A model generated the notes under the pieces. That model ran no database searches. It worked only from the letters and a program-made list of their open reading frames with translations, and had not been told where the DNA came from. A program made the position numbers and the translations under genes. A stretch of 64,000 bases of DNA from an uncultured candidate division Zixibacteria bacterium (GTDB lineage: Bacteria; Zixibacteria; MSB-5A5; RBG-16-43-9), in the NCBI GenBank assembly GCA_963713865.1, contig OY970208.1, forward strand, positions 1,888,001 through 1,952,000, read 5' to 3'. Positions 1 to 64,000 of the stretch are shown one piece after another; position 1 is the stretch's first letter, and every line of letters begins with the position of its first letter.

Positions 1-1141
1 ATTCCCCGTAGCGGTCATTTATCTCATCCATAGCCTCCAGTAAAATCTGTTTTCTCCATTCCCCTTTGAATAAGTAGAACTGACCTGTTCCCCTTATTAG
101 ATTGGAAACACTTACTCCGATTAATCTAACTCCCAAGGCTTCGATATTTATCTGATCTAAGATGTAAAGGGCAGTTTGATAAATTTCCCTCTCATCATCT
201 ATGAACTTTTTCAAAGTTTTTTGCTGGGAGAAATGGGAGAAATCCGGAAAACGAATCACCAGAAAAACGGTTTTCCCCTTGTAGCATTTTCTTCTCAATC
301 TTCGGGCTACTTGCTCGGATAAGCCCAAAAGATACCTTTCTGCCTCCTCCCGGCTGTAAGTATCCTGAGGCAGGGTTATAGAATGTCCAACCGACTTAGT
401 TTTCTCCTCGATTTCGGCTAAGAGAACCGGACCTCCATCTAAACCCGAAGCCATCCGGTGTAAAGCTCTGCCAACCTTGCCGAACTTCTTTTCTAACGGT
501 TCAACTGGATAACGGGAAAGCTCGCCGCAGGTATGGATTCCTAATTTATTCAGATAAAAAGTTAGTCTTGGACCTATCCCGCATATCTCTGAGATGGGTA
601 AATCCTCTAAAACTTCAGAGATTTTTTCGTCTCTTATCCAGAACAAGCCATCCGGTTTTTTCATATCTGAGGCTAACTTGGCTAAAAGTTTGGTAGAGGC
701 TATTCCTATGGAACAGGTTAATCCTAATTCCTTTTTTATTCTTTTTTTAATCTTTTCCGCTACCTGAAGCGGATTGCCGAATAATCTTTCAGTTCCAGTG
801 ATATCTAAGAACGATTCGTCTATGGAAAAAACTTCAACTATGGGAGTGAACTCTTTAAAAATACTGTTAAGCTTTAAGGAGATTTCCACATATTTATCCG
901 AATCGCATCGAATCAGGATTACCTCAGGACACACTTTTTTTGCCTGCCACAGAAGCATCCCGGTTTTAACCCCATAAGCTCTGGCTTCATAAGAGGATGT
1001 GGAGACCACACTTCTGCCCTTGGGATTTCCACAGACTATAATCGGCTTCCCCCTTAAAAAGGGGTTAGACTTTTGTTCTACCGCGGCAAAAAAAGCATCC
1101 ATATCTATATGTAAAATGGTCCTTTTTTTATTTGGCTCCAT
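1..1141 (-). CDS. dinB: DNA polymerase IV (Y-family), 3' end runs off window
   Basis: Manual translation: MEPNKKRTILHIDMDAFFAAVEQ...SYEARAYGVKTGM...FSIDESFLD...LAKLASDMKKPDG; not in ORF track because it is truncated. Confidence 0.95.
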   Translation of the reverse strand, partial: MEPNKKRTILHIDMDAFFAAVEQKSNPFLRGKPIIVCGNPKGRSVVSTSSYEARAYGVKTGMLLWQAKKVCPEVILIRCDSDKYVEISLKLNSIFKEFTPIVEVFSIDESFLDITGTERLFGNPLQVAEKIKKRIKKELGLTCSIGIASTKLLAKLASDMKKPDGLFWIRDEKISEVLEDLPISEICGIGPRLTFYLNKLGIHTCGELSRYPVEPLEKKFGKVGRALHRMASGLDGGPVLLAEIEEKTKSVGHSITLPQDTYSREEAERYLLGLSEQVARRLRRKCYKGKTVFLVIRFPDFSHFSQQKTLKKFIDDEREIYQTALYILDQINIEALGVRLIGVSVSNLIRGTGQFYLFKGEWRKQILLEAMDEINDRYGE

Positions 1142-1167
1142 AATCAGCCTCGCAGGTCAAGGAAAGC

Positions 1168-1225
1168 GTAGCGTCAGGGTTTATTCCTGACGTTTTTTTC
1201 GTCCTGTCAGAAGACAGGACGCTAC
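1168..1225. repeat. GTAG-type REP doublet
   Basis: GTAGCGTCAGGG-TTTATT-CCTGACG...CGTCCTGTC-AGAA-GACAGGACGCTAC; close relative at 16278-16339. Confidence 0.8.
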
Positions 1226-1243
1226 ATTTCTTCTCCAAGTCAT

Positions 1244-1272
1244 AATATACTGCACAAATGTGCAGCTGTCAA
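1244..1272 (-). promoter_or_regulatory. sigma70 promoter of dinB with putative LexA box TGCAC-N4-GTGCA (1251-1264) in the spacer
   Basis: Minus strand TTGACA-17 nt-TATATT; spacer holds palindrome CTGCACA-TT-TGTGCAG. Confidence 0.8.
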
Positions 1273-1493
1273 GAGGAGAATAAAAAATAAAACTACGAAT
1301 GACGGATAATGAATAAATGGTAGGGGAGGGGCTTATCCCCTCCCGTTTTTCTTTCCGGACAGAAACAGAATCCGGCTGGTGTGGACTCTGTCCTAATAAA
1401 AGACAAAAAAATGATTGACAAATATAAAAAAAGAATTATTGTAAAAGTGGAAGATAATTAAATTATCGGGCTTTTTAAACCGTAGGAGGATTT

Positions 1494-2969
1494 ATGAAAA
1501 AAATAGTTATATTTCTGGCTGTGACATTTATTTTCTTTAACATTACTTATGCCAGAATACACTGGGTGCCTTCCGCTTATCTAGCAACCATTCAAGGGGG
1601 GATAGATGTAGCTGAAGATGGAGACACGGTCTTGGTTTTACCTGGCGTCTATTATGAAAATATAAACTTCAAGGCGAAGAAAATTTTGGTTACTAGCAAT
1701 TTCATCTTTGACCAGGACACTAACACAATTCATAATACTATCATAGACGGAAAAGAAAAGAATTCTGTTGTCACTTTTGACTCGAAAGAGAATTCTTCTG
1801 CGACCATACTAGGTTTTACAATAAGAAATGGCTGCCATCGCGAAGGTGGCGGCATTTTATGTCGAGGTTCTGGTCCAAGGATAGCCTATAATATTATAAA
1901 AGAAAATACCGGAGATGCGAGCTGTATAGAACCAGATCAGTTCACTTTGGGAGGTAGTTCTGGTGGTGGTATTTCCTGCCTTGATTGTTCTGCAATAATC
2001 GAGCACAATTATATTATCAAAAATCGCTCCCTTGCTAGTGGGGAAGGAGAGGGTCTTGGAGGGGGAATTTTTTTCGTCGGGAAACATTTTTTAACAATTA
2101 GGTATAATTTGATAGCTTCGAATCTGGCAGAAAAAGGGGTAAATTCTTATGGAATAGGTGGGGGAGGGGGTATTTGGGGAGGCGACTCCTGCGTAGCTTC
2201 CATTTACAATAACACCATCGTTAATAATTATGCAGAAGAAGGAGGAGGCGGTATCTTTAATTGTTCCCTACTACCTGGCACCAAGTTTTACAATAACATT
2301 ATAGCATTTAATTCTGAAGGCATCAGAGTTTTATATTTACCAGGTTGTGTATTTAGTCCGATCCTCACCTATAATGACGTCTGGGGAAATGTTGAAGGGA
2401 ATTTCTTTGGTTTTGGTTCTGAGGTTGGCGATACCACCTGGGGATTTAATTTAAACGGCACACCCTGCGATAGTTTCTATAATATTATTCGTGATCCACT
2501 TTTTGTTGATACTGCAAATTTCGACTTCCATCTTTTAGTCAATTCTCCCTGTATCGATGCTGGTGACCCTTCTTCACCCTTAGACCCGGATACTACTATT
2601 GCAGATATGGGAGCCTTTTATTATCCTCATATCCCAACTTATGTCAAAGATGATAACCGAAATTTGCCAGTAGAGTTTGAACTGCCTCAGAATTATCCTA
2701 ATCCCTTTAATCCAGCAACCACCATTCCCTTCAGCATTTATGGTTCACAGTTCATAGTTCATAATCCCATCCACACCATCTTAAAAATATATAATATCAA
2801 AGGTCAATTAGTAAAGACATTAGTAGATGAAGAAAAATTGCCAGGTAGTTATAATATCATCTGGGATGGTAAGGATAACTCAGGTAGAGAAGTCTCAAGC
2901 GGGATATATTTCTATCAATTGAAGACTAAGGATTATACTCAGACCAAGAAGATGGTCCTGTTGAGGTAG
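1494..2969 (+). CDS. Secreted parallel beta-helix repeat protein with C-terminal FlgD-Ig/T9SS type A sorting domain
   Basis: Signal peptide, TIQ-GID, GGGI...NN repeats, SPCIDAGDP, QNYPNPFNP...IWDG...SSGIYFY...KKMVLLR. Confidence 0.85.
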   Translation: MKKIVIFLAVTFIFFNITYARIHWVPSAYLATIQGGIDVAEDGDTVLVLPGVYYENINFKAKKILVTSNFIFDQDTNTIHNTIIDGKEKNSVVTFDSKENSSATILGFTIRNGCHREGGGILCRGSGPRIAYNIIKENTGDASCIEPDQFTLGGSSGGGISCLDCSAIIEHNYIIKNRSLASGEGEGLGGGIFFVGKHFLTIRYNLIASNLAEKGVNSYGIGGGGGIWGGDSCVASIYNNTIVNNYAEEGGGGIFNCSLLPGTKFYNNIIAFNSEGIRVLYLPGCVFSPILTYNDVWGNVEGNFFGFGSEVGDTTWGFNLNGTPCDSFYNIIRDPLFVDTANFDFHLLVNSPCIDAGDPSSPLDPDTTIADMGAFYYPHIPTYVKDDNRNLPVEFELPQNYPNPFNPATTIPFSIYGSQFIVHNPIHTILKIYNIKGQLVKTLVDEEKLPGSYNIIWDGKDNSGREVSSGIYFYQLKTKDYTQTKKMVLLR

Positions 2970-3015
2970 AACCTTTTCCCATCCCCTCTTCTTAAAAAAC
3001 AGAGGGGAAAAATGC

Positions 3016-3044
3016 GTAGGGGCGGGTTTCAAACCCGCCCCTAC
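3016..3044. repeat. GTAG-type REP hairpin
   Basis: GTAGGGGCGGGTTT-C-AAACCCGCCCCTAC; relative at 16393-16421. Confidence 0.8.
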
Positions 3045-3162
3045 TGTCTCAAATTCCATAAAATTTTCAAGCCAAAAATTAAAAATTGAAGTTGACTTTT
3101 GCTTTTTCAATCTAATATATTCATTTTGGTAAAAAACAAATCTCTTCCTATGGAGGTAAAAA

Positions 3163-4269
3163 GTGCAAATCACCATCAGCGTAATCAAAGCAGACATTGG
3201 AAGTATCGGCGGGCATATAAAGCCCAGCCAGAGGTTAAAAGACTCAGTTAGGGATTACATACAGGAAAATGGCTTAAAAAAAGGGCTGGTCATCGATAGC
3301 TATATCAGCTCTACCGGAGACGATATAGCAATTCTTATGACTCATAAAACGGGGAAGTTAAATTCTGAAATACATAAGTTAGCCTGGAATGCCTTTGTGG
3401 CTGGAACCAGTGTAGCGAAAAAACAGGGGCTGTATGGTGCAGGGCAGGACCTTTTAAAAGATGCTTTTTCAGGGAATGTAAAAGGTATGGGACCGGCTGT
3501 AGCGGAGTTGGAAATAGAGGAAAGACCAAATGAATCTTTCCTTTTCTTTGCTGCGGACAAGACTGACCCGGGTGCCTATAGTCTGCCTTTATATTTAAGC
3601 TTTGCTGATCCTATGCATAATGCTGGATTGTTACTTTCTCCGGGAATGAGCAAGGGGTTTAAATTTACCATTATGGACGTAGCGTATACCGAGGCTGACC
3701 GGGTGATTGAGCTTTATGCTCCTGAAAATCTTTATGATATAGCTGCCCTTTTGAGAGATAACCAGAGGTTTGTGATCGAATCTATTCATTCTAAAAATGC
3801 AGGTGAGCAGGCAGCCGCAGTCAGCACAACCAGATTACATAATATCGCTGGGAAATATACCGGCAAGGATGACCCGGTCTGTTTAGTCCGGGTACAGGGT
3901 AACTTTCCTGCCACGGGCGAGGTTTTATCTCCTTATAGTATAGGCCATTTTGTAGCTGGATTTATGCGAGGCAGCCATACAGGACCTTTGATGCCGGTGA
4001 AAGCCAATTCTACCATTTCATTCTTTGATGGTCCCCCGGTTGTATCTGCTCAAGCCTTCTCCATGAAAGAAGGCGTGTTAACCGAACCAGCAGACGCCTT
4101 TGACCAGCCTTTCTGGGATTACGTACGGGACAGGGTTTCTCAGAAGGCTATCGATATACGCCAACAGGGTTTCTCCGGTTGTGCTATGCTTCCTTATTCA
4201 GAGCTGGAATATGGAGGGATAGTAGAAAAGCTTAAAGAGTTGGATAAGAAGTTTGTGGTTCGTAAATAG
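3163..4269 (+). CDS. fbp: Fructose-1,6-bisphosphate aldolase/phosphatase (class V FBPase)
   Basis: ITISVIKADIGSIGGH, GDD, GLYGAGQDLLKDAFSGNVKGMGP, DKTDPGA, GKDDPV, GFMRGSH. Confidence 0.95.
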   Translation: MQITISVIKADIGSIGGHIKPSQRLKDSVRDYIQENGLKKGLVIDSYISSTGDDIAILMTHKTGKLNSEIHKLAWNAFVAGTSVAKKQGLYGAGQDLLKDAFSGNVKGMGPAVAELEIEERPNESFLFFAADKTDPGAYSLPLYLSFADPMHNAGLLLSPGMSKGFKFTIMDVAYTEADRVIELYAPENLYDIAALLRDNQRFVIESIHSKNAGEQAAAVSTTRLHNIAGKYTGKDDPVCLVRVQGNFPATGEVLSPYSIGHFVAGFMRGSHTGPLMPVKANSTISFFDGPPVVSAQAFSMKEGVLTEPADAFDQPFWDYVRDRVSQKAIDIRQQGFSGCAMLPYSELEYGGIVEKLKELDKKFVVRK

Positions 4270-4487
4270 AAAAGAAAAATTGACCCAGGTTGAGGGCAAC
4301 GTGGGGATACGATTTGGAGTGTAAACCTTTAGGTTTACCAAAAGGTAAAGATATGTAGGTCAAGCATGGCAAAGCCTGTTTGACAAAATAAGATGTCGAA
4401 CAGTCCTTGGACATGGTCGACCTACGGAAATCCTGCAAATTTTTCTTGACAGTTAATTTCGCAAGTTATATATAATTGCAGACTAAA

Positions 4488-4559
4488 GCGGGTGTAATTC
4501 AGCGGCAGAATGCAAGCTTCCCAAGCTTGACGTCGAGGGTTCAACTCCCTTCGCCCGCT
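4488..4559 (+). tRNA. tRNA-Gly(CCC)
   Basis: Cloverleaf, anticodon arm CAAGC-TTCCCAA-GCTTG, T-loop GTTCAACT; TTGACA/TATAAT upstream. Confidence 0.95.
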
Positions 4560-4622
4560 TTTTTTAATTCTATCCTACGGATTCCTTTCGGGACAAATTC
4601 GTTCCAGGATTGGAGTTTTTAA

Positions 4623-5927
4623 GTGAAAATAAGATCGGTTGAAAGAAAAAGTCTGGCTGAAAAATATTCAATCCTGACGGGAGAAGAAATTTTAGAGATA
4701 AATAATTCTTCGATAAAGGACTTAATTGAATATAAATTTTATTCCAGCGAAAAGAAATTAAAACTAAAAATTAAAAGTAAATCTGGTATTATCCGAGTAG
4801 TTACATTAACAAAAAAACCGGATCAGGATTTAGGAATAGCTTTTGAGGAAAAAAGATATAGAGGCTGTCCGAATAAATGTATCTTCTGTTTTATTGACCA
4901 ACTTCCAAAAGGCTTAAGGAAGCCGCTCTATTTTAGAGATGAAGACTTTCGTCTTTCATTTTTACATGGTAGTTTCATCACCCTGACTAATCTTTCGGAA
5001 CAAGATATACAACGCATAATAAATCAGAGATTAAGCCCTCTATATATATCAGTTCATACGACCAATGAATCGCTTAGGAAAAAAATGCTGGGCAATCAGA
5101 AAGCACCGGATATCATGCCTTTAATCCGCAGATTGGCAGAAAACAGAATTGAAATACACGCTCAGATAGTTTTATGTACAGGAATAAACGATGAAAAATA
5201 TCTGGAGAAATCGGTTTACGAGCTTTCTTTATTCTATCCCCGGGTAAAATCCTTAGCTATAGTCCCTGTGGGATTGAGTAAGTTCAGAAAAGGTCTGCCT
5301 GAATTAAAAGCGATTAATAAGGAATATGCAAAACGACTCATACGTTTAGTTGACCATTGGCAACTTTATTTCAGGAAGAAATATGAATCCAATTTCGTTT
5401 ATGCCGCAGACGAGTTTTATCTTTCAGCCGGGCTTGACATCCCCACCAAAAAATATTATGATGAATTCTATCAGATCGAAAATGGCGTGGGTATGGTCAG
5501 GGAGTTTTTAGATGATTTTAAAAGGAAACAGAGGTTTTTACCGAGAAGTTTAAAATACAAATACCGATTGACCCTGGTAACTGGAGGGTTAGCTTATAAA
5601 TTTATGAGTGGTTATATCCTGGATAGGTTAAAAAAGATAAAAAACCTGAAGGTGAACCTGGTAAAAGTAAAAAATAATTTCCTGGGAGAAAGCGTAACCG
5701 TCACCGGCCTTTTGAGTGGTGGAGATATACTTCAAGCTCTAAAAAAGTCAGGAAAAAGTGACTTGATTATGCTGCCACCTAACTGTCTGAATCCGGATGA
5801 CTTTTTCCTGGATGATTTGAAGCCTGCCGATTTGGAGAAAAAATTATGTGTGAAAATCGTTAAAGGGTCTTATGATTTAGTTGAATCCTTGAAAAATATA
5901 TCACCGGAGATAAAATCTGGAGTGTAA
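4623..5927 (+). CDS. PDZ/DUF512 radical SAM-like FeS protein (TIGR03279-like)
   Basis: CPNKCIFCFIDQLPKGLR, DFRLSFLHG, QIENGVG, VTVTGLLSG. Confidence 0.88.
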   Translation: MKIRSVERKSLAEKYSILTGEEILEINNSSIKDLIEYKFYSSEKKLKLKIKSKSGIIRVVTLTKKPDQDLGIAFEEKRYRGCPNKCIFCFIDQLPKGLRKPLYFRDEDFRLSFLHGSFITLTNLSEQDIQRIINQRLSPLYISVHTTNESLRKKMLGNQKAPDIMPLIRRLAENRIEIHAQIVLCTGINDEKYLEKSVYELSLFYPRVKSLAIVPVGLSKFRKGLPELKAINKEYAKRLIRLVDHWQLYFRKKYESNFVYAADEFYLSAGLDIPTKKYYDEFYQIENGVGMVREFLDDFKRKQRFLPRSLKYKYRLTLVTGGLAYKFMSGYILDRLKKIKNLKVNLVKVKNNFLGESVTVTGLLSGGDILQALKKSGKSDLIMLPPNCLNPDDFFLDDLKPADLEKKLCVKIVKGSYDLVESLKNISPEIKSGV

Positions 5928-6069
5928 ACCTTCAGGGTTACAAAAAAACGCGTATCCGAGCCTTTATGGCTTAGCAAAGATACGAAACCTCTGCTATGCG
6001 AACTCTGGAGAAAGTAAACCTTAAACTTTAAAAAAATAAAGCTAAAGCTTTATACTCCATAATAGAATA

Positions 6070-7380
6070 ATGTCACTTCCAATCGTAGCTATAATCGGTC
6101 GTCCCAATGTAGGGAAATCCACTCTTTTTAACCGTTTTCTAAAAAAAAGAGTTGCGGTGGTACATAATCGACCAGGGGTAACCAGAGATAGAAATTATGC
6201 TTCTTGCACCTGGAATGGTAAAAGCTTCTATTTAGTCGATACTGGAGGTTTTTTGCCCGCAACCAAAAATGAGCTGGAAAAACAGGTTAAAGCTCAAGCT
6301 GAAAGTGCCATAGCTGAAGCAGATCTGATTTTGTTTTTGATCGATAGTAAAGCAGGCACTCAGGAAATAGATTTAGAGATCGCTAAAAGATTGAAGAAAA
6401 CAAACAAAAAGGTCTTACTTGTGGCCAATAAAGTTGATAACGAAAAGGAGGAGTTAGAGGTCTATTCTCATACCAGATTAGGATTAGGAGAGCTTTATGC
6501 TATATCTGCGACTAATGGAAGAAACGCAACCGAGCTTTTAGATGATATCTCCAGACTAATTCCTGAGAGCATACCGGTGGAGGAAGAAAAAGGGATTAAA
6601 GTAGCAGTTATTGGCAGACCCAACGTAGGGAAATCCACCTTTGTAAATACCCTTTTGGGTGAAGAGAAATTAATCGTTAGCCAGATACCAGGCACTACCA
6701 GAGATTCAATCGATACCAGAATTAAGATAAATCAGGACGATTTTGTTCTTATCGATACGGCTGGCTTAAGAAAAAAGTCGAATATCAAAGACGATCTGGA
6801 ATTCCATACATCACTTAGAAGTTTAAGGTCTATCCAGAGATCCGACGTTTGCTTACTTTTAACTGAAGCTCCGGTTGGCCTGGTAAATCAGGATTTGAAG
6901 ATCGCCAGTGAAGTTATAGAAATGTGGAAAGGGCTGGTAATGGGGATAAATAAATGGGACCAGCTTCAGAAAGAAAGCAAAACGGTTGATTATTATACTA
7001 AATGGATTAAAAATTATGCACCATTCTTGGATTTCGTCCCGATTACTTTTATCTCAGCCAAAACCGGACAAAGAGTAGAGAAAACGATGGAATTTATAAA
7101 AGAAGTCTATCTGGAAAGGAAGAAGAGGATAGCTACTAATGAGCTGAATCAAAAATTAGGATCGGAGATCATAAAACAACCTCCTCCTTCTGTGCAAGGT
7201 AAATATATAAAACTCTATTACTGCACTCAGACCGATATAGAACCTCCGACCTTTGTCTTCTTTTGCAACTACCCGGAACTTTTGAAGAAGCCTTATTTAA
7301 AGTACTTACAGAGTAAAATCAGGGAACATTTTGGTTTCAAAGGATGTCCCATCAGGATAAAAGTGAACAAAAGAGAATAA
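6070..7380 (+). CDS. der: Ribosome biogenesis GTPase Der
   Basis: Two GRPNVGKS P-loops, GVTRD/GTTRD, C-terminal KH-like domain. Confidence 0.97.
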   Translation: MSLPIVAIIGRPNVGKSTLFNRFLKKRVAVVHNRPGVTRDRNYASCTWNGKSFYLVDTGGFLPATKNELEKQVKAQAESAIAEADLILFLIDSKAGTQEIDLEIAKRLKKTNKKVLLVANKVDNEKEELEVYSHTRLGLGELYAISATNGRNATELLDDISRLIPESIPVEEEKGIKVAVIGRPNVGKSTFVNTLLGEEKLIVSQIPGTTRDSIDTRIKINQDDFVLIDTAGLRKKSNIKDDLEFHTSLRSLRSIQRSDVCLLLTEAPVGLVNQDLKIASEVIEMWKGLVMGINKWDQLQKESKTVDYYTKWIKNYAPFLDFVPITFISAKTGQRVEKTMEFIKEVYLERKKRIATNELNQKLGSEIIKQPPPSVQGKYIKLYYCTQTDIEPPTFVFFCNYPELLKKPYLKYLQSKIREHFGFKGCPIRIKVNKRE

Positions 7381-7436
7381 AGATTTGGAATGCAAACTTA
7401 AAGGTTCTGTTTAAAAACCGGAATCAATAGAAAGAT

Positions 7437-7531
7437 TGTCATTCTGAATCCGCCGGAGGCGGATGAAGAATCTCTATATTACTCAATAAGATTCTTCAGT
7501 CGTCCCCGTAGGGGACTCCCTCAGAATGACA
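7437..7531. repeat. TGTCATTCTGA...TCAGAATGACA MITE/REP-like element
   Basis: Terminal inverted repeats with internal hairpins; other copies at 8625-8720, 21170-21270, 25869-25934, 28809-28902, 38868-38958. Confidence 0.85.
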
Positions 7532-7605
7532 GTGTGGATTTTTTCAATACTCTCTGAAGGTTTACTAAAAGGTAAAGCTGAAGCTTTACATTCCAGAAAA
7601 AAGAG

Positions 7606-7905
7606 ATGTCACAATTCTTTTCAGAAAAGATTGAAGTTGTGTTTGATAAAAAAAGAGGAGTGCCGCTTTCTTTTGTCTGGAATAAAAAAGAATACATAAT
7701 AATTGAGCAGATAGCAGTCTGGCATGATTGGGGATTTCCCAAAGGCTCGCCTAAGGCTAAAAACTGGAGATTGAGACACCACAGGAATTATTATAGAGTT
7801 CAGACTAATGAGGATGAGGTCTTTGAAATATATCTTGACAGAAAAACTAAAAATGAAGAAGTGGAATGGTATTTGTATCAAAAAATAAAGTTAGAACTCT
7901 CGTAG
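7606..7905 (+). CDS. Small DUF6504-like protein
   Basis: PLSFVWNKKEY..W......W...RNYYRVQT...FEIYLD...WYL pattern. Confidence 0.6.
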   Translation: MSQFFSEKIEVVFDKKRGVPLSFVWNKKEYIIIEQIAVWHDWGFPKGSPKAKNWRLRHHRNYYRVQTNEDEVFEIYLDRKTKNEEVEWYLYQKIKLELS

Positions 7906-7955
7906 AGACGCATTGCATGCGTCTCAATTAAGTTTCTAAATAACAGTACCTATAA

Positions 7956-8591
7956 ATGCTATCGATTGTTTCTATAACTATACTCTCCTATCTCTTAGGC
8001 TCAATTCCCTTCGGAATAATCATTTCTAAATTCTGGAAGGGGATCGACATCCGGGAATATGGCTCGAAAAATCCCGGAGCGACTAATGTCTATCGAGTTA
8101 TTGGACCAATTCCTGCTTTAATAGTTTTGCTCTTGGATGTAAGTAAAGGACTAATTGCCACTCTTTTAATAAGCAGAATTATCATTGACCAACCAGTTCT
8201 TAATCAAACCAGTTTAAGGATAATTGCAGGACTGGTTGTTATCCTCGGTCATATTTTTCCCGTATTCGCCTCTTTCAAAGGAGGTAAAGGAGTAGCCACG
8301 GGCTTGGGCGTATTAATTTCTCTTGCCCCTGTAGAGTTGATTTTTGCTCTATTACTTTTTTTGATTATAGTTGCAATCACCCGCTATGTATCTCTGGGTT
8401 CTCTATCTTCAGCTTTATTTATCTTGCTTGCCTTAATCTTTGAAAAATATTATCTTCATAAGCCAGTATCGTATGAGCTTTTGATAGCGGTTCTGGTGCT
8501 TAATATATTTCTTTTCTATACTCACCGCTCGAATATCAAAAGATTAATTAACGGGACTGAGAATAAGTTTGGTAAAAAACAAAAGCTGTGA
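7956..8591 (+). CDS. plsY: Glycerol-3-phosphate acyltransferase
   Basis: YLLGSIPFG, GSKNPGATN, GHIFP..FKGGKGVAT, HRSNIKRL. Confidence 0.96.
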   Translation: MLSIVSITILSYLLGSIPFGIIISKFWKGIDIREYGSKNPGATNVYRVIGPIPALIVLLLDVSKGLIATLLISRIIIDQPVLNQTSLRIIAGLVVILGHIFPVFASFKGGKGVATGLGVLISLAPVELIFALLLFLIIVAITRYVSLGSLSSALFILLALIFEKYYLHKPVSYELLIAVLVLNIFLFYTHRSNIKRLINGTENKFGKKQKL

Positions 8592-8784
8592 TAATCTTGC
8601 ATAGGAGTGGAGTTTAACTTTGCCTGTCATTCTGACCCCGCCGTAGGCGGGGGAAGAATCTCTGTCCGCCTTAGGCGGATTCGGTCGTCTCGCAGAATGC
8701 GGGACTCCTTCAGAATGACAATTATGGCTTACAGGGTAACACAAACTCCGCATCTACGCGGTATGATCTCACAGAAGAGAATCA

Positions 8785-9792
8785 ATGACTAAAATCGCAG
8801 TCTTGGGTGCAGGAAGCTGGGGCATAGGGGTTTCGGTTCTTCTTCATTCAAACCAGCACAAAATCTCATTATGGGAGTTCAACTCTCAGGATATGCTTAA
8901 CCTGAGAAAAGAGAGAGAGCATAAGAGTAAACTTCCTGGCATTACAATACCTGAAGAAATCGAAATCACTGACCAGTTGGACCAGGCAGTAAAAGATGCT
9001 GAAATGTTAGTTTTGGCTTTACCTTCACATACAGTCAGGGAAGTCAGTAAAAAATTAACCCGGATTTCTCTAAACGAGCCTTTAATTGTGAACTTAGCCA
9101 AGGGGATTGAAAATGATACCTTATGCCGGATGTCAGAGGTCCTAACCCAAGAATTACCTGAGAAGCTACATAATAAGATTGTGACTTTATCCGGACCCTG
9201 TCATGCAGAAGAGGTCTCGCGAAAAATGCCTACGTCTGTGGTAATAGCAGGATTAAAGCAGGAATCGTCTATACAAGCCCAGAAGATCTTTATGAATAAA
9301 TATTTCCGGGTATATACCAGTGAGGATTTGATCGGAGTGGAACTTGGCGGCTCTCTGAAAAATGTTATTGCCATTGGCTCAGGGATTTGCGATGGACTTA
9401 ATTTAGGTGATAATGCCAAAGGTGCTCTTTTGACCAGAGGCTTGGCAGAGATGGTCAGGTTAGGGGAGAAGCTTGGAGCTAAAGCATCTACATTTTCCGG
9501 ACTTTCCGGAATGGGTGATTTGATTACTACCTGTATCAGCCGGCATTCGAGAAACAGGTATGTGGGAGAGCATATCGGTAAAGGAGAGACTCTTAAAGAG
9601 ACACTTGAAGGTATGGTTATGGTGGCTGAAGGGGTCAAGACCACAAAATCCGCTTTTCAGCTTTCTCAAAAATATAAAGTGGAGATGCCGATTACCCGGC
9701 AGGTTTACCGGATATTATTTGAAAATATTAACCCCAAAGAGGCTTTAATCGAGCTTATGACCCGTGAGCCAAAATCTGAAATTTGGAGTTGA
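8785..9792 (+). CDS. gpsA: NAD(P)H-dependent glycerol-3-phosphate dehydrogenase
   Basis: GAGSWG, KGIE, LSGP.HAEEV, LKNVIAI, GDLITTC.S.HSRNR, VAEGV. Confidence 0.97.
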   Translation: MTKIAVLGAGSWGIGVSVLLHSNQHKISLWEFNSQDMLNLRKEREHKSKLPGITIPEEIEITDQLDQAVKDAEMLVLALPSHTVREVSKKLTRISLNEPLIVNLAKGIENDTLCRMSEVLTQELPEKLHNKIVTLSGPCHAEEVSRKMPTSVVIAGLKQESSIQAQKIFMNKYFRVYTSEDLIGVELGGSLKNVIAIGSGICDGLNLGDNAKGALLTRGLAEMVRLGEKLGAKASTFSGLSGMGDLITTCISRHSRNRYVGEHIGKGETLKETLEGMVMVAEGVKTTKSAFQLSQKYKVEMPITRQVYRILFENINPKEALIELMTREPKSEIWS

Positions 9793-9991
9793 CAACTTGA
9801 AATAAATGTGTATCTTAAGTCTAAATTATGAAGAGGTCTCTGAAAAAGTGGAAACGACTGGTCGGGCAGGGGTGCCCGACCTACGAAAAATCAACGTCTT
9901 AGATGCACGTAGACAGGGCTCCCAGCCCTGTAAATGAGTTTTTCAGAGCTCTCATAAAGTATCTCTTTAAGGTCAGTAAAGGGCAATAAGT

Positions 9992-10354
9992 ATGAAACAC
10001 AAATCAGTAGACGAGCTAAGCGGAAAGCTCTATTATTCCATTAGCGAGGTAAGCGAGATAACCGGAATAAAACAATACGTGCTTAGATTCTGGGAAAAAG
10101 AATTCTCTGATTTGAGACCGAAAAAGAACCGGGCTGGTAACCGGACCTACCAGTTGAAAGACATAGAGCTGGTGAACCGGATAAAGAACCTTCTATATGA
10201 AGAAGGCTTTACCATCGAGGGAGCCAGAGCCCAGTTAAAAGAGTTCCGCCATACTACAGAGCCAGAAAATAAGGAAATTAATCAGGAAAATCTGAAAACG
10301 GTTTTGAAGGACATCAAAAAGGAGCTTAGCGAGATTTTAAAGATATTGAGTTGA
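9992..10354 (+). CDS. MerR-family HTH regulator
   Basis: KLYYSISEVS...VLRFWEKEF..LRPKKNRAGNRTY...LLYEEGFTIEGA. Confidence 0.9.
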   Translation: MKHKSVDELSGKLYYSISEVSEITGIKQYVLRFWEKEFSDLRPKKNRAGNRTYQLKDIELVNRIKNLLYEEGFTIEGARAQLKEFRHTTEPENKEINQENLKTVLKDIKKELSEILKILS

Positions 10355-10360
10355 TTCAAT

Positions 10361-10435
10361 CGGGGCGTAGCGCAGCCTGGGTAGCGCACTTGCTTGGGGT
10401 GCAAGTGGTCGTCCGTTCAAATCGGATCGCCCCGA
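10361..10435 (+). tRNA. tRNA-Pro(GGG)
   Basis: CGGGGCG acceptor, CTTGC-TTGGGGT-GCAAG anticodon arm, GTTCAAATC. Confidence 0.95.
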
Positions 10436-10465
10436 TAAAAGGAGATTCCGAAATAGGAGGCAAAG

Positions 10466-10942
10466 ATGAAGAAGTATATTTTCATTGCCATCTGTGTTTC
10501 TCTGCTAGCTGTAGCTGTGAGTTGCCGAAGCGGGAGAGACATTGAAGCTGAAAAAACTAAGGTCAAAGCAGTCCTGGATAGCTACATAACAAGTATTGAG
10601 AATGAAGACATGGGACTGTATTCCAGGATCATCATGCATGACCCAGACATGGTGAATTTCGGCACTGCCGTCACCGATCGCATCGTCGGGTGGGACGCTT
10701 TGAGAAATGCAATTAAAGCTCAAAATGCCGCTTTGTCGGAGACAAAGATCACTCAGAGCGATGTTACCATTAATCTGTCACCTGACGGGCAGTTTGCGTG
10801 GGCGACATCCCTATGGAATTTCAAAGCTACAATGGGAGCGCAAGCCATTGATCTGCCAGTTCGCTGCACTTGGATTCTGGAAAAACGCAATAAGGACTGG
10901 GAAATTGTTCATTTTCATAAGTCCATAGGCGCAGCATTCTAA
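10466..10942 (+). CDS. SnoaL/NTF2-like lipoprotein
   Basis: Lipobox AVSC; RCTWILEKRNKDWEIVHFHKS C-terminus; GGAGG RBS. Confidence 0.8.
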   Translation: MKKYIFIAICVSLLAVAVSCRSGRDIEAEKTKVKAVLDSYITSIENEDMGLYSRIIMHDPDMVNFGTAVTDRIVGWDALRNAIKAQNAALSETKITQSDVTINLSPDGQFAWATSLWNFKATMGAQAIDLPVRCTWILEKRNKDWEIVHFHKSIGAAF

Positions 10943-10960
10943 GAGCTGTGTGGCCATCGG

Positions 10961-11012
10961 CTTGCTTGGGGTGCAAGTGGTCGTCCGTTCAAATCGGATC
11001 GCCCCGATAAAA
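10961..11012 (+). repeat. attR-like 52-bp exact duplicate of tRNA-Pro(GGG) 3' half (copy of 10389-10440)
   Basis: CTTGCTTGGGGTGCAAGTGGTCGTCCGTTCAAATCGGATCGCCCCGATAAAA occurs twice. Confidence 0.92.
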
Positions 11013-11048
11013 ATAAATAATTTTATGCAAGTATTAGTAAAAATTAGG

Positions 11049-11124
11049 ATGTTTGCATTGCCTCTATTACTCCAATTTGGGGGTATATACGCAATGCAGA
11101 TATGAACGAGTTATGCGCTATGCT
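11049..11124 (+). mobile_element. Partial integron attC-like site
   Basis: TGCATTGC...GCAATGCA stem then ATATGAACGA-GTTATGC; GTTATGCGCTATGCT is complementary (3 mismatches) to AGCACAGCGCGTAAT at 13064-13078. Confidence 0.6.
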
Positions 11125-11191
11125 AGTCTCCAATCTATAATATTATTTTACTAATAAACAATTATTCATTAAAAAAATCAAATAGATATTT

Positions 11192-12187
11192 ATGAAAAAA
11201 CAATTAATCGATACCGTAGAATACAAAGAGAAAATCATTGATGTCCCTTTATCACAAATCGAATTGAATAATCTAAATCCAAGGAGAAGGTTTGTTGATA
11301 CAGAGGAGGATGTGTTAATAGAATCAATATTATCGAAAGGTATGTTAAATCCAATTATTGTATATAAAAGGCAAAAAGATAACCGATACGTAATTTTGGA
11401 TGGCGAAAGAAGATTCAAAGCATTTAAGAAATTAAACAAGCCACATATCTCGTGTCATGTTTTAGAAAAAGAGCCAACAGAATTAGAAAATTTATCAATG
11501 ATGTTTCATATCCATAATGTAAGAGAAGAATGGACCGACTTTGCAATTGCTCACACGTTGGTAAAAGTAATTTTTGAAATGGGAAAGGATTTGAGGCACT
11601 TAGGGCGTCAAGATAAATTACAGTTATCCCAATTAACTTCTCTTTCTGAGTACAAAATTAATAAATATTTGATTTTCTATGATTATCCAAAAAGCATAAT
11701 TACTAAGTTTATGGAATCTGAGGTGAAAGAGATTCCAGACAAAGGGATGGATCCTGATATACTGGCAGAAATGCATGCGCCTATAAAGCTTATTGAAAAT
11801 GAACTCCCAGATTTTTTGAAAGAATATAACAAAGAAAAAATAATTGATGCATGCGTAAGAAAAAAAGCAAATGGTATTATCAAAACAAATAGAGATTTTA
11901 GGATGCTGACAAAATCTCTATCCGCAATGAAAAAAGGGGGAGTCAGAAAAGAGGTTATGTTTGATAAATTAGTATCATTTATCAAGGATTTGGAAGTTAC
12001 TCCGCAAAATATTTTTGAAGAAACATCAGAGACTATTTATCAAATAGACTCAATTCTTAAAAAGACAGATACATTAATTAAAGAAGTGCAAAACTTAAAT
12101 CTGAATCAAATAACAAGACATGAAAAAGGCAGATTAGAGAGAAATTTAAAAAAACTGACTGATTTATTAAGAACTAAATTAAGATAA
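11192..12187 (+). CDS. ParB/Srx N-terminal domain protein (orphan, no parA)
   Basis: NPRR...ESI...GMLNPIIV...YVILDGERRFKA; AT-rich. Confidence 0.85.
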   Translation: MKKQLIDTVEYKEKIIDVPLSQIELNNLNPRRRFVDTEEDVLIESILSKGMLNPIIVYKRQKDNRYVILDGERRFKAFKKLNKPHISCHVLEKEPTELENLSMMFHIHNVREEWTDFAIAHTLVKVIFEMGKDLRHLGRQDKLQLSQLTSLSEYKINKYLIFYDYPKSIITKFMESEVKEIPDKGMDPDILAEMHAPIKLIENELPDFLKEYNKEKIIDACVRKKANGIIKTNRDFRMLTKSLSAMKKGGVRKEVMFDKLVSFIKDLEVTPQNIFEETSETIYQIDSILKKTDTLIKEVQNLNLNQITRHEKGRLERNLKKLTDLLRTKLR

Positions 12188-12188
12188 C

Positions 12189-13025
12189 TTGCTAATGCTC
12201 GATGAAATTAAGGATCAGTTTAAAAAGAATGGCTACATAGAGTCACCAGGTTATAATTTACCTAAATCTTTGCTTTGGCAACCAGACTTAGTCTTCTCAA
12301 AAAATAATTACACATATCTTATTCTCGTTAAAAGTAATAATTCTATTCCCCCCTCCTTTCTTAATAGAATCTCAAATATACCTAAAGACACGATAATTCC
12401 GCTGATTGTCTTTGCTCAAAAATTAAAGGATAAAGAAGAAAAGGGTATACTATCGCTCGGTATAAGTATAGCCTATTTTATTAGGGGGAGACTTGTAAAA
12501 TTTACCTTTAAGAAAAAGAAGCCACGGAAAATCGTTAAGAGAGATATAAGAAACAAATTAAAAGCTATTGATATTTTCATAAGCTCTAAACAAGATATTG
12601 TTGAAAGAGAATTTGTAAAAAGTAGAATTAATTATTTAAGGGATACCAATAATTATCCTTTTTTCCTACATATGATTGAATACGACAAATTCGAAATGTC
12701 AAAACTATATAAGCACATCAAAACTGAAATGTGCAAATGCGAATGGATTATAGTTTTATTGGGAAATCACTATTCTCCAATTGTTAAGTATGAAATGAGA
12801 AAAGCTCTAACAGTTATAGAGCATAATAACTATTTCATGTTTGTGAAATCGACCAATAATTGTCGCATAGCATGGGAAAAGGAATTAGACGAAGTAAAAC
12901 AATATAACACTATTCACTATATTCCTTATGCAAATTTAAATGATTTAGAAGTTAATCTATCTAGAGCTGTAAATAAAAGAATGTATCAAATTTGCAAGAA
13001 AGAAAAGGTTGAGATATTTGTTTAA
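12189..13025 (+). CDS. Hypothetical protein: PD-(D/E)xK-like N-terminus plus DUF4062/TIR-like C-terminus
   Basis: WQPDLVF...LILVK; DIFISS...ERE...WIIVLLGNHYSPIVKYE; 1 nt after ParB stop. Confidence 0.55.
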   Translation: MLMLDEIKDQFKKNGYIESPGYNLPKSLLWQPDLVFSKNNYTYLILVKSNNSIPPSFLNRISNIPKDTIIPLIVFAQKLKDKEEKGILSLGISIAYFIRGRLVKFTFKKKKPRKIVKRDIRNKLKAIDIFISSKQDIVEREFVKSRINYLRDTNNYPFFLHMIEYDKFEMSKLYKHIKTEMCKCEWIIVLLGNHYSPIVKYEMRKALTVIEHNNYFMFVKSTNNCRIAWEKELDEVKQYNTIHYIPYANLNDLEVNLSRAVNKRMYQICKKEKVEIFV

Positions 13026-13161
13026 ATGCAAATTTATGACTTTATCATAGCCTTTATTCAGGAAGCACAGCGCGTAATAGAGCAAACAACGGCGCTTCCT
13101 TTGTTGATGAAGGATAATTATGATTATCTGGGTGATTCTGAGTGGTCAAACTGCTCTTTTT

Positions 13162-13219
13162 AGTTAATGAAAACAATCTTAGTCCTTATTCCGGCTTTTA
13201 ATGCGGAGAAAACCATTTC
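13162..13219 (+). pseudogene. Diverged duplicate of the 5' end of the glycosyltransferase gene (14768-14825)
   Basis: 53/58 nt identical; encodes MKTILVLIPAFNAEKTIS. Confidence 0.88.
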
Positions 13220-13226
13220 CGCAATA

Positions 13227-13333
13227 GGTGCTGATATCATCCCCAAAAGGGGATTATATTCGCACCAGGTGAGGATGTGAACAAGCTGGTGTAAATGCTG
13301 CCCGTTTGAAAGAAAAATGAGCAGTGGCGCAGG
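13227..13333 (+). mobile_element. Partial attC-like site and left cassette inverted repeat
   Basis: GGTGCTGATATCATCCCC-AAAA-GGGGATTATATTCGCACC hairpin then ATGTGAACAA-GCTGGTG; 13285-13333 is an imperfect inverted repeat of 14520-14568. Confidence 0.6.
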
Positions 13334-13370
13334 TAGAATACAAAGAAAATAAAATAGAAAGAAGGTTAGA

Positions 13371-14366
13371 ATGCTTTTAAATCATCTAAAAACAGTTATG
13401 CATAACATAAGAATACCAAAGCATATCCGGCATAATTTTAAAACCATCAATCCAGATAAAATGAACGAATTACGAGAAATACTCAGGGAAGAGTATTTTA
13501 AAAACATTAAATACTCCATTGGAGTTACTTCAGAAAATTATCTTGCGACAGCAGAAGGCAAAACTGACGTTGAAAATCATACGGTTAATAGATTAAATGT
13601 TTTCAGGAACACGGTCGTCCCCTGGTTAGATTCATTAAAAAAATTATCCTCATCCAAAATACTTGAAATAGGTTGTGGAACAGGGTGCTCTACTTTAGCA
13701 CTTGCAGAACAAGGTGCCATTGTCACAGGAATTGATATAGACGAAGCAAGCATCAGGGTGGCAAAATTTCGAGCCAATTTGTATGGCGTTGATTACACCC
13801 TCCTTCAAGAAAATGCCACACGCATTGATCGATTCAGCAAACAATCTTTTGATTTAGTAATATTTTTTGCGTCACTTGAACACATGACTATTGATGAGAG
13901 AATCGAGGCCTTGAAAAAAGCGTGGGATTTACTATCAGCCGGCAGTATCCTGGTTGTAATCGAAACGCCGAATCGACTTTGGTTCCGGGATGAGCATGCC
14001 TCTCTTCTTCCATTTTTTCATTGGCTGCCGGATCAACTCGCTTTTTATTATTCCTCTAGGAGTCAGAGGATTAATTTCTACCGCTTCTCAAATGACTTAG
14101 GCAGCCAGGTGCCGATGACATTTCATAGACTCGGAAGGGGGGTAAGCTATCATGAATTCGAAATAGCAATTGGTAAAAATGCTAAATTGAAAGTTATTGG
14201 AGACCTTGATTCGTTCTTAGCAAAGAGATCCATAAATCCACTCCTTAAGCTAAAGAGAAAAATATCCAAGGGAAATAGATATTATAAATTAATTAAAAGT
14301 CTAAATCCGTTCGTACATAGTTCGTTTTTTCGTCAGGAACTGAATTTGGCTATTATCAAAGAATAA
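13371..14366 (+). CDS. Class I SAM-dependent methyltransferase (UbiG-like)
   Basis: ILEIGCGTG, GIDID, FDLVIFFASLEH, ETPNR. Confidence 0.88.
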   Translation: MLLNHLKTVMHNIRIPKHIRHNFKTINPDKMNELREILREEYFKNIKYSIGVTSENYLATAEGKTDVENHTVNRLNVFRNTVVPWLDSLKKLSSSKILEIGCGTGCSTLALAEQGAIVTGIDIDEASIRVAKFRANLYGVDYTLLQENATRIDRFSKQSFDLVIFFASLEHMTIDERIEALKKAWDLLSAGSILVVIETPNRLWFRDEHASLLPFFHWLPDQLAFYYSSRSQRINFYRFSNDLGSQVPMTFHRLGRGVSYHEFEIAIGKNAKLKVIGDLDSFLAKRSINPLLKLKRKISKGNRYYKLIKSLNPFVHSSFFRQELNLAIIKE

Positions 14367-14561
14367 AACTATAGCCTGGCGAGCAATGCGGTTGAGGTAA
14401 ATTTTCTCAGGAGAGGAATTGTTGAATCGGTTGGTTTGGCAGAACCGGATGCGGCTTTGACGAAAATAGATTCGCAATAAAACAAGAAAGCCTCGTGCTA
14501 AGGAAATAAAAATCATAAACATGCGCCACTGCGGAGAATCAAAACAAACCGGCAGCATATC

Positions 14562-14694
14562 CACCAACAGCCGCAGCCTACCATTTTGCGCAGCAAGTCA
14601 GGGTAGCGCTTCCGTGTCCGCTCCGCTTTGCTCCGAGGCACTCCAGCGGAATTATAGGCGCAAAACAGCAGGCGGGTGCGGCTAACGGTTAGCA
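14562..14694 (+). mobile_element. Complete integron attC-like site (133 bp)
   Basis: CACCAAC-AGCCGCA...TTTTGCGC...GCGCAAAA...TGCGGCT-AACG-GTTAGCA. Confidence 0.7.
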
Positions 14695-14718
14695 AAATAT
14701 CCGAAAAGGCGAATTTCA

Positions 14719-14751
14719 GTGAAAGTTCGTGATATTATAAAATTGATTAAG
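14719..14751 (+). pseudogene. Stub resembling the HicA toxin N-terminus
   Basis: MKVRDIIKLIK, about 25 nt after the attC GTT; only 11 codons. Confidence 0.4.
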
Positions 14752-14772
14752 TGTTCTGGTTGCAGCAAGTTA

Positions 14773-15438
14773 ATGAAAAAAATCTTAGTTCTAATTCCAG
14801 CTTTTAATGCCGAGAAAACCATTTCTCCGCTCATAGAGCAGATTTCAGCTAATAGTATAAAAAAAGAAGATATTTTAGTTATAGATGATGGCTCTCTGGA
14901 TTCGACTTATGAGATTGTAAAAAAATGTGACGTTAAGATTATTCAGCACCAAAAAAACAAAGGCAAGGGGGAGGCTTTGAAAACGGGGTTTGGGTATACC
15001 CTGCGGGAAGGGTATTCAGGGGTAATTACTTTAGATGCGGATTTACAGCATGATCCAAAATTCATTCCGGAATTTATCAAAAAAGCAAACTCAGATATAC
15101 TTGTCGGGACAAGGAATATCAGGCTAAAAATTATGCCTTTTCCCAGATGGTTATCTAATAATCTAACTTCTATAATTGTATCTATTTTAGGAGATACTAA
15201 AGTCAGGGACAGCCAATCCGGTTACAGGTATATCTCTGCAGAGGTTTTAAAAACTGTCAGATTGAGGACTAAGAAATATGAGCTTGAGTCAGAACTATTA
15301 ATAAAAGCCGGAAGAAGAAAATTCAAAATTGATCCGGTGCCGATAAGCACAATTTATAAAGGAAGCAAAAGTTTCATAAATCCTCTTGTGGATACAGGAA
15401 GATTTATTAAATTAATGTGGAAAAGTCTTTTCTGGTGA
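14773..15438 (+). CDS. Glycosyltransferase family 2 (DPM1-like)
   Basis: IPAFN, VIDDGSLD, NKGKG, TLDADLQHDP, DSQSGYR; ATG 14773 preferred over 14719. Confidence 0.92.
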   Translation: MKKILVLIPAFNAEKTISPLIEQISANSIKKEDILVIDDGSLDSTYEIVKKCDVKIIQHQKNKGKGEALKTGFGYTLREGYSGVITLDADLQHDPKFIPEFIKKANSDILVGTRNIRLKIMPFPRWLSNNLTSIIVSILGDTKVRDSQSGYRYISAEVLKTVRLRTKKYELESELLIKAGRRKFKIDPVPISTIYKGSKSFINPLVDTGRFIKLMWKSLFW

Positions 15439-15505
15439 AAAGACAGTGGTCAGAAAAAACTGATTACTGACCACTCACCAATGGTTACTAATTTCCGGAG
15501 GAAAT

Positions 15506-16246
15506 TTGATTGCTCTATTAACCAACGACGATGGAATCGAAGCCAAAGGTTTAAAGGTTTTAATAAAAGAGATTTCTAAAATTGCTCAGGTCTGGGTAGT
15601 AGCTCCGGACAGGGAGCAGAGTGCTACCAGCCATTCTTTAACCATAACCCGTCCTTTGAGGTTAAATAAGATCGGAGAGAAAATCTATTCTATTGATGGA
15701 ACCCCTACGGATGCGGTGATGATTGCTTTTCATAAAGTATTAAAGAAAAAGCCAGATATTCTCATCTCCGGCATCAATTCCGGTCCAAATTTAGGAGATG
15801 ACGTTACCTATTCAGGAACCGTAGCTGCCGCAATTGAAGGGACAATCTTAGGTATACCCTCAATCGCAGTTTCCATCACTGATTACGATTTTGATAAATT
15901 TGATAATCCTGCTAAATTCGTTAAAAAACTGGCTAAGTATGTTCTTAAAAATGGACTGTCTGCAGATACCTTTTTGAATGTGAATATACCTCCTCACAAA
16001 AGACCACTTAATAAATATAAGATCACGCGATTAGGTAGAAGGGTTTATAAAGACGTGGTAGTGGAGAAGATCGACCCGCGGGGCAAAAAATATTTCTGGA
16101 TAGCCGGGCAGGCAATAGTTTCAGAAGGAGGGAAAGACTCAGATTTCTTAGCCATTGAAAAAGGGTATATCTCCATTACTCCCCTGCATCTGGACTGGAC
16201 AAATTATAAGACTATCGAGGAGATGAAAGGGTGGAAGATATTTTAG
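15506..16246 (+). CDS. surE: 5'/3'-nucleotidase SurE
   Basis: LLTNDDGI, VAPDREQSATSHSLT, GTPTD, SGIN.GPN, YSGTVAAA. Confidence 0.97.
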   Translation: MIALLTNDDGIEAKGLKVLIKEISKIAQVWVVAPDREQSATSHSLTITRPLRLNKIGEKIYSIDGTPTDAVMIAFHKVLKKKPDILISGINSGPNLGDDVTYSGTVAAAIEGTILGIPSIAVSITDYDFDKFDNPAKFVKKLAKYVLKNGLSADTFLNVNIPPHKRPLNKYKITRLGRRVYKDVVVEKIDPRGKKYFWIAGQAIVSEGGKDSDFLAIEKGYISITPLHLDWTNYKTIEEMKGWKIF

Positions 16247-16277
16247 ATTGTGTATATGTGTATAATTGAGGTCGTTT

Positions 16278-16541
16278 GTAGCGTCAGGGTTTATCCCTGA
16301 CGTTTGTTCATTTTCGTCGGGCATAAAACCCGACGCTACATAAAAAACCTCACCTGTCTCTCTCATTACAAAGAAGAGTGAGAAAATGATTTGTAGGGGT
16401 GGGTTTGAAACCCACCCCTACCATTCTATCAGGGGACCCACAGGGTGGCACCCTCAAACTCGTTTGAGGGTGATGCATGAGGTATATGCTCTGATAGCAT
16501 TCTCAAAGCAAGTTTGGGAATGGCACACCGCGTAGCTACCA
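16278..16541. repeat. Cluster of REP-like palindromes
   Basis: Several GTAG/CTAC-tagged hairpins plus CACCCTCAAAC-TC-GTTTGAGGGTG. Confidence 0.8.
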
Positions 16542-16798
16542 CAGGATTTGAACAAAAAAAAGGCTCCCAGCCATTTTAGTGGTGTAGGAGACAGCAATTA
16601 AATAAAAATTTTACTTGACTTTTGCTCTTGAAAATCGTAGATATTTATTGTCAACCATTAGGGCGCGGCTTGGCGCTGACCCGGCTGCAACTGCAGCTTA
16701 GAATGTAAGAAGGGCAAAAATCCCTTTTCCATCTGTACGGACTCCGCTCAAAGCACAAACCCTTTTTAAAAAACACTTTAACTCCAAAGGAGGAGTAA

Positions 16799-17126
16799 GT
16801 GAGTAACAACAAGCTATACGTAGGCAACCTGAGCTACATGACTGGTGAGGAGAAGCTCAGAGAAGCTTTTTCGGCCTACGGAACTGTAACCTCCATCACC
16901 ATAATCGAAGGAAAAGGATTCGGGTTTGTGGAGATGGAAACCGGTGAAGCCGCCCAGAGTGCCAAAGAGGCTCTGGATGGGAAAGAACTGGATGGTCGTA
17001 ACATCAAGGTGGACGAAGCCAGGCCCAGGGCCAAAAAGAAGCGGCGGCGGTGGCGGTGGATATGGAGGAGGGGGTGGTAGAGGAGGAGGGGACAGGGATT
17101 TTAAAAGAAGACGACCCAGATATTAA
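16799..17126 (+). CDS. RRM RNA-binding protein with Gly-rich tail (apparent +1 frameshift at about 17028)
   Basis: KLYVGNLSY, KGFGFVEM, GRNIKVDEARP; GGGGGYGGGG tail lies in the next frame. Confidence 0.9.
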
Positions 17127-17138
17127 CTCTGAATAGAA

Positions 17139-17171
17139 AAGGGTCGGTCTACTTTAAGTAGACCGACCCTT
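17139..17171 (+). terminator. Intrinsic terminator-like hairpin
   Basis: AAGGGTCGGTCTAC-TTTAA-GTAGACCGACCCTT just after the stop. Confidence 0.7.
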
Positions 17172-17333
17172 ATAGTTTACTGAGTATTGTAGTATTGTAG
17201 TTGCTCGATTCATCGAGCAAAAAACAGCCCGATAGATGAACAACTGCAGTTCAGATAGTTCGGGGAATATAACGACACCAATAGAACCTCACCCTAACCC
17301 TCTCCTTATAAAGGAGAGGGTTAGGAGTTAGCT

Positions 17334-17639
17334 ATGCCATTTTCAAAAGAAAAATGGATCGAGATTGCCAGAAACAGAGGATTGGAAGAAGTAGGGGTTA
17401 AATTGATTGAAAAAATAGGTAAATGCCCTCATGCAGAAGGGAAAGTTTTTATATATGTTCATCCAAATTGCAGACCTGAAGGACTTTGCGGAGTAGCTTC
17501 CATTGCTATAGAGCCTTTTGTTCAGCGCTGTTCAGCCAGAGTCCCATCCTGGGAGAAAGACGACTCGAATATATATCGCATTCACTGTCCTTCAAAAAAA
17601 GGGACCATCTGGGAGATAAGGAGATTAAAAGATAAATAG
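17334..17639 (+). CDS. Cys-rich small protein, TIGR04076-like
   Basis: GKCP...PEGLC..A..AI.P...W......HCP....WEIRR. Confidence 0.55.
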   Translation: MPFSKEKWIEIARNRGLEEVGVKLIEKIGKCPHAEGKVFIYVHPNCRPEGLCGVASIAIEPFVQRCSARVPSWEKDDSNIYRIHCPSKKGTIWEIRRLKDK

Positions 17640-17881
17640 ATCTTTCTGCTCGGGCAGGGGTATAACACCTATCCATCCAAGGTTTCTCATCGTCAATCTT
17701 TTTACTCAGGGCTGTATTTTCGATGGTGAGGATACCAATGCAGAATCGCAGGAACAGAATCCGCCTAAGGTGGATTCTGTTCTTTCAGTCTGAATATGAT
17801 ATTTTACTTTTAAAAATAAAACTATTTTTCTATTGACATTCTTCAAAAAAAATATAAGATAGATAGGTCAAGAAGATAGTG

Positions 17882-17955
17882 CGGGGCGTGGCTCAGCCTG
17901 GTAGAGCACTTGGTTCGGGACCAAGGTGTCGTCCGTTCAAATCGGACCGCCCCGA
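17882..17955 (+). tRNA. tRNA-Pro(CGG)
   Basis: CTTGG-TTCGGGA-CCAAG anticodon arm, GTTCAAATC; TTGACA upstream at 17833. Confidence 0.95.
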
Positions 17956-18001
17956 AAAATATAATTTTAAAAACGACCTGGGGGTAAAAGGGAGTTGTTA
18001 T

Positions 18002-18508
18002 ATGAAAGCAAAAGAAATGAAGAAAGAAGCAAAGAAAGAATTAAAGGAAGAAGGAAAAAAGGTTTTCATTGGAGTAATCGGTGCTGGTACCTGTTCCAAG
18101 AAAATCCATAGTACCGCAGTTGATGTAGGCAAATATATCGCCAAAGCAGGAGGAATCCTGGTTTGTGGTGGACTTGGCGGAGTGATGGAAGGGGCGGCTC
18201 AAGGAGCTAAGGAAAATGACGGGATAACTATAGGAATAATCCCTGGCGAAAACAGGGAAGAAGCTAATTCCTATATCGATTTTCCGATTGTAACCGGTTT
18301 TGGTGAAGGAAGGAATTTGATGGTTATCCGCAGTTCTGACGTTATCATCGCTTTGCCCGGTAAATATGGTACGTTGTCCGAGTTAGCCTTCTGCCTCAAA
18401 TTAGGTAAACCCGTAATCAGCATAAGCACTTGGGATGTCTCAGAGAGAATTATTAAAGCCAAAGATCCTAAAGAGGCAGTTAAGTTAGCCTTAGAACAAA
18501 TTAAGTAG
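18002..18508 (+). CDS. TIGR00725/LOG-family Rossmann-fold protein
   Basis: IGVIG, CGGLGGVMEGA, GEGRN, GKYGTLSELAF; ORF-track start at 17879 runs through the tRNA. Confidence 0.88.
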   Translation: MKAKEMKKEAKKELKEEGKKVFIGVIGAGTCSKKIHSTAVDVGKYIAKAGGILVCGGLGGVMEGAAQGAKENDGITIGIIPGENREEANSYIDFPIVTGFGEGRNLMVIRSSDVIIALPGKYGTLSELAFCLKLGKPVISISTWDVSERIIKAKDPKEAVKLALEQIK

Positions 18509-18510
18509 AG

Positions 18511-18795
18511 ATGAGCCCGGATAAGGTTACTGCACATATAATTGTTTCAGGAATAGTTCAAGGCGTAGGCTTCCGCTATTTTGTCTATCGTAAAGCAGGA
18601 GAATACAACCTTAAAGGTTATGTAAGAAATCTGCATAACGAAGATGTCGAGATAGAGGTTGAAGGTGACAAGGGGATGATACTGGATTTTATAAAGGATT
18701 TGAAAATAGGTCCACGTTCAGCTCACGTAACCGGAGTAAATATCGAGTGGCTGGAACATAAAAATAGTTATTCTGATTTTCAGATAAGATTTTAA
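18511..18795 (+). CDS. acyP: Acylphosphatase
   Basis: VSGIVQGVGFRYF, GYVRN, GP. Confidence 0.95.
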   Translation: MSPDKVTAHIIVSGIVQGVGFRYFVYRKAGEYNLKGYVRNLHNEDVEIEVEGDKGMILDFIKDLKIGPRSAHVTGVNIEWLEHKNSYSDFQIRF

Positions 18796-18818
18796 TTGGC
18801 TTCTTGAAAGGAGATAAG

Positions 18819-19346
18819 ATGGCTCAAGATTTAAAAAGGCTAATCAGAAATGTCAAAGATTACCCGAAACCGGGAGTAATATTCAGGGATATCACTACTT
18901 TGCTTAAGAATGGAAAAGCATTTAAACGTGCTGTAGAGCTATTATATAAAAAATATAAAAACGAAAAAATCGATCTGATAGCTGCGGTGGAATCCAGAGG
19001 ATTTATCCTGGGAGGAGCCTTAGCTAACCAGATGGGAGTTGGTTTTATACCCATTCGAAAATTTGGAAAACTACCAGCAGATCGGATCGAGGAAAAATAT
19101 GATTTGGAATACGGAACCGATACTCTGGAAATTCACCGGGATGCAGTAAAAAAAAGACAGAGAGTTTTGGTTGTGGATGACCTTTTAGCCACAGGTGGAA
19201 CTCTCCAGGCCACTTGCAAGCTCATAGAAAAATTAGGAGGAAAGGTAGCTGGTATTCTGGTATTAATTGAGTTATCCTTCCTTAAAGGAAGGGAAAAACT
19301 CAAAAACTACGACCTTTTCTCTTTGATTAAGTACCATAAGGAGTAA
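18819..19346 (+). CDS. apt: Adenine phosphoribosyltransferase
   Basis: DYPKPGVIFRDIT, ESRGF, LEYG, VVDDLLATGGT. Confidence 0.97.
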   Translation: MAQDLKRLIRNVKDYPKPGVIFRDITTLLKNGKAFKRAVELLYKKYKNEKIDLIAAVESRGFILGGALANQMGVGFIPIRKFGKLPADRIEEKYDLEYGTDTLEIHRDAVKKRQRVLVVDDLLATGGTLQATCKLIEKLGGKVAGILVLIELSFLKGREKLKNYDLFSLIKYHKE

Positions 19347-19383
19347 AGTATAGTCTATAAAGCTTTTTTGGATGGGGGAAGGG

Positions 19384-19414
19384 ACTAATCACCAATCACT
19401 ATTCACTAATCACT
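19384..19414. repeat. Heptamer tandem repeat (ACYAWTC)n
   Basis: ACTAATC ACCAATC ACTATTC ACTAATC; similar at 50711-50745 and 15459-15493. Confidence 0.7.
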
Positions 19415-19423
19415 GCCTTTTCC

Positions 19424-19498
19424 GCCCCCGTAGCTCAGTTTGGATAGAGCAGCAGTTTCCTAAACTGTTGGCCGCCCGTTCAAGTCGGGCCGGGGGTA
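19424..19498 (+). tRNA. tRNA-Arg(CCT)
   Basis: GCAGT-TTCCTAA-ACTGT anticodon arm, GTTCAAGTC. Confidence 0.95.
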
Positions 19499-19624
19499 GA
19501 AATACAGATTAAAATTTGAGGTTTGGAGTTTATAGAAAAAAATTAAAAAAATGCTTGCCAAAAGAAAAACAGGTTTATATATTTAAAACTTAAATTGTGA
19601 GGTGAACCAAAAACTCAAAAAGGA

Positions 19625-21040
19625 GTGAGCCAGATGAAGTTAAAACTAACCCTTACAATCGGTTTGCTGGTCCTGGTCTTTGTCAACCTGGGATATCCTC
19701 AGGTTACAGTAACCAGAAACATTCTCGATTACAATTTCTTAGGAGGAGGAGCAAGGGCAAGAGCAATGGGAGGAGCTTTTTTTGCTGTATCAGATGACCC
19801 ATCCGCTGGCAGCTGGAATCCAGCCGGCCTGGTTCAGTTAGACAAATACCAGATGGGAGCAACTCTTTACTTCATAAATCCTAAAATGGATTATATTACC
19901 AGCTATACCACCTCTTCCTTTCCCAATTCATTAAAACAGACTAAATCCACTCTCTCTTTTGGCAGCGTAGTCATTCCATTCAAGCTTTTTAACAAGGATT
20001 TAGTCGGAAGCGTTCTTTATAACCGGGCTTCAGATATTTATGATAAACGTGTATATAATTTCTTGGGTGTTTATACTTATGGAGAAGTCTCTGTTAGAAT
20101 CTGGGATAAAACAGAAGAGGTTAAAGGAGGGCTTGATGTAGTAGTTCTTTCTCTGGGAGGTAAAGCCTATAAAGATTTATCCTTTGGTTTAGGTATAAAT
20201 GTTTATACTGGAAGTTATGAATATAATTCTGGACAATTAATAGATGTCAGCTGGGATGCAATATCCGATACGTCAGTTTACTACCACCCATATATAAAAG
20301 GAAGTTATTCCGGTGTTAATTTCGCCTTGGGCACGATGTATAAATATCAGGATTTAAGAGTTGGAGCAGTTGTGAAAACTCCTTTTAAATTAAAAGAGAA
20401 AGATGATGTTCAATATGTTTATGATATGATCGTGGATGGAGTAGTTAATCCTTATTCGATTCAATATGGAATAATCTGGCCTGTTGAATACAAACAGAAA
20501 TGGGAAATTCCTCTGATGATTGGATTTGGAGCTTCATATCAAATAAAAGGACTTACCTTAGCAGGGGATGTAGAGTTGAGGGATTTCAGTAGTTCAAAGT
20601 TGTTCTATCCGAAAAAATGGTGGGACCCTAATTCACCTGATACCTCTATTGCTTTAGATTGGAATTCCTTAACTCAATTCAGAATCGGAGGCGAATACTT
20701 ATTCCACAGCAAATATGGTACCATACCATTAAGAGCGGGTTTTAGAAACGACCCTAAGGTGTTTTCAGATTTGAAGAACGTAGAAATAAACTTCCCTTCT
20801 TCCATTAGTGGAAAAGACGAAATAACCATAATCAATCAGAAGAACGGAGATAAAGTCTCAGGGAACACCATCTCTTTGGGAACCGGAATAGGCTGGAAAC
20901 AGATAAAACTTGATTTTACTTATGAGTTAAGCCAGTATAAGACCGAGATGAGTGGTGAAAACTTAGGGGTTCCTTTTGATATTAAAGATATTGAGAAAAA
21001 AGATAATCGATTTCTGGTGAATTTCACCGGATTCTTTTAA
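19625..21040 (+). CDS. Outer-membrane beta-barrel, FadL/OmpP1/PorV-like
   Basis: Signal peptide, GARARAMGGAF.AV.DD.SA..WNPAGL, terminal Phe. Confidence 0.85.
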   Translation: MSQMKLKLTLTIGLLVLVFVNLGYPQVTVTRNILDYNFLGGGARARAMGGAFFAVSDDPSAGSWNPAGLVQLDKYQMGATLYFINPKMDYITSYTTSSFPNSLKQTKSTLSFGSVVIPFKLFNKDLVGSVLYNRASDIYDKRVYNFLGVYTYGEVSVRIWDKTEEVKGGLDVVVLSLGGKAYKDLSFGLGINVYTGSYEYNSGQLIDVSWDAISDTSVYYHPYIKGSYSGVNFALGTMYKYQDLRVGAVVKTPFKLKEKDDVQYVYDMIVDGVVNPYSIQYGIIWPVEYKQKWEIPLMIGFGASYQIKGLTLAGDVELRDFSSSKLFYPKKWWDPNSPDTSIALDWNSLTQFRIGGEYLFHSKYGTIPLRAGFRNDPKVFSDLKNVEINFPSSISGKDEITIINQKNGDKVSGNTISLGTGIGWKQIKLDFTYELSQYKTEMSGENLGVPFDIKDIEKKDNRFLVNFTGFF

Positions 21041-21058
21041 TCTTCTAAAGAGCTATCC

Positions 21059-21093
21059 AGAGGCGAAGTTCAACAAAGAGCTTCGCCTTTTTT
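21059..21093 (+). terminator. Intrinsic terminator
   Basis: AGGCGAAGTTC...GAGCTTCGCCT followed by a T-tract. Confidence 0.75.
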
Positions 21094-21351
21094 ATAAAAG
21101 GCTTGATTAGTTATGGAATTTTATTAAAATGATTTGTTATAGTTGCTTGATTCATCGGGTAACTCTGTTTGTCATTCTAAGGGAGTCACGCCTTTGATAG
21201 ACGACCGAAGAATCTGCGTAGGTTAGCCTGAGGCAGATTCTTCGCCCCCGGCAGAGGATTCAGAATGACACAGTGTCATATATGGAGAATCAGAATGAAA
21301 ATCAGTCATATTTGATAAAATTAAAATTACTTTATTCAGGAGGTAATTAAT

Positions 21352-22038
21352 ATGAGCCCTAAAAAAGTAAAGATAACCAAACACCAGATGAAAGAGGACA
21401 AGCTGGTTACTACCACTTTCCAATTCACCCAATATATCCAGAAACATTCCAGTAAGTTTTTGATAGTCGGTGCAGGGGTAGTAGTTGTGATATTGATAGC
21501 GATATTTTTTATTTCATCCAGTAGGGTGCGCAACCAAAAAGCCTTAGAGCTGCTGGGAAAAGCCAGGGTAGAGCTGCAGGCAGGAGAATTTCAACAAGCC
21601 ACCACAGACCTGCAGACTATCTGGAGAAATTATGGTGGAACCAAAGCAGGACAGGAAGCTTTATATCTCTTAGGGAATACTTTTTATTATGGTCGGGATT
21701 ATGATCAAGCATTAAGGCATTTTCAAAACTTTGTTAATAAATATCCTAAAACTGACCTGCTCCTTTTATCCGGAGCTTACTCCGGCATAGGGGATTGTCA
21801 TATGCAGAAAAGAGAATATTCCCAGGCAGCAGAATATTACCTTAAAGCTGCAGACAAGAATCCGGATGATTTTGTCGTTCCAAATTTATTATTATTATCT
21901 GCTCAGGCTTATTCTTATGCCAATCAGCCTGACAAAGCTAAAGAGATATATCAGAGGATAATCCAGAAATATCCTGATTCCAAAGCTGTATTTCAAGCCC
22001 GTTTAGAGTTAGCAGAACTTTCTATACAAAAAAGTTAA
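21352..22038 (+). CDS. Membrane-anchored TPR protein (YfgM/CpoB-like)
   Basis: N-terminal TM helix, TPR repeats, KYPDS. Confidence 0.82.
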   Translation: MSPKKVKITKHQMKEDKLVTTTFQFTQYIQKHSSKFLIVGAGVVVVILIAIFFISSSRVRNQKALELLGKARVELQAGEFQQATTDLQTIWRNYGGTKAGQEALYLLGNTFYYGRDYDQALRHFQNFVNKYPKTDLLLLSGAYSGIGDCHMQKREYSQAAEYYLKAADKNPDDFVVPNLLLLSAQAYSYANQPDKAKEIYQRIIQKYPDSKAVFQARLELAELSIQKS

Positions 22039-22052
22039 AGACGAATGATACT

Positions 22053-24284
22053 ATGAATGGAAATTCGAAAAAGCCATTGAAAGTTGCATTTATCTGGCAT
22101 ATGCATCAGCCTTATTATAAGGAGATAAAAACCAATCGCTATCTTCTGCCCTGGGTCAGATTGCATGCTTTAAAAGATTATTATGATATGGTAGCTATCC
22201 TTGATAACTACCCTAAAATCTCGCAGACTTTCAACCTGGTTCCTTCATTAATTGAACAGGTTCAGGATTATGCATCTCAGTCAGTCTATGACCGGCATCT
22301 ACTTTTAACTGAGAAACGGGCGGATGAGCTTACTGATGATGAAAGATTAGAGGTGATCAGAGATTTTTTTATGGGTAACCAGGTAACTATGATCAAACCC
22401 TACCCTCGCTTTTATCAACTTTTTCTCAAAAGGGGAGAAGACCCAGAGAAGTACAGTCAAGCAATTCAGAAATTCACTCATCAGGACCTTCTTGATTTAC
22501 AGGTCTGGTCAAATTTAACCTGGTTTGATCCCATCTTCAGAAAAGATAAAGAATTAGCACCTTTGTTCAAAAAGAAGGAGAATTTTACTGAAGAAAATAA
22601 AAAAGAGATGATTTCCAAGCAGAAGAAAATCATCTGTGCAATTCTTCCAAAATATAAAGAGCTAAAGGACAAGGGGCAGATAGAAATAACCATATCCCCC
22701 TGTTACCACCCTATTTTGCCTTTGCTCTGCGATATCGGTATATCCAAAGTATCCCAACCTAACCTAATTTTACCTCATCGAAAATTTAATCATCCTGAAG
22801 ATGCCATAGCTCAGGTAAATTGTGGAATCGAGATTTTTGAAAAAGTTTTTGGAGGAAAACCCAAAGGAATGTGGCCCTCAGAGGGAGGGGTAAGTGAAGA
22901 TATTATACCCATTATGGCTCAAGCAGGTATTGAATGGTCTGCTACAGATGAAGAGATTTTATATTTAAGTCTTGGAGTCACAGATGCTTCCAACCATAAT
23001 AAAATCAAACTGTTATATAAACCGTACGAAGTAACAGTTAAAGAGAATAAAGTGGTTTTCTTTTTTAGAGATCATCTCCTGTCAGACTTAATCGGATTCG
23101 TCTATTCACACTGGGACCCAAAGAAAGCTGCAGATGATTTTATTAAAAGGCTTCTGGAAATCAGAAAGAACCTCAACGATGAGGAGTTAAATGATTTCCT
23201 GGTAAGCATTATCCTGGATGGGGAGAATTGCTGGGAGTATTATAAAAACGATGGTTCGGATTTCCTCAATGCTCTTTACTCAGGGTTTTCAGATGAAAAT
23301 CTAATTCAAACAACTACGATAAGCAAATTTTTAGAAGCTAAGCCCGGCGTAGCTGCTGAGGCTCAGGTAAAATCCAAACTCACCAAACTCTATCCTGGTT
23401 CCTGGATTGACCATAACTTTAAAATATGGATTGGTGAGCAACCCGATAATTTAGCCTGGGACCTGCTTAAAGAGGCACGGGATAAATTAGTTGAATTTTC
23501 TGATCTTAGATCCAGAGAAAAAGATAAGAAGGGAGTAGGTATTATCGAAGAAAAGTTAAAAGCCGCCTGGAAGGAAATCTATATAGCTGAAGGTAGCGAT
23601 TGGTGCTGGTGGTATGGAAGTGAACATTCAGGTCCGGGCAGCGAGCTCTTTGACCTGCTTTTCCGTTCCCATCTTCTATCCGTATATGAATTGATAGACT
23701 TAGAACCGCCGGAAACGCTCTTCAATCCTTTAAGAGCTGGTGTAAAGGAATTAGCTATTCAAGAACCGGTAAGCCTTATCACCCCAACCCTGGATGGGAA
23801 AGTAACCCATTATTATGAATGGGAGGGAGCAGGCGTTCTCGATTGTGTTAAACTCAGCGGGGTAATCAAGAGAGCCGTAAGTATATTTAAACAGATCCAT
23901 TTTGGAAACGATTTGGAAAATCTTTACATAAGAATAGATACGGTCCTTCCTATAGAAAAATACTTCTCTGAGAATTATCAATTTGAACTGGAGATTATGA
24001 TACCAGCACGTTTTAAAATTTCTATTTCCAAAGAGAAAGCCGATTTTAATAAATATATTCCAGAAAAAAAACAGTGGGTAGAGGTTCCCGTTCCAGTTAT
24101 TTATCAATTCTCAAAAGTGCTTGAGCTTTCTTTGCCCCTTTCGATCTTTGAGCCGGGAAAGGAGAAGGGTTTTCAATTTAGATTAAGGGTTAAAAAAGGA
24201 GAGGATGAAATAGAAAAATGTCCGGAGATCGATCTTGTAAAATTTAACATCCTGCAGGAAGATAAAAGCCCTATTTACTGGTAG
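22053..24284 (+). CDS. Glycoside hydrolase family 57 (amylopullulanase-like)
   Basis: WHMHQP, PWVRLH, GMWPSEG, LDGENCWE, AEGSDWCWW. Confidence 0.93.
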   Translation: MNGNSKKPLKVAFIWHMHQPYYKEIKTNRYLLPWVRLHALKDYYDMVAILDNYPKISQTFNLVPSLIEQVQDYASQSVYDRHLLLTEKRADELTDDERLEVIRDFFMGNQVTMIKPYPRFYQLFLKRGEDPEKYSQAIQKFTHQDLLDLQVWSNLTWFDPIFRKDKELAPLFKKKENFTEENKKEMISKQKKIICAILPKYKELKDKGQIEITISPCYHPILPLLCDIGISKVSQPNLILPHRKFNHPEDAIAQVNCGIEIFEKVFGGKPKGMWPSEGGVSEDIIPIMAQAGIEWSATDEEILYLSLGVTDASNHNKIKLLYKPYEVTVKENKVVFFFRDHLLSDLIGFVYSHWDPKKAADDFIKRLLEIRKNLNDEELNDFLVSIILDGENCWEYYKNDGSDFLNALYSGFSDENLIQTTTISKFLEAKPGVAAEAQVKSKLTKLYPGSWIDHNFKIWIGEQPDNLAWDLLKEARDKLVEFSDLRSREKDKKGVGIIEEKLKAAWKEIYIAEGSDWCWWYGSEHSGPGSELFDLLFRSHLLSVYELIDLEPPETLFNPLRAGVKELAIQEPVSLITPTLDGKVTHYYEWEGAGVLDCVKLSGVIKRAVSIFKQIHFGNDLENLYIRIDTVLPIEKYFSENYQFELEIMIPARFKISISKEKADFNKYIPEKKQWVEVPVPVIYQFSKVLELSLPLSIFEPGKEKGFQFRLRVKKGEDEIEKCPEIDLVKFNILQEDKSPIYW

Positions 24285-24356
24285 TAAAAATGTTTAGCAG
24301 GGACAGAATCCGCCTGAAGCGGATTCTGTCCTGATAGAGTTTAAAAAGGTTCAGCG

Positions 24357-24725
24357 ATGGATGAATTAGAGTCAAAAAAAGCTGAAGAAGAAAATAAATC
24401 TAAGTCCACACCATCTGAAGAGGAGCTCATCCAGGAAGGGAAAGCAGCCGCTATCCTGGGCTATATCCCTTTTATGTGTTTCGTGCCTCTGGTTAAGATG
24501 AAAGATAATCCTTTTGCGGTTAAACACGGGAAGCAGGGACTGATCCTTTTCTTCTTAGAGATAATCGCAGCGGTTTTTCTTCTGCCCAAAATAAGCCAGC
24601 TTTTCTGGGGAATGGTAATCATACTCTGTTTGATTTCAGCTCTAGCCGGAATACTGAATGCCGTCCAGGGGAAGGAATGGAAAATACCATTTATTGGCGA
24701 ATTAGGAGATAGGCTAAAACTATAA
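24357..24725 (+). CDS. DUF4870-like membrane protein
   Basis: AILGYI...FAVKHGKQG...NAVQGKEWKIPFIG. Confidence 0.75.
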   Translation: MDELESKKAEEENKSKSTPSEEELIQEGKAAAILGYIPFMCFVPLVKMKDNPFAVKHGKQGLILFFLEIIAAVFLLPKISQLFWGMVIILCLISALAGILNAVQGKEWKIPFIGELGDRLKL

Positions 24726-24828
24726 GTCTTTTCAGCTCTTCGCTGGTGTTCTCATCAGCGAATGCAAAGTCGAACTAGGGACGACCAGCTGAAGGCGTCT
24801 CACAAAATTTTTACGAGGGCTAAAATAA

Positions 24829-25803
24829 GTGATCAAAATAACCGTAGTGGGCAGCTACCCAAAAATAAGCTCGGATAAGAACGTTCCCAATCTGAGAAAC
24901 GCTTTGAACCAGTTTGAACAGAACAAGATCTCGGAGGAAAAGTTAGAAGAGGTTTATAAGGCTACCATTATAAGGGTTTTAAAAGAACAGGAGGATGCCG
25001 GAATCGACATTATCACTGACGGGCAGATAAGATGGGACGATCTTTTGACTCCCTTTGCTAAGAATATAAAAGGGTGCGAAGTAAACGGACTTCTGAGATT
25101 TTTCGATAATAATTTTTATTATCGCAAGCCGGTGATAAAATCTAAAATGGTTTTTAAAGATTTTACTACTCTTGAGGACTTCAAATTCGCCAGAGCCAAT
25201 TCTAATCAGAGCTTGAAAGTGGTTCTGCCGGGTTGTCTGACTTTTTCGGGATTATCCCTGGATGAATATTATAAGGATTTAATGAGTTTTGGAATGGATT
25301 ACCGTCAGATTTTGAAAAAAGAGATTCAGGGATTAGACCTGGAGGGGATAGAATATATCCAGGTAGATGAACCTTCATTATGCTTCGTTCCCCGGGAGAT
25401 AAGCTTATTGAAAGAAAGTCTAAGGTTCATCTTTTCCGGTATAAAGGCTAAAACTATTCTTTTTTTGTATTTCGGGAAGATAGAATCTTTAATACCTGAG
25501 CTTTTTGATCTCCCCGTGGATATAATCGGCATTGACCTGGTAAGCAAACCTGAGAATCTATCTTTTATCTTAGAAGCTGATTTAAAAAAAGAGCTGATCC
25601 TGGGCTGTTTGGATGCCCGGAATACCAAAATGGAAGATGAAAAGGAGATCCTCAAGCTCATCGAGAAAGTCTCCAAAAAGATTCCTCCTGAGAAAATCTA
25701 TATCAGCCCCTCCTGCGGGCTTGAATTTTTACCACATGAAAATGCCTTGAAGAAATTAAAACTTTTATCTTCCATTGCATATCGGTTTAATCATATGGGC
25801 TAA
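24829..25803 (+). CDS. Cobalamin-independent methionine synthase, N-terminal-half subunit (split MetE)
   Basis: GSYP, ITDGQIRWDD, RFFDNNFYYRKP, QVDEP, PSCGLEFLP; lacks the HxC Zn motif. Confidence 0.82.
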   Translation: MIKITVVGSYPKISSDKNVPNLRNALNQFEQNKISEEKLEEVYKATIIRVLKEQEDAGIDIITDGQIRWDDLLTPFAKNIKGCEVNGLLRFFDNNFYYRKPVIKSKMVFKDFTTLEDFKFARANSNQSLKVVLPGCLTFSGLSLDEYYKDLMSFGMDYRQILKKEIQGLDLEGIEYIQVDEPSLCFVPREISLLKESLRFIFSGIKAKTILFLYFGKIESLIPELFDLPVDIIGIDLVSKPENLSFILEADLKKELILGCLDARNTKMEDEKEILKLIEKVSKKIPPEKIYISPSCGLEFLPHENALKKLKLLSSIAYRFNHMG

Positions 25804-25947
25804 AATATTCTGGAAATGAGATACTGCCCCCGCTAAAAGCGGGATCAGTATGACAGATTAAATTTAACTGCCATTCTGCGGGACGACCGAAGAACCCGTA
25901 TACAGATTCTTCGCCCTGCGGGCTCAGAATGACAAGGAGGAGAGAAG

Positions 25948-26913
25948 ATGCTTCTCACGACCAGCGTAGGCAGCTTTCCCAAACCAGACTACTTGGCTAA
26001 GGCTCGAACACAGTTCTCGCGGGGTGAAATTACTCAAGAAGAGTTACATCTTTTAGAGAGAAAAGCAACGGCTGAGGTCATAAAATTCCAGGAGGAGATA
26101 GGCATAGATATACTTGTCCATGGCGAGATGGAAAGGGGGGATATGACCACCTATTTTGCAGAGATATTAGAAGGGTTCGGTATTAGCGGACTGGTTCGCT
26201 CCTACGGAAATAGATATTATAGAAAACCGGTTATCTTGGGAAAAGTAAAAAGAAATACCCCGATGACAGTTGAAACCTTTAAGTATGCTCAGAGCTTGAC
26301 TCCAAAACCGGTTAAAGGTATGCTCACCGGACCTTATACTATGATGGACTGGTCTTTTAATGAGTATTATCCCTCCAGAAAAGATACGGCTTTAGCTTTA
26401 GCTGAAGTAATCCATCAGGAAGTTTTCGACTTGGAAAAAGCCGGGGCTAAATATATTCAGATAGATGAGCCCGCCTTATCCACGCGGCCAGAGGAGATAG
26501 ATTTAGCCATAGAGGCCATGGCTATAGTTACCAGAGGGATAAAAGCAAAAACTATCAGTCATATCTGTTATGGTGATTTCTCTAAAATCTATCCGAGACT
26601 TTTGGATTTTCCGGTTGATCAGCTTGACTTGGAGTTTGCCAATAGCAATTTCTCCAATTTAGACCTCTTCAGAAATCCCAAATTTACCAAAGAGATTGCA
26701 GTCGGAGTAATAGATGTGCATAGTCATAGAATCGAGACTAAAGAGCAGGTAAAAGCCAATATTAAAAAAGCTTTAGAAGTTTTTCCTTTAGAGAAAGTCT
26801 ATATCGACCCGGATTGCGGGCTGAAAACCAGAACTGTAGAAGAAGCCCAGGCTAAGCTTAAAGTAATGGTTGAAGCTGTGCGGGAAGTCAAGAAAGAATT
26901 GGGAATTGAGTAG
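25948..26913 (+). CDS. metE: Cobalamin-independent methionine synthase, catalytic half (split MetE)
   Basis: TTSVGSFP, VHGEMER.DM, KGMLTGP, QIDEPA, HICYG, GVIDVHS, PDCGLKTR. Confidence 0.9.
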   Translation: MLLTTSVGSFPKPDYLAKARTQFSRGEITQEELHLLERKATAEVIKFQEEIGIDILVHGEMERGDMTTYFAEILEGFGISGLVRSYGNRYYRKPVILGKVKRNTPMTVETFKYAQSLTPKPVKGMLTGPYTMMDWSFNEYYPSRKDTALALAEVIHQEVFDLEKAGAKYIQIDEPALSTRPEEIDLAIEAMAIVTRGIKAKTISHICYGDFSKIYPRLLDFPVDQLDLEFANSNFSNLDLFRNPKFTKEIAVGVIDVHSHRIETKEQVKANIKKALEVFPLEKVYIDPDCGLKTRTVEEAQAKLKVMVEAVREVKKELGIE

Positions 26914-26960
26914 CGCGACCCTTTTAGGGTCGCAATGCGAGGCTGAAAGCCTCGCGCTAC
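26910..26960. repeat. GTAG-type REP doublet overlapping the metE stop
   Basis: GTAGCGCGACCC-TTTTA-GGGTCGC AAT GCGAGGC-TGAAA-GCCTCGCGCTAC. Confidence 0.8.
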
Positions 26961-26968
26961 GAAATAAC

Positions 26969-28802
26969 ATGACAAATCAATTTATAGAAAAACTGCAAAA
27001 AGGTGTCCTGCTCTGCGATGGGGCAATGGGGACACTGCTTTATACCAGGGGAGTTTCCTATTACCAGTGCTTTGATGAGCTGAACCTATCCAACCCTAAA
27101 GTTGTCCAGAAAGTCCATCAGGATTATATCAAAGCTTGCGCAGGGATAATTGAGACCAATACCTTTGGCGCAAACCGTTTCAAATTAGCCACTCACGGGT
27201 TTGAGGAGAAAGTTAGGGAGATAAACCTGAAGGGTGCAAAAATAGCGCGTGAAGCCAGAGAGATAGAGGGAAAAGATATCTTCGTAGCCGGTTCAATCGG
27301 ACCAATAGGGCAGAGGGTTTATCCATTTGGGGAGATAACCTTAAAGCAAGTCCGGGAGGCTTTTTTAGAGCAGGCAGAAGGGCTTTTAGAGGGTGGAGTG
27401 GATTTATTCATAGTTGAGACCATATCTGATCTCAGGGAGATGAAAGAAGCAGTCTTTGCCATCCGGAGTATCTGCCAGCTGCCGATTATGGCTTCAATGA
27501 CCTTTGGAGAGGATGGGAAAACCCTGATGGGTAACACCCCTGAAGAAGTGACCGAGGTTTTGGATAAATTGGAAGTAGAGGTAATTGGAGGCAATTGCAG
27601 TGTGGGTCCTTTGAAGATGTATGAGGTGATCCAGAACAATGAAAAGCAGGACCACAAAATTCATCTCCGCCCAGCCCAATGCCGGTTTGCCTCATTTTGT
27701 AGAGGGAAGATACATCTATCTTACCTCCCCGGAGTATATGGCAGAATATACCGAGAGATTCATCCGTGCCGGAGTTAATATCGTCGGCGGCTGCTGCGGC
27801 ACGACTCCCGAGCATATCAAGATGATGTCTCAGGTTATTAAAAAATTGAATTCCGGGATTACATCCAGAACCGAGCCTGATATCTATTTGGAAGAGGAGG
27901 TCGAAGAGGAAAAAATAGAAATCCCCCTGATGGAGCTTTCGCCTTTTGCCCGGAATCTCGGTAAGAAATTTCTGGTCTCAGTAGAAATCGACCCGCCTAA
28001 AGGAACCAATCCGGAGAAGATAATTCAGGTGGCTGAAAAGCTGAAGAAAAAAGGAATCGACGCGGTCAATATCGCTGACAGCCCCATGGCAAAGGTGAGA
28101 ATGGGCTGTCTCTCCCTGGCTTATCTTTTGAGAGAAAAGACCGGGATAGACGTTATTCTCCATTTAACCTGTAGAGACAGGAATTTAATGGGTCTGCAGT
28201 CAGACCTTATAGGTGCGCATGCCTTAGGCATAAGAAATATCCTGGCTATCACCGGTGACCCGCCCAGCCTGGGCGATTATCCTCATATGACCGCAGTTTA
28301 TGATGTTGACTCTATTGGTTTGGTAAAGATTATCCAGAAATTGAATATGGGAACAGACTGGGCAGGAAATTCCATTGGCTCACCCACATCTTTTTTCGCC
28401 GGGGTGGGAGTTGACCCGAATGCTGAAGACTGGGACAGGGAATTAGACCGACTCAGGGAAAAAGAAAAAGCCGGAGCAAATTTTATCTTTACCCAGCCGC
28501 TTTATGATTTAGAAACCTTAGAGAGATTTTTCAGAAGAATAGAAGGAATAAAACTGCCGATTATCATTGGTTTACTCCCGTTACAAAGCACTAGACATAC
28601 GGAATTCCTCCACAACGAAGTCCCCGGAATCAGAATCCCGGATAAGATAAGGGAGAGGATGAAACAAGCAGGGGAGAGGGGCGCACAGGAAGGGGTGCAA
28701 ATCTGCAAAGAGCTTTTAAAAGAAGCAAAATCCTTAGTCTCCGGAGTTTATTTAATTCCTTCTTTTGGCAGGTTTGAACAGGTTTTAGAGGTGATAGAAT
28801 GA
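26969..28802 (+). CDS. Bifunctional homocysteine S-methyltransferase/methylenetetrahydrofolate reductase (YitJ-like), apparent frameshift at about 27635
   Basis: DGAMGT, ETNTFGAN, GNCS.GP, then in the next frame QPNAGLP, GGCCGTTP, EIDPPKG, HLTCRDRN, TGDP, TQP. Confidence 0.92.
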
Positions 28803-28808
28803 TAATAT

Positions 28809-29123
28809 TGTCATTCTGAGGGAATCCAGCCGAAGGCGGATGACCGAAGAATCTGTCGAATTTGACCTTGAGGTAGATTCTTCGCTTTCGCTCAGAATGA
28901 CATTGATGCTGTAGCGTCGGGCTTCACGCCCGACGAAGTAAACGTAGGGTAAGGCTTTTAGCCTTGCTTTTGTTTTTCGTAGTATGACCCTTTTAGGGTC
29001 GCTGTAGTTGTAGGGACAGAACATTGTTCTGTCCAGTAATTACGACAAATCGAGACGCATGCTATGCGTCTCTACAACTATTAACCGTCTAATAATAATG
29101 TAGAGGAAGGCTTTAGCCTTCCA
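28809..29123. repeat. Dense cluster of at least 7 REP-like elements of different families
   Basis: TGTCATTCTGAG..CTCAGAATGACA, GTAGCGTCGGGC, GTAGGGTAAGGC, GTAGTATGACCC, GTAGGGACAGAAC, GAGACGCAT..CTCTAC, GTAGAGGAAGGC hairpins. Confidence 0.85.
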
Positions 29124-29134
29124 TTATTAATTTT

Positions 29135-29164
29135 ATTGACTTTAGTCAATGACTATTATATACT
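29135..29164 (+). promoter_or_regulatory. sigma70 promoter with palindromic operator over -35
   Basis: TTGACT-17 nt-TATACT; ATTGACT-TT-AGTCAAT palindrome at 29135-29150. Confidence 0.7.
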
Positions 29165-29194
29165 TTTCAATACCAATAACCACGGCGGTAAATA

Positions 29195-29818
29195 ATGGAT
29201 TCTAAACAAAGATGGTATGGATGTTATTTCGATACTGATAGACAATTGACGAACTTTCTGAGTAAAGCGAGAAGCACATATGAAAAGCACACTAAGTTTA
29301 TTGAGCTTGAAAGAGCTTTCTTTTTTAAGGTTTTCTTAGACTTTGATACTAGCCGAGTGCATCTAGTGGGTATTCCAACTTTGGATGATTCGGTAGAAAA
29401 GAGACGGTGTGTGTGGGAGGAGATATTGGATAGAAAGATTGCATTCGATGAGGATTTTGATATCGTTATTGCTCCCAAAGATAAGTTAGATGAAAAAGTA
29501 AAATATTTGATCCAGATAGTCAGATTTACCGGAAATGTTAGCGCTACTACTGAAAGTTTACTTGACTTCTTGAAGAAGAAGAAATTCAATATACCTAGAG
29601 ATAGAAATATATGGCTTTTGGTTGTGGTTGAAGCTGACGCATTTCAGCTTAAATATAGTGAACTAAATAGGAAACTATCTGAAACAAATGTACCATACGG
29701 TAAAATTTTCATACTTGGGACAACACAGAGCCCGCGTATACTTTTCTGTTGCGAGGTTTTCCCTTTAGCTAGACTGCTGGGGGAAATAGATTTCAATACA
29801 CTTCGCTATTTTCAATAA
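29195..29818 (+). CDS. Hypothetical protein (possibly degenerate PD-(D/E)xK fold)
   Basis: 207-aa ORF behind a clear promoter; EDFDIVI...YLIQIVR. Confidence 0.6.
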   Translation: MDSKQRWYGCYFDTDRQLTNFLSKARSTYEKHTKFIELERAFFFKVFLDFDTSRVHLVGIPTLDDSVEKRRCVWEEILDRKIAFDEDFDIVIAPKDKLDEKVKYLIQIVRFTGNVSATTESLLDFLKKKKFNIPRDRNIWLLVVVEADAFQLKYSELNRKLSETNVPYGKIFILGTTQSPRILFCCEVFPLARLLGEIDFNTLRYFQ

Positions 29819-29835
29819 AACTAAAACGAGTATAT

Positions 29836-30414
29836 ATGGACTCAAAAGAAACGAAGTGGGGGTTTCCAAAAGGAAAAGTAGCCTCGACGCTCAAAAATAT
29901 TCTTTCCAAAGAGTTTACAAATAAAGACATTGATACTATTGCTGTTGTGCTAATGCTTCGTTCCATGGTCGAATTATCAATTGAAAGGGTATTGTTTTTA
30001 ATGTTAAATTATGAATATCCACATTACGGCAAAGGGATGAACCCAAAAGAGACCCAAAAATACAAAATTCTAAATGAAAAAATGGAAGATGAACTTTGGA
30101 AAGTTATTGTTGGAATGAACTTTCACGTAAAACTTTCATTAATCGAGCCTTGCCTCAAGGTTTGGTACCCTGGTTTTGAAAAAACCATAAAAGAAATAAA
30201 TAGAGTGAGAAACAAGATAGCTCATTTAAATAAACTGAAAAGCTTAAAATTCAAAAATAAATTAATATGGAGCGAGGAGGGTATTGAAGAGTTTTTTGTT
30301 ACAGCTCAGATCACCACTAAGGAGATCAACAAGTTTTGTGAACGAATAGAAGAACGAAACGAAGCCATTAAAGATACGCTTAGAGAGATGCATTTAAGGC
30401 GACAAACAAGTTAA
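29836..30414 (+). CDS. HEPN-domain protein (MtlR-like)
   Basis: Helical; MVELSIE, MNF..KL, INRVRNKIAH (R-x4-H). Confidence 0.65.
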   Translation: MDSKETKWGFPKGKVASTLKNILSKEFTNKDIDTIAVVLMLRSMVELSIERVLFLMLNYEYPHYGKGMNPKETQKYKILNEKMEDELWKVIVGMNFHVKLSLIEPCLKVWYPGFEKTIKEINRVRNKIAHLNKLKSLKFKNKLIWSEEGIEEFFVTAQITTKEINKFCERIEERNEAIKDTLREMHLRRQTS

Positions 30415-30418
30415 TAAA

Positions 30419-30446
30419 ACGTCCTATAATATATATTATGTAAACA
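30419..30446 (+). other. dif: Chromosomal dif site (XerC/XerD)
   Basis: ACGTCCTATAA-TATATA-TTATGTAAACA; 3 mismatches from B. subtilis dif as recalled; located at the strand switch. Confidence 0.88.
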
Positions 30447-30479
30447 TAAAAGCAGATAAATTAATAATGTAAAATTATT

Positions 30480-30514
30480 AAGCCCGAATCCTGGTAATTC
30501 AGGTTCGGGCTTTT
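30480..30514. terminator. Intrinsic (possibly bidirectional) terminator
   Basis: AAGCCCGAATC...GGTTCGGGCTTTT between convergent genes. Confidence 0.7.
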
Positions 30515-30634
30515 CCTCATTTCCCTCTTCCCTATTGATGTATCTGGACCTGGTCCGCCTAAGGACAGAATCCACCTCAGGCGGATTCTGTCCCTACAAT
30601 CTGAACAATCTGCTTGGAAGGCTAAAGCCTTCCG

Positions 30635-33127
30635 CTACTTAATCACGATATTCAAAATCTTATTCGGAACGTAGATTATCTTTACAATCTTTTTATCTTT
30701 TGTATGAGCTTGTACCTTTTCATCATTTAAAGCAATAGTTTCAACCGCTTTCTGATCGGAATTTATAGGCACATTAAATGTAGCTCTGAGCTTGCCGTTG
30801 ATCTGGACCGCTATGGTCACTTCATCCTCTATAACCGCATTTTTGTCATATTCAGGCCATTCAGACTTGAATATGCTTTCATTATGACCCATTTCATGCC
30901 AGATTTCTTCAGCCAAATGAGGTGCAAAAGGAGACAGAAGCTGCGCTGTTCTTTCCACAAAATACGGCAAGAACTCATATCTTTCCGTATCGGGAATAAC
31001 ATAAAGCTGTTCATCTAAAGTATTCAACAGTTCCATCATAGAAGCAATAGCTGTGTTCAGATCAAGACTTTCTATATCTCCAGTAACTTTCTTGATAGTT
31101 TGATGCAGTTTCCTGTATACGGGTTTATAAGTCTTTATATTCCAATCAGATAATATGCCAGATTTAGAGTATTTGTTTACATCAACTTTATAAGTATCTA
31201 TGCATACTTTTGCAAAATCGTAAATGCGTGTCAAAAATCTCCTTGCACCAGTAATACCCTCTCCTGTCCACAGGATTTCTTTACCTGAAGGAGCTGCAAA
31301 ATAAACAGCAATTCTGGAGACATCCACTCCGTTTTGCTCCATCAAATCCAATGGCGAAATAGCATTCCCCTTGGATTTGGACATAATCTCACCCTTGGAA
31401 TCCAAAACCATACCGTGATTGAAAAGCTCCAAAACCGGCTCATCTACTTTTAACCAGCCAAGATCATACAGGACCTTGGTGAAAAACCTGAAATACAACA
31501 GATGACCAGTAGCGTGTTCAATCCCTCCTATATATTTATCCACCGGCATCCATTTTTTAGCCTTTTCCCTGGAAAACGGCTCTTTATCGTTATGCGGGTC
31601 TGTGTATCTGAAAAGATACCAGGAAGAGCAGACAAAGGTATCCATAGTATCAGGGTCTCGTTCAGCTTTACCCTTGCAATTCGGGCAGGTAGTTTCTATA
31701 AATTCTTTCACATCAGAGAGAGGAGAACGACCTTTAGGTATAAAGTCTATATTACCCCTGGGCAGTAGAACCGGTAACTCAGATTCAGGCACAGGCAGAA
31801 TCCCGCATTTCTTACAGTGAATCATCGGAATGGGTGCACCCCAGTACCTCTGACGGGAGATCAGCCAGTCCCTCAATTTGAAATTAGTCTTCTTTTTACC
31901 TAAGCTTTTCTCCTCGATATAATCATTTATTTTTTCTATCCCGTCAGTTGACCAGAGTCCATTAAATATTCCAGAATTAACCATAGTTCCAGGGTCCTCG
32001 AATGCTTTCTCCATTGTCTCAGTCTTAAGATTTTCACCCTCAGGCTGGATTACAACTTTGATCGGGATATTGTATCTTTTGGCAAACTCGAAATCCCTCT
32101 GGTCGTGCCCGGGAACACCCATCACCATACCGGTTCCATAAGTCGCTACCACATACTCTGCTACCCAGAGCTGGACTTTTTCGCCTGATAAAGGATTTAT
32201 GGCATACCTTCCGGTAAATACTCCATTCTTCTCCCCTGCCAATGAGGACCTTTCGATATCCGTTTTCTGAAGGGCTTTATTTATATAATCATCAACAGCT
32301 TTTTTATGTTGTGGTTCTATCTTCATATTTCTCAATAGCTCATTTTCAGGTGCAATAGCCATAAAGGTAACCCCGTAAATAGTATCCGGACGGGTAGTGA
32401 AAACGGAAAGCTTCTCTTCTGTTTTCTCCACTTTGAAATCTATCTCCACTCCCTGGCTTTTGCCAATCCAGTTCCTCTGCATTATCTTTACATTTTCAGG
32501 CCATCCAGACAGCTTATCTAAATCGTTTAATAATCTCTCAGCATAAGCTGTGATCTTGAAAAACCACTGCTCTAATTCTTTTTTGGTAACCTCAGAATGA
32601 CATCTCCAGCATTCCCCCTGGATAACCTGTTCGTTGGCCAAAACGGTATTACAGTGTGGACACCAGTTTACCAGGGATTTCCCTCGATAAGCCAAATTAT
32701 TCTTATAGAGTTGAATGAAGATCCATTGAGTCCACTTATAATAGTCCGGCATACAGGTCAAGACTTCCCTGTCCCAGTCAAAGCTCACCCCGGTTTTCTT
32801 CAGAGTTGCACGGGAGTTCTCAATGTTTTTTAAAGTCCATTTCTCAGGGTCCTCTCCCCTCTTTATGGCTGCTTCCTCAGCCGGAAGTCCAAAAGCATCC
32901 CAGCCAAAAGGATGCAAGACGTCGTAACCCTGCATCATCTTATAGCGGGCAATCACGTCGCCAATTATATAATTTCTAAAATGTCCGATATGAATGTCAC
33001 CGGATGTATAGGCGAACATCACTAACATATAAAACTTTTTCAAGGGGTCATCCGAAGCTTTATAGAGCCTGGATTCCTCCCATTTCTTCTGCCATTTTTC
33101 TTCTATTTCCTTAAAAGGATAGTTCAT
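30635..33127 (-). CDS. leuS: Leucyl-tRNA synthetase
   Basis: HIGH, GWDAFGLPAE, FTTRPDT, DWLISRQRYWG, MSKSKGN. Confidence 0.97.
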   Translation of the reverse strand: MNYPFKEIEEKWQKKWEESRLYKASDDPLKKFYMLVMFAYTSGDIHIGHFRNYIIGDVIARYKMMQGYDVLHPFGWDAFGLPAEEAAIKRGEDPEKWTLKNIENSRATLKKTGVSFDWDREVLTCMPDYYKWTQWIFIQLYKNNLAYRGKSLVNWCPHCNTVLANEQVIQGECWRCHSEVTKKELEQWFFKITAYAERLLNDLDKLSGWPENVKIMQRNWIGKSQGVEIDFKVEKTEEKLSVFTTRPDTIYGVTFMAIAPENELLRNMKIEPQHKKAVDDYINKALQKTDIERSSLAGEKNGVFTGRYAINPLSGEKVQLWVAEYVVATYGTGMVMGVPGHDQRDFEFAKRYNIPIKVVIQPEGENLKTETMEKAFEDPGTMVNSGIFNGLWSTDGIEKINDYIEEKSLGKKKTNFKLRDWLISRQRYWGAPIPMIHCKKCGILPVPESELPVLLPRGNIDFIPKGRSPLSDVKEFIETTCPNCKGKAERDPDTMDTFVCSSWYLFRYTDPHNDKEPFSREKAKKWMPVDKYIGGIEHATGHLLYFRFFTKVLYDLGWLKVDEPVLELFNHGMVLDSKGEIMSKSKGNAISPLDLMEQNGVDVSRIAVYFAAPSGKEILWTGEGITGARRFLTRIYDFAKVCIDTYKVDVNKYSKSGILSDWNIKTYKPVYRKLHQTIKKVTGDIESLDLNTAIASMMELLNTLDEQLYVIPDTERYEFLPYFVERTAQLLSPFAPHLAEEIWHEMGHNESIFKSEWPEYDKNAVIEDEVTIAVQINGKLRATFNVPINSDQKAVETIALNDEKVQAHTKDKKIVKIIYVPNKILNIVIK

Positions 33128-33221
33128 ATTTTTACCTCGTAATCAAAACAGTCACATACCAGTTCCAGTATAAACAAATTTTTAAAGAAAGATTTAATCA
33201 GCAGACTAAAGTACAAATCTT

Positions 33222-34117
33222 TTATGCTGTATTGGCCACTTTTTCAACCGTATTCATATGGCTTCCACGAAAAAGCTTCTCTAATTTCTCAAACTTGATC
33301 ACTGGCTGGTTGAATAGAGTTCGTCCTTCTCGTTCAAGTCTTTTCAATGTCATTTGACAATACTCAGGATCAATCTCAATACCGATGCTATTCCTATCAG
33401 CCTTCATGGCGGCGAGCATTGTAGTTCCTGTTCCTGAGAAAGGATCCAGGACTGTATCTCCCCAGAAAGAAAACATCCTAACAAGCCGATAAGCCAACTG
33501 AAGAGGAAACGGGGCGGGGTGATCCTTGCTTGACGTGCCAGGAAATCCCAAATTTGCTGGAACCATATCTGGTATTCTTTCTTGTCAATCATGCTTAGTT
33601 GACGTTGTCTAATAGTCGGTTTGCGATAACCACCGGGCTTGCGTTGCATAAGGATAAACTCAATATCATTTTTAATAATGGCGTTAGGTTCGTAAGGTTT
33701 TCCGAAAAATTTGGTACCATTATTGACCTCATATTCTGCTTTGGCAATTTTATACCAAATAATGGGATTCAAATTATCAAATCCTAATTTTCTGCATGAT
33801 ACTGCTATATCTGCGTGGAGAGGAACAACAACATGCCTACCGAATTTTCTCCGTGAAAGGCATACATCTCCAACCACGCAAACTAATCTTCCACCAGGCA
33901 CCAAAATACGATAACAATGTAGCCAAACTTTAGAAAGTTCTTCTAAGAATTTTTCATAGTCTTTAATATGTCCCATCTGATCTGGATGGTCGTGATACTT
34001 TTTGAGTGTCCAATATGGTGGTGAAGTAACGATTAGATGGATGCTCGCATCTGTCATAAAAGAAAGATTACGAGCGTCACCTTGTATTAAACGATGTACA
34101 GTCTTATGATTTGTCAC
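33222..34117 (-). CDS. N4/N6 DNA methyltransferase (beta class), apparent frameshift at about 33543
   Basis: TSPPYW in the first frame; HPAPFP, VLDPFSGTGTT, GIEID in the second frame. Confidence 0.9.
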
Positions 34118-34935
34118 CTTTTAGAAACTCCCAAAGTCGAAAGCAGCATTCTAACTGCGTTTTCAATTGAATCTTTCTCATCCGAGGCAAAAACAACTCC
34201 ATCTATATTATGCGAGCGGAGGCGATTTTGGATATTTATATGCTCTTCAATAAAAGGATAATAAACAACAGCGCCAAATTTACTATCCGGAAAAGCTGAT
34301 TTTAGCTTAACGGCTTTGTTCGCAATTTCATCAGATCTTTTATGAATGTCCCTTCTGGCTTCAATTCTCTTTATATCTATTCCAACTTCAATATCACCTG
34401 CTTTTGGACTGGCGGCATCCAACTCAAACTGTTCTCCCCCTGCTATAAACATTCGTTTGTGGTACTCTAAGCCGCTAAATCTATTAAGGCTTTCTAGATT
34501 TTTTTTCTCCCAGCGTCCTTTCCCTTTTCGAATTTCCTTGTCGATGAAAGCAACTCTATCGATCTGACTCAGAACTGGAATTTCTAAATAGGACGGCAGA
34601 AATGGTTTGATGTACCCAGCAATTACTTTAACACGATCTTCGCTTAATCTGGGATCATAGGTATCTACGTTTTTGATATCTAAATCACGTTCTATCGCCC
34701 TTGCTGCGATATTGCAGGCAGCCAAAAGCGGCTTCAAGATAAGTGGATAATCAATGATTGCTTTTGCAAGATCAAACGCAGTCATGCTTGAAAAAACAAT
34801 GACTTCTACTTCACGTTTCTCTACAAACTTAGAAAATGCCTTCTGGAGGGCATCCTCTACAGCTTCTTGGCGTGAGTCTGCATCGTCCTTTACCCATTCT
34901 ATATAGTCTGAGTGGTTTTCGTACTTGTCCGGCAT
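34114..34935 (-). CDS. Putative type II restriction endonuclease
   Basis: E...FELDAA...GIDIKRIE PD-(D/E)xK-like; 4-nt overlap with the MTase start. Confidence 0.65.
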   Translation of the reverse strand: MPDKYENHSDYIEWVKDDADSRQEAVEDALQKAFSKFVEKREVEVIVFSSMTAFDLAKAIIDYPLILKPLLAACNIAARAIERDLDIKNVDTYDPRLSEDRVKVIAGYIKPFLPSYLEIPVLSQIDRVAFIDKEIRKGKGRWEKKNLESLNRFSGLEYHKRMFIAGGEQFELDAASPKAGDIEVGIDIKRIEARRDIHKRSDEIANKAVKLKSAFPDSKFGAVVYYPFIEEHINIQNRLRSHNIDGVVFASDEKDSIENAVRMLLSTLGVSKR

Positions 34936-34990
34936 TTCATATACTCCTAAAAAATTCTATATCAATTTCATCAGTCCATATCGAAGCTAA

Positions 34991-36287
34991 CTACGGATAA
35001 AGTCGATAAATCATCCTGGGAAAAGGTATAGTTTCACGGATATGGGGCAGTCCGCAGATCCAGGCTACTGTTCTTTCCACTCCCAGAACCGAAACCGGAA
35101 TGAGGAACCGAGCCGTATTTCCTCAAATCCAGATACCATTTATATGCATCCAGAGGCAACTTCTCTTCTTCGATCCTTTTAACCAGACTATCATAGTCGT
35201 CATTCCTCTGGGACCCGCCGATCACCTCGCCATATCCCTCAGGAGCTAAAAGGTCAGCACACAAAACTAAATCTTCTCTTTCCGGATGCGGCTTCATATA
35301 AAAAGCCTTGACCTTCTTAGGGTAGTTATAAACAAACAAAGGCTTTTCATACATATTAGCAAGTAGCGTCTCATCATCTCCACCTAAATCTGCTCCCCAT
35401 TCGATCTGGCTGCCTTTCCCTTTTAAACACTCTATTGCTTCATCATAGGAAATCCGCTCGAAAGGTTGTTTTATTTTCTCTAATTTAGACAAGTCTCGTT
35501 CTAAATATTCCAGCTCCTTTCTGCTTTTGTCCAAAACACGCTGGACTACATACTCAACGAATTCCTCCTGCAGTTTCATATTATCATCGTTATCGTAAAA
35601 AGCCATCTCTGCCTCAACCATCCAGAATTCGGTCAGATGTCTTCTGGTTTTTGATTTCTCCGCCCGGAAAGTTGGTCCAAAACAATACATCCTGCCAAAA
35701 GCCATAGCCGCCGCTTCGTTATATAACTGTCCGGTTTGGGCTAAATAAGCCTTACCCAGGTCGAAATATTGAGTCTCGAAAAGGGTAGTAGCAGTCTCCC
35801 CGATTGAACCGGTTAATATGGGAGTATCTATCAGGATAAACCTTTTTTCATAAAAAAAGGTCCTGATAGCATAGATTATCTCGTTTCTAACTCTCATAAT
35901 CGCTTGTTGCCTGCTGGAACGTAACCAGAGATGGCGGTTATCCATAAGGAAGGCAGTTCCGTGTTCCTTGGGGGTTATCGGGTAATCCTGAGCTATCTGG
36001 ATAATCTTTACATTTGTTAAGGTCAGCTCATACCCGCCTGGAGCCCTTTTCTCCTCCCGAACCTTCCCTGCTATTTCTAAAGAGGATTCCTGAGTCAGCT
36101 TATCATAAGTTCCAAAGGTTTCATCTGACACCTCTCCCTTGCTCATTACAGATTGGATTATCCCGGTTCCATCCCGGATTAAAAGGAAATGGATCTTGCC
36201 ACTTGACCTTTTATTATAAAGCCAGCCTTTAAGGGTAACTTCCTGTCCTGCAAATTTTCCAACTTCTTCAATATAGCAGAAATTCAT
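34991..36287 (-). CDS. asnS: Asparaginyl-tRNA synthetase, apparent frameshift at about 35086
   Basis: [33 protein letters not shown]; removing 1 nt restores [15 protein letters not shown]...PFPR. Confidence 0.96.
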
Positions 36288-36635
36288 TTAATGCTTCTCC
36301 CTTACCAGATGGTTCAATATGGCACTGATAATGCTGATCAATAAAGCTGCGAGGAAAGCTTTCCAGAAGCTGGTGATCTCAAACCCTCCAACCATCTTGG
36401 AAACAACGAATAGCAGAAAACCGTTGATCACCAGGATAAAAAAACCCAGGCTTAAAATATTTATCGGCAGAGTGAGAAAGATCAATATCGGGCGCACAAT
36501 CGCATTCAGAATCCCTAAGATCAGCGAAGCCAGAACCAGTGCCGTAAAATTTTCAATATAAATCAGGTGAAAAAGATTTGCAACTATAAAAATCGCCAAG
36601 GTCAAAACAAACCAGCGAATTAGAAAATGAGACAT
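36288..36635 (-). CDS. Phage holin family (YvlD/DUF360) membrane protein
   Basis: LNAIVRPIL..LTLPINILSLGFF..VING. Confidence 0.85.
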   Translation of the reverse strand: MSHFLIRWFVLTLAIFIVANLFHLIYIENFTALVLASLILGILNAIVRPILIFLTLPINILSLGFFILVINGFLLFVVSKMVGGFEITSFWKAFLAALLISIISAILNHLVREKH

Positions 36636-36731
36636 AAGTCCCTCCCTTTAATTTCTTATGTAGGGGAGACCTTTAGGTTTCCAGTTTTTATAAAAAATGA
36701 TGGAAGGCTGAAGCCTTCCCCTACATAAACA

Positions 36732-37580
36732 TTAACTTTTATATTTTTTCACCAACACCGTTCCGGTTGCAAATTGGTTAATTATCCAGCTTTTATATTC
36801 TTCTATCCGGAAAAAACCGCTTCGATTTATTTTAAGTTTTATACTCAACGGTGTATCAAAAAGATAAATCCCTTTTCTGCCAATAGCAAAAGGGTTTTCT
36901 GATATTTCTGAAGTTAAAGTGAATGCGGCTTTATATCCGGCATTTTTTGCCTCTGTTCTAACTAATTGGTTGTGCCTGCCAAAAGGATAAGACAAAGATT
37001 TGATCTTCTGGTCCAGTTTATCCTCAATGATTTCCTTCGATTTCCTTAGCTCATATATTAAACTTTTCTTATCTAATTTGGTCAAGTCCGGATGATTTAC
37101 CGTGTGAGAGCCAAACTGGAAACCGGATTTTTTCATCTCCAGGATTTGCTCCCAGTTTAAATGCCTGAATTTCCGTCCGAAACCAGCTTCCCATAGATTT
37201 TCTTTTCCTGTATACCCGGCTATGAGAAATATTATAGCTTTAAATCCATGACGCTTTAATACCGGGAAGGCATTCTGGTAAACTGATTCATATCCATCAT
37301 CGAAGGTAAAGACAATCTGTTTGTCTTTCTTCTCTTCTCCTGATAATAGCTCCTCTAAATCAATACTCGAAAAACCTTCCTCCTTAAGGTATTCCATCTG
37401 TTGTTCAAAGCTTTCAGACTTTACCCGGGTAATGCCCCATTCAAACTCATCCGTGACTTTATGATAAGCTAAAACCGGGTGAAATCTATTATCCCCTGAT
37501 TTGTGTTTTAAATACCAGATAATAAAAGGAAGGCTCAAGCTTGCTAAAAATACTAATCCAAATATTTGAAAATTAGACAT
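36732..37580 (-). CDS. Polysaccharide deacetylase
   Basis: VLAYHKV, TFDDGY, GSHTVNHP, SYPFG. Confidence 0.92.
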   Translation of the reverse strand: MSNFQIFGLVFLASLSLPFIIWYLKHKSGDNRFHPVLAYHKVTDEFEWGITRVKSESFEQQMEYLKEEGFSSIDLEELLSGEEKKDKQIVFTFDDGYESVYQNAFPVLKRHGFKAIIFLIAGYTGKENLWEAGFGRKFRHLNWEQILEMKKSGFQFGSHTVNHPDLTKLDKKSLIYELRKSKEIIEDKLDQKIKSLSYPFGRHNQLVRTEAKNAGYKAAFTLTSEISENPFAIGRKGIYLFDTPLSIKLKINRSGFFRIEEYKSWIINQFATGTVLVKKYKS

Positions 37581-38845
37581 AATCCCAGTTTATCTTCTGC
37601 AGGATACTTTGACCCACCTGACCCAATATAGCTACAGATAATCTATCTTTGTGCATAAGCTCATTTGCTACTTCAATCACTTCCTCTTTTTTTACCTGGT
37701 TGATAAGCGAAATGGTCTTCTCCAAACTGATATAATCTTTCAAATAGATTTCAAGTCGGGCTAATCTATTCATTCGAGTAGAGGTGCTTTCTGCTCCCAG
37801 GATCAAGTTACCTTTGATCTGATATTTGGCATCTTCTAATTCTTTTCTTTTAAGATCATCCTTTTTAATCCGGTGAAGCTCTTTTAGAACTTGTTCAACC
37901 GCGGGCAGAACCTGCTTTTTATCTGTTCCCAGATATACCCCGAAAATCCCTTTATCCTTGAAAGAATCGATAAAAGTGTGTATCGTGTAAACCATTCCAA
38001 ATTTCTCTCTCAAGTTCTGGAAAAGGCGTGAGCTCATCCCCCCTCCTAAGATACTGCTCAAGAGCAAAGCGGCATATCTTTTAGGATGTTTAAAAGAATA
38101 CCCTGGAAAACCTATACAGATATGGGTTTGTGCAGTTTTTCTCCTCCGGGCTATTTTCTGAGATAAAAGTTTCAACGGAGGTATTTCGCGTTTTCTCTTG
38201 GGTATAGGGTTATTCAATTTAAATTTATTCTCCACTAATCTAACCAGTCGCCGGTGACTGAGATTCCCGCAAGCCGCGACAACTATCTTGGGGCTGACAT
38301 ATTTTTCTCGCATGAAATTCAGAAGTTGGCTCCTTTCAAGCTTTTGAATATTTTTAATATCTCCAATAACCGGCCGGCCTAAAGGATGCTCACCCCACAT
38401 CGCCTCCATTAATAAATCAAAAGCCACCTCCGAAGGCATATCCTCTAATTCTTTTATCTCTTCAGCGATAATTTTTTTCTCTTTTTTGAAATCATAAGGA
38501 TTGAAAAGCGGATTTAAAAGCAGGTCAGACAAAACGTCTAAAGCTATTTCCAGATGTTCGTCCAGTACTTTGGCATACAGACAGGTATTCTCTCTGCCGG
38601 TAAAAGCATTCAGGGTCCCCCCTAACGACTCTAAGGCTAAGGCGATTTCCTTAGTTGACCTTTTCTTGGTCCCCTTAAAAAGCATATGCTCAATGAAATG
38701 AGAAATGCCGTTCTCATCCTGCTCCTCATCCCGGGAGCCAACATCAATCCAGAACACCTAGGGTAATAGAGTGAACCGAGTCGATCTTCTCACTTACCAC
38801 CCTGAGCTTATTATCTAAAATTGTCTTCTGATATGAAACTCTCAT
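37573..38845 (-). CDS. M16 (pitrilysin) family Zn peptidase, apparent frameshift at about 38752
   Basis: HFIEHMLFKGT, NAFT, GGGMSSRLFQ; N-terminus MRVSYQKTILDNKLRVVSEKI lies in another frame. Confidence 0.92.
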
Positions 38846-38971
38846 CTCTTAAAACCTTTTTTAAATCTGTTATCCTGAGGGAGTCTCACCAAAGGCGGAC
38901 GACTGAATCCGCGATTAAGGTGGACTTGGATTCTTCCCCCTGCGGGGTCAGAATGACATACAAAAGAGCTT

Positions 38972-41068
38972 TTATCTTTTTCTGCTCTGGTCTGGCAAAA
39001 GGCAGGCTTTTCTGGAAAGCTTGATTTTTCCTTCGTTATCTATGCCGATTACCTTGACATTCACCTCGTCTCCAACATTAAGAATATCTTCTACCCGGTT
39101 TACCCTTTTGGTATCTAACTCCGAGATGTGAACCAAACCATCCTGTCCTGGAATTATCTCTACAAAAGCTCCAAATGGGGCAATTCGCTTAACCTTTCCC
39201 AGATAAACTTTACCAACTTCCGGCTCCTCAATCAATTTATAAATAAGCTCCTGAGCCATTTCACCAGCCTTAGGGTCTTTAGCCGAGATGAACACGCTCC
39301 CGTCATCTTCTATATTTATCTCCGCTCCGGTTTGCTCGATTATTCCTCTTATATTCTTACCACCTGGGCCAATTATTTCACCGATTTTATCCTGCTTCAC
39401 CTTGAAGATAATGATTCGCGGGGCATAAACTGAAAGCTCAGGCCTGGGTTTGGCAATAGTTTTCTCCATCAGGTCCAGGATATATAATCTGGCTTCCCGT
39501 GCTTGTAACAAAGCTTCTTGCATAATATTCAGATCCAGTCCGGAGATCTTTATATCCATTTGAAAAGCAGTGATCCCTCTACAGGAGCCGGTTACTTTAA
39601 AATCCATATCCCCGTAATGATCCTCAGCACCTAAGATGTCCGTAAGGATAATGGTCTTTTCCTCCTCCTTGATCAGCCCCATGGCAATCCCTGCTACCGG
39701 AGCTTTAATCGGAACCCCTGCATCCATCAAAGACAGAGTGGCACCGCAAACCGTAGCCATAGAGGAAGAGCCGTTCGATTCAAGAATATCGGAAACGATA
39801 CGCACAGTGTAAGGGAAAACTTCTTCCTTGGGAATCACTGGTTGAATAGCTCTCTCAGCTAAAGCACCATGTCCGATCTCCCTTCTTCCCGGACCTCTAA
39901 CCGGCCTGACTTCTCCTACGCTAAAAGGCGGGAAATTGTAATGTAACATATAGCTCTTAGTCGATTCCCCCTCTAAATCCTCTATCTTTTGTTCATCCAT
40001 CTTGGAGCCAAGAGTAGTAACTGCTAAGCTCTGAGTTTGGCCCCGGGTAAAAAGAGCTGAGCCATGGGCTCTGGGTAAAACTCCCACTTCACAGCTAATC
40101 GGACGTATTTCCTTTGAAGTTCTGCCATCAATGCGCAAGCCCTCTCTCAAAATCATCTCTCTGATATCTTTTCTTTCTAACTCTATGAGAATTGAGGCAA
40201 TCTTCGTTTCGCTTTCCGGAAACTTTTCTGCCAGCTCAAGCATAACCGATTCTTCCATCTCATCCAGAAGGCTCTGACGTTCAGATTTATCCACAGTTCG
40301 ATTTGCCTTTTTTATCTTCTCCAGGGTTAATTTGCTTACCTCTTCTAAAAGCACCGGATCCATAGGCTCTGGCTCAACTTTAGGTTTCTCTTTCCCCCAA
40401 TCCTGGATTATTCTCTTCTGCAGTTCTATTATTTTTTTAATCCCATTATGCCCGAAATCCAGAGCGGATAACAGATCCTCTTCAGAGATTTCCTGACATC
40501 CTCCTTCAACCATAACTATGTTCTTTTCAGTTCCTGCAACCACCAGATTTATATCGCTTTCTTCCAACTGGGAGAAAGTAGGATTTAAAACTAAGTTCCC
40601 TTCGATCCTTCCAACCCTTACTGAAGCAATCGGTTCATAAAAAGGGATATCCGAGATACTGAGAGCAATAGAGGATCCTATAATCCCCAATATATCTGCG
40701 TCATTTTCCTGATCTGAGGAGAGGACCATAACCATTACCTGGATCTCATTCAGATAACCCTCTGGAAATAAAGGCCGCAAAGACCGATCGATGAGTCGGG
40801 CTGAAAGTATCTCTTTTTCAGTGGGCCTTCCTTCCCTTTTGAAAAAACCACCTGGTATCCTGCCAGCAGCATAAGCTTTCTCCCGATAGTCAACTGTTAG
40901 CGGAAAGAAATCCTGCCCTTCAATTACCTCTTTAGATGCTACCGCAGTAGCTAAGATCATGGTATCAGCTAAGCGAATGATCGCCGCTCCATCAGCCTGT
41001 CGGGCAACCTTGCCTATCTGGATAACAAGTTTTTTACCATCCAAATCTAATACATAACTTTCTTCCAT
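38972..41068 (-). CDS. pnp: Polynucleotide phosphorylase
   Basis: FFPLTVDY, PGGFFKREG, FTRGQTQ, RREIGHG, ESNGSSSMA, KH+S1. Confidence 0.98.
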   Translation of the reverse strand: MEESYVLDLDGKKLVIQIGKVARQADGAAIIRLADTMILATAVASKEVIEGQDFFPLTVDYREKAYAAGRIPGGFFKREGRPTEKEILSARLIDRSLRPLFPEGYLNEIQVMVMVLSSDQENDADILGIIGSSIALSISDIPFYEPIASVRVGRIEGNLVLNPTFSQLEESDINLVVAGTEKNIVMVEGGCQEISEEDLLSALDFGHNGIKKIIELQKRIIQDWGKEKPKVEPEPMDPVLLEEVSKLTLEKIKKANRTVDKSERQSLLDEMEESVMLELAEKFPESETKIASILIELERKDIREMILREGLRIDGRTSKEIRPISCEVGVLPRAHGSALFTRGQTQSLAVTTLGSKMDEQKIEDLEGESTKSYMLHYNFPPFSVGEVRPVRGPGRREIGHGALAERAIQPVIPKEEVFPYTVRIVSDILESNGSSSMATVCGATLSLMDAGVPIKAPVAGIAMGLIKEEEKTIILTDILGAEDHYGDMDFKVTGSCRGITAFQMDIKISGLDLNIMQEALLQAREARLYILDLMEKTIAKPRPELSVYAPRIIIFKVKQDKIGEIIGPGGKNIRGIIEQTGAEINIEDDGSVFISAKDPKAGEMAQELIYKLIEEPEVGKVYLGKVKRIAPFGAFVEIIPGQDGLVHISELDTKRVNRVEDILNVGDEVNVKVIGIDNEGKIKLSRKACLLPDQSRKR

Positions 41069-41078
41069 TTTTTTCTCT

Positions 41079-41348
41079 CTAACCTCTTAAGTTTAATTCT
41101 TCAACGATCTCTCTATAACTTTTAATATCTGTCTCTCGTAGATAATCTAAGAGTCTTCTCCTTTTGCCCACCATTTTGAGCAATCCTCTTCTGGAGCTGA
41201 AATCTTTTTTATGTGATTTCAGATGTTCGGTCAGCTCACTAATCCTCTCGGTAAGCAGGGCTATCTGCACTTCGGGAGAACCGGTATCCATCTCGTGGTA
41301 CCTGTGTTTCTCTATCAATTTAACCTTTTTAGCTTTTTCTAATGGCAA
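41079..41348 (-). CDS. rpsO: 30S ribosomal protein S15
   Basis: [33 protein letters not shown]. Confidence 0.98.
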
Positions 41349-41361
41349 GTTTCCTCCTTTT

Positions 41362-42297
41362 TTACTTATTTAAAAGTTGTCTGATGTTTTTTTCATCTTT
41401 AGTTAACTGGATTTGTAGCTCTTTTAAATTGCCAAATTTTTTCTCCTCTCTTATCCATTTCTGCAGGTAAATCATTAGTTGATCTGGTATCTTATTGCCC
41501 TGGTAATCAAATAGATTTACCTCCAGGCTCAGCTTCTCCTCCTTTAAAGTAAGTTTTCTTCCCAGGTACATCATCCCATAAAACTTCTCATTTTTTATTT
41601 CTACCTCAACGCTGTATACCCCTTTTTTGGGGAAAAGTTTTTTTTCTACTACTTCTAAATTTACAGTAGGATAACCGATCTCCTTACCAATTCCCTTCCC
41701 TTTAACAGGTTTCCCGGCGACGAGATAACTGTGCCCTAACATCTGGCAAGCTTTTTCAAAATCACCACTTAAAAGTTCCTTCCTTATCCTGCTACTGCTG
41801 ATCCGGACGGAATCCATCCTAACTGAAGGAACAATTCTTAATTTGTAATCAAACTTCATGCTTGCTTTTTTAAGAAGCCCCATCCCTCCGGACCGATCCT
41901 TTCCAAAAGCATGGTTCTCTCCAATTATCAGTTCTCCTATGTTTAATCTTTTTATCAGTATTTCTTCGATAAAATCTTCAGCCGATAGAAGAGAAAACTC
42001 TTTAGTAAATTTCAGAACTAAAACCCCGGATAGCTCTCTCCCTTCAGGTAAAGATTCCAAAAGCTTTAGCTTCTCCTCTAAGGTTGAAAGTATCAAGGGA
42101 GAATTTTCAGGAGAAACTACTCTCTGAGGATGAGGCTCATAAGTAACCAGAAGGGTATCCCTTTTCTTTTCCCATTTCTCCTTAGCCAGTTCTTTCAGTA
42201 TAGCTTGATGACCCAGATGAACACCATCGAACGTTCCCAGAGTAACGATCGGTTTTTTCCAGAGTTCAAGCTCATCTAAATCAAAAAATACTTTCAT
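41362..42297 (-). CDS. ribF: Riboflavin kinase/FAD synthetase
   Basis: [24 protein letters not shown]. Confidence 0.96.
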
Positions 42298-43226
42298 CTT
42301 GCCAGCACCCTTATATATTCAACGATTTTATCTTTTTTATCTAACTGCGGTAACTCCGCAGATGATTTAATCGCTCTCACCATAGCTAAGATTTTGTTTT
42401 GATTATTCTTTAAACATAGCGTATCCCCTGGCGAAAACTCCTTCTCAACTGAGATGATATCCTTAAATTTTAAATCTGGTCCATTTTTTATCTTTTCCGA
42501 AAATTTGTCAGTAATCTTTATGGTTGGCAGAGAGTTCAAGACATCTTCTACGCGGATGAGGTAATTTTGCAACTTAGAAGGATTAAAGTTCCCACGAATC
42601 TTTTCGATGTCTAAAGCGTCCTGTAATTTGAAAGGACCTATCCTGATTCGAGTTAGAGAGGTAAGATGTGCTCCGCAATTTAATTTGGAACCTATATCCT
42701 GTGCCAAACTTCTAATATAAGTTCCCTTAGAACAACTTATCCTGAGATCTACAAAAGGCAAGAAAAGCTTAAGTATTTCTATGGAAATTATCCGGACCTT
42801 TCTTGGCTCTTTCGTTACCGGAGTACCCGCTCTGGCATAATCTGATAACCTTTTACCCTGGAATTTAAGAGCAGAATAGGGTGGAGGTGCCTGCCAGATC
42901 TGCCCCCTGAATGATTCTATTACTCTTCTCACCCGATTCTCGTCCAGATTAAGATTACTCAGGTTACTCAAAATCTTTCCCTGAAAATCATATGTATCCG
43001 TGGATACCCCTAATCTTATTTTAGCCAGATATTCTTTATCCAGGTTTTCCAAGAATTGAACCACCTTTAATGCCTGACCCATGCAGACCAGAAGGAGTCC
43101 AGAGGCGAAATTATCCAGAGTACCACAATGCCCCATTTTTTTCACTTTCAGAACTTCGCGAAGCTCATCCAGGGCGGTGAAAGAAGTAATTCCAGCTTTT
43201 TTGTTAAATAAAAGAATCCCATCCAT
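42294..43226 (-). CDS. truB: tRNA pseudouridine(55) synthase
   Basis: GHCGTLD, PPYSALK, CSKGTYIRSL. Confidence 0.96.
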   Translation of the reverse strand: MDGILLFNKKAGITSFTALDELREVLKVKKMGHCGTLDNFASGLLLVCMGQALKVVQFLENLDKEYLAKIRLGVSTDTYDFQGKILSNLSNLNLDENRVRRVIESFRGQIWQAPPPYSALKFQGKRLSDYARAGTPVTKEPRKVRIISIEILKLFLPFVDLRISCSKGTYIRSLAQDIGSKLNCGAHLTSLTRIRIGPFKLQDALDIEKIRGNFNPSKLQNYLIRVEDVLNSLPTIKITDKFSEKIKNGPDLKFKDIISVEKEFSPGDTLCLKNNQNKILAMVRAIKSSAELPQLDKKDKIVEYIRVLAR

Positions 43227-43232
43227 AATATA

Positions 43233-44210
43233 TTATATTTGTTCCTTAATATTTTTTAAAATCAACTTTTTAGCTGAATTCAAATCATGATTAAGAGTAC
43301 AGCCAGCTGCATTTTTATGTCCGCCACCTCCAAAAATTCTGGCAAGCGAGGCGACATCAAAAGAATTCTGAGATCTCAAACTAACCTTGGTAAGAGTTTT
43401 ATTTTTTTGCTTGAATAAAGCCCCTACTTCAACTCCCTTTAGAAAAAGGGAATAATCCACAAAACCCTCGATATCTTCGACTGGGACTTTAAAATCCTTT
43501 AAGTTCTTTTGGCCGATCACCATAAAAGACACTTTCCCGTCTTCCAAGACCTCAAGATTTTGAAGGACAAAACCCAACAGTCTCAAGGCTGGCTCCGAAT
43601 TGTTGTAATAGATTTGATTATTAATCACCTTAGGATTTGCACCACGACTTATCAAATCCGCACAAATTTTCAAAGACTTCGGAGTAGTGTTGGAAAATCT
43701 AAATCTTCCCGTATCAGTGAGAATAGCCGAATAAAGCTGAGTGGCTACCTCTTTATTCAGCTTATAACCAGCATAGATTAATAATTCATAAATTATCTCG
43801 CCTAAGGCGCTGGCTTCTGTATCTATACAATTCAGATCCCCAAAAGCAGAATTGTCCGGGTGATGATCAAGATTGACGATTTTGTTACCCTCACGTATAA
43901 GCTCTCTTACTTTCCCAATCCTTTCCAGATTTGGGCATTCTAAAACAAAAACCATATCCGCATCCCAGGTTTTGATTGATGGGGAATCTAAATCCTCAAT
44001 CGATCTTTTATCATCTAAGAATAAATAGCGTGAAGGTGTTTTACCCCAGTTGATTATCCTGACTTCCTTGGCTAAACTATCAAGCCAGCCTTTCAAAGCT
44101 AACTGTGAGCCAATCGAATCACCATCTGGATCTATATGAGAGGTTATCAAAATCCTTTTGGATTTTTCAACCAATTCTATAATCTGATCAGATTTCTCCT
44201 TCATCTTCAT
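43233..44210 (-). CDS. nrnA: DHH-family oligoribonuclease/pAp phosphatase
   Basis: HIDPDGD, DHH, TDTG, SLRS, GGGHKNAAG. Confidence 0.93.
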   Translation of the reverse strand: MKMKEKSDQIIELVEKSKRILITSHIDPDGDSIGSQLALKGWLDSLAKEVRIINWGKTPSRYLFLDDKRSIEDLDSPSIKTWDADMVFVLECPNLERIGKVRELIREGNKIVNLDHHPDNSAFGDLNCIDTEASALGEIIYELLIYAGYKLNKEVATQLYSAILTDTGRFRFSNTTPKSLKICADLISRGANPKVINNQIYYNNSEPALRLLGFVLQNLEVLEDGKVSFMVIGQKNLKDFKVPVEDIEGFVDYSLFLKGVEVGALFKQKNKTLTKVSLRSQNSFDVASLARIFGGGGHKNAAGCTLNHDLNSAKKLILKNIKEQI

Positions 44211-44559
44211 TCCTGGAGGTCTTTTGCACCTGTTTTAAAAGTTGTTCAATTCGCTCGGCTTTTTCAATGGTATGATCATATTCAAAACTGATCTCCGGCG
44301 TATGTTTTAGCCTGATCCTTTTTCCTATTTCTCTCTGGATATAACCTTTGGCACGCTTTAAACCCTGCTGACTTTCTTTTTTAGCTTTTTCATCACCCAG
44401 CACCGTATAGAAGATTTTGGCATATCTCAAATCATCCGTAAGCTCTACATCTATTACCGTGATGAATCCTAATTTTGGATCTTTCAAGCCATGTAAGATA
44501 ATCTCTGAGACATCTTTTCTGATCTGATCACCTATCCTTGAAGACCTTTTGTATTGCAT
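44188..44559 (-). CDS. rbfA: Ribosome-binding factor A
   Basis: KDPKLG.IT...V.LT.DL..AK, LKHTPEI.F.YD. Confidence 0.95.
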   Translation of the reverse strand: MQYKRSSRIGDQIRKDVSEIILHGLKDPKLGFITVIDVELTDDLRYAKIFYTVLGDEKAKKESQQGLKRAKGYIQREIGKRIRLKHTPEISFEYDHTIEKAERIEQLLKQVQKTSRNEDEGEI

Positions 44560-44560
44560 A

Positions 44561-44842
44561 TTACCTTATCTCCATCGAATAATCCAGCACCACCACACCA
44601 TTCTCTTTATGGAGTAGCTCGACTAGCTGTGAGAGTATTTGATTGACGAACTTCCCCTGGTTAGCTACAATTGCCACCCCTAAGGTTGTCCTTTGCCACA
44701 GATCGTTATTCTCCACTTCAGCTATTGATACGTTAAATCGATTTCTAATGCGATCTTTAATCCTTTTTAAGATCCGTCTTTTACTTTTTAGTGAACCGCT
44801 TTCCGGGAGATGAATTTCAATAGAACAGATGCCAACTACCAT
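44561..44842 (-). CDS. DUF503 (YlxP) protein
   Basis: SLKSKR...RFNVSIAEV..NDLWQR; conserved position after infB. Confidence 0.92.
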   Translation of the reverse strand: MVVGICSIEIHLPESGSLKSKRRILKRIKDRIRNRFNVSIAEVENNDLWQRTTLGVAIVANQGKFVNQILSQLVELLHKENGVVVLDYSMEIR

Positions 44843-44852
44843 ATATCAAATT

Positions 44853-47096
44853 CTAATTTTCTAACTTACGAGCCAGCTCCGTAATCTCATAAGCCTCGAT
44901 TATATCGCCAGTTTTAAGGTCATTAAAATTTTCGATCTTTACGCCACATTCGAATCCAGAATTGACTTCTCTTACATCCTCTTTAAATCTTTTTAAGGAG
45001 GAAATAAGTCCTTTGTATATATTTATACCATCCCTTATCAGCCTAATCTGATCCCCTCTTTTTAAACTTCCACTCAGAACATAAACCCCAGCCACCTGAC
45101 CGATTTTGGAAACCTTAAAAACATTCCTTACCTCTGAGGTCCCGGATATCTGCTCCTGTCTCTCCGGTTCTAAGAGTCCTTCTAATAAACCCTTGATATC
45201 TTTTTCTGCCTCATAGATTATGTTATAGAACTTAATTATCACTTTCTCTCTGTGGGCTATCTCTCTGGCTCGAAAATCAGGATGGACGTGGAAACCGATG
45301 ATTATTGCTTTTGAAGCTAAAGCCAAAAGAACATCGCTTTCGTTTATTGCTCCAACCCCTTTATGAATCACCCTCAATTTAACTTCCGGAGATGAGATCC
45401 TTTCCAGAATATCAGATAGGGCTTCAACCGAACCATCCACATCCCCTTTGATGATTACTTTCAGTTCTTTGATCTTTCCTTCAGCAATCTGATCGTAGAT
45501 CGTGCCCAAACCGGCTTTTTCTAAGAATCTGTACTCCTGTTCTCGCTTCAGTCTTGATCTCTTACTGCTGATCTCCCGAGCTTCTTGCTCATCTTTCATC
45601 ACCATAAAAGAATCTCCAGCTTGAGGAACACCAAACAAGCCTAAAACTTGAATCGGGTTGGAAGGACCTGCTTCCTTCATGTAATTCCCTCTTTCATCTA
45701 ACATTGCCCTTACTCTACCAAAATATGAACCGGCAACAAAAATATCACCTATTCTCAAGGTTCCCTTCTGAATTAAAACAGTTGCTATGGGACCTCTTCC
45801 CCGATCTAACCTTGACTCTATCACCACCCCAGAAGCGTTCTTAAAAGGGTCTGCTTTTAATTCTAACATCTCAGCTTGCAAGAGTACCATCTCCAGAAGG
45901 CGATCTATACCCTGACCAGTTTTCGCTGAAATCTCGCGGATAATAGTTTTACCACCCCACTCCTCTGGGATTAAGCCATATTTAGCGATTTGGTGTTTGA
46001 TCGTTTCACTATCCGCACCAGGCAGATCCATCTTATTGATCGCCACTATTATTGGTACTCCAGCGGCTTTGGCATGATCGATAGCCTCTATGGTCTGGGG
46101 CATTACACTGTCATCTGCCGCAATAACTAAAACCACAACATCGGTTACTTGAGCACCTCTAGCTCTCATAGCTGTAAAAGCCTCATGACCAGGGGTATCT
46201 AAAAAAGTTATTTTCCCTTTAGGCAGGACAACTTCATATGCTCCAATGTGTTGAGTAATTCCCCCAAATTCACCTGCAATGATATTACTTTTACGAATGT
46301 AATCCAGAAGGGAGGTTTTACCATGGTCTACATGCCCCATAATAGTGACTACTGGAGGGCGAGATCTTAAATCTTGGACTTCTTCAACCTCCTCCTTAAC
46401 TCCGTATTCTTCGATCTCTTCTACTTCAAACCCAAACTCTAAGGCAATAGTCTCCAGGGTATCCAGATCCAGCCTCTGATTGATACTGGCAACAAAACCT
46501 AACTCCAAACATTTACTGATCACCTCTGCTGGTTTAACCCCTATCAGATTTGCCAGTTCAGCTACAGACATATATTCTGTCACCTGTAGCTTTTTAGCTG
46601 GCTCTACCTCCTCGGTTATTTCATCTCTTTCCCTCTTTTTATATCTCTTCTGTCTTTTTAAACTATCTATTTGCGCCAAAGTCTTTTTAACGCTCTCTTC
46701 AACTTCTTTCTGATCAACTTTTCTTTCTGGTTTAATTTTCTTAAATTTCCCTTTTCTCCGCTTCTCAAAAGATATAAATTCTTCCTTCTTTTTTACATCT
46801 GTATCTCTGGGTTTTAATTTTTCTTTAACACTTTCTTCCCGGTAACGTTCTTCGGCCATTTTTTCTCTTTCTTCCAGCTTCTTCCGCTTGAGCACATCTT
46901 CTTTTTTAAGCTCCTCCTTCTCTTTTCTGAATTTATCCTCAATCGCCCTTAACATCTTCTCTTCCACCACGCTCATATGGCTTTTGACTAAAAAGCCCAA
47001 TTCCTTCAGCATGGATAGAAGAGCATCGCTGGAGATATTATAATCCTTAGCTACTTGATATACTCTTTTACTGCTCAATCTTTTTGCTCCTTTCAT
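44853..47096 (-). CDS. infB: Translation initiation factor IF-2
   Basis: RPPVVTIMGHVDHGKTSLLD, DTPGHEAF, NKMD. Confidence 0.98.
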   Translation of the reverse strand: MKGAKRLSSKRVYQVAKDYNISSDALLSMLKELGFLVKSHMSVVEEKMLRAIEDKFRKEKEELKKEDVLKRKKLEEREKMAEERYREESVKEKLKPRDTDVKKKEEFISFEKRRKGKFKKIKPERKVDQKEVEESVKKTLAQIDSLKRQKRYKKRERDEITEEVEPAKKLQVTEYMSVAELANLIGVKPAEVISKCLELGFVASINQRLDLDTLETIALEFGFEVEEIEEYGVKEEVEEVQDLRSRPPVVTIMGHVDHGKTSLLDYIRKSNIIAGEFGGITQHIGAYEVVLPKGKITFLDTPGHEAFTAMRARGAQVTDVVVLVIAADDSVMPQTIEAIDHAKAAGVPIIVAINKMDLPGADSETIKHQIAKYGLIPEEWGGKTIIREISAKTGQGIDRLLEMVLLQAEMLELKADPFKNASGVVIESRLDRGRGPIATVLIQKGTLRIGDIFVAGSYFGRVRAMLDERGNYMKEAGPSNPIQVLGLFGVPQAGDSFMVMKDEQEAREISSKRSRLKREQEYRFLEKAGLGTIYDQIAEGKIKELKVIIKGDVDGSVEALSDILERISSPEVKLRVIHKGVGAINESDVLLALASKAIIIGFHVHPDFRAREIAHREKVIIKFYNIIYEAEKDIKGLLEGLLEPERQEQISGTSEVRNVFKVSKIGQVAGVYVLSGSLKRGDQIRLIRDGINIYKGLISSLKRFKEDVREVNSGFECGVKIENFNDLKTGDIIEAYEITELARKLEN

Positions 47097-48360
47097 TTGT
47101 CTTGCCAGGTTGAGCAGGGGTCAAGTATCTTTTGGCAGATTCTATTAAAGATCGAGCCTTTTTTTCACCTACTCCCTCGATCTTCATCAATTCCTTAAGG
47201 TTGGTTTTAGCCAAGTCTTGAACGCTATCGATCCCAGCTGAGAGCAACTTTTCCTTGAGCTTCTCACCGACTCCCTGGAGTTCGGTTATAACGATTTCTG
47301 GTCCGGTTTCTAACTTTTTCTGTGCTTTATAATCGGTTTCACTTAATATGTTAATCTTCCAACCGGTTAGTTTGGAAGCCAGCTTGGCATTCTGTCCACC
47401 TTTACCAATAGCTAAAGATAGTTTATCATCTTCAACTACTGCAACCATGCTTTTCTCATCTGGATAAACATCTAACTTGATGGTCTTGGCTGGAGCTAAT
47501 GCTCTGGTCACAAAATTTTCCGGGATCGCACTCCAGGGAACAATGTCTATCCTTTCGTTACTCAGTTCCCGGACGATACTCTGTACCCGAACTCCTTTGA
47601 CTCCTACACAGGCACCCACTGGATCAATCCGGTCATCTATGGAGCTTACCGCTATTTTGGATCTCTCCCCTGGCTCGCGGGCTATAGCCTTGATCTCGAT
47701 TATCCTCTCAAAGATTTCCGGTACCTCTAACTCAAATAATCTAACCAAAAGTATCGGACTCACTCTGGAAAGAACGATCGAAGGACCTTTAGCACTTTTT
47801 TCTACATTAAGGATACAGGCCCTAATCCGGTCCCCCTGCCTGTATTTCTCTTTCTGGATTTGTTCTTTTGGCGGAAGAATTGCCTCAGCCTTACCCAGGT
47901 TCACTAAAATATTACCCTTTTCTACCTGTTGAATAGTACCAGTTACCAGCTCACCTGCTCTATCTTTATACTCTTCGTAAATCTTTTCCCTCTCCGCTTC
48001 TCTGACTTTCTGGGTTAATATCTGTTTAGCGGTCAATATCGCATTTCTACCAAACGCTTCAAATCCTATAGGGATTATAATCTCTTGACCTAATTCAGCT
48101 TCCTTTTCAATTTTCTTGGCTTCTTCTAAAGATATCTCTATATTTGGATCAGTTATCTTATCCACTATTTTTTTTGTGGCAGATATCTTGATTTCGCCAG
48201 TTTTTAAATCTACTTTAACTTTTAGATTGTCTGCATTTCCAAATTTCTTCTTCGCTGCTAATAAAAGACTTGATTCTAAAGTCTCAACTACATATTCCAT
48301 CTCGATATTCTTATCTTTGGTAATCTGCTGTAAAGCTTCTAAGATCTCAGAACTCATCAA
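47068..48360 (-). CDS. nusA: Transcription factor NusA
   Basis: FGRNA, LFELEVPEI, AREPGERSKIAV, DPVGACVG, AIGKGGQN. Confidence 0.98.
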   Translation of the reverse strand: MMSSEILEALQQITKDKNIEMEYVVETLESSLLLAAKKKFGNADNLKVKVDLKTGEIKISATKKIVDKITDPNIEISLEEAKKIEKEAELGQEIIIPIGFEAFGRNAILTAKQILTQKVREAEREKIYEEYKDRAGELVTGTIQQVEKGNILVNLGKAEAILPPKEQIQKEKYRQGDRIRACILNVEKSAKGPSIVLSRVSPILLVRLFELEVPEIFERIIEIKAIAREPGERSKIAVSSIDDRIDPVGACVGVKGVRVQSIVRELSNERIDIVPWSAIPENFVTRALAPAKTIKLDVYPDEKSMVAVVEDDKLSLAIGKGGQNAKLASKLTGWKINILSETDYKAQKKLETGPEIVITELQGVGEKLKEKLLSAGIDSVQDLAKTNLKELMKIEGVGEKKARSLIESAKRYLTPAQPGKTNERSKKIEQ

Positions 48361-48370
48361 ACTACTCCTC

Positions 48371-48826
48371 TTAAATTATAATTTTCCCCTTCTCAATTTT
48401 CTCCCAGTGGATAGCTACAACCTCGTTCTCCACCTTTAACATGACTCCTTCTTCACGGACACTAACTATTTCTCCTGTAAATTCAGTTTTTTTCTCTAGT
48501 GTAGCTTTAAGGTAAACCTTAACATTTTCTCCTATTTTTCTCCTGAAATCATCCAAGCTCAAAAGCGGTCTATCTAAACCTGGAGAGGAAATCTCCAGGG
48601 TATAGCTTTCTTCGATTAAATCTTCAGTATCCAGATAATCAGAAAGCTTATGGCTCAAATGAACACATTCTTCAATATTTACTCCACCTACTTTATCTAC
48701 ATAGATCCTCAGGAGTGAATGGGGTGGTTTCCCCACAAGTTCCAACTCCACAAGTTCCAACTCCTGCTCTTTAATTAAAGACAAGAGCTTTTCTTTTAAA
48801 ATCTCTTCCAATTCAGACAAAATCAC
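48371..48826 (-). CDS. rimP: Ribosome maturation factor RimP
   Basis: LRIYVDK, YTLEISSPGLDRPL. Confidence 0.96.
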   Translation of the reverse strand: MILSELEEILKEKLLSLIKEQELELVELELVGKPPHSLLRIYVDKVGGVNIEECVHLSHKLSDYLDTEDLIEESYTLEISSPGLDRPLLSLDDFRRKIGENVKVYLKATLEKKTEFTGEIVSVREEGVMLKVENEVVAIHWEKIEKGKIII

Positions 48827-48951
48827 TAGCCCTCAAAACAATATTATACGCTTCAGACTTTTAAACCTTTGACATTTCGACACTTAAAAGAGTGGGGAAA
48901 CCCACTCTTTCAGATAATATAATTACCTTAGTTCTAAAAAGCAACTATTTT

Positions 48952-50676
48952 TTAAGACTCCAACTCCTTTAATATCTTAAGGAAACTATCCAAAACCTCA
49001 CCCTTTCTTATTAAAACCTGTGCCTTACTCCCTCTCACTTGCACCTCTACTTTATCTTCTTTAAGGCTTCTCTCTCCTATGGTTATCCTTAAAGGAATTC
49101 CAATCAGGTCAGCATCATTGAACTTAACCCCGGCTCGTTCATCTCGATCATCCAGAAGCACCTCGAAATTATTTTCCTGCATTTTATGATAGATTTCAGA
49201 TGCCACTTCTCTTTGTTTCTCATCCTGAATATTTACCGGAACAACCTCGACTAAAAAAGGTGCTATTGGTACAGGCCAGATTATCCCAAAATCATCGTGA
49301 AATTTTTCTACAGCTGCTTGTGCGGTCCTGGTTATCCCCACCCCATAGGAACCCATTATAAAAAATTTCTCTTTACCTTGTTCATCTATAAAGGTAGCAT
49401 TTAAAGCCTGGCTATACTTAGTGCCTAACATAAAGGTGTTACCTACCTCTATCCCTTTATCTATTTTCAACTTGCCTTTCTGACATTTAGGGCACAGCTC
49501 ACCTGCAGTAGCATTTCTAATATCTACAACTGCATCGACTTTAAAATCACGGTCAAGATTTACATTTACCAGATGTGAATCATCTGCATTTGCCCCGGTT
49601 ACAAAGTTAATCATCGACAGAAGTTCCTTATCCCCTATCAATTTAATGTTTTTTAAACCACCAGGACCAGCATATCCTACCTGCGCTCCCGTTATCTTTT
49701 GAACAGTTATTGAATCCGCCATCTCTAATTCGATAACTTTAAGATTGTTCTTAAGTTTGGTCTCATTAATCTGTCGATCTCCACGGATTAAAACAGCTAT
49801 TACCTCTCCATCTGCCTTATATAGAAGAGTCTTCACCAATTTTTTAGCAGGCACATTTAAAAATCCAGTAACCTCTTCCACGGTTTTCATATTTGGAGTA
49901 GCAACTTTTTGGATTGGCTTCTTAGTTTCCACGGTCTCGGGAATAACCGGCTCAATTGAAATGGCTTTCTCGATATTGGCGGCATAGTCGCAATCTTCAC
50001 AGGTAAATATTATATTCTCACCCCCATCCGTATCCACGATTACCATAAACTCATGGGCGGCTTTCCCTCCCATAGCTCCGGTATCAGACTCTACTAATTT
50101 TGTCTCTAAACCACATCTTTTAAAAATCTTAAAATAAGCATTAATCATCTTCTGATAGCTGAGCTTGAAATTTTCCTCGTCCGCATCAAATGAATAAGCA
50201 TCTTTCATAATGAACTCTCGCGATCTCATCAGTCCAAATCTGGGTCTTATCTCATCCCTGAATTTATTCTGGATCTGATAAAGATTTAATGGAAGCTGGC
50301 GATAAGACCTCAACTCCCCTTTTATCAAAAAGGTTACCACCTCTTCATGAGTACCACCCAGGACTAAATCCCTTAGATGCCGATCTTTCATCTTCATCAA
50401 CTCTTTTCCCACGGTCTCCCATCTTTTAGTCGCCTGCCAGAGTTCGGCTGGATGTAATACTGGCATCAATATCTCTTGAGCACCAGCTCGATTCATCTCT
50501 TCTCTAACTATCTGAGTAATTTTCAACAACACCCTTTGCATCAGAGGAAGATAATTATATACACCAGCCGCTAATTTACGGATATATCCAGCCCGAACTA
50601 AAAGCTTATGAGAGATAAGTTCCGACTCAGCCGGGTCCTCTCTTAAAGTGGGAATATATGTTTCAGACCATTTCAT
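48952..50676 (-). CDS. proS: Prolyl-tRNA synthetase (bacterial type, with INS editing domain)
   Basis: SHKLLVRAG, THEE, FRDEIRPRFGLMR.REF.MKD.YSF, YAANIEKA. Confidence 0.97.
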   Translation of the reverse strand: MKWSETYIPTLREDPAESELISHKLLVRAGYIRKLAAGVYNYLPLMQRVLLKITQIVREEMNRAGAQEILMPVLHPAELWQATKRWETVGKELMKMKDRHLRDLVLGGTHEEVVTFLIKGELRSYRQLPLNLYQIQNKFRDEIRPRFGLMRSREFIMKDAYSFDADEENFKLSYQKMINAYFKIFKRCGLETKLVESDTGAMGGKAAHEFMVIVDTDGGENIIFTCEDCDYAANIEKAISIEPVIPETVETKKPIQKVATPNMKTVEEVTGFLNVPAKKLVKTLLYKADGEVIAVLIRGDRQINETKLKNNLKVIELEMADSITVQKITGAQVGYAGPGGLKNIKLIGDKELLSMINFVTGANADDSHLVNVNLDRDFKVDAVVDIRNATAGELCPKCQKGKLKIDKGIEVGNTFMLGTKYSQALNATFIDEQGKEKFFIMGSYGVGITRTAQAAVEKFHDDFGIIWPVPIAPFLVEVVPVNIQDEKQREVASEIYHKMQENNFEVLLDDRDERAGVKFNDADLIGIPLRITIGERSLKEDKVEVQVRGSKAQVLIRKGEVLDSFLKILKELES

Positions 50677-50748
50677 AATTTTGCGTCTCGCTATTTGGTT
50701 TTATTTCTTTTCTAATCACTAATCCCTGATCACCAATCACTATTTTAA

Positions 50749-50821
50749 TACCCCTGACCCGACTTGAACGGGTGCTCGCGGCTCCGGAGGCCGCTGCTCT
50801 ATCCAACTGAGCTACAGGGGC
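50749..50821 (-). tRNA. tRNA-Arg(CCG)
   Basis: Reverse complement GCCCCTGTAGCTCAGTTGGATAGAGC..GCGGC-CTCCGGA-GCCGC..GTTCAAGTC. Confidence 0.95.
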
Positions 50822-50902
50822 AGTAAAAAAACAATCTAAAGTCTATCGGCAAAAGGCCATAGTTTTAAAAAGCTACAAGCTACTTGCTACAAGCTTTTAG
50901 CT

Positions 50903-51388
50903 CTATTTAAAATAGACAATCTCTCCCCAGATTTTACCTTCATCCGTATGGAGTATTCCATAGCTTTTCTGCCAGGATAAAAAATTTCCAGCACAACTCC
51001 CTGGATTAAAAAAAAGAGTATCTCCTTTTTTTTGGTTATACGGACTATGGGAATGGCCAAAGATAATCACCTCTAATTTTCCGTCAAACTCTTTATATAC
51101 CTTTTCGGCTAAATTAAAAGGAGAACCCGAACCATGAAGCAGTCCTATTTTAAATCCTGAGAGCTCAATTATTGTCTTTAACGGGAGAATTTCTTTTATC
51201 TCCGGGCAATCCATATTACCGCAAACCGCATAAAGAGAGGTTAATTTCTCTAACTCCCGGTAGGTTTTTATTGAGGTGAAATCTCCAGCATGAAAGATTA
51301 TATCCTCTTTCTTAATATTTTCTGCAAACTTCTGAGGAAGTTCTAAAGCTCTTTCCGGGATATGAGTGTCTGAGATAACATAGATCAT
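50903..51388 (-). CDS. YfcE/MJ0936-family metallophosphoesterase
   Basis: ISDTH, HAGD, GNMD, HG, FGHSH, NPGS. Confidence 0.93.
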   Translation of the reverse strand: MIYVISDTHIPERALELPQKFAENIKKEDIIFHAGDFTSIKTYRELEKLTSLYAVCGNMDCPEIKEILPLKTIIELSGFKIGLLHGSGSPFNLAEKVYKEFDGKLEVIIFGHSHSPYNQKKGDTLFFNPGSCAGNFLSWQKSYGILHTDEGKIWGEIVYFK

Positions 51389-51483
51389 TATCTGAGCTTT
51401 TTCTTATGCCGATCCCTTCTCAGCCTTTTTTTTCTCTTATGGGTTTTGATCTTATGTTTTTTCCTTTTCCTTCCGCAGGGCAT
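51388..51483 (-). CDS. 30S ribosomal protein bS22 (AURKAIP1/COX24 domain), 31 aa
   Basis: Manual translation MPCGRKRKKHKIKTHKRKKRLRRDRHKKKLR; AAGGAG RBS; TAATG overlap with next gene. Confidence 0.88.
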   Translation of the reverse strand: MPCGRKRKKHKIKTHKRKKRLRRDRHKKKLR

Positions 51484-51495
51484 CTTTTCTCCTTT

Positions 51496-51777
51496 CTAAT
51501 CCTGCTTAATTATCAGTTCCTTGAATTCGTTTGAGGGCTTGAAAACCGGAACTTTTCTATCCGGAACCGGAACTTCCTCGCCCGTGCGTGGATTACGAGC
51601 TTTTCTGGCTTTACGAGGTTTGATCTTGAAAGTCCCAAACCCGCGAATTTCTATATTGTTTCCTTCTTTCATCGCTAGCTTAATTGCATCTAAAAAGCCA
51701 TCCACTATCACTGCTACATCAGTGCGCGTTAATCCCGTTTTCTCCGCTATCTTCTCGACCAAATCAGCTTTGGTCAT
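51496..51777 (-). CDS. HU/IHF DNA-binding protein
   Basis: MTKADLV, IEIRGFGTF, ARNPRTGE, PVFKPS. Confidence 0.95.
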   Translation of the reverse strand: MTKADLVEKIAEKTGLTRTDVAVIVDGFLDAIKLAMKEGNNIEIRGFGTFKIKPRKARKARNPRTGEEVPVPDRKVPVFKPSNEFKELIIKQD

Positions 51778-51814
51778 CTTACACCTCCTTTAGTGATTTT
51801 GTATCTTGATTTTT

Positions 51815-52027
51815 CTAATTGCAATTATCACATTTTTTAGAGCTACAGCTGGTACAGGATGATCCTTTGGAGGAAACGAATCTATCACCAGAGGAAAAAC
51901 CAAAAACCGAAAAAATCCTTTCCCCTTTTCCACCACAGCCTGGACAATCTGTTTTCTCCTGGTTATTTAAAATCAGAACTTCAAACCTCTGTTTACATTT
52001 CCTGCAGATATATTCAAATATAGGCAT
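51815..52027 (-). CDS. FmdB-family zinc ribbon protein
   Basis: MPIFEYICRKC..RFE...CPGCG. Confidence 0.9.
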   Translation of the reverse strand: MPIFEYICRKCKQRFEVLILNNQEKTDCPGCGGKGERIFSVFGFSSGDRFVSSKGSSCTSCSSKKCDNCN

Positions 52028-52069
52028 AAATTTTTAATTTCTTAAACCTTCTGTATATACGAAAGATTT

Positions 52070-52963
52070 TCAATTGAAAATATATTGAAGTTTAGGCATA
52101 AGCTGTTCATTAGATTTTAAATTGGTAATGGCTTTAAAGCTCTGAGTCAGGATATCGAGAACAGTTACTTTCTTAGGTTTTTCTCTAATAGTTTTGGGGA
52201 CCCCTTCTATCCCACCCATCTTTCCAGCTATTTTTATGGCATCCTCCAGATCGCCTAACTCATCTATTAACCCTAAATCCTTAGCCTGCCTCCCGGTAAA
52301 GACCCTTCCGTCTGCCAATTCTAATACTTTCTCCTGATCCAGCCCTCTACCTTCTACCACTGCTTTTACGAACTGATCATAAGTATCATCGATAACCGAC
52401 TGAAGCAAATCTCTCTCCTCCTTGGTCATCGGACGATTCCAGGTTCCAACCTCTTTCAGCTCACCCCTTTTAACCACCTCAAATCTCAAACCAATTTTCT
52501 TAAATAGCTCTTGCACCACTGGAAACTCAAAGATCACTCCTATGCTTCCGGTAAGAGTACCAGGGTTGGCTACGATTGTATCTGCAGCGCAGGCAACATA
52601 ATAGCCACCGGAGGCACCCAATCCTCTGAGTGAAGCTACAACTTTTTTACCATCCTCTTTAAACTTTAATACCTCTTCATAGATCTCCTGTGAAGGTACT
52701 ACCCCTCCCCCGGGGCTATCAATATCCAGGACTAAAGCCGGGATAGAGCTATCCTTAGCATATTTTTTAAGCTGTCTGATTATCTCATTTGAATTATTTA
52801 TGGTGCCATATATCTCGACTATGGCAACCTTCTTTCCGAAACTATAAAAATAGGTTCCTTCTTCTGTGGAAATTCCTGACAGCCCTATTAAAATAACGAA
52901 AAGAAAAAACAGGAAACTCAGGACTATTATCACGCCAATAATCAGATCACTTTTTTTAACCAC
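52070..52963 (-). CDS. sppA: Signal peptide peptidase SppA (36K type)
   Basis: IDSPGG, ASGGYY, TGSIGVI, ADGRVFTG. Confidence 0.95.
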   Translation of the reverse strand: MVKKSDLIIGVIIVLSFLFFLFVILIGLSGISTEEGTYFYSFGKKVAIVEIYGTINNSNEIIRQLKKYAKDSSIPALVLDIDSPGGGVVPSQEIYEEVLKFKEDGKKVVASLRGLGASGGYYVACAADTIVANPGTLTGSIGVIFEFPVVQELFKKIGLRFEVVKRGELKEVGTWNRPMTKEERDLLQSVIDDTYDQFVKAVVEGRGLDQEKVLELADGRVFTGRQAKDLGLIDELGDLEDAIKIAGKMGGIEGVPKTIREKPKKVTVLDILTQSFKAITNLKSNEQLMPKLQYIFN

Positions 52964-52994
52964 TTAACCTCCTGAAAAAGAGCAATTGAAATCC

Positions 52995-54839
52995 TTATTT
53001 ACTTTTAAATATTTTAATCCTGTCGCCAATCCGAATGTATGATGGATCAGGCAGGCTATTCCATTCTAAAAGTTTTTGTAAAGGTACTCTGAAATAATTA
53101 GCGATGCTCCACAAGGTATCTCCTCTTTTGACTTTATGAGTTACTATTTTTTGCGCTTTTTTATCATCATTTCCAGATGGTACCTTTAAATTGTCTCCGG
53201 TTTTTATCAAATCCTGATCATTAATGCTGTTTAATTGCTTAAGATCGGAGGTAGTAGTCTTATAGTTTTTTGCGATCTCTTCTAAGGTATCTCCGGGTTT
53301 AACCTTATAGGTCGAGTATCTAGATGCTGAAATTTTATCAGGATTATCATCCGCTTCAGGATAACCTTTATTAGCTGAAGTTTTCTGACTGAGATTAGAT
53401 TCTCCATATCCAGGGATCTTCAAGATTTGTCCGGGATAGATTCTATATCTTCTTGATAGAGAGTTTGCCTGAATAATATTAAAGGGTGAAACGCCATATC
53501 TTTTTGCAATCCCTGAAACGGTCTCACCTTTTCTCACTTTATGCATAGTATAAAGGGTTTTTGATGGAAGCTCTGAATATCTCTGGGTAAAGCTCTCTTT
53601 TGTGTTTGCAGGTATTCGCAAAGGATATGCACGGTATTGAGGAGGAGTAACATCCCTCAGCAGTTCAGGGTTCAGCTCTCTTATCTCCTCCACTGAAACA
53701 CCCAGAGCCTCAGCTATAGTTTTAAGGTCAATCGGCTTATCTACTATTACCGTGTCAAACTCAATCGGTTTATCATATTCCACATCAAACCCGTATTTTT
53801 CCGGATCTTTGGCAATAACAGTCGCCGCAATATATAGAGGTACATAATCATAAGTTTGCTTTCTTAAGTTGAGCTCCCAGAAATTGTTAGTCTTATATTT
53901 TTTAATAGCCCGGCTAAGACTTCCCTCGCCACAATTATAAGCTGCCAGGGCTAAATGCCACGACTCAAAATCCCTGTAAAGCTTAGACAGGTAATCACAG
54001 GCTGCATAAGTCGCTTTTACAAAATCCATTTTTTCATCATACCACCAGTTGCTTTTAAGACCATATAATCTTCCAGTAGAGGGGATAAACTGCCACATTC
54101 CAACTGCATTTGCCCAGGAACGCGCCCTGGAATTGAAACCGCTTTCGATCAGAGGCAGATAGGCCAGATCCAGGGGCATATTTTTCTCTTTTAAGATATC
54201 TTTGAGCAGGTTAATATATTTCCCTGACCGGTAAAGATAGGTGATAAAATGTTCCCGGCCTATGGTTTGCAGATATAGAATCGAATTCTCCACCCGTTCA
54301 TTCCATTCGATTGGCATATCATAGGTAGAACTATCCGGGACCTCCATCGTCACTTTAACCGAATCCTTAATTGAATCCTTAAGTTTTTGAAAGTCCTGGA
54401 TATTGTCGAACTTTTCCAAAAAAGCAGAGATGGAGCCTTCGCTGTCTAAAGTTCCCAGGGAAAGGAGAGTGATTTTATAATCTGCAGCAATCTCACGCAA
54501 CAGCCGGTTGTACTTATCGATGTTTTTAGAATGAGTCTCCTCTTCTAAGTCTAAGTTAGCCAATAAATCTAATGCATTCTCAAAATTAGTTTGAGCCTGT
54601 TCCCATTTACCCTCCAGATTTGCTTCCACTCCTGAGGCATAATATCCTTCAGCCTCTTTAAGTTCTTCTGAGATAAGCTTTTCATAAACAGCAGATGAAT
54701 CAGCCTGGGAAATGATCTGAGGTTCGGCTTGCAAAGGATAGCTCTCAGGGATCTGTGGCCTTATTACCTCTCTTGAACAACCCGCTGTAAGAACGATAAT
54801 GAGTATAACTAAAACTATCTTCTCTTTAATTTTCATCAT
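52995..54839 (-). CDS. Lytic transglycosylase lipoprotein with 3 LysM domains (MltD-like)
   Basis: Lipobox TAGC, LIESG, AVGMWQFI..TG, LAAYNCG, LysM repeats. Confidence 0.93.
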   Translation of the reverse strand: MMKIKEKIVLVILIIVLTAGCSREVIRPQIPESYPLQAEPQIISQADSSAVYEKLISEELKEAEGYYASGVEANLEGKWEQAQTNFENALDLLANLDLEEETHSKNIDKYNRLLREIAADYKITLLSLGTLDSEGSISAFLEKFDNIQDFQKLKDSIKDSVKVTMEVPDSSTYDMPIEWNERVENSILYLQTIGREHFITYLYRSGKYINLLKDILKEKNMPLDLAYLPLIESGFNSRARSWANAVGMWQFIPSTGRLYGLKSNWWYDEKMDFVKATYAACDYLSKLYRDFESWHLALAAYNCGEGSLSRAIKKYKTNNFWELNLRKQTYDYVPLYIAATVIAKDPEKYGFDVEYDKPIEFDTVIVDKPIDLKTIAEALGVSVEEIRELNPELLRDVTPPQYRAYPLRIPANTKESFTQRYSELPSKTLYTMHKVRKGETVSGIAKRYGVSPFNIIQANSLSRRYRIYPGQILKIPGYGESNLSQKTSANKGYPEADDNPDKISASRYSTYKVKPGDTLEEIAKNYKTTTSDLKQLNSINDQDLIKTGDNLKVPSGNDDKKAQKIVTHKVKRGDTLWSIANYFRVPLQKLLEWNSLPDPSYIRIGDRIKIFKSK

Positions 54840-54895
54840 CTTTCCGTCTCCCTTTTTTCTAACTCGTTGATATATAAACTACTGCATAAATCTTG

Positions 54896-55840
54896 TCAAG
54901 AATTATTTTTTAGGTTTTTAGATTTTGACCCGTTAAAGGCTTTTAAAATCTCCTCTTTAAGATTTGATTTCCCCCCGTCAATCCAGATAATCCCCTCCTC
55001 TTTCTTGAACCAGGTAAGCTGTCTTTTGGCATAGTGTCGGGTATTCAGTTTTATTTTCCCCTTTGCTTCATCCAGCCCCATTTCTCCCTCTAAATATTGA
55101 AAGATTTCTTTATATCCAAAAGTTCTCAATGGAGCCAATGAAAGATCATACCCTTTTTTCTTCAGACTTTCCACTTCATCTATTAAACCCTCTTTGATCA
55201 TCTCCTCCACTCTTTGTTCAATTCTCTGGTAGAGCTTTTCCCGGTTTAAGTTAAGCCCTATTTTAACGAAAGTATACTCCTCGGGCGGATATTCTCCCTC
55301 TTTTTGTAGGTCTGAAATCCTTTTACCCGTAAGTTCATATACTTCTAAAGCTCTGATTATCCGCACAAGATTATGAGGACCTATCTTTTGTGCTGCCTCA
55401 GGATCTTTCTTATTTAACTCCAGATAAAGAGATTCGACTCCGTAATCTTCAGCTCTCTCTTTTAGCTTCTGTCTTATTATTTCATCTCTGCCAGGGCCTT
55501 TGAAAATCCCTTTAAATAAAGCTTTCAGATAAAGTCCAGAACCTCCAACTATTAAGGGTTCTTTTCCCTTAGAGACCACCTCCTTAATAGCTCCTCTGGC
55601 TTTAATAGAGTAATCTGACACAGTAAAATATTGGTCTGGATCAATTATATCTATCAGATGATGAGGAACCTTTTTCCTTTGTTCCAGAGTCGGCTTAGCA
55701 GTCCCGATGTCCATAAACCTGTAAACCTGACGCGAATCTGCGGAAATTATCTCTATATCTAATATATCGGCAATTTCAAGGGAGACTTTGGTTTTGCCCG
55801 AAGCAGTCGGCCCTAAAATTACCAAGATTTTTTTAAGCAT
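54896..55840 (-). CDS. miaA: tRNA dimethylallyltransferase
   Basis: GPTASGKT, SADSRQVY, DIGTAKP, YAKRQLTW; upstream ORF extension is REP-derived. Confidence 0.97.
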   Translation of the reverse strand: MLKKILVILGPTASGKTKVSLEIADILDIEIISADSRQVYRFMDIGTAKPTLEQRKKVPHHLIDIIDPDQYFTVSDYSIKARGAIKEVVSKGKEPLIVGGSGLYLKALFKGIFKGPGRDEIIRQKLKERAEDYGVESLYLELNKKDPEAAQKIGPHNLVRIIRALEVYELTGKRISDLQKEGEYPPEEYTFVKIGLNLNREKLYQRIEQRVEEMIKEGLIDEVESLKKKGYDLSLAPLRTFGYKEIFQYLEGEMGLDEAKGKIKLNTRHYAKRQLTWFKKEEGIIWIDGGKSNLKEEILKAFNGSKSKNLKNNS

Positions 55841-56008
55841 ACTTAACAAAAATGTAGGGGCAAACCTGTGTGTTTGCCCATTTGTTATAAGGGTTGACAC
55901 ATCCTAAACGGATCCGTATGATAGGTCAACCCCTATAATATTCTATGTCACTTCTGGGGGAAAAGTCCAACTCATACTCCGGCTTTTGAGAGTCTATCAA
56001 ATTAATCT

Positions 56009-57856
56009 TCACCCTCTCTCAAACCTCTTATTAAACTCCTCAATTGGAATTCGGATTAAAGTAGGTCTGCCATGCGGGCAGGAATAAGGCTCTTTAGTAG
56101 CGAACAGCTGGTCGAACAGCGAATTCATCTCCTCTAAAGAAAGCTTATCACCTGCCTTAATTGCCCCCTTGCAGGCAAAGGACTGGGAGATAGACTTGAT
56201 CTTTTCACCTCCGGCTTTGAGTCTCTCCTCTAAATCTGACAGAATCTCCTTTAGAAAAACCTCTCCACTTTGAATCTTAGAGAGTGGCGGGACTCCGCTG
56301 ATCAAAATGCTTTTTCCTCCGAAAGGTTTAGCCTCAAACCCCAATTTTTTAATCAAATCAGAGTTCTCCTCAAAAGTCATAAATTCAGAAGGTGAAAGCT
56401 CGGTCACAACCGGAAAAAGTAGATGCTGGGAGGTAGCACTTTCAGAGGTTAGGTTTCTTAAAGCTCCTTCATAGAGAATCCTCTCATGAGCCGCATGCTG
56501 ATCCATAACTATCAAATCGCCTTTAACCTGGGTCAGGATATACATATTGTGAAGCTGCCATAGATTAGCAATGGTCGAAGCAGGTTCCTCTCGTTTTTCC
56601 CCTTTTTTAGAAGGAGAAACTTTCATTCCTTTATAAACTTCAGCTAAGAATTCCTGCTGAATAGATTTGATTTTCTCTTTTTCACCAGGATATTCAGGCG
56701 ATCTTTCCCTTAGCAGAGACGCATTGCTATGCGTCTCTATATCTGAGGTTACAATGTTTTCTTTTATATCAGAATAAACCGGCATCACTAAATTTGTATT
56801 CAGTGTTTTATAAACTGCAGTAAAGAGTAATTCGTAAATCTGCTTCTCATCTGAAAAACGGACCTCTTTTTTGGTCGGGTGAACGTTAATATCCACTAAA
56901 TCAGGAGGCAGGTTCAGACATACCACTCCCCAGGGATATTTCCCCTTGGGCAAAAGGTCTTTATATCCGGAAACTATGGCATGATAAAGCGATTTGGAGA
57001 AAATGTTTCTCTGGTTAACGAAAATATAAAGCTCAGCCCGGTTCGATCTTGCCAGTTCAGGTTTACCCAGAAACCCTTTGATCTGCAAAAAATCGTAATC
57101 TGTATTTAATTCCAGGATTTCATTATAGATTTGCGAGCCGAAAATATCCCCGATCCGGTCTTTAAGCTCATCTACCTTTTTGAGATTTATTATTTCCCGG
57201 TTATCGACTTTAAGCTTAAAGGAGATTTGCGGAAAAGCCAAGGCAAAAGTAGTTACCCGCTCGATTATCTGTTTGGTCTCAGCACTCTGGCTTTTGAGAA
57301 ATTTCCTGCGTACCGGGGTATTATAAAAAAGCTCCCTGACAGTTATAGAGGTTCCTTCCGGAGCACCCACTTCTTTTATACTTTTTATATTTCCACCTTC
57401 GATTTTTACCTGTATCCCATTTGTAGGGGCATATTGCGGAGCTTCCTCTCCCTTGTAGGGAGAGGAATGAGGAGAGGGTAAACTTGTAGGGGCGGAGTGT
57501 ACGCCCCTGCTCTTTGTAATAACCTCTATCTGTGACACCAGAGCTATCGAAGGCAGTGCTTCCCCCCTGAAACCTAAAGTTAAAATCCGGTTTAGCTCAT
57601 CAAATGAGGAAAGCTTACTGGTAGCATGATGGACAAAAGCTAACTCTACGTCTTCCCTCTCCATCCCGATGCCATTGTCAACCACTCTGATAAACTTAAT
57701 TCCCCCTCCCCTGATCTCGACAGATATGTCCGTTGCCTCGGCATCAATCGAATTTTCCACTAATTCCTTGATCACCGAAACCGGTCGCTCAATAACCTCA
57801 CCCGCAGCGATTTTATTGACTAATTCCTGAGGAAGGATTTTTATTTTTATGGACAT
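56009..57856 (-). CDS. mutL: DNA mismatch repair endonuclease MutL with in-frame REP insertions
   Basis: IAAGEVIERP..KELVENSIDA, GFRGEAL, DQHAAHER, CPHGRP. Confidence 0.97.
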   Translation of the reverse strand: MSIKIKILPQELVNKIAAGEVIERPVSVIKELVENSIDAEATDISVEIRGGGIKFIRVVDNGIGMEREDVELAFVHHATSKLSSFDELNRILTLGFRGEALPSIALVSQIEVITKSRGVHSAPTSLPSPHSSPYKGEEAPQYAPTNGIQVKIEGGNIKSIKEVGAPEGTSITVRELFYNTPVRRKFLKSQSAETKQIIERVTTFALAFPQISFKLKVDNREIINLKKVDELKDRIGDIFGSQIYNEILELNTDYDFLQIKGFLGKPELARSNRAELYIFVNQRNIFSKSLYHAIVSGYKDLLPKGKYPWGVVCLNLPPDLVDINVHPTKKEVRFSDEKQIYELLFTAVYKTLNTNLVMPVYSDIKENIVTSDIETHSNASLLRERSPEYPGEKEKIKSIQQEFLAEVYKGMKVSPSKKGEKREEPASTIANLWQLHNMYILTQVKGDLIVMDQHAAHERILYEGALRNLTSESATSQHLLFPVVTELSPSEFMTFEENSDLIKKLGFEAKPFGGKSILISGVPPLSKIQSGEVFLKEILSDLEERLKAGGEKIKSISQSFACKGAIKAGDKLSLEEMNSLFDQLFATKEPYSCPHGRPTLIRIPIEEFNKRFERG

Positions 57857-57883
57857 AGGTATAATATTAGTAATATCTATTGT

Positions 57884-58471
57884 CTATTGTTTGTTACTGC
57901 GATACTCTTTTACTAATTTAACCATTATAACTGCGCTCTCACGCCCCCACTTGAATTTGCCGGCCGGGGTCATCAGTTTGGCAAGCTCTTCAGAGCGGTT
58001 CTGTTTAACCCAGGCTACAAAACCTTGCTCGAACTCTTTCCCGGCTCTTACCGATTCTGGTGACATTGTGGCACTGATTTTCTGAATCAATCCCTTCTTG
58101 AAGGTAAAGTCTCCAGATGTGTAGTTTATCTCATTGATACCAGCAGCTATCACATAGTCATTGCGCTCTGTAATCTTGCAGGTAACTGTATTACCCTTCT
58201 CTTTACACTCCGTTAATTCCAGCTCAGTATTAAACCCTGCATCGTTATCGTGTACGGTTCGAACCTGCTCTTTACCTACCGCAATATTCTTCCCGTTCAT
58301 CTCGAAGACAATGTCATCAGTTAACATAGCATCTATTGCCTCTAAGTCATGCCGGTTAGCCGCATCCACGTAAGTCTTGACTTTGTTTAAAAGATCATGC
58401 CGTTGGCATCCGACGAAAGTGGTAAGCAGGATTGCCATTATCATTCCGATTTTAAAAACTCTTTCCACCAT
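57884..58471 (-). CDS. SnoaL/NTF2-like lipoprotein
   Basis: Lipobox FVGC; YVDAANRHDLEAI.AML.DD.VF. Confidence 0.75.
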   Translation of the reverse strand: MVERVFKIGMIMAILLTTFVGCQRHDLLNKVKTYVDAANRHDLEAIDAMLTDDIVFEMNGKNIAVGKEQVRTVHDNDAGFNTELELTECKEKGNTVTCKITERNDYVIAAGINEINYTSGDFTFKKGLIQKISATMSPESVRAGKEFEQGFVAWVKQNRSEELAKLMTPAGKFKWGRESAVIMVKLVKEYRSNKQ

Positions 58472-58497
58472 CTATACCTCCTATTTTAGTAAGAAGT

Positions 58498-58729
58498 TTG
58501 GAGTGCGAACCTTCAGGAACCCACGTTGAAGCAAACCATACGGGTAAGCTGTTGGGTTAACGTTTTATGTAGCGGAAACCTTTAGGTTTCCAGTTGTTAA
58601 GTGGAAGGCTGAAGTCTCAAGACCTTGTCCGAATTTGGATCCATGGGAACGGCCTTCCGCTACGTTTAGTAACCCCGCCTTGCCCTCAAGGTGGGCACAA
58701 TGTAGAGACGCATGGCTATGCGTCTCTAC
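58498..58729. repeat. Cluster of nested REP-like elements
   Basis: GTAGCGGAAACC...CCTTCCGCTAC with internal insertion; GTAGAGACGCAT..GCGTCTCTAC. Confidence 0.75.
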
Positions 58730-58836
58730 AAATAATGATCACATTATTTTTCATATCCTAATCGCTAATTCCCTCTCGTTAGTGCGGGAATTGGATTCCC
58801 TGCATACTAAGACAAAAAATATTACCTTCTACTTCT

Positions 58837-59568
58837 TCATCTCGCTCCTTTATGGACCAGGATGAAATCTTTAGCTAACTTTCCAATCTCTTCTGCCAAG
58901 TCCTCAGAGAGATGAACTTTTTCAAGATATTCCTTGCCCATTCTGGTATTTTTCGGATAAGTTGCCTCTAAGATTGCAAAATCTGCACCTTTTACTAATT
59001 CTTTTAATGAGGAACACATTCCCGTGTCACCGCTTATGGCGAGGACTTCTCCATTGTACGAAATCCTGTATCCCACAGCCGGTATCGGGTCAAGTATTCC
59101 GGAACCGTTTATGCCACCGCAGTGTTTCATCGGATAAGCCTTAATGGACATTTCTCCAACTTGAAAAGCTTCATAAGACTTAACTCCCCTGCAGGACAGT
59201 TCAAAAGGAATAGTATCCTGGTAACACTTTTTGAAATTATCTACCATGGAAAATACTTCTATGCATCCCTCTGGAGCAAAAATCGGGAGTAATTTTTTTC
59301 TGCCTGTCATCCTCAAGTATCCAAGGAGTGAATGTAGTCCGCCCACGTGATCAAAATGCCCGTGAGTGTAAATGATTCCCTTAAGTTGTTTGAAATCAAG
59401 TTCATTCGATATAAAATCCCTGAGTAAGCCGTCGCCGGTATCAATAAGTATAGAGCCATGCTCATTGCTGACCAGGACGTGCTGGGCTATCCCCGCAACT
59501 GCGTAAAAAATATCAGCTTTGATACTTTTCCCTACCCAGGATTGAATATTTTTTTCTCTTTTCTTCAC
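58837..59568 (-). CDS. MBL-fold metallo-hydrolase (RNase Z-like)
   Basis: LIDTGDG, THGHFDHVGG, SGDT, LEAT, H; start uncertain because the longer ORF runs through REPs. Confidence 0.85.
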   Translation of the reverse strand: MKKREKNIQSWVGKSIKADIFYAVAGIAQHVLVSNEHGSILIDTGDGLLRDFISNELDFKQLKGIIYTHGHFDHVGGLHSLLGYLRMTGRKKLLPIFAPEGCIEVFSMVDNFKKCYQDTIPFELSCRGVKSYEAFQVGEMSIKAYPMKHCGGINGSGILDPIPAVGYRISYNGEVLAISGDTGMCSSLKELVKGADFAILEATYPKNTRMGKEYLEKVHLSEDLAEEIGKLAKDFILVHKGAR

Positions 59569-59940
59569 TATAAGTAAGGGTTTCGGTATTCCCACCTTAC
59601 CTTCTCCGAATTTGGATCCGTAGGAAAGGCGGGAACATTGTAGAGACGCATAGCTATGCGTCTCTAAGAGCTTCTCTCCTTCTTTTGACCATGCTAAATA
59701 CATACTGAAACACAATACCAACCGCTGCCAACCCACCCAAAACCCAACCGACAGTGGAATTGAATTTAAACGGCCAGATAACGCACCCGGCGTACACTAA
59801 AGCACCTCAAAGCACTGCCGCTACTACTGATCCAAATGCTTTAAACAGTTCACGCATAAGCTCTTCAAATTCCTCAGTGCTGTCAGGAGCTACTTCACAA
59901 TAGGTGTTAGGAGGTAACACCTTACGTCACTGAATTTAAT

Positions 59941-60468
59941 TCATAATTTTAATTCAAGAATTTTCTTCCTTAGTGGTCGTTTGAATATGCCTAAGCATAG
60001 GGAATTCATAATCTCAATAGCTGCACTTAAACCTGCTCTAATTTTTTTCTCATACTCTTTAACATCTATCTCATCTTCATCTTGGCGAGGATGTGTAAGC
60101 TCGTCTCTAAACTTCTTGAGTTCAAGTAAACGACACCAGGAGGGTTCATGCTCAAAATCAAAACCGGGGACATACTTATAAATTAAAAATTTTAACTTGT
60201 CCTCAAATTTGTTGTAGGCTATTTGATCGATTATCTGAAAAGAGTTCCCAGAAAGGTCAAATTTTCTGTCAATCAAAAAAGCTATTTCATATGGTTGAAG
60301 GCCACTACCTTTGGTAAGAGTATCAGCTATATAGTTAATGAATGATTCAACGGCACTTATAACACAGAATACTGACACTCTATAGTATCTTTTGGCCTTA
60401 CCCCCATCTTTAATTGCTAATGCCTGTTCAAAAAACTTATTTGAATCTTCTAAATACTCTTTAAACAT
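59941..60468 (-). CDS. HEPN-like protein
   Basis: SAVESFIN...KFEDKL...LKKFRDELTHP (R-x4-H); ATG 1 nt after upstream stop. Confidence 0.68.
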   Translation of the reverse strand: MFKEYLEDSNKFFEQALAIKDGGKAKRYYRVSVFCVISAVESFINYIADTLTKGSGLQPYEIAFLIDRKFDLSGNSFQIIDQIAYNKFEDKLKFLIYKYVPGFDFEHEPSWCRLLELKKFRDELTHPRQDEDEIDVKEYEKKIRAGLSAAIEIMNSLCLGIFKRPLRKKILELKL

Positions 60469-60469
60469 A

Positions 60470-61732
60470 CTATATATCCTTTTTTGCCTTTTCAGCATCT
60501 CTTTTCATTCTTTTAGCCTCAAATGTTTTGATGGCTGCATTAGCCAATTTCGGAGTAATGCCACGTTTCTTAGCTTCTGTTGCTTGTAATATGAACACTT
60601 CTAGCATACGTCCAAGTTCAGTGTTATTAATTCGTGCAGCAAGCCCTCGATAAGTATCAGGATCTACACCTTTTAATCTTGCTGTTGATAAGGCTTTTGC
60701 GTTTAATGGATCATCAGGAGGAGATATTTCTACGAGAGAGTAATGATTTTTTAATGCTTCTAATTTTCGCTGAAGAAATCCAGCAACATATGCCCAACTG
60801 GCTGTTAAACAGGGATGTGTCGCTTTATTTGCAAACTCTAGGTAGTTGTCTGTATCACGTCCAAGGACTCGCTCTCGCTGTAACCAGTGAAGCTTTGAAA
60901 ATTGTTCGCCCATTGTTTTGAGATCCTTATCACTCCAGTTAATTTTGTCGCGTAAATTTTTATAATCTTCATCTGTGCCAGGCCCCGAAGAACAGACTTT
61001 AGGTAAATGAAATTCATTTGATTTAGCATTCTTGCCACTGTAAAAATTAACTAGTAAAGTTCTCGCTAATCGAACAGTAGGTACTCCTTCAGGACTTCTC
61101 CTATCTGCAAAATTTTGACCATCTTTTAGTAACCCTAAAGCTTGACACCAATCTCTTAATTGGGGTCCTAAAAGGTCTTCCTGCATTCTGTCTAATAAAT
61201 CATTTGATACTGCAATTGAGGTATTATTTGCCGTAGCAATATCGACTTTTTGTTCAAGAGATAAACCAAAATAGACTCTCACACCATGATACACTACGAC
61301 ATCTTTTTTATCAGCCTCCATTATAGCTTTAACACGATGTTGTCCTCCAAAAACCTTAAGGGGGTTTTCTGCTCTATAAGAAGTATCATATTCTACAACT
61401 AAATCCTCAAAACTTCTCCCTTTTAATGCGTCAGATTCCATTAATCGATATGCATAAGTATCTGTATAAATTTCGCGATTAAGTTTATAATCTTCGCTTT
61501 CTTCGGGATCTAATACTGCATCCAAATCAGTTTTGGAACTCAGTGCTTTTGAATCGAGATGGCAGTTTACGTAATAAGCTTTGCTTCTATTATCAAATAG
61601 CAGTAAAGGTTTGACACCGTTTATTTCTTCAAAAGTTTTAAAAACATAAAGAAATTCTTCCAGTTTTTCCTTCACTCCTGCATTTGGTTTAAATCCTGCT
61701 GGCGTAATAAACGCTGCTTTTATACTTTTCAT
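60470..61732 (-). CDS. DGQHR/DndB-like (ParB superfamily) protein
   Basis: LNR...LKVFGGQHRVKAI...N motif; AT-rich. Confidence 0.62.
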   Translation of the reverse strand: MKSIKAAFITPAGFKPNAGVKEKLEEFLYVFKTFEEINGVKPLLLFDNRSKAYYVNCHLDSKALSSKTDLDAVLDPEESEDYKLNREIYTDTYAYRLMESDALKGRSFEDLVVEYDTSYRAENPLKVFGGQHRVKAIMEADKKDVVVYHGVRVYFGLSLEQKVDIATANNTSIAVSNDLLDRMQEDLLGPQLRDWCQALGLLKDGQNFADRRSPEGVPTVRLARTLLVNFYSGKNAKSNEFHLPKVCSSGPGTDEDYKNLRDKINWSDKDLKTMGEQFSKLHWLQRERVLGRDTDNYLEFANKATHPCLTASWAYVAGFLQRKLEALKNHYSLVEISPPDDPLNAKALSTARLKGVDPDTYRGLAARINNTELGRMLEVFILQATEAKKRGITPKLANAAIKTFEAKRMKRDAEKAKKDI

Positions 61733-61909
61733 TTCAATACCTCTTTAAAGTATTTTTCTAAATCTTTTCTAAGTGCTGTCGGAAGTTACATCCCGACAGG
61801 TGTCAGGTGGTACCACCTGACACCACTACGAATTACATAAATAAATTTGCGCAACTATTTGGACTTCAAATATTTCTACCCTGTTAACTAAAATTATTCA
61901 CTTTAATCT

Positions 61910-62404
61910 TTATGTATGTCTTGAACCTTCGTCTTGTTTGTGTGTTATCGGCCATATCTTAGCTTTTGAGACCCGCAAAAGATCCTGAAGACCTATCTCA
62001 AGGCTTCGGTCATTTCTTCCAACCCCACAATAAACAACATCCATATTCAGTACATTTTCATCAAATATAGCTTTTATGCTATCTCTTGTTGGGATAGGGC
62101 AAATTCCTCCCATTTGGAAACCCAGTTCTGACTTCATCTCTTCTGTAGAAGGTTTTACTAAGTCATCACGATCAACACCAAAGGCTGTTGCCAATTTACG
62201 GTACTCAACTTTGTCTAGTCCTTTGATCACAGCCAGAATCCAGAATGAATTTCTAATTCTAAAGACGAGTGTTTTTAACAGTCTTTCTCTTGGAAAAGGC
62301 AATTTCTTCTCTACGTCCAGCATTGTTATAACAGGTTCATGTTCATGAATTCTGAATGTCGCGCCTTTTTCTCTAAGTATTCTTATGACTTCATCATACA
62401 CCAT
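61910..62404 (-). CDS. YbaK/EbsC aminoacyl-tRNA editing domain protein
   Basis: LLKTLV, LGFQMGGICP, VYCGVGRND.SLEI. Confidence 0.9.
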   Translation of the reverse strand: MVYDEVIRILREKGATFRIHEHEPVITMLDVEKKLPFPRERLLKTLVFRIRNSFWILAVIKGLDKVEYRKLATAFGVDRDDLVKPSTEEMKSELGFQMGGICPIPTRDSIKAIFDENVLNMDVVYCGVGRNDRSLEIGLQDLLRVSKAKIWPITHKQDEGSRHT

Positions 62405-62421
62405 ATTATATTTTCTCCTTT

Positions 62422-63081
62422 CTACTGATTACTGGATAAGAAATGAGCTCCATTTGCTAAAAGTATTATCTTATCCTTTATTAATGAAATGACTTGACTT
62501 CTCTGAGAAAGAGTCGTTCCATCATTCCAGATTCGCCAGAACTCTTTTTCAAACTCTGTAACAATATGTTCATCTTCTATTTGTAAACCTTGAATTCGTT
62601 GGTATCCAAAGTTGTTTCTCACATCAATTGTTAGACTCTTCTTAGCCTTTACAATAAATACAAAAGGAAGTACTTCACGACAAAAGGCGACTTCATATAA
62701 AGGCAGATGCTGTAGAAGAGATACTATAGTCTGTAGAACTTTTATGATCTCCTTTGGTGTTGCTCTGAAGTTGGGTATTTGCCTGTGGACAATGCCACTT
62801 CTACAAAATTCTTCTATCGCATCAATTTCATAGATTTCCTTATAAGGTATCTTCCGCATATTAGAATGAATACTTTTGCTGCGTCGCCAGAGATCATTTG
62901 CTGCTACTCCAGCGGATGATTTTGTAGCTAAATCTTTTTCATAATACCGTAGTATTATAGATTTGGAGAAAAGATGCGATGAAAGATAACTTGAAGCTAC
63001 TAAAGTGGTGATTCCTTTTTGTTCAATATTATCAATGTGCTTGATATATTCATCTGTCGTTCTAAAAATGTGGATTGGCAT
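62422..63081 (-). CDS. Hypothetical protein, DUF5753-like domain without HTH
   Basis: RR...EIYE..AI...L..IV.LL...LPF...IED..IV.EF..EF.RIW...S.VI.LI pattern. Confidence 0.5.
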   Translation of the reverse strand: MPIHIFRTTDEYIKHIDNIEQKGITTLVASSYLSSHLFSKSIILRYYEKDLATKSSAGVAANDLWRRSKSIHSNMRKIPYKEIYEIDAIEEFCRSGIVHRQIPNFRATPKEIIKVLQTIVSLLQHLPLYEVAFCREVLPFVFIVKAKKSLTIDVRNNFGYQRIQGLQIEDEHIVTEFEKEFWRIWNDGTTLSQRSQVISLIKDKIILLANGAHFLSSNQ

Positions 63082-63098
63082 AACTTTTCCTCGTTTGT

Positions 63099-64000
63099 TT
63101 ATCCCTTAGAAATATCCGCAATCACCGGCGAGGCAAGCTTTATAAGATCAACAACTGAAATCCTTAATGATTCAGTCCGTTTTCCAGTTCCGCAGTACAC
63201 CATTTCGAGTTCTTTGATTCGATTATCAAGAATGACATTTATAGAACGCGGGTATCCAAAAGGAGGGATTCCTCCAATACTAAAACCAGTAATTTCTTCC
63301 ACCTCTTGCGCAGTTGCTATCTTAATCTGATCTCTCTTAACTTCTAAAATATAAGCTACTTTTGCAAAGTCCATCCTTCTATGTGCTTGAAGTACCACTG
63401 CAAAGTATTGTGGTTGTTGTCCAATAGGGCTGTCTTTCTGAGTTATCGGGATAATCTTAATTATAATCGATTTGATCAACTCTAGTTTCTGCACGTCAAG
63501 AACAGATGCTACATCATCAGGAGACATCACGGGAGCATGCACCTTAATATTCGGAACAATATGATTATTTTCCAAAAGACGCATTATGTTCAAGTAGCCA
63601 TATGTCTCTTGTTCGGTATCAAGCTTCCCTTTTTTTCTGCAAATCGCCACAATATACGGACCTCCAGCAATTTGCTCATTAAGTCTCAATTCTTTATCTA
63701 CTATAGTGCATAGTTGTTTTGCTTTTTCACTTTTGAAAATAGAATGTGGGAATAATGAAGTAAGAGTGGGAAAGGTAGAAAGTTCTACTATCTCAAAATA
63801 GCTTCCTAACATATCTCTTACTTCCTGGAGTGAATACGCACGAACAGCTACATCATAATTCTCACTCTTAAAATTAACCTTGAGAAACCCTGTTTTTGGG
63901 TCAAAACGTGCAGATAGACTTGGCGCCCATTCTAGACTATCAATTTGAACTACAAGAGATTGTTTGTTATAGAATGATATTAGGAAGACACCACTAGGCT
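63099..64000 (-). CDS. Class I methyltransferase-YbaK fusion, 5' end outside window
   Basis: Frame open to window edge: PSGVFLISFYN (MTase KPxG motif)...then LIKSII, TGFSIGGIPPFG, VYCGTG. Confidence 0.75.
   Translation of the reverse strand, partial: PSGVFLISFYNKQSLVVQIDSLEWAPSLSARFDPKTGFLKVNFKSENYDVAVRAYSLQEVRDMLGSYFEIVELSTFPTLTSLFPHSIFKSEKAKQLCTIVDKELRLNEQIAGGPYIVAICRKKGKLDTEQETYGYLNIMRLLENNHIVPNIKVHAPVMSPDDVASVLDVQKLELIKSIIIKIIPITQKDSPIGQQPQYFAVVLQAHRRMDFAKVAYILEVKRDQIKIATAQEVEEITGFSIGGIPPFGYPRSINVILDNRIKELEMVYCGTGKRTESLRISVVDLIKLASPVIADISKG

Follow-up and report, generated by a model that had tools for sequence, protein, structure and literature searches.

Why would a ParB-type DNA-clamp protein be encoded next to a two-domain partner, in an AT-rich unit of two genes with no ParA? 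Such a unit (the cassette) lies in the window, which here means the whole 64-kb stretch of DNA that was analyzed. ParB-CTPases are recently understood DNA-loading switches with roles in segregation (ParB), division control (Noc), and transcription (KorB). TIR/DUF4062-type NADases are widespread immune effectors found from bacteria to human TEP1, and the way in which they sense infection varies and is the least understood part of their biology. The first-pass annotation of this DNA proposed that the pair is a new defense system. The cassette looks like a variant of anti-phage immunity in bacteria that has yet to be described.

Layout and boundaries of the locus

The two ORFs are AT-rich and co-directional, and the 1-nt gap first annotated between them is present when gene 2 is read from its TTG codon (Table 1). 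If gene 2 begins at ATG 12195, the gap is 7 nt and the product is the 276-aa form found in the protein database, whose residue numbers are used throughout. The TTG start is favored because homologues of the partner begin 2-3 residues ahead of this ATG and because, in the five other genome loci (L001-L005, from 185,579 species genomes; six loci with the window), the partner ORF begins 1 nt past the ParB stop codon or overlaps it. The GC content of the cassette is 0.296 vs. 0.405 in each 5-kb flank.

Table 1. Features of the two-gene cassette and its surroundings (nucleotide positions are those of the window; aa, amino acid residues).
Feature	Position	Strand	Detail
Left boundary	10961..11012	+	Perfect 52-nt second copy of the tRNA-Pro(ggg) 3' end, directly left of the cassette
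Upstream leader	11013..11191	+	AT-rich, non-coding, presumed promoter region (sequence)
Gene 1 (ParB/Noc/KorB-type)	11192..12187	+	ATG start, 331 aa
Putative CTP-binding N-domain of ParB	aa 14-115
HTH/middle region of ParB	about aa 116-180
Family-specific helical C-region of ParB	aa 181-331
GERR, box II nucleotide-binding motif	11402..11413	+	Aligns with GERRWRA of Noc
Box III-like H108-N109-V110-R111-E112-E113	11513..11530	+	Profile alignment with ENLQREE of Noc
Gene 2 (two-domain partner)	12189..13025	+	TTG 12189 start, 278 aa; ATG 12195 start, 276 aa
Partner N-domain, AHJR/Hjc-like restriction-endonuclease fold	12195..12530	+	aa 1-112; family matches and Atlas
Partner C-domain, TIR/DUF4062-like alpha/beta	12531..13022	+	aa 113-276; family profile matches, Foldseek, Atlas
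E200 codon, candidate catalytic Glu	12792..12794	+	Helix alphaC after strand betaC (AF2 model)
Terminator-like hairpin and T-run at cassette end	13140..13161	+	Weak; 2 such sites in the region vs. a mean of 1.2 in shuffles
Right boundary	13162..13225	+	Remnant copy of part of the glycosyltransferase gene at 14768, covering its upstream region and first ~17 codons at ~88% identity

The cassette had been placed at a tRNA hotspot, and this description stands only in part. The tRNA-Pro 3' repeat does adjoin the cassette, but its first copy is at 10389-10440, within the tRNA-Pro(ggg) gene (10360-10436), and what lies between the two copies is a SnoaL-like gene (10466..10942) and not the ParB pair. 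The ORFs of the 64-kb window include no integrase, and a tRNA is nearby in only one of the five other genomes (L005). An integrase-borne island at the tRNA was rejected on account of the SnoaL gene between the repeats and the lack of an integrase in the 64 kb. The tRNA is the sole Rfam match. In the leader, a promoter scan found sigma-70-like matches to be no commoner than in shuffles, and alignment with the upstream regions of L001-L005 revealed no sequence conservation.

Partitioning had been judged unlikely on the grounds that parA is absent and that the locus is near the terminus. The first observation holds, and the second has support. No parA is found among the 52 ORFs of the window (NCBIfam, E<=1e-10), and no member of the ParA/CbiA family occurs among 23 immediate neighbors in L001-L005 (Pfam). 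The GC skew changes from positive to negative at about 30-32 kb, where gene orientation also flips (30.4/30.6 kb), and this terminus-like switch is ~18 kb from the locus.

Predicted properties of the two proteins

As judged from its sequence, gene 1 encodes a full ParB/Noc/KorB-type protein in which CTP-binding motifs are followed by an HTH, and it is predicted to bind DNA. The ParB domain reported earlier is recognized by Pfam (ParB_N, 1.4e-13) and by TIGR00180, whose 61.5-bit match is above the cut-off of 58.45 and spans aa 13-177. The AF2 model (pLDDT 87.4) matches Noc, KorB, and ParB-CDP/CTPgS in Foldseek at E 9e-9 to 1e-6 over 190-240 columns, and alignments of this length take in the N-domain and HTH structures of Noc, KorB, and ParB. 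Its top TM-score match is KorB in the KorA co-complex (8qa9_A, TMt 0.75). There are 179 ParB homologues.

Boxes I-III (PR, GERRxRA, and an ENLQRE-like motif) and the HTH are retained, and these motifs can be aligned with those of Noc and Spo0J. The GERR motif that had been noted is G71-E72-R73-R74; G71, R73, and R74 never vary among 39 sequences, in which E72 is conserved to at least 90%. H108, N109, E112, and E113 of box III are invariant in the same number of sequences, which puts an invariant His where Noc has Glu. Through the Noc alignment, H108 would correspond to E111 of B. subtilis ParB. The available text on that protein describes E78Q and E111Q as abolishing CTP hydrolysis, with His substitutions initially similar (PMC8494293). 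A nuclease-type ParB was rejected because the HTH and the CTP motifs are intact. Among the canonical ParABS features, the N-domain boxes and the HTH are found, and an adjacent parA, parS palindromes, and an origin-proximal location are not. No palindrome that could be a loading site is conserved across the six loci, and a cognate site may be divergent or distant. One palindrome recurs, in L001 and L003, where it results from a conserved peptide; the window lacks it.

The product of gene 2 has a confident AF2 model (pLDDT 91.4, pTM 0.77) and belongs to a family that, clustered at 50% identity, has only 79 representatives in a set of 1.84 billion proteins. Its profile has no match among PDB chain sequences at E<=10. 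For the N-domain, 3 of the 46 family members match AHJR-like restriction endonucleases (best E 5.3e-6), and 2 of 46 match Hjc. Leads from the Atlas point to PDDEXK_3, Mrr_cat, and PDDEXK_11 clusters at 0.87-0.92. This N-terminus was first described as PD-x-K-like and nuclease-like, which is true of the fold only, since PD-x-K is not a conserved active site in the window's clade (n=66), where D31 is kept in 57 sequences and L44 and K/R46 in all 66. In the wider family of 46 sequences, E44 is present in just 13 and no residue of the N-domain is invariant. By alignment, the catalytic triad D...(D/E)xK is lost in the window's clade.

The C-domain contains the IFISS motif (residues 127-131) and the Glu (E200) that had been noticed. 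Among the 46 family members, 27 match DUF4062 at E<=1 (best 3.6e-6), 22 match TIR_2 (best 1.4e-6), and 3 match ThsB_TIR. The window's own protein scores 13.4 bits against DUF4062 (PF13271), below the cut-off of 24.7 (E 0.095). Because of this score and the partial family matches, it is classed by sequence as a divergent relative in the DUF4062 superfamily and not as a demonstrated member. The AF2 model has a beta-alpha repeat topology at aa 125-269, in keeping with the parallel beta-sheet/alpha-helix fold of TIR domains. The top PDB matches in Foldseek are the plant TIRs RPPT, RPS4, and RPP1 (E 1.5e-4 to 6e-4, TMt 0.51-0.53), and further matches are BcmB, NDT, and TIR-STING; the TIR matches are modest, at a TM of about 0.5 and an E of about 1e-4, and flavodoxins and nucleoside deoxyribosyltransferases show the same likeness. 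In the Atlas, 23 of 30 named matches are DUF4062 clusters, with a score of 0.91. The family matches and the Foldseek results support the original view of a TIR/DUF4062/NDT-like C-terminus.

E200 is found in 66/66 sequences of the close-clade alignment (A1) and 46/46 of the wider-family alignment (A4). Together with R138 and E162, it is invariant in all 46 family representatives, down to 16-20% identity. These three pocket-type residues of the TIR-like domain are the sole invariant residues of the family, which argues for an enzyme, and this enzyme is probably NAD-cleaving. In the available texts on DUF4062 NADases, a single conserved Glu is required for phage defense, with the substitutions E108Q in PsAvs2, E98Q in Vulcan, and E103Q in VstA (10.64898/2026.09.04.749371). 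The same is described there for the conserved Glu of KpSwz, a DUF4062 NADase in phage defense (10.64898/2026.05.01.722283), and for Eva01, where the substitution is E87A (10.64898/2026.06.25.731849).

Distribution and relation to described systems

The two genes were expected to co-occur among homologues, and they do. Each of the five genome loci with a partner homologue has the same gene order, with a ParB ORF of 325-333 aa immediately upstream. In addition, 40 of 69 partner clusters share a longest contig of identical size with one of the 119 ParB clusters among the matches listed. The evidence for pairing covers the closer half of the partner family, not the divergent half; with the wider-family alignment A4, a homologue search recovered much the same close relatives. 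Only 5 loci with the cassette were found among the 185,579 species genomes, each at a different site, and its GC content is below that of both flanks in 6/6 loci. The flanks differ in all six, and no k-mer of at least 9 nt is common to more than three of them. Comparison of flank peptides all-against-all found none that is conserved, and upstream alignment, k-mers, and flank peptides revealed no conserved ends, att sites, or third gene. Nothing beyond the two ORFs is conserved.

The ParB of the window is 80% identical to its homologue in a Chitinophagaceae MAG and 81% identical to that in an Ignavibacteriaceae MAG. Identity to homologues is 52-85% for ParB vs. 44-72% for the partner. The partner family is tiny and was seen only in Bacteroidota and Ignavibacteria-type MAGs. 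A tblastn search for the partner gave no match in 72,556 plasmids or 50,697 phage records. On plasmids, ParB matches other ParBs only distantly and in the N-domain (18 matches, with 24.8-38.4% identity among the 15 listed), and in phage records it has no match at 1e-8. The distribution is patchy and cross-phylum, the composition is AT-rich and foreign, and the cassette moves horizontally.

Enrichment in defense islands, which had been put forward as a check on the proposal, was not observed: of the six loci, only L003 has convincing defense neighbors, and six loci are too few to decide on enrichment either way. Among 69 neighboring ORFs within 10 kb of the six loci, convincing PADLOC matches occur only in L003 (IetA, 2.5e-83, and a ThsB-like TIR protein). 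The remaining matches are to generic GTPase, methyltransferase, ABC, or response-regulator domains. The claim that the pairing is not a named system agrees with what was found, as no PADLOC family matches the partner and ParB is mentioned 0 times in the text of three DUF4062 preprints. That count applies to the available text; the figures and supplements, including a 'selected operons' figure (S1G), may bear on novelty.

DUF4062 is the nearest named family. The DUF4062/NIR NADases Swarozyc, Evangelion, Vulcan, Vesta, and NIR-Avs2 (2026 bioRxiv) have the same effector fold class as the partner. The single invariant Glu of the partner, E200, is a candidate equivalent of their E97/E98/E103/E108, in a helix that would correspond to theirs. 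As in the cassette, their effector is joined to an auxiliary region that is not conserved, and the distribution is mobile and patchy. In the described systems, however, DUF4062 is N-terminal, whereas the effector domain of the partner is C-terminal. The auxiliary domain of the partner, an AHJR/Hjc-like endonuclease fold, is unlike those of the described systems, as is the obligate pairing of the effector with a ParB-CTPase gene. Because the window's partner falls below the PF13271 cut-off, we infer that Pfam-based surveys of DUF4062 would probably miss it.

The best structural and sequence matches of gene 1 are KorB (RK2), Noc, and chromosomal ParB, which have boxes I-III including GERR and then the HTH, as gene 1 does. 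KorB and KorA also resemble the cassette in that a dedicated small partner gene adjoins the clamp gene. Unlike these clamps, the cassette lacks ParA, and its partner is composed of an endonuclease-fold domain and a TIR-like domain in place of an HTH repressor. The C-terminal 150 aa of gene 1 are family-specific, and box III has the His that replaces the Glu of Noc.

In Effector-ParAB, as far as the available text describes it, ParB is proposed to be a nucleotide-bound clamp that recognizes invader DNA and works with an effector (REase, caspase, HEPN, and others) (10.64898/2026.10.19.760177). That text reports that ParA is kept and fused to the effector, and that ParB is predicted to be inactive, with its HTH lost. 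The cassette differs on each point: it has no ParA, its ParB has kept both the nucleotide motifs and the HTH, and a separate protein that is not ParA carries the effector. The same text has 0 mentions of DUF4062.

A ParB/Srx-fold NTP-binding domain serves as an immune sensor or regulator in PD-Lambda-5_A, the DUF262 proteins of Menshen (NsnA), SspE, and GmrSD, DndB, and AbiRii. Available texts place the ParB superfamily in defense for Menshen NsnA and the DUF262 domain of SspE (PMC12065111) and for AbiRii (PMC13064643). None of these proteins, which are either DUF262-type or linked to methyltransferases, has the canonical ParB HTH or a TIR-like partner. The likeness of PD-Lambda-5_A to gene 1 is weak and in the N-domain only (best E 1.6e-6; 72 of the 449 profile positions, 48-119). 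The cassette does not belong to PD-Lambda-5, where only the ParB N-domain matches component A and the partner matches no PADLOC model. Thoeris and other TIR systems share with the partner a TIR-superfamily domain with a conserved Glu. The cassette lacks a ThsA-like, signal-activated effector, and the domain of its partner resembles DUF4062 and TIR_2 more than it does ThsB. Neither protein has a PADLOC match to Thoeris, and no ThsA-like (SIR2/Macro-SLOG) gene is a neighbor.

What the pair may do

The reading that we prefer, and on which our judgment is evenly balanced, is that the cassette is a self-contained, horizontally transferred two-gene conflict system of the abortive-infection type, directed against phages or plasmids, in which a ParB-CTP clamp is the sensor or scaffold and a TIR-like NADase is the effector. 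The HTH-bearing, CTP-binding ParB, built like the Noc and KorB clamps, would be DNA-bound. With CTP, it would load on particular DNA, either that of the invader or a cognate site. Its accumulation or a change in its state would then gather partner molecules, whose non-catalytic endonuclease-fold N-domain would dock them to ParB, to DNA, or to both. TIR-like domains made active by clustering would deplete NAD+, hydrolyzed by E200 with R138 and E162, and the infected cell would stop. The trigger, the NADase chemistry, the physical contact of the two proteins, and the defense phenotype are parts of this scheme that we infer. A more specific form is rather doubtful: the CTP-gated clamp would be an abortive-infection sensor that loads on invader DNA or reports collapse of the CTP pool, and a dead Holliday-junction-resolvase-like adaptor would nucleate the TIR/DUF4062-like NADase on DNA.

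Complex prediction weakly supports contact between ParB and the partner. The score was 0.45 vs. 0.00 for the best of three controls, at least 84% of contacts recur between runs, and the partner has a pLDDT of at least 84. Of 157 solved complexes, 116 reach the mark used, as do 2 of 215 mismatched pairs, and the range at or below 0.60 holds only 18 of the 157 solved complexes together with both mismatches.

If the more specific form is true, the cassette would be the first link between a ParB-CTPase switch, with its HTH intact and without ParA, and immunity by NAD+ depletion, and a new mode of activating a TIR-like enzyme. A natural operon in which both are coupled would offer a tractable case of a DNA-clamp switch that governs a metabolic suicide enzyme and would extend ParB-CTP biology into immunity. 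It would also add a defense family from Bacteroidota and Ignavibacteria, lineages that are under-covered by E. coli-centered screens, and it suggests that Pfam-threshold surveys of DUF4062 overlook divergent members.

A toxin-antitoxin or addiction-like selfish module is an unlikely alternative, though one with several points in its favor. The TIR-like domain would be the toxin, ParB would be its neutralizer and/or a KorB-like, CTP-dependent auto-repressor of the operon, and the module would be kept because its loss kills and not because it protects against phage. The compact operon suits such a module, with translational coupling and a 1-nt gap or overlap in 6/6 loci, as does a mobile cassette that sits amid housekeeping genes rather than in defense islands. 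The KorB-KorA co-complex as best TM-score match is also consistent with it, and the complex prediction weakly so. However, typical antitoxins are far simpler than this 331-aa ParB and its complete CTP switch, and ParB is the more conserved member of the pair, the reverse of the usual antitoxin pattern. Because many TA-like modules also act in defense, this alternative is not cleanly exclusive of the defense system that we prefer.

It is quite unlikely that the conflict logic is the same and the chemistry different, with a C-domain that, in place of NAD+, would act on cytidine or modified nucleotides as BcmB and NDT do, by N-glycosidase or deoxyribosyltransferase chemistry on a nucleoside or nucleotide, perhaps linked to the CTP of ParB. 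Foldseek matches to the CMP N-glycosidase BcmB (4jen_A, TMt 0.60, E 6.8e-4) and to NDT (8pqr_D) point this way. So does BFVD, where the top match is to viral deoxyribosyltransferases (3.8e-5) and CMP/hydroxymethyl-CMP hydrolase is also matched. The available text of one preprint describes DUF4062 as distantly similar in sequence to NDT domains (10.64898/2026.05.01.722283). By sequence, though, the family is nearer DUF4062 and TIR_2, and no NDT family is among the matches listed. According to the available text of another preprint, a DUF4062 domain formerly annotated as a CMP hydrolase turned out to be an NADase (10.64898/2026.09.04.749371).

A housekeeping or element-maintenance role in DNA organization, in which a non-enzymatic, DNA-junction-binding partner would replace ParA beside an orphan ParB for segregation, site-specific silencing, or nucleoid organization, is improbable: the match to the partition model TIGR00180, the Noc/ParB/KorB build of gene 1, the likeness of the partner N-domain to Holliday-junction resolvases, and the nearby skew switch would fit it, but the cassette is a rare accessory unit at a different site in each genome, is compositionally foreign in all six loci, has neither ParA nor a close plasmid relative, and encodes a partner whose invariant residues R138, E162, and E200 argue for an enzyme.

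Two adjacent genes in an AT-rich segment

Gene 1, which encodes a ParB-family protein, and gene 2, which encodes its partner, run in the same direction within a segment of 0.285-0.316 GC, in a region at 0.38-0.46. The two-gene cassette has a GC content of 0.296, compared with 0.405 in either 5-kb flank. The foreign segment is placed at ~11013-13161 because a copy of a tRNA repeat lies on its left and a hairpin followed by a glycosyltransferase remnant lies on its right. The remnant (13162-13225 versus 14768-14830) copies the stretch upstream of a glycosyltransferase gene together with its first ~17 codons. The intact gene follows 1.6 kb downstream, with a class-I SAM methyltransferase gene (13371..14366) in between. 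This partial copy suggests that another insertion or duplication took place beside the ParB cassette.

Features of the cassette and its surroundings (nucleotide positions in the window; gene 2 domain in aa)
Feature	Position	Strand	Description
tRNA-Pro(ggg) gene	10360-10436
SnoaL_3/DUF4440-like gene	10466..10942		sole gene inside the 572-bp repeat-bracketed unit
Left edge	10961-11012		perfect 52-nt copy of the tRNA-Pro(ggg) 3' end
Gene 1	11192..12187	+	ATG start, 331 aa
Gene 2	12189..13025	+	TTG start, 278 aa; alternative ATG at 12195 gives 276 aa
Gene 2 C-domain	aa 113-276		beta-alpha repeat (AF2 model)
Terminator-like hairpin	13140-13161		right of the cassette
Right edge	13162-13225		after the hairpin; ~64-nt remnant, about 88% identical to the glycosyltransferase gene start (14768)
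tRNA-Pro(cgg), second tRNA-Pro	17882-17955		7.5 kb downstream

The gene 1 protein matches Pfam ParB_N (1.4e-13), the partition-protein model TIGR00180 (61.5 bits against a cut-off of 58.45, aa 13-177) and many PHROG 'ParB-like partition' families. Across 39 homologues that are 52-84% identical to the window protein, the NPR motif (N29-P30-R31), D70, G71, R73 and R74 of the DG-RR motif, and an F-H-x-H-N-x-x-E-E-W block are invariant, and E72 is at least 90% conserved. The alignment also contains an HTH-like stretch, S-L-x-x-Y-K-x-x-K-Y-L, and the C-terminal 150 aa are helical and family-specific. Among PDB sequences, the profile matches Noc (3.2e-15), ParB/Spo0J and KorB. In the Noc alignment, GERR corresponds to GERRWRA and H-N-V-R-E-E to E-N-L-Q-R-E-E. 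The AF2 model (pLDDT 87.4) matches Noc, KorB (8qa9_A, TMt 0.75) and CDP/CTPgS-bound ParB over 190-240 columns, comprising the N-domain and HTH. Gene 1 is a clamp-type ParB; a nuclease-type identity is rejected, as its HTH and CTP-binding motifs are intact. In B. subtilis ParB, E78Q and E111Q are reported to abolish CTP hydrolysis with clamp closure still possible, and His substitutions are reported to give similar initial results (PMC8494293). Since the invariant His108 of gene 1 would map to E111 through the Noc alignment, gene 1 may hydrolyze CTP slowly.

The window protein of gene 2 has no significant match to a Pfam, NCBIfam, PHROG or PADLOC family, and its sole trace is DUF4062 (E 0.095). 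It has 69 close homologues at 44-72% identity. An exhaustive profile search of 1.84 billion proteins returned only 79 representatives (63 at E<=1e-10), nearly all of 250-320 aa and matched end to end. The AF2 model is confident and has two domains (pLDDT 91.4, pTM 0.77). The best PDB matches of the C-domain are the plant TIR domains RPPT, RPS4 and RPP1 (E 1.5e-4 to 6e-4, TMt 0.51-0.53), followed by flavodoxin-like proteins, the CMP N-glycosidase BcmB, NDT and TIR-STING; the BFVD matches are deoxyribosyltransferases and a TIR effector. When 46 family representatives were each searched singly, DUF4062 was found in 27 (best 3.6e-6), TIR_2 in 22 (best 1.4e-6) and ThsB_TIR in three. Language-model look-alikes, taken as leads only, are DUF4062 clusters for 23 of 30 named C-part matches (0.91).

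R138, E162 and E200 (276-aa numbering) are the sole invariant residues among 46 family sequences, down to 16-20% identity. Conservation is at least 90% at S131, E137 and Y245, and all six residues lie within the TIR-like domain. E200 is in the helix after strand betaC of the model, the same place as the catalytic Glu of TIR and DUF4062 enzymes, and is a candidate counterpart of it. The N-domain matches an AHJR-like REase in three of the 46 representatives (best 5.3e-6) and Hjc in two; its look-alikes, again leads only, are PDDEXK_3, Mrr_cat and PDDEXK_11 clusters (0.87-0.92). Its PD...ExK motif is degenerate: the 'E' position is Leu in 66/66 close homologues and Glu in only 13/46 across the family. 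Most plausibly, the N-domain is a non-catalytic module that binds DNA or protein.

Pairing, mobility and chromosomal setting

A scan of one genome per species (185,579 species) found homologues of the partner at five loci, in an Ignavibacteriaceae MAG, a Melioribacteraceae MAG, two Chitinophagaceae MAGs and a Bacteroidales MAG. In all five, a ParB ORF of 325-333 aa lies directly upstream of the partner, 1 nt apart or overlapping. In metagenome-derived protein sets, at least 40 of 69 partner clusters match a listed ParB cluster by identical longest-contig size, an indirect measure and a lower bound because 119 of the 178 non-self ParB matches were listed. No locus has flanks related to those of another (the neighbours include ValRS, esterases, PorV, ImuB/DnaE2, AraC and two-component kinases), and no common k-mers, palindromes or peptides were found in the flanks of the six loci. 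The cassette is AT-richer than either flank at 6/6 loci, with a left flank of only 484 nt in the Bacteroidales MAG. The ParB proteins of the window, a Chitinophagaceae MAG and an Ignavibacteriaceae MAG share 80-81% identity, which indicates that transfer across phyla was recent.

Complex prediction for ParB and its partner scored 0.45, and the best of three controls scored 0.00. At least 84% of contacts agree between runs, and the partner pLDDT is at least 84. Of 157 solved complexes, 116 reach the mark, as do 2 of 215 mismatches; scores <=0.60 that reach it comprise only 18 of the 157 and both passing mismatches. The prediction lends weak support to a putative complex.

The window belongs to the core chromosome. 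Its GC skew switches from plus to minus at about 30-32 kb (~30400-32000), and gene orientation flips from all-plus to all-minus at 30.4/30.6 kb, between 29836..30411 and leuS (30638..33127), a replication-terminus-like signature. The first-pass placement near the terminus is therefore reasonable. The cassette had also been assigned to a tRNA hotspot. A tRNA-Pro repeat copy does lie directly to its left, but the perfect 52-nt direct repeats (10389-10440 and 10961-11012) enclose the SnoaL_3 gene, probably encoding a lipoprotein, and not the ParB pair. The repeat pair resembles an att-site scar left by an insertion that targeted the tRNA; an NCBIfam scan of the 52 window ORFs found no integrase in the 64 kb, and no ParA. 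The 3' end of tRNA-Pro(cgg) (17927-17955) has two mismatches to the repeated 29-nt core, so the variable segment of SnoaL, ParB pair and methyltransferase has a related tRNA-Pro gene on either side. Among the other loci, only the Bacteroidales one has a tRNA nearby: tRNA-Arg(tct) (locus positions 2524-2598) follows the pair after about 220 nt, on the opposite strand.

A possible conflict system and its alternatives

The most economical explanation, with about an even chance of being right, is a mobile two-gene conflict system. The ParB-CTP clamp would be the DNA-bound sensor or scaffold, and the TIR/DUF4062-like domain of gene 2 would be the NADase effector. Several results count against it. 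Convincing defence neighbours occur at only one of six loci, in a Chitinophagaceae MAG (69 ORFs scanned). The DUF4062 relation of the window protein is below threshold, and a palindrome search of the six loci found no ParB loading site. Plasmid and phage records hold no gene 2 relatives and only distant N-domain relatives of ParB. The pairing evidence covers the less divergent half of the gene 2 family. In the Chitinophagaceae MAG with defence neighbours, the pair lies about 7 kb downstream of a ThsB-like TIR-domain protein (locus positions 579-1931, E ~5e-7) and about 8 kb upstream of an IetA homologue (18502-19677, E 2.5e-83).

A toxin-antitoxin or addiction-like module, in which ParB would neutralize the partner or act as a repressor, is unlikely, though the strongest alternative. 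The same conflict logic with nucleotide N-glycosidase chemistry is slightly less probable still. A non-immune DNA-organisation role is improbable.

Three 2026 preprints, on Swarozyc (10.64898/2026.05.01.722283), on Evangelion (10.64898/2026.06.25.731849), and on NIR-Avs2, Vulcan and Vesta (10.64898/2026.09.04.749371), establish that DUF4062, renamed NIR, is a TIR-like NADase and serves as an effector in phage defence. All three report one essential conserved Glu and phage sensing by a variable auxiliary region or partner; 'ParB' has 0 occurrences in their main texts. Effector-ParAB systems are reported to keep ParA and to have a ParB that lacks the HTH and is predicted inactive (10.64898/2026.10.19.760177), whereas the window pair lacks ParA and its ParB has the HTH; DUF4062 has 0 occurrences in the text of that preprint. 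PD-Lambda-5, Menshen NsnA/SspE (DUF262; as described in PMC12065111), DndB and AbiRii (as described in PMC13064643) share a ParB-superfamily domain with gene 1 but lack a TIR-like partner. PADLOC-DB v2 has no model for gene 2, and the full-text literature searched yielded no published description of a ParB and TIR-like pair. The effector class is already known. Three features appear undescribed: its pairing with a ParB-CTPase, the adaptor that resembles a resolvase, and the inverted order of the domains.

Irregular genes elsewhere in the window

Read in its own frame, the gene for an RRM-type RNA-binding protein (16799..17126) ends in an unusual tail rich in K, R and W. The overlapping frame 16926..17126 encodes the Gly-rich tail (GGGGGGYGGGGGRGGG) typical of such proteins. 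A frameshift or sequencing error is possible because the frames diverge near an A-run at about 17033-17040. Two overlapping ORFs, 26870..27775 (profile positions 2-225) and 27639..28799 (221-600), each cover part of a bifunctional homocysteine S-methyltransferase/methylenetetrahydrofolate reductase (NF006396); the split points to a frameshift, pseudogene or assembly error.
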